DNA of 64,000 nucleotides from Phallusia mammillata (lineage: Eukaryota). The stretch is from NCBI GenBank assembly GCA_965637545.1, contig OZ281500.1, positions 6,882,001-6,946,000 on the forward strand, written 5' to 3'. Positions within the stretch are counted from its first letter, which is position 1; each line of letters begins with the position of its first letter. The translations under genes and the position numbers were made by a program. This document shows, one piece after another, positions 1 to 64,000 of this stretch. The notes under the pieces are model-generated. The model was not told the DNA's origin. It did not search any database and saw only the letters and a list, made by a program, of their open reading frames with translations.

Positions 1-3000
1 GTATGCGTGTGTGACTAATTAACCGGCGTTTAAGGCGTGGCTTGTTTTGATTATTATCTACCAGCGAGTCACATACAGATTTTGTTGCATTGGCTCGAAC
101 ATGTAGTTTTCTGCGAATAAACGAATAAGTATAAACAGTTTGTGGTGTTTTTTTAACACGCAAAGTTGCTAGAATTGTAAAAAGGGCATTTTGACACAGC
201 GTACTCGAAATAACCAAGTTTTTTTTACAAATACGTACAAACTTTGAATTAATTGACAAGTGATATCTACAATATTATATGTCCAAATTTTAATTGGTAT
301 TACGCTTGCTTCCGTTTCGTGCTTCGAACAACGAGATTTTGGACTGAAGCAACTTTTGACCATAGCTTTTTTGCTATACAACTCAAGTCCCAGCCGTAAG
401 GTTTCATATTTCACTACAAGCTTTGAAGTTGTACGTTTCCCCCCTGTGGGAAGCTATGAGCTTTAACATTGCAATTAAATCCAACTAAAATCACCATTAC
501 ACAGAAGTGATTGTCGACCGCATCGTAATTTTTTCCGCTTCTGTGGGTTTGTTTTCTCCAGCGCGAATCGCGTGGTATATAGTCTTGAGTTTAATGACGT
601 TTTTCGTTTTGTTTACGACAAATTGTGGTCGCCGCGCTTTAACATCTCTAGTTTATGGTTGAAAAACCGTCACGTGTGTATAAAGTCGCGCGTCATCGTA
701 ATCTGCCGTCACGAGTTAAAATCACGTGAGCAGCTAAAAAAACACGATTTTACACAATAAATTCCAATGCAGTTTTTAAAGATACAAGTCAACATTTGGG
801 CGTAAAACATCACAGCGTTTCGACAGTTTATTTTGTCAGCGTCAGGTGAAATAAAACCGTGCAGTGCGTTCCCCAAATTTGTGGTGTTTCTTTAATCTAG
901 TATTCCTAATCCGCTTTGTATACACTGATCCAAGGAGTAAAATTCCAGCTGATGTAACTTAAACGTTGAAGTAGTGAGGCAAGCTGATTTGAATATAGCC
1001 CAGCCGTCATATGTTTACCAGACCAGTCAGCCAATAATCTGCCGCAGAAGGTTATTTTTGACTGTCTGTGAACGTGTACGGTTTGTGGATATCCGCGACG
1101 ACGATTTGTGGGAATTTTTCGGAATTGCGATTAAATATTGCGGGGCCATGATGTGCTAGACTTTACTTTATAAATTAAAGTGGTTCCCAACCTTTTTCGA
1201 CGAATTCCTCCCTTTACAATTCAATGCATTTTCATTCCTCCCTGATATACTACATGGTAGGCCTAAACCATTAAAATATATGTTTTTCTGTTCCTATGTT
1301 CAACGGTTGGTGAAACCCTCTGCCATAAATATCAGCCAGTAAAAAGTTTTGATGCATGTGACGTGTTCGCTAAGTTTGTGAAGAGTCAACAAGGGAAATC
1401 CCCGTTTTAACTTCGCCGAAATAATCAGGCGGACTTAACCAAGCAGAATAATTCGATGGAAAATCCAGTTTCCCACAGATCGAAAATTTGTTGCAAGTGG
1501 GGAAATTTGGTGACTCGCGCGGCATGTATGCGTGGCACGTGATTGACGTCACTAATTCGCGAACTTTTGTAGTTACCGAATTCGAAAGCATTGTTTTGGT
1601 TGTCACAATGGTCGTTTGGGCTTTCGGCTAATTGTCTTCTTGCCTCGTGAATAATTAACGCACTGTTGTAAACATCGTGACCGGCAAATTTCTAAATACA
1701 TTTATCACTTAAAAGGTTTACAAACGACCACAAGCAATCAGTTTCTCCTAATGTCGACTTCATAATTTAAGGTCTTACCGCCTCTTTAGTTCGTATTAGA
1801 CAGGAATTTTAAACTCTTTCAAGTAAACATTTAACTGAGGTTTGCCCACGTACATCGTTGTCGCAACGTCGAAGACAATTACGGTTGTATTTGCACCCAT
1901 CACACCTCACAGTTGACAGGGAAACAACTGGCTGTCAAAATTGCCAGGAACTTTACATCATTAAACATAAAAACACGCCTAGGGTGGTCGAACCCATTTT
2001 AGCGGCTAATGTTTACAGTATTTAGCAAGGGTGGGAACCAGAAACGGCGTTTCATCGGCGACTCTATGATTTGCGACTTGGTAAACTGACACCACTTGTT
2101 TCTCCTTCGTTACGGCGTGAATTTGGAGCAAACCTTTATTGGTTTTCGAGCGTAGATTAGGTTGCTATCTACCTTGTCCGAAAAATTACTGCAAACTTTC
2201 CATTTCGGTCCTGAACTTTCTCTTTTTGTGTAGAAAGGTTGCTGTTTGTTAGAATGAACATTAGCTGCGGTTTGTAAAGTGTGAAGTGTTAGAATTTTTA
2301 AAAAGCGATTTGCCAAATACCTAAACTATTATAGGCAAACGCTCATGCCAACTATTTGGGTCTATAGATTTCGCATAAAATTTAATTAGAACAAAATAAG
2401 GCTAATGTAATGTTTGTCTCATAGATCTAAAATTTGGAACTTTGCCAGTATTTTCTTCAGTCGTGCGGTTCATTTGTGGTTGTTCTGGGTGGCCTGAACT
2501 TGCGCGTGACGGCCGGTCACGGCTCATTGAACACAAGGCATTTCCTCGACGAATAATGAGCAGATGCCGTGCCAGACCGGTTGAATAAAATTTGATGCGC
2601 ATTTCATTCAAACATAAAATTGCTAGCTTGAGGGTTATTTCGAATTCATGCCAGTTGTTATTTTTTGTCACCAACGCTAGTTTTGTCGACATGAACTACG
2701 CTGCATCCCATAAAAGCAGTTTAATCACATTTACGGTTAAAATTTCAATCAAAACCCAGCCGTGTCATCTGTTAAAATACCATTATGCCTCACGCGACCA
2801 GTTTTCACGAAATATGACGGAAGTGTGTAATTTTTTGTCAGTCTATAAAAAATTGCTCATGAATACCCTGTCGTACTATACAACATCCTAATATTTGAGC
2901 GGTATTACGTGGATGTCTAAATAATGAAAAACCCAGTCAAAAATTGAAATAAAAGTCATTTAATTGCTCGGGCTATTTTTAACAGAATTGACTCGCGTTT

Positions 3001-4360
3001 TAGCACTGTTTTGCATTTTGCTATTTTATTTTAAAGCGATGAGTTTCCAAAATTTGATATCCGGTATTAATTGGCTGTGAACATATTTTGGGTGATGCTT
3101 CATATTTTCATTGACAATTTGCACGTTATTCACTGTTAATAATATTTTCACTATAAACGAAATTGAAACCGTATATGGCTTGCCGATTGTTAGCTTAATA
3201 GATTGAAATATGTAAGTAAATACTTGGTTTTGTAAAACCGGTCTGTGACAAATAGAAACCAATTTATGTTTTCGTTATGAGCAAATAAACGTATGATACC
3301 AAAAAATCCCAATCCGTTTGCTTACAGGGCCGCCATGTCATGCCTTGTATAGACCTACGCGATCAGTTTGGTAATGTGTTCCATAAATTATACAATAATA
3401 GAAAACAATGCGGTATCGCATGTCACGGCAAGTGTTACGTCAAAGTGTTAATTTAACGGGACGTCACGAATGTCTGACAAAAACAACCACTGTAGTATAC
3501 GCACCGCACTCTCTTGGCTTGTGCACCGTGCATGATATAAACTGTAAAGCATTTATCATAGTTTCATTGTAGTTCACAATTTCGACTTGTGACGAAATAC
3601 TGATGTTATAAGGCAGTGATTTTCAAACTGTTTGCTGTGAGAGATTTCTAAGTGTGTCGGGGGGTAAATACAGTATATATAATCTAAATGTGGGTGTTAT
3701 AGAGGTGTTAGCAACTTAATATGGGTATTTTCGGACAATGCCAATCTCCTGTACAGTTTTCCCATTTCGTTATCTTAAATACGAATTATTCTTACTTTAA
3801 TTAATACAATTTTTGGACACATCAATTCGTACAAAATAAGCAACAACAAATTGAACTTTACATTTCTACCAACGGAGAGCGTTTGACGTATATGTACATC
3901 CTTTACTTTACACGTTTTTGCATCCGTGCCCCACGCTCGACACTGTTGCTTATCGGAAACAAACTAACAAACATTAGGTTGCTACACAACAACTATCGTC
4001 GCTCCAGCCGATTTACACCGTTCCTTACAGCCCATGACGTCACTGGGGGTCGGCTACGGTATTTCCAGGGAAGAGCTTAACACATAATCGCTTACATAGC
4101 AAACTTATGCGGAAATACCTACTCTACAGTAGGGTTGTTTTTGAATGAAATTCACATGCTCTTAAAGCTGCAAAACTATGCTCCTGAGAGGAATACAGCT
4201 AAAAACTGGGCGCCCGAACTTTTCTCCTTGTTGGGTTTTGCTGCGGGGGCACAAGTCGTGTATTAAGAAATAGCACATTCATAAACAACTGACGAAGAAG
4301 CGCTATCTTAGTTCCTGATAATGGTTACAGATAGGCAAATTAAGTCCACACGACTACGTG

Positions 4361-4534
4361 CAGTGGTGAGATTTAGCCGGTTCGCACCGCTTTTATAAAA
4401 CCGTCCCACGAAATTTAATGAGATCAGCGAACCGGTTAGCATTACTGGTTACTGTCAATGTACTTTTTATAACAGAACCGGCAGAAAAATATGACTTTTG
4501 TGATAAAACCCAAAAAAAATGAATCCCACCACTG
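4361..4534. mobile_element. hAT-type MITE, same family as 16501-16680 (inverted orientation)
   Basis: TIR CAGTGGTG(A/G)GATT / GAATCCCACCACTG. Body is an approximate reverse complement of 16501-16680. Degraded TSD actacgtg/gttacgtg. Confidence 0.8.
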
Positions 4535-4868
4535 GTTACGTGTAAGTTTCTCGTTCCGTTGGCGATATTGGCAAATGTTGTGAACAATGCGTGCTTATGA
4601 GAATGACCGACGCGATTAACGTTTTTTAGGCCATTTGACGTTTACTACATCACATGTTTTTGGTTTCAATTCAGGTTGATCCTAAGAGACGTAAATTCCC
4701 TTTCGCTACTTTTCGTGGTAGTTTGACATTTCGTTAAAAGTGCAGTGACGGCAAACCAACAAACCCAGAGATTGTTTGGCGATAGATTGTTGAGTTTCAA
4801 TTTCAAAGCATCCCAACCCACCAACGCACTTTTCAGTTTGTAGGTTTACGCAAAAGCGGTTAAAGTAT

Positions 4869-6575
4869 ATGTTAGGTTCAAACCCCGTTCTATTTCTGAA
4901 TCGAATGAGTCACATATCTCGGTTTGGTGTACGTGTGTTTAACCTTTACGAAAAGTCAAGATTAGTTTCTGATGTCGACTTTAAATGTCCCATAAGAAAG
5001 GTGAATGTGAGACACCGACAAAACGTCAATAAAACCGCGTGTTTTTTTCAATTATTATTGCTAAGAAGACTGGAGCCTTCATGTTTTAGAAAAAAATCAG
5101 AATTGTTTGTCAAAACTGGGGTAATAAATTTTGCTACAAATGTTTACAGAAAAGAAGATCTTCCCACATTCGTCGCAAGTGTTGTGACCAACAACGGAAA
5201 AGTGCCACTTCCAGTTTTTCTCAGCAAACCATACAAGCCGTCGGCGCATGCGCAGTGCACGAAAGCTCGCCGCGCCCTGTATCGCATGCTTCAAATCAGA
5301 AACATTTTACAAAATGACGTCACAGTCGTGGAATTCGATCGCGTGGGAGTGGATTACCACCAAAGCGCCGTGCTAAAATCCACAGATCTGCGGTTGTCGC
5401 CCTGCCCTTGTTACGCCATTACATCATCATTTGATGACGTCACAGATGAGTGGCGTCGCCAGTACTTGTTGGAAAGCCTGTTGGGGTGCAAGACTGAAAG
5501 TTTGGAGCTCCACGTAGCTTTCGGTCACACGATCAATAATCTACGTAAAATCGATGAAAAGTTCTCAGCGCGATTTGAGGTAATGTGGATGAGCACTGTG
5601 GCGTGGATGAGAGCTGGACTGCCATTAGCTTTGGCGATTTCTTTAATTCTGGTGCTCGTTTATGGGGTGCTGGAGAACGCTAATTCGAGCGATTTACTTC
5701 TTTCTGCATTAGATGCTAACGATTCTGACGATTTTAGTCACGTGGACACATTAAGCCAATGGCAGTGCTGGATGCAAATCGCCATCGCCTTAAACTGTTT
5801 GCTGGGATTTCCCATGTGTAGGACGACCTTCGGGGTGTTTGATTGCTCTAGTGTTGCGGCCATCTATAATCAGGTGAATTCGTGGAGAAGAAACAGGTTG
5901 ATATCAGAAGGTAAGCGAACAATTTTGTAGTGTTTTGTGGCACTTGAATTTTTTAATCTTTCTGTGACAGTTCTGTAAAGCTTACAAAAAACATTATGGT
6001 GCGATGACGACTATTAAGTTAGGACTACGTTTTCAAGAAATGATAAATTTGCTGAACTACTAAATCATACTTCAAGTTTTATTATAGCACTATAGCTTAC
6101 GTAACCAGAACGGCTTTGATCTAAAAAACGCGGTCTAAAAATAGCAAACAGTTTCCAAATCGCCTAACCTTTTTGTCGGCATATTCTTCGCTGTGTTTAC
6201 TCCACCGGATAAATGAGATTTACTTTCCTGAAATTTCAATCTGAAGGTAAACAAACCGGGTGTAAACCTGAAAGCATCCGCCCCGCCCGATCCCACGATA
6301 TCTCTATTCTCATAATTTGAATCAACACTTTTCCATTGTTACCCAACGACGTCGAATGGCTTGCGTGGCGCCCGTACCGGGGCAACGACCTCGTAGCAAC
6401 ACTGTCCACGTTAAGCATTAACGTTGCCCAGCACATATCACACAGACGGAAAGGGCAACATTTTCGACGATAAAACCTCTGTTTGTTTTTTCCAGTTGAC
6501 CGCCGCCTCGCATTGCTGCCCAGGACTCGAAAGATTGTTCAGCTGCTCATTGGCGCCATCGAGCAGCAGATGTGA
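4869..6575 (+). CDS. Uncharacterised protein with basic N-terminus and two predicted TM segments (spliced; 3' end uncertain)
   Basis: 353-aa ORF 4869-5930 with a strong donor AAG|GTAAGC after 5910. Acceptor ttttttccag at 6495 continues in frame (ISE-VDRRLALLPRTRKIVQLLIGAIEQQM*, stop 6573-6575). An alternative donor gtgagt at 6572 could splice to 6908 (ITTGGCKTTQILRKYKRALV*, stop 6968). Hydrophobic stretches LPLALAISLILVLVYGVL and WMQIAIALNCLLGFPM. Confidence 0.6.
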
Positions 6576-7882
6576 GTGCTGGAAATGTGTTGAGCAGTGT
6601 CGTACATTTTACATTTGCTACTGCAGCCTTCATTGCCATTGACAATATGCTTTCAGTTTAACCTTTTTAGTATGTGATTGCTAGAAATGTAGCCTACTGC
6701 GTATAGTGTAGTGCAATTGCTGCTGCTGCGTTCATTGCCACTAATTTTATTTAGATTGCGAGTCGCTTTTCTAGAACAATATGCTTTTAGTTTAACCTTT
6801 TTAAGTTTTGTGTTACATTTTGTTGTTGTTTCTGTGCCTTATTTCTATTTTTTCTTACCGTTTACTGCCAATCTTCACTTCTTACCTACTATCATTTCTG
6901 CCCACAGAACAACCGGCGGTTGCAAAACCACACAAATCCTTCGCAAATATAAAAGAGCGTTGGTTTGACCGACCACAAAATGATTAATGAACATTTACGA
7001 TTTGACAACCGGTGCACACTGAACATTTAATTTAGGAGGGGAACAGGGCGCAGTGTTTACTTATGATCCACTAGTCGTCGCCCGACATATGGTCACATGG
7101 CAGCTGGACGTCGGGTGCTTTTCGGGTTATTCTTTACCCGCGTGAGAGCAACCGAAATCTTCACAAACAAACCGCTTCCATTTTCTAAAACAAATAGTTG
7201 AGGCCGTTTTGGTGAAGTTTGTACATTGAAGATGTTGGTATGATTTTTCTGTTGTTAGATATCCAGGTAGCTTCTTTGCTTAAAACACTTCACCACCAAA
7301 AAGTTGAGAATGATCACACAACACTGTTTTTACTATGACGATAGAACAATAATTCCACAGGTGATTGCAAACTTGCACAACCAGAAGTGTTTGATCTCTC
7401 GAAACCGACATGATAACCTTAAGGAAACGGATTTCATGATAACTTGAGACTCGAAGCTTATAGTTCCAGACTCTGCAACAGTGCTATGAGTTTTCATAAA
7501 AGTAGCATCCGATGTGACATACAATAGGATAGATATTAAAAGCGCATGCCAATGATTTAAAAGGGTCAAATTCGTGTGCAGCAATAAAAAATGAAAGAAA
7601 TATTGGACGCGAAATCAAGTGTTTCAACATTTTTCGATGTGTTGATTGCGAATCACGCACACATAAATTCTGTGCTCCGTTTTGTTGTTGAAAAAAAAAA
7701 CTTTTGTAACAAAGATTTTTGTCTTGATTAAACGTCTTTCCAATTGCAACGTTTACCAAACATGCACAAACTCTTCTTAGCCGTTTTTCCGGCCCTTAAG
7801 AAGCATCACTAGCCTCTCTAATCACAACACAAACGAAATCATTACGTGGGTTGAATATATGCATGCACGAATTGGACTGGAA

Positions 7883-9721
7883 TTACTTATCCTTGTCCTC
7901 TTCTTGTACAGCACATTCTCTTTTCCGAGCACATTTCGACACGATACCGTCGAAATACTTGAGATAAGCAAGCGACACCATGCGGAAAGGACCCATCAAT
8001 GCGATTTGACAGAACGCTGTCAGCATGGAATTACATGGCGACATTCCAGCAGTTACTTGCCCTTTTATTAAAAATAGAACAACAATTAATAAAACAAATA
8101 CTGTACCTTTTGTTGTAATCTTGCTTTTGGTCATTTTGCAATAAATTCTGACACAAAATTTCAATTCAATTTTTTGAAGTCGTTTGATCACGGGGGTCTG
8201 CTGTTCTTTCCATTTGTTTTAAATCCTTTGTACTTACCAATAGTCCCTTTTTTCAAATTGCCACCTGGTCTCACTGTTAACTATCGCAATTTTTTTTCTT
8301 TACCTAAAATGAATCCATCCAAACCAATTGTGGAGCTGAATTCTCCCCGCACAGCATCCCTAAAAATAGCTTTGCCAACAGCATCAGGCATAAAGAAGCC
8401 AGAAGTCTCAGAAATCAGCTGTGTTTCCTCTGGTTTTCTATCATCTGGTCAAAATAATTGATTACAAATTATGTTTTTGTTTGACACATCATTTTTGTCA
8501 TGTATGTAGTTTTGCATGGGGGATTAACTCCTGTGATAGCCAAAACAAAAGCATTTTGCATGAACAGAGCAAGCAAATATATCATGTACTGACCATCATC
8601 ATGAAATCCTGGTGTGTCTGTATCAGGGGGAAAGGATACAGTAACTGCAATATTGTATGGTTTCACCTTTGAAACAACACACAAATTTAGTTTCTGATGC
8701 ATTATTGTCCTCAGAATCACCACAACACATACAAATGATTAATCAAATACTAAACATTTTTTGGCAAATTGTATATTTGTGAGACAATAAGTATGGCAGC
8801 ATCTTCAATTGCCACATATGAAACATAAAAAATACCACACCCTGTTGCCATAGTTTATCAAACATTGTACAACAACGAGACCGATTTAAAGTGCACTCAA
8901 TTAAAAAAAATTATCCAGAAGGGTGTTGTGTATAAGTGTGAGTAAAATTAAAAACAATTTGCTGTAAGCTACTGTAGCACCAGTAATTAACAATATTACC
9001 TCCATTTGTAAAGTTTCTGCAAAGCCACGAAGAGCAAACTTGGTAGGACAATAAGCTGTATATCCAAACACACCAGTTTGCCCTGCTTGAGAGCTGACAA
9101 ATACAATTCGACCTGTGGAAACAAAATGTTTAACCATGTGAAATTCAACTTCATCAGTCACACACACACCTTTCTTCCTCTTTTTCATTCCAGGCAAAAC
9201 AGCTTTTGTGCAATAAATAGAACCAAAATAGTTGACTTTCATTAAGAGTTCAAACTGTTCAGTTGGCGTATCCTACAAAAAAAGAAGTTACATGTAAGTA
9301 CAAACATAACTGGACTTTTCAAGGTTGTCACAACAATGCTTTTTAGATTTAGAAATGTAAATTTACTTCAAAAGTTCCAGCAAATGAGATGCCTGCACAG
9401 TTAATAAGGTAGTCAACTGGACCCAAACGCTCCTCTGTTGATTTGATTCCATCCAGAACCTGCAGCAAACATAAAAATAGTTTAAGCTGCTTAGCAATTA
9501 GTGCTATAGTACAAAAATACCAAACTTTTAAAAGTTTAAAAAATACTAAGTCTCACACTACAAACAAAAACTGTAACAGTCTTTGCATGCCCAAAGGCAT
9601 CATGAGGATGTCGCCATACTTTTTTGAATAAAGGGCATTGCAAAATTTTTAAACATTACAGGCCAGGTTGTATTCTACATTTAAAAAAGGTAATTTTGCA
9701 AGTATATAAATGTATATAAAT

Positions 9722-9752
<31 letters not shown>

Positions 9753-10302
9753 AATGCTTATGCCCAGGGCTGCTCAGCTTGTTATTAAACTAAGGAACAG
9801 ACTAAGGAAGACCCTGACAAGCCACAGCTAGCCTGAAGGGTAATTGTGGAAACCCCTGTGATGTAAGTAGATAACACAATGTATTTATTAAATAATTGTT
9901 TGCATTTAACTATTATTACTTGTAATTCAATTATGTGAACTAAAAAAAAACACCCAACTACCATATCATGTTATTTAAAGTTGTCAATAACATACAAAAT
10001 AGTACCTCTTTAGCTGATGAAGCTACATCAAGAGGAAGAATAGTTACACATTGTCGTTCTCCTCCACCTTTCATGTGTTGTTCAACAATGCTTTTAGCTT
10101 CCAGAAGCTTTTGTTCATTGCGAGCAACCAAAGTGATAAACCCTCCTTTCCTTGCAAACTCTTTGGCTATTTCGAGGCCAATGCCAGATGACCCACCAGT
10201 GATCAAAATATGCGATCCGGCAACATTCAAACGACTTGGACGTGAAGAGACAATGAAAAGCAGTACAATAATCACAACGGGAAAAAGTATAAGAATCAGC
10301 AT
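7883..10302 (-). CDS. KDSR: 3-ketodihydrosphingosine reductase (FVT1), SDR family, multi-exon
   Basis: N-terminal TM then HILITGGSSGIG Rossmann motif (exon ending 10006). Further segments LINCAG, VNYFGSIYCTKAVLPGMK, IVFVSSQAGQTGVFGYTAYCPTKFALRG (YxxxK), VTVSFPPDTDTPGF, and C-terminus AGMSP...MGPFRMVSLAYLKYFDGIVSKC match KDSR. Alternative in-frame start at 10338. Confidence 0.95.
9703..9753. repeat. (TA)n microsatellite with flanking TATAAATG units
   Basis: tatataaatgtatataaatg(ta)n tgtataaatg in KDSR intron 1. Confidence 0.8.
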
Positions 10303-11999
10303 TTTGCTGTTATGTATCTGAGATACCAAATTTGGCATTAAATAAAAACCACTACACTGCGTCTTTCGCTAGATTGTAATCAAATTAATTATCTAAAACA
10401 AACTTTTGCAAACCTTATTGCACGTCGGTTACCCAACTGTCTTGTGATACGAAAGTGTACTTAACACATGTATACAAGGACAAGTTAAAACAAACGTGCG
10501 TTCCGCGTGACTAGACAGAGGGACAAGATGATTTATTTGAGATGAGAAATTGAGAATCCCGTGAGATCGATGGCGTTTAGCGCCGTACCCAGTACCCACT
10601 GCTTTCCCACTCTGTTGTTGCATAAAAAGTCTGTGGAATCTAAACTAAATGTATCCTCCCTTTTAAATATAAAAGTCGTTTTGAATCGTTTCAATTGACC
10701 GATTCTATTGGGGGCCTGGCCGCCTGGGAACCCTGATTGTGATCCACATCTGCATCTAACTCCAGTGCGGTCTCAATAAGGTATAGATTTCAGCCTGAAA
10801 ATTACTTTTAAAAATATGTTTTCCAATGTCTTGAAATTACTTCCTCCGAGGCTGGATAGGTTGCATTTTCATTTGAGGTTTTACAAGACCAATAAAAACA
10901 CACTTCCGAAGTTGAAACTAATTGGTCAGTGAAGAACTATGATTCAACTTAGTTTGTGCTTGCCATGCTGCGGTATACTGAGTTCACTATGTTTTTGTCT
11001 GTATAAACGAAACTGATGAGCAAATTTCCTGTAAAGTTTTTTCATCATGATCCTGGTAGTTTAGCAGCACACAAAAATCGATGCAGTGTAAAGGATTCTT
11101 TTTCAAAAAATTTATTGCACAATATGAAAATCATAGGCAAAGATGTAATGCATCCCATATAATGACAACGAAAAATTTAGGATCATTCCTGCTGAACAGG
11201 TAGTTGCTGAAAATAATAGGCAAAAAGAATGCATGGTAAATTATGCACATGGGTGTGTTTATTATTTACATCAAAATTGTTTATTCTTTAAACTGACCAT
11301 ATTTGCCAATCGAAAGATATGGATAATGTAAAACATTCACAGGGTGAAAATCCATCACAAGGTTTCAAAATAAAACAAAAACATCAACAATCTAGTAAGC
11401 TTGCTACTGAGAGGTTTCGTTGGAAGTACTGCAAAAACAATACTGTGTAATTTGGAACAAAAACAAATCCGGTCCACAATCTATAACTGCATTGTAAATA
11501 AAGGGTATACAATCACATTAACGCGAGATGTAGGTCATGTGAAAAGCACGGAATTTAAAGGCACATATTTGAAAGTCATGGCTATATAATTTTCTGCTGC
11601 TTTTTAAATAATTCACAATGAAATAAAATAGTGAAATTAACAGTTTCATTGCAAAAACTTAATTCTTAATGCTTCGGCAAATGCCAATAAAGTTTACATC
11701 CTAAATCTTAAAATTTTGGTAAAATACTCATATGAGAAACACATATATGAGATAAATAGAAGGCAATAAGCAAAAATGCAACTTTGAAACAGTTCTTTAA
11801 TGTTGTTTTTATGTAATGCTTAAATCTTTAAACTTACAGCAGCTGTACGGCCGATGCTTTTTACTGTGGCATCTGACAATATACTGTTAGAAGGTTTTAA
11901 ATAAATGATTGCAACATCAATTCAATGCAGTTGCAGCAATATGGTTTATATCACAATGAATTAAGGAACATATATGAGAAAAGTCAAAATTTGGCTTTG

Positions 12000-14900
12000 T
12001 TAAAAGCTTTTTATCAAAGTTGAACTTTCTGAACATCTGAGTACAGTTTGGTGAAGACTGCCAATCCATCTCTAGCATTTTTTATCTATTTGAATAGAGT
12101 AGAGTACCACAGTTAAACATACACACAAGGTCAAAATATTCCCATGATTCTGTTGGGGGTAAATAAGTACTACATAGAACTTTTAAGGGTAAAAATTGTC
12201 TTTTCGTTTACTAAATCCTGTTTTAGGACAAGCATATGCTTTGCAGTCTACAGAAACATCTAAACCTGGAGTGTGCAACATTTTTCGGGTGTGAGCCATA
12301 TAACCAATTTTGGACATCAAGCGAGCGCCATACAATTTTCTTCATAAGCATCAATGCATTTATTTTCTAAAACGTATAGAGTTTCACCACAACACTGGCT
12401 TTCATTGTTTACCAAACAAAGGGAATTAATATGTCACATTAGGAAGTACTTGCTAACTGCTGTATGGCCGACTGGTTAGAAAATGCTGGTTTAGCTTATA
12501 CTTATGGAGGAGACTTTCCCAAAACTAGTGACAATTTTTGCTGAATTCCCAGAAGATTTGCACTTTTTCTCTCCATCAGTGTGTTTGTGAGGGCCACACT
12601 ACATAGCTTGGCGGGCCTGGATTGTGGCCCGCAGGCCGCCTGTTGCACACCCCTCATCTAAACTTTTAAGCATTACCATATGACATTTTGAAATGTTGTA
12701 CATGTATCTGCCACCCAGATGTACACAATGACAAGTGTTCTTTAAAATGTTGTGATTGACTAAAGTATGAACACTTATAGATGTTATGAATACCTTCAGA
12801 AACTATTTTAAATAGATCTAGCAATGAGAAAAATACCTCAGAATCTGCTAGTTGGACAAGGGCACTTTGCATTGTTAAAAGACGCTGACGATTGTGTCTT
12901 TCCAATTCAGGCTTGGCTAGTTCGGTCATGTCATTCAATTCTCTTTCCAACCGTTTCATAGTTTCCTCTGCCTAATAACAATTTAATTTAACAAAACTGA
13001 CTGAAAATTGCCTTGATGTTTTTTATGTTCTAGACCAGTGATTCTGAACCGCAGCTCTCAGGGCCCTATGTGGTTCCCAACTACTTATTTTACGGCTCAC
13101 ACCAGACCTCAGAAAACCACCCAAAACAGTTATTTTAGATTTCAAGGTAATAATCTTTAGTGATTTTGGGGTCTTGTTTTTGCGTTTCCTTACCCACTTT
13201 AAAAACTACCAAAGGGCCCTGACATAAAAAAGGTTAAGAACCACTGTTCTAGACATATTTGAATAATGTGTTACATATTATGTCTTATACTTTAAAATGT
13301 ACATTTTTTGGCAAACAAGGTGAGCATCATTGGCCAATAAGGTCGGCAGTACAATATGACTCAATTTGACTGAGTTGAAGGTAATGCACAAATTACTAGA
13401 AGTTGATTCCTTTAAATTACTTCCTGCTCGTTGCTGCCTGCCAGCCACAGTAAACAAGCCATAACCAGTGGGCCAACTAACAGTGTACTGTTGGTTTACT
13501 TGTATTTTTGTAATATCATATCTACTACACATGTAGATATGTGTATAATGCTCGGTAAACCAATAACATACTGAGGCAATGATGAAAAACTTTCCTATAC
13601 TTAATATAAATTAGGCAGAGTTGTTTTATCTACCTGCTGCTTCTTTTGAGGTTTTGCTTTTTCAAATGTCTTTTTTGCATTTTCAAGTTCTACCATTTTT
13701 TGCACTCTTTTCTGTAACATTTCATGTTCACTTTTTGCAAATCCAGAATAAAGCTGGAGGACCGCACCCAGTGACCTTTGCCGATTGATCGCAATAACAT
13801 TACTTTCTTCACTGGAGTGTTCCAAGGCACTTCCAAACAGCTGAAACAACCTACAAAGCAGCAAGTATTTTTTTGGTTTTAAGTCCAGCAACTATGTTGC
13901 CTTGTTGTTTAACACCTCAAAACTAATTCATCAATATTATGTTAAAATTGCATTAGAATCATATTTTCCATCCATAAACTCCTTGGACATCAACATTTTC
14001 AATTGTAAATAAACCCACATTCAAAGCTAAGTATGTGTTCCAAAAAACCCTAAGTACTGTAAACTTCTTAAATAAGACTTACGAATCAGTTTTCATGGTA
14101 TTTTCATCACTGGCTTCTAATGCCTTAACTCCGTCATGTATATCTCTGTAAAGGTTGGATATTCCTGCAAAGTTTTTGTTTCTTTATTTCTTTGTGTCTA
14201 TCTTCAAATGAAACAAACAAAATACAAAAACTACTATGTTTTCATACTGTGTTCGGAGTTCACTATTTGTTGAAATCTATTTGATGCTTCCTTCATGTTT
14301 TTTAGATTCTCATTATTGTTGACACGGATTTGTTGAAAGGATTCATCATTATCTTTGTAATTTGCAAGTCGAATATCATCCACAGCTTTTGTAACAGCTT
14401 CAAAAAAGTTCCTTTTGACTTTCACTTTAGCAGGTGGCTGTCACAAAAAAATGTTTCAGTTGCACATGTGATATACAGACAGGTATTTTGTGCCATGGAG
14501 TGTTTAACAGATTTGAATCTACTAAAAAACCCTGTGGCTGTAGTTTTTGTGCCAAAATTACATATATAACTTGTCCTTTTTTATTAAAAAATTGTTTTTG
14601 GATAAAACGATCCAAATACAGACACCTTCTTGTACTTACATCTTTTTCAAATGCAAATGCTTGCAAAACATTGGAATGTCCAAGGCGGGGATGCTGTGTA
14701 CATAGGTCAAGAAATTTCTCATAAGCTCGACAATGTTCATCATAATTATCGCCAACTAATATTTTTGCTTTTTCACCAGCCTGTTTTTTTGTTTTTTTCT
14801 CAGCAGCTTGAAGACTTGTAGTTGGTTGTGCTGGCAAGGGAGGAAACTAGATTGATGAAAGTAAGAAAATGATACTTTATTATAATGATAGGAAGAACAT

Positions 14901-15681
14901 CAAAGAAACTGCCACTTACAATTATGCTAGTCACGTTATCTTGTGTTTTCAGGCAATGAAGAAGCCACACAAAATCTTCATGAACCCGTATTACAACAGT
15001 TGCTCTTTCACTTCCATTCTAAAAAAGAATAATAAAAGTGACACTGTGCACTGCAAAAATATAAACAGATGGGACTTTTGTTCACAGCTGTCCCCAGTCA
15101 GCAACCAACTTCAAACCAAGGTTTGAAACCTTTTGGGCAACATATGCTTTTTTTGAGAATCTATAGGTCCCTAATACCACAGAAATAGCTAGACTTCTTG
15201 ATTCCTTGGGGTAGTACAGTTTACCTCAACAGATTATAGCCTATGTGTTGTTACAAATTCAACACCACCTTTACAAATCCCACACTACCAAACTAATGTT
15301 TAAGTTTTTTCTTTAGTTGGAGGAGCAGTAGGAAATTCCTATATTGACCCACAAGGTGTTGACTAATATGCTCTTTACTAATACAAGGTATTAACAATTA
15401 TGATTGGATTAGCCAGACTTCATTATTTCCACCTGAAATTTTCTATTTTTATTTAAAAACCCGCCTAAAGTAAATGGTAAATACGACAAAATAGCAAAAT
15501 CTTGCACCTTTGTGCTTTCGACAAAGAACTCAACATTTTCTCCATTCTTTGCTGCATTTGGAACTTTAGAGCTGAACACCGGTTTAAACGGGCTAAGACC
15601 GTTTGGCTCTGTCTGCGGAATTCAAAACGTATAATTAAACTATAATTAACCGTCAACCAAAACAAACGTTGCAATTACCAT
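12000..15681 (-). CDS. SNX6: PX-BAR sorting nexin of the SNX5/6/32 subfamily, divergent, multi-exon
   Basis: ATG at 15681-15679 is immediately followed by a GT donor. Exon 2 reads TEPNGLSPFKPVFSSKVPNAAKNGENVEFFVESTK. PX end reads YEKFLDLCTQHPRL, then NFFEAVTKAVDDIRLANYKDNDESF (cf. SNX6 FFKNMVKSADGVIVSGVKDVDDFF). BAR helices at 13633-13840 and 12836-12972. Last exon IKNARDGLAVF...KSF* ends at 12000. Exact orthologue within the subfamily is uncertain. Confidence 0.8.
12266..12655. mobile_element. hAT (Charlie-like) MITE in SNX intron
   Basis: Imperfect TIR CTGGAGTGTGCAAC / GTTGCACACCCCTC, 8-bp TSD ATCTAAAC, subterminal GGCCCGC motifs. Confidence 0.8.
13036..13246. mobile_element. hAT (Charlie-like) MITE in SNX intron
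   Basis: TIR CAGTGATTCT / AGAACCACTG, 8-bp TSD TTCTAGAC (NTCTAGAN-type target). Confidence 0.85.
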
Positions 15682-16194
15682 TGCTTTTGCGGCAAAATAT
15701 TTTTCAGTAAAACAATTACAATTGACACAGAATAAACAGCAAACAGTCGAACAGAATGCAAACAAACGCCTGCAGGTGACGCCGTATTTTTGGTAGCATA
15801 GAAATAACTTGCCGTCACTAAAATATTGCTAGTAAAACTTTGTCTAAAAACAGCATTGATCATCAGTAATAATATTGCATTTCAATTAATTCAAGTCAAA
15901 ATTTACAAGTCAGTTATGGCCAATTTTTTATGTTCCAATGAAAAATTTAAATTTATATGGCAACAGGGGAAGTCCCGGTATTTAACGACCTTCAACAAAA
16001 ATGACGTAATGTTTGGATAACTTGTGAGTTGTAGCACAATTACACATCTATTTAAAGAAGTAAATTATCATCTAATACAGGCACACCAATGGGTTATGTA
16101 AATTTGTTTTAAAAACTTTCAAACACCAACGTTTTATTTCATTTCATACAGAACAAACGACTGTTGTTCAAGAAATCCAGTCGTTAGGGGCAAC

Positions 16195-16425
16195 TTAAAG
16201 AAAGCAGCACGAAAAAAATTTCATCATAAACACTCGAAATGGCGACAATCCGGCGCTTTCCTTCGCATCGTCAACAGTCTCGTTAACATTTTCCATTATA
16301 TCTTCTTTTGTTTCAGCAATTTTCTCTTGCAGCTCTTCAAACGTTTGTGAGGCAGCATCTCCGATGTCGCTGAGTTCGAAATCTCCGTCCACCTCAGCGA
16401 GAGAAGGTAAGCTGGTTTTGAACAT
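16195..16425 (-). CDS. Small acidic helical protein (~76 aa) ending in CCFL; paralogous to the C-terminus of the neighbouring 562-aa ORF
   Basis: ATG 16425 (MFKTSLPSLAEVDGDF...SPFRVFMMKFFSCCFL*), coding-like E/D-rich composition, AATAAA on the minus strand near 16133-16138, and a shared SPF(R/K)xF...CC tail with ORF 17329-19017. Confidence 0.6.
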   Translation of the reverse strand: MFKTSLPSLAEVDGDFELSDIGDAASQTFEELQEKIAETKEDIMENVNETVDDAKESAGLSPFRVFMMKFFSCCFL

Positions 16426-16500
16426 CGTAGTCAAAAATGCAATGCAGCTAAAACTAAACTTTGTGGGTTTCTGTATTTGAAATATTTTAGAGGTTAAGAT

Positions 16501-16680
16501 CAGTGGTGGGATTCAAATTTTTTGTCAGTCGGTTCTATCACAAAAGGCATATTTTTCAGCCGGATCTGTTACAAAAAGTCCATTGATAGTAACCAGTAAT
16601 GCTAACCGGTTCGCTGATCTCATAAAATTTCGTGAGACGGTTCTACAGAACCGGTGCGAACCGTCTGAATCCCACCACTG
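16501..16680. mobile_element. hAT-type MITE
   Basis: Perfect TIR CAGTGGTGGGATTC / GAATCCCACCACTG with perfect 8-bp TSD GTTAAGAT. Confidence 0.9.
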
Positions 16681-17328
16681 GTTAAGATACATTTGTCGTA
16701 TTTTATGCCAAGCTTGTCCAGTATGTAGCCTAAAGTTATCTGACGATAACTACTCTTAGGATATCTATTAAACATCTTGCAATGCCATTTTTTAACTCTC
16801 ATTTTCCTCATTAACATCACTGTTTTTTTTAGGCAAACTTCACAACAAAAACGTGTATTGATCACTTTTGCGAAACATAAATACGTAAGCATAGTAGCCT
16901 ACGCTGCATAATACTATCACAGGTGGGTCGCACAGTCATAAGAGCACACAAAGTGACCACGCCTGCTTTGCAATGTGTATACGCTACGCAACATGTGCAA
17001 AAGTTTATTTCAAATAACACATTAGGGTAACTACACGCGAGAACGTATTCAATGACACTTTGTAGCAGTGCAGGGTTGCAGACTATAGCCTATCACGTTC
17101 ATGTGTTTACATGCTAGCCGTGCTAAAGCACATTTGCCTGCTAAGGGTAATACACTGGAAGTCGTGCAAGCAGCTATTCGTACGTGTTGCACATTCAGCA
17201 ATCCAAGGCCGGTGTAAATAATTACCTGTCATCGATGCAAACTATATTTAAATAAGAAGGATCAAGTGATTACGCAAGGCACTTTAATATGAGAAGATAG
17301 AAAGGTCGCCTTTCTTCATCAACTTTTA

Positions 17329-19017
17329 TCACCACATATAAGATGAAGGCGTTGTATAGCAACATACAAAAACACCTAATGCGCGCAGGATAAACGCCTT
17401 AAACGGTGAATCGTTATTAAATTTGTTGTTAAATCTCCGAGTGCCTTCCTCGTAAGTTTCAACTAGTTTTTCTTCCAAGTCTTCCTTTGCATCTTCTAAT
17501 CTCTCCTGTACTTCGCTACTGGCCTCTTTCGTTGCGTCAAGAAGCTTGTTTCCTGCATCATGCAGTTCTTCACTGGCTTCTTCAGCAGCTTCAAACAACT
17601 TCTCTTCCAAATCATTCACTTTCCCCGCTTTTTCCTTAATGTCTTCCGCTTTGTCTTTGATATCCTGAGAAATTTGTTTCAAATCCGTCGAATCAAAATC
17701 GTCTACGTCCGCTATTTCAGCACCAGCTTTTGAAACTACCTCTGCTAAAATTTTAGATGGGTTTGATTTAATATTATCCAACGGTTCGTTGGAAATACGT
17801 TGGTCGTAATCGTTCAACGTAACATCAGGCCTAAAGTCGTTCGCGGTCACGTTCTTAACTTCTTCGATAACATCCCCAAAATCTTGCTTTGGAGAAATTC
17901 CATTTACAGTTTCAGTAATATTGGGCGGTGCCAAACTGTGAACTGTATTTGACACACCACTATTGTCTGGACTAATACTGTTAATGTTATCAGTTTGGTG
18001 TTCGTCGGAATGCATTGTTTCGTCGAATGTACATGTCGGTGATATTTTGTCGGAATTGTCTACCACTGGGTCAGTCACAAGACCGGTGTCAAAAATCTGG
18101 TCGATCGAGGGACGGTTCCGCTTCTTTGCTGCCTTTAGAAGACCCGCTATCTCATCGCTGCCCTGGTCTTTGAAACTACGTTTAAGTTTAGGCGATAAAC
18201 GTGCTCGTGGTGACACAGGTAAATCTTCAACAGCAGCAGGTATTTCAGTCGCAGATGGTGGAATAGAGGCAAGAGCGTCAAACAAACTGATTGGCGCAGA
18301 ATCAGCAATTGGAGAAGACGTGTTGCGCTTTGAAATCTCATGCATGGTTTCAACCGCTGGCTCTTGTATTTCCTCTACAGAAGAGCTTTCATTATTGTCA
18401 CTTTGAACGTTTGGTGTCGAAATACCCTCATCCATATCATCCGGTGGGTTTTCCCTTTGCGTGTGACTCTTTTCTAGTTGGTCGTTATGAACTTCGGAAA
18501 TCGGGTTTCTAAAAGACACGGATTTGCCAACGCGTGATTTACCGTTGTTGAAATGAGAAGAATTCTTATTGGATAACGCCGAGACCAAATTTTCACGTGA
18601 CTCTGTCTCGTCGAACACAACTTCGATGATCGGTGGCGGACTGTCTATTTCGTCATAGTAAACGAAATCTACATCACTGTCGCTATCGCTATCACTATTA
18701 CCGCTCGTTGCTTGATTAAACATGTCAGAATAATAGTCAAAGGCTTCATTCAGTTCAGTCTCAGGTGACTTTTGGCTGTCAGAGTCCTGATCTTCATCTG
18801 CTTCGTCCAAACTGTCAGAAAGTTTGATGCCAACCCTCCAAGGTGCCAGATTAGTGTCTGGGGTGTCTTGCGTTTCTTCATTGTGATCGGAAGAACTGCT
18901 TGAGCTATTTGATGAAGATTCGTCATCACTGTTGGGTTCGAGAGACTCGCGACTGGGTAACTCCGTCTTCAGTTCCGCCTGGTCGCGGAAATCCTTTATT
19001 TTCTCGAAAACGTCCAT
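17329..19017 (-). CDS. Intronless 562-aa acidic, S/D/E-rich, largely disordered protein with C-terminal amphipathic helices and a hydrophobic CC tail; family not recognised
   Basis: Uninterrupted 1.7-kb ORF in AT-rich DNA, with low-complexity acidic tracts, KSVSF motif, helical EAAEEASEELHDAGNKLLDATKEASSEVQERLEDAKEDLEEK region, and tail SPFKAFILRALGVFVCC. Confidence 0.85.
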   Translation of the reverse strand: MDVFEKIKDFRDQAELKTELPSRESLEPNSDDESSSNSSSSSSDHNEETQDTPDTNLAPWRVGIKLSDSLDEADEDQDSDSQKSPETELNEAFDYYSDMFNQATSGNSDSDSDSDVDFVYYDEIDSPPPIIEVVFDETESRENLVSALSNKNSSHFNNGKSRVGKSVSFRNPISEVHNDQLEKSHTQRENPPDDMDEGISTPNVQSDNNESSSVEEIQEPAVETMHEISKRNTSSPIADSAPISLFDALASIPPSATEIPAAVEDLPVSPRARLSPKLKRSFKDQGSDEIAGLLKAAKKRNRPSIDQIFDTGLVTDPVVDNSDKISPTCTFDETMHSDEHQTDNINSISPDNSGVSNTVHSLAPPNITETVNGISPKQDFGDVIEEVKNVTANDFRPDVTLNDYDQRISNEPLDNIKSNPSKILAEVVSKAGAEIADVDDFDSTDLKQISQDIKDKAEDIKEKAGKVNDLEEKLFEAAEEASEELHDAGNKLLDATKEASSEVQERLEDAKEDLEEKLVETYEEGTRRFNNKFNNDSPFKAFILRALGVFVCCYTTPSSYMW

Positions 19018-21588
19018 TGCAATTTTTCAGTAAACTTATCACGTCATTGCCCAACGTCACGTGTACCTACTATTCAAACCTCGCCAAAAAGAAAAAAACA
19101 CAAAACGATTGAATACCAAAAATAGACACTCAGTCGGTTTCGTATATCCTAAATGCAAAGTATCAAGCTTCTGTTAAAACCGAATCCCTATGATTGCTTG
19201 TGTCATCGGAAGCTAGTTAAACAACACCCTTATAACTGTTCAACTTCGCCTGCTAAAATTCACTTTATTTCCCCTAGCATGTACAGCAGCTGCAGCAAGC
19301 AAGCGTCCACCCGACACTCCATCGCTCACAACACTAGAAGCATCGACTTCCTTCCATGTGAGCGGAAAATCGTCACCGACCATCATCGTCACAGCAGCGC
19401 TGCCCGCATGCATTTTCACTGTTTACAGAAAAACACGATATATTTGGGACTCGTTTTGCGTGTCGGATAAAAAATTGTCGACGGTTAATGGTAGATATCT
19501 ATTTCAAATGACTATAGCCAAGTCCTGACGTCCTCACAGTCAGTGGTTCTTAACTCCGGTCATGGGCCACCAGTTCAATTAAATGAATACTGTGAAGCAG
19601 TTTATTTTTAAGGATAAAAAACATCCACAACAAGCACATAGGCTTGAATTATATTTTTTCGATACAGAATTTCGAGGAGTCATATCAAACTATGTGTTTT
19701 TTCACCAAGCGAAATAAACTCAACTCAACTACTGACACCTAACAACAAATGGCCAATAACTTGAATAAGCTTTTTTTCGTACTGATGAATATTTGATAAT
19801 TTATTTCCAACTAAGCTTATTTCCAGTTTATCACCAAATATAATTAACACATTAACTAACATATATTCTGTGAAGAACATGACAGTTTTCCTGCAGTTGT
19901 TCCAAATGTAATTTAGTTCTTGATGTCTAATTTTATCTATCAATAGCAATCAATTAACGGGGGATGAACTTTTACTCTTTCAATAAAACAATAGCAAATA
20001 AGGAAACGTCCACTTGAATGCACCATGGTTTCGGTCAGTCCGCTATATGGTTTAGCTGTTTTGAAGCGCTTTGATGCATCACACACGGTCGAAACGCTAG
20101 CACGCATCATTTCAACTAACAGCACAATTTAATACATATATTTCAGTATGTGCGAGATAGTATGCAGTGTTTGCAATACGGATAACGAAAAAAGTCCACA
20201 AACTAAGAAACAGGGTCCGAACCCGATATAATGCTGAAACAAAACATGAATTTAAAGAGGCAGCCTAGCTTCAGGTGAAAAACAAACACAGTGTACGAAT
20301 CCAGAACACAAGAGTGAAACTTCAAATTCAGACAATATTGCGGCAACTATTTCGGGCCATTTGTGCGAGATTTTAAGCAGTGGTTATGCAACTGAAAACA
20401 CGGAAAGCGTTTGGCAGAAAGGAGAAAAATAACCACCAAAGACAGTGTTGAAATGCAAACCAATGATGTTTAAAAAAGTCCCAACCGGTTTTAGCCACCA
20501 TCACGGTAATATTAATACCCTTTTTGCACCATAGTACAGTAATATCAAAAAATAAAAGCGTTGTAAAAAGTTGAGCAACCATATAAAGCAAGATTTATGT
20601 TAAACTAAAAAGAAAACACGAAAAATATGGGGTACTAATAATTAAATAACATCTAAAAGCAAGTTCAATGGCGGGGCTTATTGTTGCAAATGTGGAATAA
20701 CAACACAACGGAAAGAGCAAGTAATTTAAAACCTATGGATAAGCTTAGTGTGCTGACGGATGAAAGTAAACAAAAACTAGATGCTACACTATTACTCTCA
20801 TTGGGAGATAACATATTCAGCATATTGCTTTATTCTGGGTCATATATAGTTTAAGTTATACATATCTTTTTGTGACATGAATGTTTCTGCCGGCAGAAAC
20901 GCATGGGCTGCACACAAGCAAAGTTGTTAAAAGAGCGTTTTTCTATATACTTGTTAAAAATGTGAAGTGAATGGAAATATGTAAGATTTTTACATATTCA
21001 TTTGTGCGAAGAACAGAAAACATGGTAATCAATACTTCACAATGACCCTAAACCTTTTTTTAAATCAAATTTTAAGGATGTTTAGGGTCAATCGACACAT
21101 TACAAGTAATTATTTTACAAACTATTCCTATTTAAGTTTAGTTGTTGTTTTGCAGTTTACATATTCCACCTGCCTGCGATATTTGTCCATCAGTTCAACA
21201 TTTTGTGCCAATGAAAACGAAAAAACGACAACAACAGTGAAATCAATCATGTCGAGCCATTAGAAAAGAAACCTTTATTGAGCATTTCAATTTGGGAACT
21301 TGGACGCCAAAATATGTAAAGGCGTCTTCTTCAAAGAGGCCAGCCACTGTAGTCAAATCATGCATAAGATATATTTCGTCAGAGAGACAACTTCTCAAGT
21401 GGTAGAAGGTAGTTTATAGCACACAGTGCATAAAGAGTTCTTTGACGACTTGGTCCATTGGTAAGCAAGGAAACATAGGAAAATCTTTCGCATCAGCTCC
21501 AATGTAATTTCCATCAACAATGCCTCATTTCGAACCCTGCAGTTGACCCTCAAATAAGATACTCATTCTTAACGTGCGGAAACGACGT

Positions 21589-24500
21589 TTAAATAAACTT
21601 AAAGCACTTTTGCTTGTCGTGGGGAAGGCGCGTTTTGAACAGAATCGAGTCGGCGCGAATCTGTGTGAAGACAAGCGGCATGTAGCCGAAAATCTTAACA
21701 AACTTGTTGATGCATTTGTGTCGTTCGTCGAAGTGTTCTTGCGACTGCGAAAGAGCCACTGGGCAACCCGGGCAGCGGAACGTCCAACGTGACGTCACCT
21801 GCACAAAATGCGCGTCACATCACAACATGTTAAGTGTCAAAGGAAGATAGCACCATTAGCGGGAGGGACTATAACAGAACCTTTTTTGTTTGAGCCGTCC
21901 TATAGGCACGTTGATTTTTTTATTACCTTCCTCACGATTATACAACGTAAGCGATTTTTGCGCACTAGTCACGAACCGCCAAATATTCCAAGAAAAGTAA
22001 AGACGATATGTGCATCTTTACAGCATGCAAATAACTCCATTCAAAAGGGTTTATAAATGTTGATAATGTACCTTAACGGGAGGCTGCCTTGTTATATGAG
22101 ACACGAGGAAATTGATGGCGATATCTTCACAGTTCATATATTCATCGACAATCTCACGAATAGCTGACGGCATCCAGTGTGTATATAGGTACATGTAGTA
22201 CTGCATAAAATACATGTTATCGTCACTTCAGCAAACGGTAGTTCTTGGTACTGTATAGTGACAATACAAAATGAAATTTCCATCCACACAACACAACGGC
22301 TAGACTACTGCGGTCTAGCAAATATCACCTGCTACTAAAATGCTTTAAAAACTGGTCGGAAACGCATGTTTGGTACAAAAAAACACATGTTTTTATAATT
22401 ACAGGACAGGTAGATGTGGGCATACAGCTCCTACTAAAGTAAGTCCCTGCCACATAACGCTTATAGTAATGGTGTAACAGCAGCAGTTTACCATCTCTCC
22501 ACCAATTATACCCTTACCTTTGTCGCGCTTTATAAAGTCCCAACGTTGCGCAGCTAGCTATTTCCGGCTTGGTGAATATATTAACGCAATTATGCTGATA
22601 CGATTTTTTTTACCCGGCGAAATAAACTAAACTCATATTGAGATTCAACGTACGCAACTGCGGGCGTTGGTAAAGTAAAGCCTAAAGGAATAGGCAAAAT
22701 GGCGACAAGGTTGTGATTTGTAGGTGTGAGGAATCAAAATGGAAATATTCGCACCCACCTTGTGAAAGAAAGCAGCTCCGGTAAGCACCATTGACAACTC
22801 ACAAGTGTGGTTTGAATTGTAATTCCATTTGCCACCTGCAGCATCCCATGCGTGAAACCGACCAGGGAAACCGACGATACGATCTCTATGTTGACGCCAA
22901 ACCCTAAATGTTCAATACAGTGTATATTAAAATGGCACAAAACTTTTGTTTTATTTTGGGTCTAAACCGTTGAAAATCAAAAGTAAAATGGCATGTGAAG
23001 CTGTATGGGCAAAATGTTTAATCAGATGGAAAGTCTCAACACATTTTCACTGCCAAAAAATTGTATGGTAAAAAATAAAAATAAATGTGGTAAAAAATAA
23101 ATTCGTTAATGTTGATCGGTATTCTAGTTTCGTAATTATTCTAGAATAGTAATCTATTAGAAAATCGCCTATTTCCACAACTAGGTTACCTTTTTCAGTG
23201 TGCTAAATAAAATGTTTCACGCCGCAGATTTACCAACACAGCCACAAAATACACAACATGCTTCATATATTCGTAACAAAAACAACCGCAACAACACACC
23301 TGAATCCAAACAACATCTCATCGTGACGTAGGTGAGCGTCATCATCGATCGAGAGTACGCACTCGGTCTGGATTTCGTCCCAAGGCACGAAGCGATTGTT
23401 GAGACTATTTCGGTTCGGATGAACAACTACAACTTCCACGTCGATCTTCGGCCACCGGAGGGCGTCGTTTGGCGGTTGTGGAGAGTTCCACACAACTACC
23501 ACCTTTCGAATTTTGCCAAAAGTTGTTACAGTTGCTACATGAACCAAGCGTATTGTGATCGTACGTTTTTACAACCTGTTTGGTATGTTGTTTATAGATT
23601 ATGGAATTATATAAGGTTAGTTAGGTAACGCATTAAAGTTTTGCAATATGTACTAAACCTATATAGCCAGGGTTGTCATCGACTTGAAACCAAAAATAAG
23701 GACAACCGAAAAACTATTTGTTTATGCGAAACGAAAGAAACGTTTCTGAACAAATCTTTGCTTTTTTTCGAGCCATAACATAATATTTACAGTATTTTGG
23801 CCGGAAACAATCTGTTACAGCAACTCGTTGTTCGTAGAAAATACTAAGTACATCTCACATCGGGCCGGGTCTAGGTTCACTTCTACTTGTAGCAGGGATT
23901 TGACTATAGTAATTGTTGAAAATAAGACAAAATAAGGACTACAGTCAAAAATAAGGACATTTCTTAGAAATAAGGACAATGAACTTTTCTAAGACACACC
24001 CCTTCAAAATAAGAACAAATCTTAGAAATAAGGACAGTATGGCAACCCTGTATATAGCAATGCTTGACGAGCTGCAGACAATACACACTTGGTCGACCTA
24101 TAAGGTTATGTCAGTGCAGCTGGTGACGAGAGATCTGAGCTAATGACCTTATAGGTCGAAACAGTGTGCACTGTCTGTTGCTTATCAAGTATTGGCTCGA
24201 CGCTTTTATACCAATGCTTCTTTCATAAAAAACGTGCCCCGGCCACCATTAAAAATCAGGCAAATTGCAAAACTGTAAGTCAAAGTGTAATGGCGGACTG
24301 TCTATTTACTGGTGGATACCAGTAAGGGCAACTCGTGGTCCCCAGAAAGCACCTCGTACCCCCTTACGACCCTGGTTAACAAACACCGACCCATACATTT
24401 ACCTTAAAGCGAATATATTGCTTGTAATAATACTATATTGCTTGATATCATATCCAAAACCCCATCAAAGCACGCCCACAAAAATAAACATTTTACGCGC

Positions 24501-27500
24501 TAATCCTAAACCGCAACTTTTTCACCTTATTCAGATGTGGAAGACCAATAAGCCGTTCGATTGCTTGCATTAATACGTCATCGCGTTCGTACGTCAGCAT
24601 GACAATTGTAAATTGTTCTCTAGGTGAATTTCCGCCCAGTGACGACTGATAAACCTTGCCTGTTCCCCCCGTTCCTTCACCGATGGGCCGAAAACCGTTT
24701 GTGGAACCTGTCAGTCAAACAAGACGAATAATGTTATAGGCGCATTTAATTTGAGAAGCCTTTCAGCATTAATATGAATCTGTCTGTACAAGTAAAATAT
24801 TTACATCCAAAACCTTTTTACGTATTTACAAAGCAGCAGTTGAATCGCTCAAAAACTTTAAACGTTATTTACCGTTAGATTGTGTCCGATTAAACTTACA
24901 TACCTTTTCAGAAATTCTTGTCAGGTTTTCTTTTAACAATAAATCTTAACTTAAAAATTTCTCAAAAAATTTCCTTAAACAAATCAACTTTACTGTTGGG
25001 GAACTCAACAAAAAAAGGCTGTACCTATTGATTCAAAGAACCAACCTCAAAAGGTTCGGGTCGAAACCGAATCTAAAATCTCCTTTCTAAATGTTGTTTT
25101 TAACTGAACCTTGTGTTGTTGATGCAATGTAAACTCGTTTATGACGCTCTAAAATCACTTTTACAATGCGTAAGCCTAAATTTGTAATATTTTGCAGACC
25201 GTGGGTCGTTTCTTTAAATGTAACAATAAGGTAATTTATGATATGTCCGATTGGTGATATTAAATTTTTGGGCATTAATTTCATAAAATCAAAAAGTTCG
25301 GTTTCGGTCGAGTTTTCAAAAAAGTTCGGGCCGAAACCGAAATATTAGAAAAACGGCATATTCGGCATACCGAAACTTCGGTACATCACTAGTTTTAATC
25401 AAACAACAACTATACAATGCCAAATATCACCCTACCCATGAATTGAGCATCAGTAGGTAGAATCCGATCAGCAGGCAGGTAAGGATAAAGATTGAATGGA
25501 CCAGGTACGCTGTTCCACGTATCGCGGGAATCGATCGTTGCCATGGTGAAATTGCGAATAAACTTCGGCGAATCGATGCGAGGTTCGGGCGGAGGAATCC
25601 CAAACTCGGATTGCGCATCACCTGGCGACACCTCGTGGTTTTCAATCTTGAAGCTCTCGTGCTCGATGACGTCACTGCAAGTGGAATAGTTTTATGTTTT
25701 GGGTTATCTTTATGTTTGACGCAATGATATAAGATAAGCGTTCCCAAATTTTTTAAACAAAGGCCCGATTCAAGTTTAAAGAGCTCTTCTGGCATATGTA
25801 ATTTTATGCATTCAGTGTTATTTACCCTGATGAAGACGACCTGTATAGGACGTCGAAACGTCGGAATAAAATTACATTTGCCAGAAGAGCTCTTTAAAAT
25901 TGATACTATGAGCAGTAGCTTATATAAAGAGCCAGATTGCTAAATTTTGATAGCTGTAGGGGTCAGGTATCATTGCAAGATTTTTGACAAATACGATCAG
26001 TGGTGCAGTGGTTCGAGTCAGGATTTTGGGCATTTTTGGTTTTGTGTAAGTTCAGCAAGGCATGTTATCAGAAATATATATGGGTTACAACAGTGGTTCT
26101 CAAACTTTTAAGGCATGCGACGCATTAATGAACAACAATTTCCGTCCGTAGCACACTTCACAGTGAAAAAAAAAAAATTGTTCAAAGAATGTTAATTTTC
26201 AACTTCATTGTGGTGGGTAGGGATAATTTTTATTACCAATAACAAAAACATGATGTTAAACAACATCATTTATTGATCAAGTCATTAAACACCAGATAAT
26301 GTTTGCACTTTAAATTAGAAAATATTTCGCGGCACACAGTTTGAGAATCACTGGGTTACAAGGAGATCTTGGTGGGCAATAGTTTGAAAGGTTCCATTTG
26401 AAGACTTAAATGTCTCAAAATTATTTTTATTTAGATTTATAAAATGTTTAAATGCTTAAAAATCACCAAAAGTGTACCTTGGTTCGTCCAGCACGGGTAA
26501 GGGTGGTATCTGAAGTCTGGACCTAACAACTGCCAAGATCGAATCGACGACAGCATAGGGTGATGAAAAGTAGGTGTCGTATATGAAGCGAGCTTGTCTG
26601 CGCATAGACAGTATTTCAGCGTGCGGGGTGTTGGAAAGAAGAAAGCTGAGTTCGGTAATTCGAGCCTGAAAAAAATACATATAGCGAAATTTGTGGCAAT
26701 ACTAACGTCAAATTAGTACAACACAGAACTATAACGTTTACGCAAAAATGGAGTATTTGGTGTTATTATAACAGAGCCAAATCAAACCTGTGGTATAATT
26801 ATGGCTGCTTTTTCCCAAGCAACAAACTCGTCAAATGGAAGCACTGCATGCGTTCCCAAGACAACGGGGACAGCCCCGGAGCGTATTGCTTCAGTGAGTC
26901 TGATCACAAAGATTGAAGTCGTGGTCACGACCGATGGTTGCTCGGGTGCCGAAATCAGTGTGAAAGTTGACTGCGCAAGGACGAGGCTGCGTGAAGCAAA
27001 GTTTCCACATAAGGCCCACTCGGAACTGTAGATAAAATATTTGGTTAGCAATAGGGATGTGCCAAAACTGCAAATGTTCTGTTTGGTCGAGCACGCTCGG
27101 TACATTATGACGTCCCAAAAAATCTCCTTTCTGCGTTTTAGCTCTACAAGGTCTCTTACGTCACCGGCGGTGTTTTATTAAGCTGTACATGCCCATAAAA
27201 TACGCGTTTTTCCTTCATCTAGTACATTTGAAAAATCATTCGTTTTTGTTCATAGACACCCATTAGAACACTAGTTACGTATGTTAGCAGCGCATGAATA
27301 TGCAAACATAACGCTTGGGCCAGTTGGTGAAACTGCTCGGCCGAGCACAGAGCATAAAAAACAGCGATGCTCAGTACCGAGTACTCGGGTTCTGGCTCGG
27401 GTCGGCCCATCCCTAGTTAGCAATATCACCAGTGGTACGTAAGTATCTTTCCGCTATGCTTAATTCAAGTCAGAACAGGCCTAGCTCAGTGTTTAGGTGT

Positions 27501-30500
27501 TTCAACAGTAAAAAAAATTCAGGTGGTTCGCGATCATAATAAATATTGAGAACCAATGCGTTACACTATGTAAACTGTTCATTGTAGCAGTGGTTGACCA
27601 CTTTATCTGGTTGTCTACTATTTGAGGGTCTCAGAACTTTTATCGCGTACCGCTTTTTTACAAAACCAAATCGTCAAGTAAAAAAGAGACTGACAATGCA
27701 AAAAGTCTGCACATAAGGCACATAATTAAAATGGCGGTAAACACGCAGTGAAAAAAGGAAACGTTGTAGCGTTGTATCCAGTAACTTACAGAGGAAAAAA
27801 CTGGATAGGACCGAAACAGAAAGCTACGGATATAGAATTTTGTGAAAACAAAGGAATCCTCGCGTGCCAGCTGGAGTACTTTTATTAGCACTTTTGTTAG
27901 GCATACAACAGGTAAAAATAGGAACCTAAACCCATGCAAACGCGTTTGTTTCGGTAAACTTAATCAATACAGACATGCCAGACGGTTTCACTGTTAAGAA
28001 ACTTTCAATAGGTCTTGTTTGACAGTGATTTCCTGCCTGAAAATCAATTGTCTCGGCTATACTGCAATGAAACTTTTTGAAACGTCATATATGCAGGTTA
28101 CAATGTTCCTTAATACGTTTTACTTATTGCTGTATCCTTGAGTAGAAAATAGTAATTGCAAAGTTTGCTAACATTAATTGATCAAAGCGTTTTACCAAAA
28201 AACGTCTTGTGTTATTTGTTTAACGTAAGGAGTTTAAAATAGTATCAAACCTGTATCCAGGGGTAACCAAGCGGTCCTCGGTGCACTTAAGTTGAACAAG
28301 GTATTTTCCATGTAAGTTGGAATTCAGCTCCTTACTCAAACTGTCGACGAATACTTGATGAAAAGTCTGGTCGCCACCAATGTTCACTCGTTTAAAATCG
28401 CCTGTTAAAAATTATAGGAGATGTCATTGACATGTTTACCATAATTTCGGCAAAGCGATAAATTGTAACAAAAAAAAAACATTAAGAAAATGATTTCCAA
28501 GGAACAGAATCAGTCAATGAATTTAAAACATATACGCGTATATTTCGCCTAACTGTCATCTTCAGTTTCATATTCAAATATATCCATAAAAGGCTGTTGA
28601 GTTTCTTTGGTTAGGATTCCTTGGTAAACGAAACCAGCCGTGTACAGTCAAGAAAAGTGCAGCACAAATGCCTAATGCAACAATTAATTTAGTCTTACAA
28701 TAAAACTTACCTTCTGGGTCTTCGATTGCTATTTGAGTGTTTCCTGCTGGCTCCCATTGGCCTTGGAACGAAAGCATGTATTTGCGCATGGCGGGGACCT
28801 GCGTAAAACATCGCACAGTTTAACTAGGAGTTCCAGCCTAACATTGAAGCGAACGTGTTTATACCTGAACTGGAATGTCCTCGTCCACCCACGATCTGCT
28901 ATCATCTAACCACTTGTCGTTGTCTGATTGGTCAACCTCCTGCTCAGACGTTTGTGGTTTTTGAACTAAACGGTAAAAATATAGGTTACCCACAGCGTAC
29001 GTCAAACCCCTAAAAATGTACCACAGCCATTTTTGAATCAACTATTCCCAGATTTTATTTGGTAAGGATAACATACTGCAAGTTTTGGCCTCAAATTAAA
29101 AGTAGTTTATAATTTCAGCTTTTTCGGTGTTTATTATGCTCAGCCAGCCCCAAGACAAGCTAACAAACATAATTCGAAAGATTGCTGGAATTTCCCCATG
29201 AAAAACTGCCAAAAAGCTAATTTTAACACACACCTGAACCAGAAACGGCCAAAGTTGGAATAACCAAATCGAATCCCGGTCGAAATTGAGTTGGTGCGAA
29301 GTTAGATTGAGCGATCATTGCTCTGCCAGTGTCCACACCCAGCAGTGGATTTTGGGCTGTCGATCTTCGCGTCAAGGATAAAAGTATGTGATTTCGGCCA
29401 TCGCCATGCCAGTGAGACAAGGACTGGAGCCAGTTCGTTACCCTTGATGCTTCTATTTTTGTGGGTGCGTTAGCTGAAAATTGAACGGAAATACAGATAA
29501 CGCAATGTATTTCAATTTTTAGCTAGATAACGCAATACAATTTACTTCCCGAAAACAATGGGTATTATTTATTTAGGAGAAAAAAAATAGTTAGAACAAC
29601 CAGTTTCAGGTACAGCACATCACCTTTTTTGTGAGGATGGTATGAAAATCATGTTTTACTGATTAAGTTTTAAATCACACAATATTTTGCTTTTAAACAG
29701 TTTGGAATACCACTCTACAAATGCCTTTGTCACCAAACAAACATGCAAGCCTATGCATGTTTAAAATAAATGTGACCATCATACCTTTTTTTGCAGGTAA
29801 AGAATTGATATGTACCATTGCTTCAATTGATAAAATTAGTATGAAATTTATTTCAAAACTTACCACCTTCTGCTGTCTCAACTTCACCCAGTCTGACAAC
29901 AAATATACATGCTGAGTTGGGGTCATGTGTAACATAAGCATTCTTTCCAAATGCACTTTCAGTGGCACCGATAATAAATGATGTAACATCGAAAAGAATG
30001 ATATCTAAAACATTGAAAAGTTTAAATAAATTGCAAGGTTTGTGTATCGCTACAATTTTATTCAGTAGAAATCAGGCCTCACCACCAGGTTTTTTTTAAG
30101 GTTTGGTTTGGGTGACTGCTAAGTAGTTTTAAGAGACCGCAAGTGTTTCATTTAAATACCAAAAATAGCCATATATTTGCAAGTCCAAATTTTGGGAAAC
30201 CGCTGGAGAAATTTAAAACACCTTAAAAAAACACTGCTCACCACTTTTATCTTGATTTCGTTTTTGTGGATAAACATAAACTGGAAATTGAGAAAACAGT
30301 GAACAGCGGGAATAGTCAAAGCAATTGTGCATATGGCATCTGGAAACAAGATGTAACTAGAAGCCATTGTAAAAAAACTAAGTGACATAATAAAATCAAC
30401 AATTATGATGTAAAATTAATGTTAAAAATTAAAAAGATACACATTTTATTATCACTAAAGAACTATCTAGTGAAATTTTTAAAATCATAATACTGTACTA

Positions 30501-31983
30501 CTAATACAAATCACACAAAAGCAGCCATATAAAAGCAGAAACTATGCAATGTATAAATTCAAACAATGATAGCAGGTTTAGTACCAAGTACAAATCATGA
30601 ATGTTGTCTGCAAACTGAAAATTAACTGTACAGTTTGTTTTACTTCGTACCTGTAATAATGTGTTGGTGTGGGCAAAATAATATTGTCAGTCTCACTGGC
30701 CACAATGCGAGCAGGAGCAGCAATCTTGGGTTTGGCTGCTTCTCGTTGTTCATTTTTTAGCTAAAATTTTAGAAACAACAAATAAGTTTTGTTCACTGAT
30801 ACACATACATTGTTGAAGCAGTGTGCACTGTCTGCAAATATATTTAAATTTCTGCATTATTTTGGCAGAACTACTCATGTACATAAAGATTAGTCACCTG
30901 AATGATCTGTCTCTTTAAAACATCCAGTTCATTCTGTGCTTTTTTCGACATCTGCTCAATAGAATTTAACCTTCCTTGGTGGGTAGATATATCATCCTGT
31001 ACAGCAATTTTTTGGCATTTAATTACATAATACCCAAGTAGTGTAATACTAACATGCCTGCATTTGATTACGCTTGTGCTCTAAATCGCGCAGTTCAATT
31101 GAAACTGACTTCTTTATCCTCTTCAAATCTTTTATGTGTTTGAGGTCCCTTAACCTGAAGGTAAAAAACAAATGGAAAAAAAATCAATTACTGGTTAAAC
31201 ATTAATACTCATGGAAAAATGGAAATACCTGTAAGATGTATCTGCAGGCAGCAAACTTGGTTGTGACTCATTGGGCAACACATTCAAAAAGTGATTCGTT
31301 ATGTAGTGGAATAACAAAAATATTATGAGAAACGAAACAGCTACTCTCGATAGCCGCACCCCAACCAAACATCTGTAAAGGACAGTTTCTCATTCATATT
31401 TAGACCTTTGCTATTCTACAAATATAATTGCTTCTTAAAATTTTCGAACACAGTCGGATATATATTTAAAATTTTACAAGCAATAAACACCTTCTAAATA
31501 AACAAAACAATTGTTTTTATTAAGATCTCTTTATAAGAGCGGCATAGACATCAGAGGTGTACACGAGCCGGAGTACCGGAGTGTCCTGAGCCGGATTTTG
31601 CCAAAATTTGCCGGAGTCTAACCGGAGCCGGAGTTTATGTTTTGTCTGGCCTGCCGGAGCAGGAGCCGGATCCGGAGTTCATTTTGCGTTTTATTATTGC
31701 TTCATTGAAACAACAATTGTTTGTTATACCGGAGTATTATCAGGAGTCGGAGTTTGATTTTGCGCTATTTATCAGGAGCCGGAGTGGAGTCGGAGTCATT
31801 TTTGTCGGACCCGGAGTGGAGTCAGGGTCTAAAAGATCAGACTCTGTACACCTCTGATAGACATTAAACATAATGTATTGACTAAAATTACCTTTTAAAT
31901 CTTTGTCCGATTTCAGAACCTACATGTTCAAAACGTGTATCGCCAGGACATATTTGTGTCCCGTAACTTCGATTTGTCGCCAT
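21589..31983 (-). CDS. EXTL3: Exostosin-like 3 (heparan sulfate GlcNAc transferase; GT47 + GT64), multi-exon
   Basis: Start MATNRSYG at 31983, TM exon [20 protein letters not shown], then a coiled coil. Conserved segments [74 protein letters not shown], and C-terminus [13 protein letters not shown]...[17 protein letters not shown] are nearly identical to vertebrate EXTL3. Confidence 0.97.
23668..24050. mobile_element. hAT-type MITE in EXTL3 intron
   Basis: TIR CAGGGTTG(T/C)CAT / ATGGCAACCCTG, 8-bp TSD TATATAGC, repeated subterminal AATAAGGAC motifs. Confidence 0.88.
24058..24194. mobile_element. Inverted pair of decayed hammerhead-bearing (Penelope-like) repeats
   Basis: Arms 24058-~24110 and ~24140-24194 are imperfect reverse complements. 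Their merged consensus is GCUGCA-CUGAC(G)A-UGACCUUAUAGGUC-GAAAC-AGUGUGCACU-GUC-UGCAGC. Confidence 0.55.
25050..25391. mobile_element. Truncated MITE with TTCGG/CCGAA repeats and a CATCACTA end
   Basis: Clustered GTTCGG/CCGAAAC motifs at 25050-25075 and 25296-25381, ending ...GTACATCACTA. No left end or TSD found. Confidence 0.45.
25818..25868 (+). ncRNA. Type I hammerhead ribozyme motif (minimal, Penelope-type), intact core
   Basis: CUGAUGA 25827-25833, stem II GACG-A-CCU[GUAU]AGG-A-CGUC, GAAAC 25855-25859, GUC cleavage triplet ending 25862, stem I UUAUU..CC/GGAAUAA. Confidence 0.75.
26091..26353. mobile_element. hAT-type MITE in EXTL3 intron
   Basis: TIR CAGTGGTTCTCAAACT / AGTTTGAGAATCACTG, 8-bp TSD GGTTACAA. 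Confidence 0.88.
28518..28576 (-). ncRNA. Type I hammerhead ribozyme motif with non-cleavable G at position 17
   Basis: Minus strand UGAAUAUGAAA-CUGAAGA-UGACAGUUAGGC-GAAA-UAUACGCGUAUA-UG-UUUUAAAUUCA. 11-position stem I with one A-A mismatch, palindromic stem III, triplet AUG. Confidence 0.65.
31552..31856. mobile_element. hAT-type MITE with GGAGYC repeats in the first EXTL3 coding intron
   Basis: TIR CAGAGGTGTACA / TGTACACCTCTG, 8-bp TSD ATAGACAT, internal CCGGAG/TCGGAG arrays. Confidence 0.9.
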
Positions 31984-33719
31984 AGGAAAGCTAAAATAAC
32001 GTCGTACTAGTCGCAAAAAAAGTCAACACATGCTTGACCACAAACCAACTTGTCAGCATAGCAGCAATGGAAACACATTGATAGCAATAGTAATTTAAAT
32101 GAACAGCCTTAAATATATCAAAGACAATCAGTGTTCAGTGTCACTTTTTTCAACAAAACCAATAAACCGTGACAAAGTGGTCAAGCAAAACCAACACTTC
32201 AATAGCAGTAACATCATGGTATACGAGAAAATTGTATGACCAAGGTCTATCTATCAAATACTTTTGACTATGGCAACATGGTACACATCAGATAAAGTTT
32301 GCTAAATATAGATAAATGATTTGTCTTTACTGTTGTATATTGTAGGTAAAATACAGCATATATATATAAAGTTTTATAGTATCTATGAGTATCAATATAG
32401 TGTAAGGGGCCATAGAAATCGTATTTTTGTTTCTGTTTGTGTGGATGTTTTCGTTTTTATTTATACCATGCTTGTCTTTAAAATTAATGTGAACTTTATC
32501 TCTCAGTCATCTTTTATTGTGCCGATCTAATATAGTGTTTCAAACAAGTCCAAAGAACGCAATACCACGTTAAAAATCATAGTACTGTATTCAACTGTTT
32601 GTGGATACAGCATGAGCGAGTGTTGCAGGTTTTGATTTTTTCAACAAACTGTTCGTAAAAAACGCAACCTTAAACAATCGCCTTTTAGGATTTGTGTTTA
32701 TAACTTGCAAACAAACCGTGCTTAACTGTGGTGAAAATGTTTCTTGTGCTTTATACCAAATAAACAAATCCAACTGTTTGAGCCGAGAGTAGCCTAGCCT
32801 ACACAAGGCAAAGTACACCAGAAAGCGATATTTTAGCTTACATTCTTCATTGGTGGCAAGGAAATTTGGAAAAGACCAGGAAACATGTGTCAGTCAGCAT
32901 GAAAGTCATAAAAGGCAATGGCAGCGCAACATTAGGGTATCATTATGTGAAACAAATTTTGTCTTATAAATTTAAGTCACCAAAGTAGTGTTTTCTCGAT
33001 TAACATGACTGTATGAAAGGTGAGTTGAGTTTAATTCGCTTGGTAAAAGATAACACAGCGACACAATAGCACTAAAACAATCACCAAGCCGGAACTATAG
33101 CTGAGAAACGTGAAAAGTTGTGGAGCGCAAAAAAATTGGACTAGCACAATTTTTTTACCAAGTCCAAATCCAAATCCGACTTTATTATTTTTTCGGTATT
33201 CAATCAATCTTTTTTTGGTAGCCCATACAGTCTTTTGCTCTTAACAATGCTGAAGTTTTTATGATATTCCATATTTATACATGTCTTTGTGGCTCTAACG
33301 CATTTCGACGTTCATATTTTTTATTGCTTTTAATAGGTAAAATCGTTGAAATAGGTACGATTTTATTTTCTGATAGGTAAATCGTTGTGGACACAAACCT
33401 CGTGCCAAACGTCAGGCTGACCAGGTCAGTCTTCTTTTGGGCGGGTGCTGATAACACGTTTACTGCAATGTGCATATTTGTCTCGAGATTCCACGGCTGA
33501 AAATTTCTAAACTACTTTTACATTTGGGCCAAATAGACGTAAAAAGTGACATGCTTATTGTTTAGAGCAGTGCTTGTCAACCTTTTTTGAAGCGGTACAC
33601 CCTTTTAACGTTCACTCAAAATTTGTACACCCCAGTGAAAAATTTATTCAACCCTGTAACACACTGAATCTGTGGTCCGTACAGAAATAATGATGAGCAA
33701 AATACCAACAAGCCATAAT

Positions 33720-33978
33720 CATGGGCGCCGCCACGTAGGGGCAAGAGGGGGCACTTGCCCCCCCTTGGAATTTCAGTGTACCTCAATTTAACATATTTAG
33801 CAGCAAACCTAATTCAATTGGCAGCGCGGGGATTTGTGACATCGTTCAATGCTTTAACTTTTAGGCAACTCAATTGTGAAGTACACGATTTATGGCTTCA
33901 TATGTAACAAATTCTTGATGCGGTAAAGTATCAGCCAAAATTTGCCCCCTCTTGCAAAAGTTTCTGCCGGCGCCCATG
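33720..33978. mobile_element. MITE with CATGGGCGCCG termini, apparently nested in an older CAGTG-type element starting at 33568
   Basis: TIR CATGGGCGCCG / CGGCGCCCATG, TSD GCCATAAT/GCCACAAT (1 mismatch). Related fragment at ~37636. Confidence 0.75.
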
Positions 33979-35082
33979 GCCACAATCCATAATTCACTTT
34001 CTACTTAAAAAATAAACTACCATTAACAACGATTATGAAGTGAAATATTAAACTATGACGTCACAAATATAGTTTTGTAGCTTAAAATCTACGTACACTT
34101 GAGGTGCATGTTGTGCCATATATTGTACACTCCAGTCAGTCTGTTCTAAAACTTAAACCTGCCTATTGTGATACCTAATCATAGGTATATTATATTTTGT
34201 ATCTGGTACACCCCATCAAAGTGATACACCCTTTCAAAATTATGGGTTCGGAGCATCGCAGCCTAAATACTTGTCGAACTTAAAGTGCAAAAATAATTTC
34301 GCAACAGTTGCGCATGTTTATGTGAAGCATGATTCCTTTACCTAAAGCTTTTATTTCTGTTTACCAATAAAAAGTAGTAGAGCAAATTTTCAAATTGGAA
34401 ACCCCTCCTTACAAAATGTTGATGCATTCAAGCATATTTCAAAATGGCATTGGTGTGCGTGGTATTCCTTACTAGACCATTGGCCAGAGTTGGATTAACT
34501 ATTAGGCATAGTAAAGACGTTAGCTTGAAGGAAAAGGGGCACCACACAAACCTTTTATAACCGAATTATCAGTTGTTTCTTAGAAATTGAATGTACAGCC
34601 GAGAGTTTTCCAGCGTGTATATTCATGCGAAACAATGCTTCTTAAAAGCTAATAATACTTTGTTAAAAGGGCCGGATGTTTTAAATACTTTATGTTTTAT
34701 AACTTATTTGAAACAAAACTGCGCAGTGGCGCACTCTGATCTGAAGTGGACTACTTATGACGTCGAGAACAAACTCATAGAAATCGTAATTTTCGGTCTT
34801 TTATGAAGTCAACGTGTGTTCGTGTGGCAGATTTTGTTTTTTAGTTAATAATCAGCTCCCAAAACGTAAGTTTTTAGAGCTTTTTATGAAAGAAATTTAT
34901 GTTTACTTTCGGCAAAGTTAATATTTGTATGAATGACACCAAAATATCCAACAAAATATGTCTTAAGCAGATATGGTTTTGTTGTGTTTTAATTGATCAA
35001 ACATGAACATCCATAATTTCATATCATCCGTACTACAACTTTGGTTTGGCTAATGTTTTTGATGTTTTTTTAGGACCCAGCA

Positions 35083-37435
35083 ATGGCAGCTCTGGCAGAC
35101 GCAATGAAGGCAGGAATCTGGTTTGACCGCCCAAAAGTGGAAGAGGCTGAGTATAAATACCAAGAATACCTTGTGAGAACACAAACTGGTAGAAATGTTC
35201 CGGTGAAGGGGGTGACAGCACCGAAGGTGGTTGGCTGGTTGCACACATTCAAAGCATGTATTTTGGTGTTTAATCATTTACTTTTGAGTTTATGATTAAA
35301 ACCTAACACAGCACATTCAAGTTTCTGTCAATAGTTAAAGTTTCTGTCAATGATTTTTAAACTTACCTTGCTATAAACTTGAAGCAGGTTAAAAAGACAA
35401 TATCTGCATTGTTTATTTATATGACCAGTTTACCATGAAAGTGTATCAGAGTATTGTTTTGCTATATTTTGTTAGTTTTATGTTTGCATGGGGTGGTTTG
35501 ACACTTGGTAACTTGTTGCGTTGACCAAAATTTTATTGACTTTGAAAATATGTGCAGGCTTCTGAAAACTCAGGATCTAACTTGTCCCAGCAAATCAAAG
35601 AGGTGCGTCAAAAGATGCAAGACTCCCTTAAGGACACACCAGCAAGCGTAAGTTTAGTGAATAATACTGAAAGAAATTATTACAAAACATTTATCAACAT
35701 TTGACATAGACCATTTTGAAAGCAAAAGATTTTGAATGAGGATTTACTAATTATCACCTGACTCTACTTGACTGTTAATCAGATATTGTTTAATAAAACA
35801 TGTATTGTATCATAACATTCGCTTTAAAAGGTTAATGTTAAAAACATGCTTAAGGTTGGTGGTGATGCTGATGCGCTTCGCAAACAAGTTGAACTTCTCG
35901 CACAAGAAAATGAAAAACTAAAACAAGAAGTCACAAAGATAACAAAGCGATTTGAAGCAATTGAGCGACGATTAACTGCTGTTGAGGGCGGAAAATCGGC
36001 ACCCAACAAACCAGCTGATGAAAAAGTATTAAACAAATTCGTTTGTGAACTTAACTTTTGCCTATTTTGTTCACAGCTTGTTGATAGTAAAATACGGGTG
36101 TATGTAAATACCACTTGACCGCTGTGGCTGCTGTGGCCAGCCTGTACACACTTTCTAAATGCTGTGGCCAACCTGTAAATACTGTGTGACCGCTGTGGCC
36201 AACCTGTAAATACTGCATGACCGTTGTGGTCAACCTGTATGTACTGCATGACCGCTGTGACCAAGTGTTGACGGTTAGAGCTAGTGGGGTAAGGGTGAGG
36301 GTTGTATTGTAAATAACACTTCATTCGGGTCTCATTTACCTATATAGGTTGGTCACAGCGGTCACGCATTATTTACAGGTTGGCCACAGCGGTCACACAG
36401 TATTTACAGGTTGGCCACAGCATTTAGAAAGTGTGTACAGGCTGGCCACAGCGGTCACAGTGGTCACAGTGGTCAAGTGGTATTTGCATACACCCGTAAA
36501 ATACATGTGTTTCATTTTTCATCATTATTCTTACATTGTTTGAAATCGCCCTTACTTACTTAGCCTGTTCAAAACGGAGTCAAGGAAGAAGAGGATGAAG
36601 ATTCCGATATTGATCTGTTCGGATCTGATGATGAAGAAGATGATGAGGAAGCCGAACGAATTAAAGCAGAAAGATTAAAGGCATACCAAGAGAAAAAATC
36701 AAAGAAAACAGCTGTCATTGCAAAGTCCACAATAGTCCTTGATGTCAAACCAGTAAGTATTTTTTACACCAATGTACAATTTGTTGAATTGCCTTTAATG
36801 GTTTGCATGCTGCTTTAGTGGGATGATGAGACCAACATGGCTGAATTGGAGAAATGTGTTCGGTCAATTGAAATGGACGGTTTATTATGGGGTGCTTCAA
36901 AGTTAGTTAAGGTATGGCCACTGGCTTAAGCAATGGACAGAGAACCAATAGAACCTAGAAACAAAGGGTTTTCTTCACATGCTAAAATAAATGTTGTATT
37001 GTTGTTATTTGACAAACTATTTCTGTTGGTAAACCACCAATTTGCCTTTGTTAGACTTAATTGAGACATAACTATGTCATTTCAAACAGTAAGTATACAT
37101 AAATTCATACATTATCTATTTTTGGAAATGTTAACCCACATAATGTTGTTAAAAAAATTATTGCCAACTGTTGCAGATTGCATTTGGAATCCTTAAGCTG
37201 CAGATTTCTTGTGTGGTAGAGGATGACAAAGTGGGAACTGATGATTTGGAAGAAAAAATATGTGGATTTGAGGATTATGTAAGCAAACTTTTTTTACGTC
37301 AATTAAACTTAATGTACAATGCTGTTTGTAAATGTAAATATGTTGTTTACGCATAATGCCCAATTGGCATTGCAATTGCAAGGTATATATACGCAGGTTC
37401 AAAGCATGGACATCGTGGCCTTCAACAAGATCTGA
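35083..37435 (+). CDS. EEF1D: Translation elongation factor 1-delta (eEF1B-delta), multi-exon
   Basis: [18 protein letters not shown]-terminal motif, leucine-zipper exon [19 protein letters not shown], acidic [11 protein letters not shown], and GEF domain [11 protein letters not shown]|WDDETNM...[12 protein letters not shown]|...VEDDKVGTD...|[12 protein letters not shown]. Confidence 0.96.
36096..36495. mobile_element. Foldback/MULE-type non-autonomous element in EEF1D intron
   Basis: Long (~150-170 bp) inverted arms beginning GGGTGTATG / CATACACCC, built from ~30-bp tandem subunits (TGACCGCTGTGGCCAACCTGTAAATACTG), perfect 9-bp TSD GTAAAATAC. Confidence 0.9.
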
Positions 37436-38713
37436 TCACGTGACTTCACACCGCCACACGATAGTGCCACGAGCGATTGAAAACAAGTTCCTGCTCAATA
37501 AAAAATACTTTACGTGCAAATCGTATTCGTGATATACGAGCTTTCAGATAAAAATAATGGTCAAACTTTCCAAAAATTCAGCTAAAGGATTGGGTAGTTT
37601 GGGTTTTAGCAGTGCATAGGTTGATTTGAGTTAGCATGGGTGCCGGCACAAAATTTTGGAGAAGGGGACAAATTTTGGCACCTACCTTCTCAAATGCATG
37701 GATTACGATATGAAATAAAAAGCATAACGTATGCACAGCACTTTTGCGTTGCATAAAACCTGAACCACTATGTGAAAATTTCCCACGTTACACCGGACAC
37801 AAATTTGTGTTACGTAGGGTCGTAGGCTATACCAGTTTTTTTTTAATACAGCACAACGTATAGGTAAATAATACGGACCTCGTTTAACCTGTTTGTTTAT
37901 GGACATTCACTTTTCCCCTTTACCTTTTAAAGCATGAAACCATTTCATTCATCGGGTGACAAAAGAAGGTTTAGTACATTTAGAAGGATGTTTGAACTTC
38001 GTTTAGTCACTTTGTCAAATTAATATTTGTAAATCGTAGGTTTCGAAGTATGGTGGTGGAGTCGGCTCAAAAACAAAGTAAAGATTGTCATCCGCATGGC
38101 GGTTAGACGTGGCCAATAATGTCTTTCCTATTCTGTCAGTTCGAGCACTATCGAACTAGCTTCGCTAGGGATGTGGCATTCACTGCATGATTTATTCGTT
38201 CTATACGTATTGCAGTTGTTATGAGGTCGTCCATTTAGGCACAAATACTCCAAAGTTTCAGGGTGTCGGTTTATGTGTCCGTAATATTTTGGACATTGTT
38301 TTTCTACAAATTTAATTAGTTGCTGCTGTACTTTTAGTTAGTTCTTTAATGTGGAATTGTTAGTCCTATGTTTTTGACATTAAATTCTAAACAGGCGCCG
38401 ATAGCAAAACTTTACGAGCTCAGAGCTGGTCCACCTGCTTTCTGCAATGCTACATATCAAAATGTTATTGAGTGTTAATTCACTCAGCGTTAGTTGAAGA
38501 TTGCCTTGTTTTGGTGTGCGTACATTTTATGTTCCCAGTCTAAGGCGAGAGGTTGAAGGTCATCTTCTTTTTTTCTCACTACCACTAGAGGTGGAACGAC
38601 AAGAGCGGTCCTTGTTAAGCCAGGAGACAAGCCGACATGAAATTTTGGATCGAGTTCTCATTACAACTTTTGGGGAGAAAATTACTGTAGTGGGTTACCA
38701 CATCCCTCTATAT

Positions 38714-39129
38714 CAGTGGTTCCCAAACTTTTTCATATTTTTTTCTAAACGGTCCCCTTGCCATTATTTCGAGGGCTCGCGGTCCTTAAGCCTTAATGTG
38801 TATTTCATAAAAACGAAAGTTTATTGCAGGATTTTAGCTAGTTGTGCAAAATTGCGCATAATGATCATCCAAAGACAGCATGTGACATCACAAACAGGAC
38901 AAAAACATTACGATTGTGCGCGAACAATTGCATTTTTTATAGTTGTTATTCAATAAAGGCCATTGTTTAGCAATGGAGACGATTCTCAATTCTACTTCGA
39001 TTTAAACTTATTTAGTAGCACAAACTGACGCCAAATAAGATTATAGAATTGCTTCAACCGCTTCGCGGTCCCCCCAAAATTGCCTTACGGACCCCTAAAG
39101 GACCGCGGACCCCAGTTTGGGAACCGCTG
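38714..39129. mobile_element. hAT-type MITE
   Basis: TIR CAGTGGTTCCCAAACT / AGTTTGGGAACCGCTG, 8-bp TSD CTCTATAT, CGGACCCC/CGGTCC subterminal motifs. Confidence 0.9.
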
Positions 39130-40225
39130 CTCTATATAGTGCCTAGCAGAGGAAAGGGTCAGCAAGTCCCATTGATAAGCAGCTAACTAAGTGCCTATCC
39201 CGCTGCCCGATACTGCTAATCGAAAAAACGCCTCGTGTAAAATTTAAGGTTTGTAAGCCACTTTGTCGGTATCTCCAGTTTTTTTTGGAACGAAATAGAA
39301 GGGCTTGTTATAGGTTAAACTGGAACATTGGCGCGGTGAAAAATCTCTCAGGATAAAAAATACAAACAATTTAAACCGAAAGTGAATACACGACAAGCAT
39401 TGTGAAATTTTCTGTCGATTTGAAATTGCTGTTATAGGATTGTGGTATTTTTTTAGGTTTGAGGTGGAACAGAAAATCAGTTGGTAGTCCAAACAACTAA
39501 TGGCCGAGGACTCAAAGTTCAAGTTACGGAATCGACAAGGGCACTCCAGAAAATAGGTGTTTTGTTTCGCCGCTTGAAACGAAGTCGTTAACCTGGCGTA
39601 TCAGGTATCTGTGCGCACCTTTCTTACCCTTCCGCGCCACCATTGAAAAACTGTGTATTCGGCTTGTCAAAACGGCAGCGGCCTCCGAAAATAGAACCCA
39701 CGGGACTTGAATGACCTGATACGAGCCAGCAGTACCGTGTTGGCTAATCACAAGGGTTTTTGTTTTACGCTTTTTGTGCACCTGGTACCAAACCCCACGG
39801 ATGTGTAACAGTGCAGTATAAAATACAACGTAGTATAGCAAGTTTACAGAGAAAGAACATGAAAGGAGTCACCTGTCCGACGTCTAAGAATTGGCTTAAG
39901 TAAGTTTGAAGCAGAGGAATTTGGCCCTAATGTTATGTTTCTTGGTGAAAGTTTAGTTTGGAAGAAGTAACCTGTGTTACGCACAAAGCTGTGTGGGTTG
40001 TAATAGGGTATATCCGAGGCCAACTGTCGCTCAATGAGCAGGAGAATGCAGATAAATATAAGGCCACCGGTTTAATTGTGTACTTTTGTGCTTTTAGGTA
40101 GCATGAGTTGCAACAGGATACTTATTAGGGCTAACTTACGTATAGCCTATAGTAGTCATTCACTTATGTATTCAAAAATAGCTGGATAATATGACTTCTT
40201 ACGAGGCCTGATCGAATTGCACAAC

Positions 40226-42181
40226 ATGCCGTGGAAGAACAGGACACCTTCCCAGCGCCAAGAGGCCCTCATCGGGGCTAACTCTGTGGTTAAGAGAAAC
40301 TTCAAATTAACATTCAGCGTCGCCGAGAGACAGCTACTTGAACAGATCGCTTTGTCGGACGGCAATTCGCCTTATTTTAAACCCATCGAAATTGTGAGTG
40401 ATGCAGATTGGTTAGTAAACCATGATGAACTTGGACAAACTTACGAATCGTTTTGGAGATCATATATTATCGGCAAACCAGAGCCTTCGACCTGTCTGAA
40501 TGATGGCGGTCAAGATTCCCGACCGCAAACGGCGTTTTCGATGCGAACGCAACTCAGAAGTCGAGCTGCTTCAAGAACGGTTGCTGGTGAACCAAAGGTC
40601 ATCTCTATTCTGCCGTTAGGCCTCTTCCCCGGCGACGATCAGCCTAGCACATCGAAAAGCTCGAATACTTTTCTTATATGGCTGCAAACTTACTGTAAAG
40701 CCTTCTTTCACAAGTCCAAGGTTAGTGTTCTGATATCCGTCGGTTTCAATCACCCTTTTGTTTGATTCTTCCACAGGTTGTTGTTCTTCCACCAGTAACA
40801 GTAGCTGAAGTGGCTTGTCGATACCGTGTTAATCAGCTCACTGGCCGATTTCAACTCCATGCTGGTGACATCCTGGTACATTTGCGAAAGGTGAACCGGC
40901 GTTGAAAGAACTGAACATACTTCGACGTGTTATTTTAGTGTTAACATCATTTTACGGCAGGTGAAACCAAAGTACGCCCATTGTTTGGTTGCTGTCACGA
41001 TGGTGGACCTCTACCCCAAGTCATCTTGGGATTTCGTGTTTGGTTTAGCCTCCAGCAGTCATGCAGCCTCTGCCGGTGGGGTTGGAGTTTTCAGTTTTGC
41101 ACGGTAGTTGATCACTTTATATTTGTTTGTTTTTTGTGGGTGTCACGTTGACTGTGTCACAGATTCGATGACGTGTTTTATGAAACCTGGACGCAAGGCA
41201 CTGATAAAGTGATAAAAACTGAAGATGGGAAGTTAAGTTACACGGTGTTCTTAAAACCTGCGAAAAGAGCCGACGGGTCTGAAGTTCCGATCACTGATGC
41301 TCTGCTAAGAAGAGCTTGCAACGTAAGTAAAACAGAATTCACACTTGTTTTTTAAAGCCTGATCATAGATAGGTATGCCGTTATCCCAATCAGTCATGCA
41401 GTTGTGTAAAAAAAATCAGGCAAACGACAAAAACAAACCGTGATCATTTTTTTCAAGGTTATGGCACACGAGATTGGACATATGTTCGGATTAAAGCATT
41501 GTGTTTGGATGAGTTGTCTAATGAACGGATCCAATCATTTACAGGAGTCTGACAATAGGCCTTGTCACCTTTGCCCTGTTTGCCTTCGCAAATTGCAGGT
41601 TTATTGGAGCTTGTGTTTTTAAAAGTTGCATGTTTCGCTATGAATAAACACAATCTTTAGTCAGTTATGGATTTCAATTTGTTGGACCGGTACAGAGCTC
41701 TAAGGGAGTGGATGTCAGTCGACTTCTGGAAAAACTACATCCACGATCCTAATCAAGTCGTAGTTGGTAAGCAAGAAGTATATACTTTCAACTGTATATA
41801 CAGTTTTTGCCTCACATATTGTTTTCAACTACATCAAAACTGTTTACAGAGCCAGAAAAGAGATCACCACGAGGACCTTTGTCGTCATCTTTCGGCAGAC
41901 GTACGTCACTGCCCGAGGCCTTACGTACCTCTGTGACATCACAATCGCGAAGGCCTGCAACCAAAAAAGGCGGGAGGTCCTCGGGTCGGATATCGTCCTC
42001 GGCAAGGATTCCTGCCTCTACTAGCGTGTCGCTCTTCAGTGACAAGGGAATTGCACCTACAAAGAATGATGTGAAACGAAAGGAAAAGCATGCAGTTCAG
42101 CCACCACCTCTGCTCTCCTTTGCGCAGTTTCGAAATTGGCTTAGAGACGTAATTGGGTTTTTATCTGTGCAAAATGAATAG
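40226..42181 (+). CDS. AMZ2: Archaemetzincin-2-like zinc metalloprotease (M54), multi-exon
   Basis: DWLVNHDELGQTYESF, VTMVDLYPKSSWDFVFGLA, GVFSFAR, zinc motif HEIGHMFGLKHC followed by CLMNGSNHLQESD and LCPVCLRKL (Cys4 zinc site), ending at 42181. Confidence 0.92.
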
Positions 42182-42640
42182 ATGCAAGTGCCAATCATGT
42201 TTACTTATACTTGTGTATGTTATCAAATAAGTTAATTTGAGTAATAGCATTATCAGAAGCGGTCATAAAATACACACATTGGGTAATGATTGTGTGGTTT
42301 TGTTTTGGTGGAAGAGTTTATTTGATCAGACATTTCTCGCTTGCTTTTATTACTGCAAACAACACTGCGACATAAATTGCTAACATGAAATGAGTAAAAC
42401 ACTAAACATACAAAATAACGGAGACATTCTAAACGTTGAACGAAACATTACAAGAAACGTATTTTGCAACAGTTAAAAGGTTTTATAACCACCTGCCATT
42501 GTAAAAATTGATTTTCAATTGCTAACACACGTAAGCGCTTTATAAGACAGAACAGTGTAACATGAAACCATGACAAGAACTAACATACACGTACAAAAAC
42601 ACCTACATATACCGGTTACAAAATGTGCAAAATCAGTCAC

Positions 42641-45600
42641 TTAAGCCTTGCTCTGTTTTCTTTGACTTTGTGCAATTAGTGCCTGTTTGTCGGCGGCGTC
42701 TGCGTTTCGAACATTTTTAATAACAACGTAACAGAGGGAGATAAGTAGGACACTGAACAGCAGAAGGAAACAAATGGCAACGAGCACAAGAAGCCAACTT
42801 TCACTGACATGGGAGATAATTCGCAACGCTTTATGTGGTTCACTCTCCGTTTGATTTTCTGCAAAGAAATTCCGTCGGTGAGAACTCATACTTGTATGTT
42901 TATGTTAATTAGTCCTAACTTTTATGTTAATTAGTCCGACCACTTAGTCAAGCGATTTTAGTTGTACAGCTTATGTGGAAAGTCTACAGTTGGCGATAAA
43001 TGTTTAAAGAAGAGTTTCTCAGCCGGTGGCACGATTTTTTAAATCTGTCAAAAGGTAAACGAGACAAATTATTCATACTTGAATTATGACAAACTATATG
43101 CTTTATAAGCATAGCAGCTTATACGATTGTGACTGTTTTAATCTGTGTCCTATACCCAACGCTATTTCTACGTTAGCAAATAGACGTAGGATAGCTGTTG
43201 CGATAAAAACTGTTAGTCACTTACCGGCCAACACTGCGTCGCCGCTGGCTCGCTTTGCAACAGTAATAGGAAGCGATGTGGCGATTTTCACGTGTTTGTT
43301 CTCATGCATGCTGCGACGAGCCCGGGTGCAGTTCTATAAAGTGACGAGCAAGTTAAACAATGTGACAGACTGGCAAATCACACGAGAAAAATGAATTTAC
43401 ACGAAAATTCAAAATTGGCAGTACTAAACCCATTTCTATGTGATGATGCACTAATCTGTATAGACGTAGCCAATAATAGTAAAAAATCCTCATAATATTT
43501 GAAATATAAATTTATACCAGACAACATGCTTACAATGTAGCAATTTCCCTCCGCCACTGGATCACACAAGTGCACCATTGCGTGGACGTAAATTTGCTGT
43601 ACACTTCCGCTAGAGACCGCTATAAACTGGAAAACACGAAACATAAACCTTGAATCGGAAACCTCACCGTTTTTGGTCACCACAATCCCGTCGGACAAAA
43701 CTTCATTCTGGTTGTCACATCTAAAAGAAGTATGTACGACTTAAGCAAACACGCGTGGGAAAATTGTCATGCAATGAAGCCATACGTACCCGCTTTGCAG
43801 TAGATTATACGAAATCGCGTCGTTTGGTGAACTTGAAGGAGTGGCCCAGGCGAGAAGAACCTAAAGCATGCATGTCATGAAAATGAGCGAAGCTGTGCTT
43901 TAAAATGTAAATTCTGTGTGGAATTTACCTGTACGCTAAGCGCTGACGAAGCAGGACTCTGAACAGTAACGTAAATGTAATCGCTAACTGTGATCTGTTC
44001 GTTCGCGACATAGGAGGTTCCAAAGTAAGTGTCTGTCCATAGTCCGATGGTCATCGTAAACGCGCCAATCTGTTCAGGGGCAGTAGCCTCAATAGTGCTA
44101 ATTGCAAAATGTCAGACGTTTAGGCGTCAGGTATAAACACATACAATATTGTATTAAGAAATGTCGGAAAGGGACTTACTTTGGTGCTGGGGTGATGCCT
44201 AGATCAGCAGTTATATTAATGTTGGTTGGAAAGGTGCATGAAAATGGAACATAAAGCGAAGACTGGCGAGATATGATCGCATCCGCAGCTAATGTTCCAG
44301 ACATGCCTTGTATTGCGTTTGAGAATGTAATATTCTTCCCATCGGTGCTCAACTGTATAACGTTGCAAAAAAGTTTAAACTAATGAGCGAGAGCAAATTA
44401 ACAAACAAAAGCATTACCAATTACCTGAACATCTGTGTTGCATGCGGACAGGTTTCCGATTAATGCAAATTTGTACGTCAAAGTTGTGCCCCTATAGTAC
44501 TTAAATATTCCGAAGCATGTATTGTTTGTATCAGATGCTACAGTCACGTTCTGTGCCTCCAGAGCGCTCTGATTGATGCCGTTCATGTAGAGATCGCCAA
44601 GATGGTAATCAGCCGCGTTCAATGCGCATTTATTTAAACTGGATTGGAAAACACACACGTTAGACATAACTAAATCAGTGTATATACCTAAAAATTCTTT
44701 TTGTGCGTTTATAGATCCAAATTTAGTCAATTTGTGCTAGTTCGGCCCGAGTGTTTATTGATTTGGCGGTAAACATTTAAATTGTAGGGAAAATAATCAG
44801 ACAAAAATGGTAATTTGTAATGTTACCACAAAGCAGTAACATTAAAAATACGTTGGGGCTCGTGAAAACGCTAAAAGTTAAATCTCAGTCCCGACAACTT
44901 TTTAAAATGCGCACTCCTGATACAAAGCCCGTATCGTTTAACTTGGTCATCTATATGTAAAAAAATGCTTACAACAATTTGATTCCGCTTGACGCGCAGA
45001 CCAATTTTTCGATTATATTGCTTGAAATGTTTTCAGACGAATAGGGATTGCCAGGTAGATCGGTGTTGGCAACACATTCACAACCTGTAGCGCCGCAAGT
45101 GGTTATTGTTGACGACCCACAAGATGTGCCCAATGATTTGCATGTATCAGATGAACCTGGGATATACAATTGATACATTGACATGACTGTACATAAATTT
45201 ACAGTTACTCGATGATTGTACGTTTAATGTGAGCAAAACATTACAAAAGCGATTTAGGTTTTTGACTTACTGGGAGAAACGCCGCAGTCTTGAGAGCACA
45301 CTTCAGTGCAGTTCATGTAATAAGTGAGTTGAAAATTCTCGTTCGTATCATTGCACAGCTGCGTAGAGTTAACTGAAAAGCAATTGTATTGTTTTGCCAA
45401 AACGTTTCCTGTTGAGGTCATTAGTATTATTTCACAGGGCGCTTCTTGTTGTGAGTCGCACAGCTCACCCAGTTCAACTCATTTACGGTAGAGTATAGAA
45501 AACATACCATAAAAGTGTTGAACTAGCCGGACCATGCGATGTGATTGTAACAAACTTGTGAGTTAAGGTTAAATGCAAGTTACTACGATTTGATAATACT

Positions 45601-45694
45601 TTAAGCAATTTACAACAGTCTTACCTAATGTCTGTGCATTCACAATAACTGGATAGGCCAGGGCTACCAAAAACAACAGCACACAGCCCTTCAT
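42641..45694 (-). CDS. Membrane-anchored zona pellucida (ZP) domain protein (uromodulin/GP2/tectorin-like) with a Cys-rich N-terminal module
   Basis: Signal peptide MKGCVLLFLVALAYPVIVNA, Cys-rich exons, ZP-N (LVCASSGIKLFLNKC ... VPFSCTFP), ZP-C (WATPSSSPND, KNGEVSDSRFMFRVFQF, IYVHAMVHLCD), furin site RARR, TM WLLVLVAICFLLLFSVLLISLCYVVI, short basic tail. Confidence 0.88.
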
Positions 45695-48600
45695 TATGAT
45701 CTACTGCTCAGCTACTGTTTATACTAAAACCATTTTACTGACAGTAGCTATGCTGTGCGTCAACGATATGCCCTGGCCATCTCCAAGCGTCAAAAGTGGC
45801 ACAAAGACGCCGAAAAACGCCATTTTAAACTGATATCATCCGGACATGATGTCGACCCGCTTAAGTCCCGCTATTCCCACACGAACGTACGGGTGCATTC
45901 TACAGTGACAACACTGTACGTGTCAGCGATGCAACAATCGCACAGTCGTCGTTTCCGTTTCATATCCGCTATTTGCCGCCGATACCGGGAACAGGTAGCG
46001 TGATTATGCATTGTTTCATGACAGCGCTAAGCTGCACAGATCTGACTCAATTGGGACAGGTTGGCAGTCAACAGCCGATTGAAGCGCTGCTGTGGGAACG
46101 ATGTTTGTGCAGCGTCCTCATTTGTTAGATACAGGAAAGCTGTCGTCAATACGTACATCTGTGTGATTTAGCTGTATCCCTGAAATGCGTTACATTTACA
46201 GTCCACGCCAAAGGCACAATGTTGATACGTGGGTGTGTCGGTTACCGCATCCATATTCCAATCCTGATTTTTTAACCATTACCGTACACATGCATTTTAT
46301 CCCACTCAAACCGCCTTACAGGCTATTATGACTATATTGGCTGTTGCATTTACACTTTAAAATTTGAAACAGAATTTGGGATTGATTACCTGACAAACAT
46401 TGAAATGCACAGCATATTTGATTTTCGTGAAACCTAACAGTCTTTTAAGTTTTCTTAACCTACTAGTTTAGCTTTGAATATTGTTTGCAATAATTTTTTT
46501 AGTAGGTGTTTCTATGTTGACTGGTTGACGCGCTTTAAGTTCATTATGACGTTTGCATGTAAACAAAAAACAGTTTGATTCTTTGCATTGTAAATTGCTT
46601 CGCCTGTTATATTTTCAACGCCTAAAAACTTAGTACAAATGTTGTATGATTTGTTAGTTAGTAAACTTGTCAAGCCGAGGAAAGTTCAAGTGCAGCTGCA
46701 AGGTACTAGGAAAGTAATGCCATGGATTTTGGAGAATATTATCCAAAAAACAACTCCTGGTAAGGTTAGTGTGTAGTTTTTGTATTGGTACAAACAAAAC
46801 GCCATTTTTGTCCAAGCTGTCGCAATGTGGCAGTGTAAGCTTCTTCTAGAGGGCAATAGTGAGCTGGTTTGTTAAGGGTTATTGCCTTGTGATAGAGCGC
46901 CGTTCGAAATTGGGATAGCCTACAACCACTGTGTTTATAAAACATATATATTATATATATATATAGTTAACAAATAAGTTAGACAAGATTGTTTCTTTGC
47001 TGCTTACAAACTAATAGTCATCCTAACTTACTAAAAATGATCACACATTACACACAAAAAACAGGCGATGTAACTTTGGAGGACATATTTTGCCCAGACG
47101 GCAGCTTCACTGTCTATCATACACCATTTTAGAAGTTTTTGCATCGACTGGTTTTGTTTGTTGGAAATGTGGATCTTTGGTTTTGTTGTAACTCGCTTAC
47201 ACTATGGCATGAAAAAACATTCTCATATGGTACTACCTGTCACAAGGTTATTGTTATAGCTGCAGTTTCTACACAACTGTAGACCATAAACTGCTATCTA
47301 TTATTACATTAGTTTTTTTCGTGTGAGAACTTTACCACCCATTTGCTATGGTTTTCAATATGACATGTTTGCAAGGTTTATTTTGGTTGGCATGGATGTG
47401 AAGTTGTGTTTACTTACCGCTCTCACACATATAGATTCACATCAACCAGGAAACCATGTGTTTGCGAATAACATATTTTAACGAGTGGTTGAAACTTTGA
47501 TTTCGAAATAAGTCGCCTTCGAGGGGCGAAAGGTCGTCGATTAGACTTTAACTGCCTCTCATGGGATTTGCCAAGTGGCGCATACGATCGTTTTTATCGG
47601 GTAAGATGGAATCCCGGCTACGCAGCTGACATGTAAAGAGCGGCAACCATGGACTGTTCAAACACCCCAAACTTAAACACTTGCGAATGTCTGATTTATT
47701 AATTATCTATATTTTGCGATATAACCAAGTTAAATTTAAACCTCGCTTTTTCTCTCCTCATTTGCTCTGATCCAAGCGATTCGGGTTTTTTGCGAAATAT
47801 CACTGGGCACGTTATATAATTGGGACAATGGAAACCTTATCGTGCAGCCATGACATGTATTGATAGGTTTAGAAAAATGTAATGTTCCATAACAGAACAC
47901 AATTTAGGCTCAGTCGTGATGACTGGTGTAGTCAAAATGACTTATTCGGGGTTAAGTGCCTGAAACCGTGAAAAATCTCTCAAATGTATACGTTTCGATC
48001 GAGCGCGATCGAATAATCGAAATCGATTGGACAGCTGGCAGCCGGTCGAGGAAATCATGCGCATCCAGACGCGTAGGTCGTTTAGTTAAGGCGCCCATAA
48101 ATCCGTCGAAGTCAGACATTTAAACGCACACCGGAGCTAAATTAAATGGATGGCACCTTTTACTTCCAAAGATCGGTTTACATGCGCACTTGATGGAAAA
48201 AACACCGAGGCTTACTTAGTGCTTATAATATTTTTAATGTAAGCATTTCAGAAAATAATATTGTTTTTACATTTTTGAAAAATTGCCTTTTTAAACGTCA
48301 TTGGTGTTGTTTTAGCTTTAACGACGTTAAGTTGCATTTTAAATCACAATTTAGTTATTCAACCAGTATGGCTTGGGATATCATGAATTACAATGATCTC
48401 ATTCATCTTAAAACAACAAGTTATTGTATTGCTAAGCATAGTAAGTTATCTAGGTTAATCAGAAGAGCTAATGCTGCAGTAATTTTGTAGCATCGATGTC
48501 AAAAATGACGATAGCCGTACAAAACAAGAAGTCTCAGCAAAATTAAGAGGGAAGGGGCGAAATAAACAATCTTTTTCTTGTTGTCGGTATTTTTCCTGCC

Positions 48601-50229
48601 AATTGACCGATCCCATTACAGTGCGGTCATGAGGTTATTATTTAAGTGACTTTCGCATTTTGTGGTTTGCCATGTCTTATTCATAGTATTTTAAAAATCC
48701 TAATACTGTAACAAAGTTGCGTTGGCACATTGCGGATGATTGGTTACAAAAACATCGTTAAACGAACTATGATCCGATAGGTGAATTTGTATTTATTTTG
48801 TCAGACACTTACCCGACCCATCTCAGATAGGTTACAAACTCGCCCACCTCACAGATGTCGTGCTTAGAATTCAACTGTTTCTTATCCCCCCATCTATTAT
48901 ACATTGCGGCCTAATGGAGTGGGCTCAGCAGCGGCTTTCAATGAATTATTGATGACACGAAAGAGTCGTGATTTGGCGACTGTTTTTCCAGGGAGTCGCT
49001 GTTTGAAACCACAGTTATCTTGTTCATTCTAGCGAGACCTGTCATGCAGCTGCTTTTAAGCGAGTTCATAGCCATACTTCGCAGGTGCGCATTAACCCAT
49101 GCACCATTTCGTCCTGTTTATTAGTCTCTTGTTCTGAGGAACGGATTTACTTAATGCCGAAGTGGGTATGGGATATTTTTTGAAAGCATTCCCCTTTGTT
49201 CAGTCTCGTAAGCGTGCCTTTCAGTCGCATGCTGGGTTCAAATTGGTTTCCTTGTGGTTTACCACCCTCATATCGCTGTGTTATCTCAAGTAGCAGGCTT
49301 TTTACGCTGATGGCATGGTGAATTTCGGGCCAGGACTCTGAATATGTCTAGAGTATCAACCACAGGGACAGCTGGCCTCCACAACAACACGCTTGCTATA
49401 AACTGTTTTGATGTACAGTGGGGTCGGATAAAAGTAAGCCACTCTGTTTGATTTATCACTTCTGTTAAGCCGTCTTTTTTGAAACACAAAACGATAAATC
49501 AACGCAATTTACGGCTGCTCTTTTCAAAAACGGTAAGGGGAACAGTGAGAGTGAATGTAAACAATACTGTTCACTTATGGAGTAGTTCGATTATTTTTTT
49601 GAAATTGTATTTGTCCACAAAAAGAAAATAAGGAAGGGCGTAAGGCTTTGAAAACACTGCGCCCAGCATGTTAAATAAGAAGGTAAAGGATATTTTTCAG
49701 AAATCAATAATCAATCGAAAATTAAAATTTCAAAAATGCACAATGCACATTTTTCCAATTAAACAATCACCAACAGTCACATGCATAGCTCATGATGTCA
49801 ACGTTGATATTTAAATTAGTAACGATACGGTTCACAACACCAAACTAAAGCTACACTACCTATTGGTGTTTTATTACGTCATAATATACTGTACATTCGT
49901 GTTTTATTACGTCATAATGGCTTAATCGGCCCGGTGTGGACCCAAGAGGGTTTTTGTGCCGCCCGCGAACTAACTTTTAAATTTTAGGTGTTTACCTCAG
50001 GTGGAATACCCTGTCAGACCACTGATTTTAAGAAACAATTATTCTTTATTAGTAATGGCTAGAAATAAATGCGACGTTTTAATCGTATGATGGAAATAGT
50101 TCCTCCTGGTGAAATCAGCAATTCCAATTGTTGCGTCAAATTTTTCAATTGTTTCGGCATTGTATGCCATTGTTTTCGACATAGAAGTTTACTGCACTTG
50201 GTATTTTTACTTTGCTACACCGTCTATCT

Positions 50230-50720
50230 CAGTGGTTCCCAACCTGGGGTTCGCGGACCCCTAAGGGGTCCGTGAGATGGTTTCAGGGGGTCCGTGGAGG
50301 CAAACATTTGCAGTAGCATTAACAACAATACAATATTTTTAAGTTACCAAACCGTTTTTACAATCCTGTATCTGAGTGCAAACTGTTTATCAAACCCTTG
50401 GATCAGGGAAACTTGTAATTGTTACCTCCATTGTGACATCACAACACACATTAACGACACAATTTTATTATTGTGCTTTGTTTCAAGTATTGTACACCAG
50501 AAAATTCATCTCTTCGTTGCATTGACTGGTACAGTACACAACTTTATTGAGATTGGAGGACTGTGAAGGTTGATTAAAATTGTGCCCAAATAAGCGAAAG
50601 TATAATAACGTTTATACTGCAGGAAACGAAAAACATAGCAAGACTAAATTACGTTGGGGGTCCGTGGACCTATAAAATTTATAAAGGGGTCCGTGACTAC
50701 AAAAAGGTTGGGAACCACTG
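50230..50720. mobile_element. hAT-type MITE
   Basis: TIR CAGTGGTTCCCAACCT / AGGTTGGGAACCACTG, 8-bp TSD GTCTATCT, GGGGTCCG subterminal repeats. Confidence 0.9.
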
Positions 50721-52523
50721 GTCTATCTGTTTCTTGTTTATTGCATTGCAAATGTTTTATGCACATTATATGGCATAAACGCACAACATTTTCAAGGACA
50801 TAATATTTTTGTTCATATTACTTTTACAAAAAAAGTTCCAATAGTACGGCCCTTTACCAACGTAAAAAAATGTTTTTGGCCCTCAAAGAAGTTAAAGACC
50901 CCTAGATTAATGCGTTTTTAGGCTTTCAAAAATTCAAATCGCATTTTTTGGTTCGGTGTGCCGCCGAACATTTAACTCATGTATGGTGTGACGTGTGCGA
51001 AAAAAGGTTGCGGAGCACTGCACTAGAACAGTATTTTCCAACTTCTTGAGCTTGCGCCGCTAACAAGCTAAATGTTTGTTTGCAGTACACTGCACAGCCT
51101 AAAAAAACAAAAATATATTCAAAATAATCACCGTGAGATGCACAAATAGGACTTAACATAAAGCTTTTAGACGTTTGATTTGACGATAGTTGAATTCTGC
51201 AAAACCAAATATTTCGCTGCACACTTATTTCACGAACCTAGTGGTGTTTTGTTTAGGAAAAAAAAATTGTTTTAAAGTGTCTTTATGAGTTTACTTGCAT
51301 TAACAACATAAGGTTCAGTTTAAAACATTTATCGAAATTATGTGGTTTTGGCCAGAACCTTTTTTGAGTCGAGTTCGGCCATTTTCAACTACCACTTGGT
51401 GGAGCCCAAGATACACTTTATTCTTTTTGCTGTTGACTGGACTTCATTTTTCGCTATCGGCACTTCAAAAATGGCAATTCACAGTCGCGGCCTTCGCGTG
51501 TTTTCAATAACGGCGTCATTGATGAAAAACTAAACAAGGCAAACTCGTGAAAAGTCGGCGCCAATTGAGACATCACACAAAAGTCAAGCGATGGTGCAAC
51601 ATCCGTCGATCGTCGGGCAAGTACAGACAAGCCCACGCGAGTACTTCAGTACCGACTTAAGCGTTGTCAGGTAGCCAAGCGGTCGACTGGCGTGTTTAGA
51701 CCTGCCTTGAAATCACGTGACGTCGTTTCGCTCGTCTCCACTCATCTGGAACAACCACAACATTGCTTTTATTAGCTGTTAAGTGAAGCGTGTGGCCAAT
51801 CAGTACAAACAAGTTTTCCCCATTCTGTATGGTTCGAAACTAAAAAACGAAAGCCAAGATAAAAATGAGATATTTTGGTTAAATTGTAGCAACGCTACAT
51901 TCGCCAATTTGTTTTTCGATTTTTTGTCGTCAAAAAAACTCGAGATATTTGTAAAGCTATTTTTAAGGCAACAAATCAAGTTGTCTTGAATGTTGAAATG
52001 GTAATAGTGAAGAAAATAATCCGAAAAAGATTCATAAGTCACGTTTTTTGTCTTTATTAGTGACACGAAGCCTCGGTTTCGATTTCGGGCAGCTGACAAA
52101 ATGATTGATGATGTCCGTTGCTCGCCGGGTGTTCTCGTTTCATAAAGAATGTTTCAATGCTCATTGCCATATTACCTCGGGTTGACCGAACACACACTCC
52201 ACATGACGCCCGCAGTGGCGAATACCAACCGCTGTCAAATGACTTTTATTAAGTTTCAGAAATGCAAACCGGGTTCGATATGGGAAAACGGGAGGGATGT
52301 TACGTGACCCGAGGGAGGACTTATAAGGCGGAGTCAAGTATGACAGCTTGTTACCTAATAGGGTGTACCTTCGGAAGCGACACGTCTCTTTTTCTGATTG
52401 ATATCATGTTGGGTTTAATTGTCTTCTTAAATGTAAGTCTACTCCAATGTTGTTCTTACGACATTACTTAGCTGACAAATTCAGCACACTCAAATGTGTC
52501 TGTGTATTTCTTGTTGCAAACTA

Positions 52524-52569
52524 CTGGTGATATCGATTTCGCCCAAAAACTTGTCTCATCAGTCCCAAA
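52524..52569 (-). ncRNA. Candidate type I hammerhead ribozyme motif
   Basis: Minus strand UUUGGGA-CUGAUGA-GACAAGUUUUUGGGC-GAAA-UCG-AUA-UCACCAGU. Intact core, weak stem II, palindromic AUCGAU stem III, flanked by a 31-bp inverted repeat. Confidence 0.55.
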
Positions 52570-55500
52570 CAGGAAATAAATCACGATATAAAAGTGTGCT
52601 AAATTTGTCAGCCAAGTATTGTCAATATATGTAACAGGAATCATCTGTTAAGCATGCGTGCATTAGAACGATTTCTGTATCAGTACATCGTTATTCTTAC
52701 CATATCTTTTTGGGTCAAATAATTAGTTGCGCCTTACTGCCAGACGCTCCATCTTTTGTTCGGCTCGTGTGTCACAGAACCCGTTAAAAGCTCATTTAAA
52801 TAAACCATAATTTTGCACCAAATACACAAAAACGCCCTTTGTGGAGATAACCGTAATGCTGAGCCGATTAAATTATGTGCCCTTGTAAGACGTTACAGCT
52901 CCGACAACACAAAGGTGTCAACATTTGAAGGCGGTCGGCACGCGAGTTGCGCAAGCTCCTTGACTGGTGTATAGGCCTCATCCGATTATAATCTGATGCT
53001 GATCCATAGACAACCCTGTGTCGCCGAATATGGTAAGGTGGATTAGGAAGGGTGTAATCTGGGCACGGCGAAATCCACAGGGCTGTTTGTAGTGCGGATT
53101 TCGTCGTGGCCTTGCGAATGCCGTGGAAGAAACGTCCTTCGTCATAATCTTTATGTTTTTCGCAAAAAGGCCTTTCGAAGTGTTGTTAAAATGAATATGA
53201 TAGAAAGTGTTTTCACAAAGGCCTATCGATTTAAAAAAAATGAAGCAAGTAATGTACAATGACTGCATACTTTTAAGTATGGTACATGCATGGAATTTGA
53301 TGATCTGTAGTAATAAAGAAATTCGATTGAAAGTGGACTCAGGTATTTTGTAGGTCATGCCGTTATGTCGCCAATTCAAAATCACACACTCAAAGATCTA
53401 CCTTCTATAAACCATTGGAGTAAAAAATAGCTTGACCTCTGTCAACCTGTAACTGCAGTTTCTATTTTAAAAGAGCTGTCCCCTGTAATTGGCTCGCGAC
53501 AATTTGGTCCTGAAATACAATGCGATTTAAAGTGGCGGCGACTTGTCAACTGGGACGAGACGAGCGCAACTGGAGAAACAATCTCAACAATCATCGTGCA
53601 GGTTGTAGTAAACATATCGCGCCGCTATAGCCCGCGGGCGTCTGCGCCGTGCACCGCGGGAGCTTACGCCTCATAAAACCTGTCGCCGAAGTTTAGAGAT
53701 CACCAGAAATTAGAAACACTTTCCCACGTGCGCAGGTCACGTGACAACTTGTTGGCGGGAAAATTTGTGACCTAGTTTGTGACGTGGCGATGCGGCGTCA
53801 CGATCGTACTTGTTGTGTATTGTCGAGAGATTATAGCGCAGATGATCTCTCCATACTGTCAATATTAACCCCATCGCGACGAACCCTTCAGCTTTTGTGC
53901 TTGAGATTACAGCGAGTAGAGATTAGAAACAACAGGTGCCCGTTACATCTATCGGTCACATTAGTCTGGATTGAAATGACATTTGAAATTTTGCGACGGG
54001 TGTGGGTATTGCGGATTATTGAATCCATCGAGGCATAATTCTGAACACAACCGTGTAATCACGTTTTAAATCTCCTTTGGATCGAATCTGAGTCAATTAA
54101 AGGATAGTTTGATACAACATACACAATCCCGCCGTTTCAAAGATGGATTTTCTTGAAGTATTGGCACGTAATCACGTAAATGAAGATATTTTGGTAAATG
54201 CCTGGTGTTCATTTCAATGTGCGACAGAAATTTTATCACATCACAACCTTTACATCACAAAATCACCCTAAAGATTGCCAAGCTATAAAAAACTGGGCAG
54301 TGTCAAAGGGTAGTAATTTAAGGTATTACACGTGCTAACTGTTCCACTCCAAACATGATATCCAACATGCTTACAACAAGTGGTTAGGGACTAAAACCTA
54401 ACGTTGGTTCGAAAACAATCTACCGAAATTGAACTTGTTTCAAAGTAACAGAAAAAGTCAGTCGATATTTTTTAATTCCTTCGTTTTATTAAAGGCAACA
54501 AAACGAATATTTATTAAGTCTTTGTTAAACTATATCATTTTGTACTATAGGATTTTACTGCGGTTATTTTATTTGCTTGGAAACAGTACTTCTAATTCCG
54601 ATTGTTTAGATGTTCACCTAACAGCACGTGCAGTGCCGACATAAGATGTGTCGCAAATTTGAATGAAATCGTTCATTTAAACCGCTTTCGCTGTAACAAT
54701 CAAAATAAGGGGCAGGTGGATGTCGTGTTTGTTGGTTCAATCGATGGTACTGGATCATTAAATTGAGCGGATTAGTTTGCATACTATTCATGTCAATTGA
54801 AAGACATCGTTCGCCCGATAACAAGGCGGGATACCCAATTTTGTACACAACATAAAAACCGACACAGGCAATTGTTTGTAAATATAAAAAAGCATTTTCC
54901 AAAGCCTGTGAGATAATCACATAAAACGCTTTTTGTCCTTAATGGTATACCTCGAACCACGCACAACTCATTTGACTTTGTCAGTTCCCATAAAAACGCA
55001 TCGACGTATGTTTAAGTATGTGGCACGATCCTTCCTGTGTTAAACAAGGGGCGTCTGTGCCCAGGGAAGTGGGTGTCTATGCGGTGTTTTCGTTTCACAC
55101 AAGGAACGTCCGTTCCCGCGTTTATTCTACACTCAATGAGGTAACGCGAGAGTTTGCAAAATACGTTTGTTTACAGTCCCAAAACCACATCCCCTAGAGT
55201 CGTGTGTCTAACTTGTCAAACGTATTTGGAAATCTCATGATTCATAGTCTTACAAATTGTAGTTTCATTTTTTTAGCATCGGTGAAGAACATGTATGCTG
55301 CAAGAAATGCTTGTCCGAGGAAACTGACCACACCGCACGAATGGCGTTTTCGCAGGTTTGTTGGGTTGGTTTGGTGCCACACACCGCTGCTATGGACAAT
55401 GCGACTTACTGGCTTCCCAATTACGGTTAGGAAAATCCGCGAAAATAGATGGACGCTGTAGTACCACAATATTGGGGTCAAATATCCCTAGTGTCAGTCT

Positions 55501-58500
55501 TCACTATCGCATGTTTCCCGACTGGGAAAAAACATAAGCAGAGCACTAGGTAATGCGGGACCTTTAACGTATCATGTGGTGACCATTGCTTCCTGGCCAC
55601 TGCCAATTAGAATGTCCAGCAGAAATTGGATACGACCGCACGTTTGCACGCTCGCTTCAGAGAAAGATCTGCGCTCTTTGCGCCCTTCTTCTGAATAATT
55701 ACCATGGTAACGTTCTTTGCTGTTTTGAAGCATTTACATCATAAGGTTTTGCTACAGGCAAAGCGAAATTGACAGCAAATAATTTTATCACCGTGCGTGC
55801 AAGTTATAATCTCGTTTGTTAGTACAAAAAATGAACCACCCAATGGTTTAATTCACTTCTCCAAACCGATTATTATATGCACATCCTGACGCTTTCTCCT
55901 GTCTTGTATGTAGAGCGGAGTGATGCTAACTCCTCTAGTAAGTAAATGGTAGCTTCCGTTGTCTGAAAATCGTGCAGCTATATTAACATCATGTATCCAA
56001 GAGCAAATCCTTTTTGAAAACTTGTTGAAACAGTTTTTTTTTTACAAAACTTTTTTGAATAACTTCATCGTACCATTTAGATAGTGTTCCAGATAAACGT
56101 AGACCGTTTGGTGGTGTTCATGTTGATTTCTGCCAAAAAAACATAATTTTGTCTGAATCATCAGCTTTGAAACAAAGACCTACATGCTAGCAAATGCAGC
56201 ATTGGTTTAAATTGATAATCTTCTGGTAGAAAAATGGGTGTGGGGTTGTTACTGTTTTATTTAACTCCATGTCAGCCGAAATTAGTACTGTATTGCACAG
56301 TTATCGGTGATTGACAGCAAGATTATGAAGCGTAGCCTAAAAAGGCCATTCCGTCGAAGTACTATCGACTGAAGGCTTAATACAAATCATGCTAATATGG
56401 TCAAGGGAAATTGAGGCTTACACGCCAGTACTGCTGTTCGTTAATGAAGGTCGTCTGGAAACCAGTTAGCTCCATTAGATTATCGTCTGCTTGGGCGGCA
56501 TTTTCGCTTTGATCGCAAGTTTGGCCATACTCTGTACATCGCTTGGTGTGGTTCATTTCTCGTTTCATGTGGCTGTACATTGTGGAATTTTGCCAAACAA
56601 AAAATCCTTGGCTTTGAAACTGTTTTTCTCCCGCCACGCACACGTACTGACATAACCCATTAAAGGTTGAAAATCATATGACTATAGTATTTGTTTTGAG
56701 GATTGTTATCTTTAGCAAAATCGTTAAATTTCGCTTACTAACCAATGTAAACTTGCGGGACCATAATGTTCAAAGTTGATCAACAGCGAAGTAACGTCAA
56801 GTCAAAATGCACAAGACTGGTTAAAGCGTTCATGCTTTAGCACAAGACTGATTAAAGCGTGTTGTAAATCACAACAACAAACGTTCGCCTGTTGGGTTAG
56901 TGCCAACAGACAGCGGTAACATTACTTTTCTCCTTGGGCGAAATTGTCGGCAAGGGACACTCGAAGTAGGCTGGAGAAAATATCGTTTTGCTGGCACAGA
57001 AAGGCTAGCGCTTCAGATGGCTTTAATTCTGATGAGGAAAATTTCGAGCACTTTTCAATGCGCGGCCAAACACGTTTAATAATTTCCGCAAAGCTGCCGC
57101 GTTGTCATTCTCCGACAGCTCGATAGTAACAACACTGTGCGCTGATTGGCTAGCGAGATTTCCCGCCAACGATGCACACGTGTGGCCGAGGGCTCCAAAA
57201 CATCTCGGGTTTCACTCAGGCTGTTGGGATCACATTCCAGAAGGAACCCTCCCTTATGCGACAGATTCTTAAATGCGGCATTGTGACTGTTGCCTTTTGC
57301 ATTGATCAGCCGCATTTTGTTCCCAGTGTAGAGCATTTGACATTAATAAATTCGTTTTAATGTAAACTTCTACACCGTAACGTATTCAGTATTTGTGCCT
57401 TCCTACGGTGCCAGATCATACATATTTAAGAGTCTCCGTTTGTCGGTTTTCATTGCTTATGGTTGGAGATCGTACCATTGCAGTAACCTGATCTTGCAGT
57501 CTTTCGTGGCTGCTGGAATGCGATCCACAGCGAGGCAAACAATCAATTATTCCTTCGCTAAAGCATACGAGTTACCTTTTCTATATTTGGTTGAAAATAG
57601 TATGTAGTACTTCAAACGCACTAAAATTGTTGAGAAAAAGTAAAGTTATTTGTGGAGATATGAGTTACTCTGACAAGCTTGGTGTCTTAAGTCACTCGAA
57701 ACTGTAGTTTGGTCCTTTTTGTGACTAAATGTTAAAAACTGTCCATATTTACAGAAAACAACCAAAAATACAGTGTGTGGGCGTTTTATTTTGTGATAAC
57801 ATCAGCGCCAGCAACACAAAACAGAAAGTTCTAGAAGAAACAGAAACTTGAACGAAGGAGTCACACATCCACCATCTAAAATGGTGGAGCAGCCGGTGGT
57901 ACGACGTATCAAGCGAACATAAATAAAGCTCCCAAAAAACATGGTGCACGAAAATAAGGTGAACTTCACAGCGGCTGTGTATATTATCCTATAGAATTCC
58001 ACGAATCGCGTTTGTGCAGATAAGCAAAAGTGCCTCGGTCCGGTTGTGGACCAATGCTTTTCACTTGGCCAGCTGCCGGGCAATATGGCAACACAGTTGT
58101 CGGTACAGTCGTGTGCATCGAACGATAAATTTGAACGAGCGTCCCTGACTACAGATCGTGCAAAGATCACTGGGTGCCAGCCAAACGTGTGGTGGCAGGG
58201 GTCAAACGAAAGGCATGACAAAACGAAAAAGTAATACGAAATCGAAAATGCACAGGGTTCATTCGTAGAGGCAGTTGTCATATATGGCAGAATCGTTGTA
58301 TTGGTTATGATTGGTGACATTGGCAGCTTGGTTCCGTACGGGCAGCATCAGCAGAAAGGTAAAATGATTTTTGTGTGAACGCATCCAATGGATATTCTGT
58401 AAAGATAAAAATAAAAGTTATGAGTCTGAGTGAAAGCACTACTAGCAGTCGGTTCCTCATTGTCTGTTTGTCAAACTATGATGTAATGTAGATTTAGCGT

Positions 58501-58924
58501 GACATCATATTTGCTTTTGTGTTTCAATAGATTGTCAACGACCCTCAAACCAGGGAGTGCCCTTGACTTGTGTAACCGCCCCCATACGTTTTTGTATCCA
58601 CTTTTATGCGACCGCGGCTAAGCGTAGGGTTACGATATGCACTGGGTGGTGCGAGAGCTCGCAGCTGTGGCGGGGAGAACGATTGCAACGCAACAAAGAG
58701 CCTTGTTGGCAAACAAAGCCGACCTTTCTTGCTACAAGCGTAATACAAAGAAAATGGAAGCTGTAGTTAAGGGGGCTCGAATTTCACACTTCCGGCATAG
58801 CACGAAAATGCAAAAATTGTATATCGCAACCGGCACAGTTGCATAAGTTTCGAAGATGAAAGGCGATACATTAGCTCGATATACGGCACGTTTTTTTAGT
58901 TAGTCAGTTCACGTAGTCATCGCT

Positions 58925-60621
58925 TTCCCACAGGTTCGTTACGCGAAACTTGTATGCGCTACTAAAGCCACTTGAGAAGTACATGGCTACGCCATTGTGA
59001 CGTAACAACCGACGCCATTATGCCAGGGCGTTCCCACGTCCCCCAACTTAAGCTGGCTCTCCTAGCGCCTACGCGGTACCCAGGTGTCGCCGTCAGGACT
59101 CGAATTCTTGGCGTTTTGTTAGGTGCGAATGGAAAGTCGTTTGTTTATTGTCGTTCTCCTCACAAAGCGCACGACTCGGAGCCTGGAGCGTAGTATTTGT
59201 ATTGTTAGATTACTCCATGGCGTTTTGTTTGTGGCCCGGGCCGTAGCGTGGACATTTAAAGGCGCTTTAAACCTGCCTGGGCCTAGTGTTTACGCAAGGT
59301 AACGACGGTTGGGTGAGTACTTACGTACGACGCCGAAATCGCAATGTAACAAAGGCGGGCTACGGTGACCAGTTGTCCTACACCTGCCCTCGCTCCCCTT
59401 TCCCACGTTAGTCGGGGTATTCGAGTGAACGGATGTTCTTTCGTCGACTGATTGGAATTTGCCAAGTTCCGGTGAAAAGGAATGCTATTATCGGTTTACG
59501 AACTAGGTGTAACGAGCTGGTTTTGATTAGTTTACAACTGTATGAATTTAATTCATAACGCCCGCCCATGCCTAAATGGATTTGCTATCAGCGTTTAAAC
59601 CATGTGTAATTGTCATTTCTCGTCGCCAGTAATGCAATTGACATTTGTAAAATGCATTTAACATAATCCCTAAATCCATTATTGGCCAGTACACCGCGCG
59701 TGGTCTTTGGCGGTAAGACAGTAGAATACGCAAAGATGGCCACACCGTCCACATCCCTCAATGACATTATCTTGTCACGCGTGCTGCTCTTGACATTTGC
59801 AATTCTAGGTTAAAGAGGGTTTGATTTGGCACGCGACGGCCATTACCCAATAAACATTTAGTGTCGACCGACTTTAGGTTTGTTTATTGTCTTGGTGCTC
59901 ACCTTATTGCGATGCTTCAGTGGGTGTTTGTGATGAATTTGTCAATTTGCCACTGGCAGGTTTGGCCTTGTCGGATTCGGTTGCAATGGTGGAAGAACGC
60001 AATTTCTTTCGGGGCATCATTTCTGTAAATAAAAGTTGTATTGGTAAACTTCTGTGTGGAAAAGCGTTTTTTGCCCTTGTCAAAGGGTCTTGAACAGAAG
60101 CTGGTGCTGTGTTGGCACAAACAAAACCAGAGATGCCTATCTACCCACTTTCCCATGGGAGCCAGGCCGCAAAAGTTGGCAATAAACAAGTGCAAGTCGT
60201 AAACGCCGCGGGAGGTTGGCACTTGCATGCAATAAATCGCTGCGCGCGGCATGTTTGGCTCTGTGGGAAGCCGGCGCCTGCGGCGTTTCGCTGCGAGGAA
60301 CATGCATTACTGCATTTCGGAAGGCCGTAAAAAACTTTTCACGTACGTTCTAACCGAGTTTTATGGAGCAAGTGCTTTCGACCACGGAGTCAAAAGTCAA
60401 TCAACTACAATTTACGCAAGCGAACGTAATGTAATGGTATTGGTCACAGCTTTGAACGAACGCGTAAGCATTTATTTTTGTCGACGAAGTGAGCCATAAA
60501 TATTTACAAGGTTTCACTTAAGACTAGCGATAAAAGCTTGGATTAGGTATAAGCCGAAGTACTGGCGATAGGGGCCGATTTCCCACAATGAATTATTAAT
60601 AACCACTACTCATTTCCCACG
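58925..60621. promoter_or_regulatory. Cluster of Su(H)/CSL consensus sites (YGTGGGAA), candidate Notch-responsive enhancer
   Basis: Exact matches at 58925, 59031, 59400, 60262, 60580, 60614. Confidence 0.5.
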
Positions 60622-60890
60622 CTATAGGTATAGTTCCACGTGTTTAGCACACTAGCTTTATTTTACGTGTTCGTCAAAAAGAGGTGGCATTGTCTATCAT
60701 TTCCGTTTCGAACCGTATTTGTTTAATTGTCTTAGATCTATTTAATTGACAACAACGCGTCGAACAATAGACACGCGTGGCTGGTTGGAAGTTTGAACTG
60801 TTTCACAAAAAGGCCATTTAACCGTTAAATGCCACATAGTTTCAGAGATACAAATTGATCAACTAAATGTGTACATGTTTAAACATTTAC

Positions 60891-61746
60891 CTGTAAGGGT
60901 CATTTGGACACATCCTTTGACATCTTTTCGGTGTTTGCTTTCCTCACAAGGCTTCGCAAAAAGTTGTCGCTTCGACCCCGTGGTGGCACCAGAGAGGTTG
61001 GTTTTCACAGTGGTTTGATAACCTTCGGTTTTTGTTGAATCCTGTCGCGGTGTTGTCGGCTGGACATTACACGGAGGCGGCGAAGAAACAGTGACGTCAT
61101 CAGCGTGACGTAACGGCGACGCGTGCTTGGGCGATTCCACGGTGGAGCCCTTGGCTTCGGGGGTAACCTCGCAGAAGGTGGGCAAGGGCACTCTCAGGGC
61201 AGTGACAAAACGTGCAAGTGATGTATTGATGTTGCCTTCAGTGATTTTAGGTGGGCTCGCGAAACTCAGACCTCGGCAAAGACGTTTGGATGGGCCATTC
61301 TTCTTGGTGGATTTAGTTGGGCGGTTTGGACTTGCGTTTTCATCGCGGCAGGACAACGGCATTGGCGAAAGTCGTTGGCGTCGGGATTCCAAAAGCTTGC
61401 AGGTTTCCGAGTGATGTCGCCGGGGACCACGGACATAGAACTGGGGGACCGAAGCGCTGTCAAGCAGTTCCCATTCAAAGCGACGTTTTCTTGGGCTCGC
61501 TGGCACTGTCAGGCGGGGCTTCGATACTGGTTTTGCCGCAGCGGTGACCCACGCGGCGTCAAACTCCCAATCGCCAACCAGTCGTCTTTTCTCATTGTCG
61601 AGAGTTGCATTCAGCATTCTTCGGGTTTCCATTGGATCTGACCGACCGAACAGTGATTTGCACGCTTGAAATCTGGGTTTCTCGTCAGGCTGACAGATGG
61701 CATCGAATGCAGAACCGATCGATTTGTATGTTGGTGGAGGAACCAT
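60891..61746 (-). CDS. CDKN1: Cip/Kip cyclin-dependent kinase inhibitor (p21/p27/p57 family), main coding exon; downstream exon not identified
   Basis: CDI domain CKSLFGRSD...WEFD...FEWELLDSASVPQFY (cf. p27 CRNLFGPVD...WNFD...YEWQEV...LPEFY), second cyclin-binding motif KRQLF. The exon ends QMTLT-G|gtaaat (donor 60890), resembling the first half of a PIP box. Confidence 0.85.
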
Positions 61747-64000
61747 ATTTGTTGCTAGCACTTGTTTTAGTAAGTCTCACAAAAAAGGTATCTGAACAAA
61801 AATGACTCACATTAGCAAACAATAACAGACAAGTCGAGACATGCACCCAGCTGCTAACAACACACACATTACACACTGACGACCTTTATCTGACTGAGAG
61901 CAAGTTAATTATTTATATAATCGACTTTTAAAAACCAAACATTGCTACCTCTAGCTCTCTATACTGCAGGTAATCAGTCTTACAGTTTAGCAAATTTGCC
62001 TCAAACCGTTTGTAGGTTAGATAATGCATGTTATAAGTAAAATAACCAATTACATTCTTCCTTACATAAAATACCCTATAATGTGAAACTTATAGCAGAT
62101 AACGTAAAACACAACGACTAAGCAACTGCGACCGCCCCTTCCAGCGCTGACTTGCTTACTAAATGACCGTTTACTACGTTCAGACTTGTTCAGGTCTTGT
62201 CCGGGCGTGCCCTCGCCAACAACACGGTCGACTACGCCATTCAAATCCAACCGACGTACTACAACCGTTTGCTTCTCGAAATCCGAGCCCCTCCTCTTAT
62301 TGCCCTGTGTCTCTTTTTTTCTCCATGGGTTCTCCGCCCTTCTCTTTTTTCATCATTATTGCCTTTTTCTCTAGTTTTCGCTTCTCTCTTCACCTACTCG
62401 ACCAGCACCGGCGACCCGATCGCGCCACACATCTGTTCGATTCCCGCAGACAAGATTAAATCGATTTTCACGCTCAGTGCACAGCAACGAATGCGACATA
62501 TGACAGCCATTGTGCGCCTGTGTACAAGTTAACTTTCATTGTTCGTTGCGTTCCACCAAAATGTACGCGTATTGGCGTACTGACTTAGCTGGAAACAGTT
62601 TTGTAGAATTTTGACAATGTTTAACTGTTGTATATGAATTAGAAATAAATATTTTCAAAAACACTACTAAAATGATACAATGGAAAACAATAAAACAATG
62701 AAAACTACCTTTACCAACCTGTAACGTACCCCACTATAAACGATAAATACAAGATTAATTGGATTTGTTAAAAAAACGGAAAATGCAACCTAAGTACATG
62801 CGTTGTGTACGAAGCCGGATTGTGGTTTTTGTGAACACCTTGTGCCCTACTTTTGTCGACAAAGCTGCTTATGATTGGCTTAGAAAAGTATACATATACT
62901 TCGACAAAAATCAATAATCTTTCCACCTATGAAAACATACTACAAGCTGTATATCGTGTCATTTTGCTACAAATGTTTATCCTAAATGCAGGGTCGTCTT
63001 TCCAAACCCGTATTTTTACCGCTGTTTGATGCTCGCGTTCCAAAGTCGCAAGCTCTCGCGACAATTCCTTTAACACATGTTCATTGTTCAGAATATGTTG
63101 TGGTCACAGTGGCACGCGTTGCATTATTCTGCTGCCAAATTGCTTTAATCGCCGGTGAAAGGCGATAATTTGCGCCCGACATACGGCGCACTCAGGGGGA
63201 CAGAGCATATGTCGCAGCGGCGAACGTCAGGGCTGTCGGCTGTTGCTCTGTGACGTAACAAGCAACAGATGGCTGAACGAAAGTGCCCACTCGGGCAAAA
63301 ACAACACTGACATCGCAATCGATGAAAATCGCCATTGTTCAGTGGTTTAGAACAACTGCTGTTGCACATCGGTTTATCTGCATTGTCTAATAGAAAGTAA
63401 ACTTGTTGAACACGACTTCGTGACATATTGTTGCAAGCGTAAAATCGTGTGTGAAAACGTTTGTTTTGCTAATCCTTTGTCACTATATGGATCTGTCCTT
63501 TGATCGAGCCCAGTTGGTTTGTAAATCACGGTCCTTTCTTTGTGGTATCAGGGACGTGATGAAAGGCGCACCGACAGCATCGCATGGCAACGAGCTCATA
63601 TATTATTCACCCAACTAGCGATCCGCTGCTAATTACTCAACAGCAGGCAAAGGTGGCACGTGCAAAACCAGTTAATATACACTGAAACAGACTCCGGCGC
63701 TCGACCTCTACTATCGACTTTCGTGAAAGGTGACACCAAGAGCCAGAAAAGTGAAAACTTCGCGCCCTATGTACTTGCCCCATTTCACAGCCAAGGTCGA
63801 AAAGCTTTTTGCGCCCGATTTACGGTACAGCAGTTTCCCTTGTAAACCAGCGTGATGCTCTGGTTGCAAGTTCCGAAGCAGCAAGGCGAACGGGCATTTA
63901 CATCACAACTGCTTTGTAGCGCAACTGTTGACACCCGTCAAAACAAAGGCTCTGTTAAAAACGCCAGGTCTGCCTTTTAATGTGCTTCAAAGGTAGTCTT

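Follow-up and report, generated by a model that had tools for sequence, protein, structure and literature searches.

A hammerhead within an inverted repeat in an EXTL3-like intron of Phallusia mammillata belongs to a truncated, head-to-head Penelope-like element insertion

How does an intact hammerhead come to lie inside an inverted repeat in an intron, and does it cut anything there? The locus sits in a 64,000-nucleotide stretch of the Phallusia mammillata genome, referred to here as the window, and a reading of its letters alone (the original prediction) had taken the repeat for a young insertion with a ribozyme at its centre. The analysis points instead to a 157-bp, 5′-truncated, head-to-head insertion of an EN+ Penelope-like element (PLE) in an intron of an EXTL3-like gene, likely the result of target-primed reverse transcription that began twice on a single template, and carrying a hammerhead that is probably inert here; the probability of this reading is put at about 0.9. 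The features are collected in Table 1, in which family positions, as throughout, are numbered from the hammerhead cut. Statements on published systems refer to the available portions of the cited papers.

Table 1. Features of the insertion and its surroundings (window coordinates)
Feature	Position	Strand	Basis
PLE insertion, 157 bp	25770-25926		Alignment to family copies and flanking duplication
Left target-site duplication (TSD) copy, decayed, ~14 bp	25757-25770	+	Flank scoring; last base common to arm
Inverted tail-less arm, family +41 to +4	25770-25807	-	Arm scan; sibling arm starts
Direct arm, pLTR 3′ end from ~-54 to +70, with hammerhead and tail	25808-25926	+	Alignment to L009/L013/L061
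Minimal type I hammerhead	25818-25870	+	Core scan and min-HHR features of PMC4209133 (available text)
ATG within CUGAUGA	25830-25832	+	First ATG of RT-EN frame in parent L061
One-sided tail, +42 to +70	25904-25926	+	29 nt in family, 6 nt deleted in window copy
Right TSD copy	25924-25938	+	Flank scoring
Host intron, EXTL3-like gene	25675-26477	-	Spliced contig and domain matches

Scans for arms and cores recovered the predicted 38-bp inverted repeat with two mismatches and, with it, an intact minimal hammerhead core. The arms at 25770-25807 and 25866-25903 are 38 nt each, are 58 nt apart, and are complementary at 36 of 38 positions (95%); the hairpin fold has a z of -11 and was equalled by none of 200 shuffles. 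Helix I of the hammerhead is formed by UUAUU-UA-CC and GG-AAUAA (paired by eye), and the CUGAUGA core at 25827-25833 is followed by an unpaired A. Helix II (25835-25854) consists of GACG/CGUC plus CCU/AGG and leads into a GAAAC-GUC segment, in which C17 is position 25862 and the cut is predicted directly after it, while stem III is ACGU only. The conserved core, the G10.1-C11.1 pair in helix II, the extra nucleotide at 9/10.1, and the palindromic stem III are the features of a min-HHR. On scanning both strands, this is the single core in the 64 kb with a helix II of at least 4 bp, one chance-like match having 2 bp. Rfam at its gathering score gave no hammerhead match, and no hit of any kind, in the whole window; at E values up to 10, all matches in the interval 23900-26100 were to generic hairpins (miRNA-type) and scored far under threshold.

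The host assignment of the original prediction is borne out. The minus-strand gene has Pfam matches to GT47 and GT64, and the frame of the exon at 25434-25691 matches EXTL3 in the PDB (E 1e-12). One contig (record 25 of run X6, the RNA nature of which is a guess) joins 26478 to 25674, and the insertion is therefore intronic and antisense to its host. A 170-aa stop-to-stop frame on the minus strand crosses the insertion; it is unsupported, as the spliced contig skips it. Short contigs of the PLE family are also present in run X6 (again, RNA by guess only) and are not assignable to the locus at 25770-25926.

Other repeats lie nearby. At 24058-24210, in another intron of the EXTL3-like gene, there is a second and older head-to-head insertion (arms of 52 nt, 79%) from a different hammerhead-bearing family, for which 78 matches were found among 40 of 870 candidates scored. 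Its siblings carry the order CUGAUGA-GACC-UUAUA-GGUC-GAAAC; their helix I is 5 bp long, their tails are for the most part one-sided, and no ORF of at least 150 aa was found in 15 loci of that family. In the young copies seen (L261-L274), the triplet at the expected cut is GUG rather than NUH; with G17, a hammerhead should cleave inefficiently. Some copies of this family repeat at ~280 nt, like non-autonomous units. Within the same intron as the PLE, 26091-26353 is a repeat bounded by terminal inverted repeats of 16 nt (CAGTG ends), with a very high DNA-contig depth and the look of a MITE, and in the neighbouring intron a short repeated motif at 25049-25071 and 25289-25349, with a 19-nt inverted repeat, is probably another small transposon.

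Related copies of the hammerhead, which the original prediction had anticipated, are abundant: the exact 38-nt core occurs 256 times genome-wide and an exact 22-nt motif just downstream, in the tail, 197 times, with no occurrence of either reversed control. The direct arm aligns with the natural copies L009, L013, and L061 over 125 columns, with 3-4 substitutions and one gap of 6 nt. Longer copies run upstream into RT frames, and L061 is a near-full-length parent with the order pLTR-ORF-pLTR and an inverted tail-less arm of its own. Its frame opens with the ATG that lies within CUGAUGA and runs for ~816 codons, interrupted by one in-frame stop; hammerheads lie at both ends of the ORF, 2570 nt apart. 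The frame contains DKG (as SADKG) and GVVY..CAEC..YIG, that is, CxxC inside GIY-YIG, followed by downstream H residues; DKG, the CCHH arrangement with two cysteines between GIY and YIG, and the linker Zn-finger are used here as defined in the available text of PMC8557442. The CX2-5CxxC Zn-finger is absent from the RT-EN linker of L061, which has a single cysteine, as in the Penelope/Poseidon clade. Pfam matches to RVT_1 (E 5e-5) and GIY-YIG (E 0.005) are weak, both being below the Pfam cut-offs; Atlas gave 0.96-0.97 to animal RT clusters, and a PDB search with the RT-EN piece gave no match under E 0.1. These motifs identify the parent as an EN+ PLE with a single predicted ORF comprising RT plus a GIY-YIG domain at the C-terminus, and by the same motifs the family is of Penelope/Poseidon type. 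Another locus, L062 (partly N), has hammerheads 2558 nt apart; this is a local duplication of a truncated copy and not a full-length element. At L228-L240 (C3, ~3.05-5.04 Mb), one head-to-head PLE insertion is found over a dozen times between unchanged flanks and is therefore carried within a larger repeated unit.

The family also redraws the limits of the insertion. The element had been thought to end at 25903, where the repeat ends; the right arm, however, continues for 23 nt, to 25926. Nor is the hammerhead the centre of a unit, as the 3′ end of the element is present twice, the second time without its tail, as the left arm. The AATAAA described as directly at the predicted cut begins 2 nt after it, at 25865, and belongs both to helix I and to codons of the ORF; the siblings end ~70 nt past the cut, at a TSD and without poly(A). 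For the window copy, the TSD is inferred from the flanks: it carries 3 changes, and its score was reached by 1 of 300 random flanks.

The geometry of the siblings was read from a tail-anchored sample in which 88 of 100 tail matches listed (197 in total), after removal of 11 duplicates, gave 77 unique insertions; the other 12 were already represented by earlier or larger loci. Tailed arms end at +65 to +72, mostly at +70 or +71. Of the 77, 39 have an inverted arm, and its start is equally fixed, at +38 to +46 in 35 of 39; the remaining four start at +36, +34, +23, and +13, and none starts near +70. Exact TSDs of 7-17 bp flank 48 of the 77 insertions. Arm lengths range from ~25 to >1,500 nt. Among 65 scorable head-to-head pairs (64 scored by script plus the window copy, the tail deletion of which escaped the script), all 65 have exactly one tail, with no pair having two tails and no pair having none; 28 of the 65 come from loci that were not selected by tail, although two of these look like duplicates. 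The two arms of a pair also tend to share alleles: they agree in 34 of 42 pairs at one polymorphic site (shuffle mean 12.9, maximum 24) and in 46 of 59 at a second (shuffle mean 19.6, maximum 33), disagreeing in 8 and 13 pairs, respectively, and in several pairs private changes are common to both arms. Solo copies occur with and without a tail. A search for a hidden 8-nt remnant of an inverted arm in solo copies gave only 5 of 34 (background 4.6%), and no inverted tail was found upstream of tail-less solo copies in the five of five checked.

One tail per pair, together with allele sharing beyond that of the shuffles, favours two primings on one template. In such a scheme—read from genomic end-products only—the GIY-YIG endonuclease would nick both strands of the target with a stagger of ~14 nt. 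At the window locus, one nick would prime synthesis at +70, with the cDNA ending at about -54, and the other would prime synthesis at +41, with the cDNA ending at +4, after which the two cDNAs would be joined head-to-head. The 38-bp inverted repeat would then be the overlap of both cDNAs, and the hammerhead a passenger from the pLTR. Support for parts of this scheme comes from the Poseidon element PAc, which in vitro cuts and extends both strands and starts reverse transcription at two sites flanking its tail (PMC11167929, available text). The PAc start sites, however, show no strand difference (PMC11167929), and the strict one-tail rule is thus not predicted by the PAc data alone. We somewhat favour an ordered version of the process, in which one RNP with one uncut template would use both nicked strands, always with +70 on one strand and +41 on the other. 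If so, the inverted pLTR and the one-sided tail would be accounted for together, and the integrating RNA would be one that the hammerhead had not cut. Against double priming counts the absence of an inverted arm from about half of the insertions (38/77), and later gene conversion between arms could produce or inflate the agreement of their alleles.

The inverted arm might instead come from fold-back self-priming, by the cDNA or by an antisense RNA, rather than from a second priming at the target. Such an origin has been proposed for PLE palindromes of A. vaga (PMC3846280, available text); it would explain the identity of alleles between arms, and in the window copy the short arm does lie wholly inside the long one. 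Among the inverted siblings, however, the upstream limit of the tail-less arm lies beyond that of the tailed arm in 27 of 39, a result that fold-back copying of the tailed arm could hardly give; the joints are imperfect as hairpins, often with 1-34 extra bases, and the inverted arm has a constant outer end, at +41, directly adjoining the TSD. Fold-back is for these reasons unlikely. Far less credit still is left to the idea that the whole hairpin is the mobile unit, as a self-contained MITE or retrozyme with its own hammerhead, which the census largely refutes. Several siblings are indeed similar hairpins of 130-150 bp, but these were picked for resembling the query, and no two have the same inner joint. 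Across the family, arm lengths (~25 to >1,500 nt), TSDs (7-17 bp), and sizes are variable, and the ends are asymmetric (+70 as against +41), where a MITE should have symmetric terminal inverted repeats, a fixed TSD, and a uniform size. A retrozyme should consist of tandem hammerhead monomers, whereas the window holds one core in 64 kb in a head-to-head layout.

The short arm of the window copy ends at +4, close to the predicted cut, and this end could be taken for the trace of a template that the hammerhead had cut, a genomic fossil of ribozyme activity. Joints near the cut were seen in the first matches, which were biased towards the query, and of the arms at risk in the tail-anchored sample, 15 of 82 stop at 0 to +9, as against 4 of 67 at -10 to -1. 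Nevertheless, an arm that gets as far as +4 usually continues past the cut (67 of 73), and exact-pattern searches followed by classification of the truncations show no peak there. At 0, 7 of 18 loci were flagged and 5 were true by eye (19 of 19 examined); at +1, 30 of 55 were examined, and 2 of the 28 unique loci among them were truncated there; at +2, 4 of 18 were flagged and none was clear by eye (30 of 74 examined). The matched CpG control at -2 gave 6 flagged and 3 true by eye among 29 (30 of 33 examined). Arm ends thus do not pile up at the cut, which implies that templates were mostly uncut, and a ribozyme-cut template behind the short arm is very improbable.

Whether the hammerhead works at the locus today is a separate matter. 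The original prediction had classed it as a PLE-type minimal hammerhead that needs to dimerise, and the literature supports this: in the available text of PMC4209133, min-HHRs show no cleavage as monomers and weak cleavage as dimers. By secondary-structure energies only, the monomer folds into an alternative helix from which forcing the hammerhead costs 5.8-10.7 kcal/mol, and the left arm adds ~2 kcal/mol against a full helix I. The host pre-mRNA carries the antisense strand, without the core, and no same-strand hammerhead partner lies in the 64-kb window; for these two reasons the hammerhead is probably inert at this locus. There is, to be sure, an intact core; dimers formed in trans with other RNAs of the family are possible in principle, and the PAc protein can assist cleavage (PMC11167929, available text). 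The intact core is explained, however, by recent origin, 256 cores being identical, and it is highly doubtful that the hammerhead cuts an antisense transcript or affects EXTL3 expression. Nothing indicates cleavage at the window locus, and self-cleavage as a dimer or with protein is a prediction.

The description of the insertion as young holds for the family, with its many identical copies, and not for the window copy, which is of median age: its 2 arm mismatches within +12 to +41 equal the median, with lower counts in 23 of 65 pairs. Contigs from runs X1, X2, X3, and X5 contain its left junction; these runs represent three studies, one of which may have supplied the window. In X4, the interval 25715-25792 is missing, but X5, from the same sample, spans it. 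No empty allele was seen in the contigs of X1-X5, although contigs show presence and not absence.

The locus itself carries little weight, being one of hundreds of dead stubs, and it serves as a warning that hammerhead-in-hairpin matches in animal introns are usually PLE debris. The family census places a modest constraint on how inverted, tailed PLE insertions arise—an origin called undefined in PMC8557442 (available text)—through its single tail per pair, its same-allele arms, and its lack of any trace of ribozyme-cut templates. A literature search for twin priming in PLEs, with supplements and most subscription journals outside its scope, gave only an unrelated review on human transposable elements.

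The layout itself is published: the available text of PMC3846280 and PMC8557442 describes an inverted 5′-truncated pLTR, a one-sided tail of 30-40 bp, a TSD, and an ORF start inside the pLTR. In particular, EN+ insertions of Pen2a_Av (PMC3846280; legend to Fig. 2 of PMC8557442) have the same head-to-head arm, tail at one end, TSD, and pLTR with the first ORF codons. The tail measures 29 nt in the Phallusia mammillata family and 31 in Pen2a, and in contrast to Pen2a_Av, both arms of the window copy are too short to keep RT sequence, the whole insert being 157 bp. Solitary and opposite-strand min-HHRs derived from truncated PLEs are likewise described by Cervera and de la Pena (2014; PMC4209133, available text); the window copy differs in being enclosed by a second arm, and its cleavage is predicted only.

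The closest functional parallel is with PAc from Anolis carolinensis (Frangieh et al. 2024; PMC11167929, available text). As in PAc, the ORF begins inside the hammerhead, the tail lies between two fixed 3′ ends, and the template appears to be uncut by the hammerhead. The tail lies closer to the start codon in the window family than in PAc, no significant fold resembling the PAc tail stem-loop was found in that family (z +1.2 and +0.3), and genomic pairs obey a strict one-tail rule, whereas PAc uses the same start sites on both strands in vitro. Non-LTR retrozymes (bioRxiv 10.64898/2026.07.22.740005, available text) are likewise non-coding and PLE-related and carry a type I hammerhead. They are built, however, of head-to-tail tandem units with at least two hammerheads, whereas the window copy is a lone stub, arranged head-to-head, and is identical to the terminus of a coding PLE.
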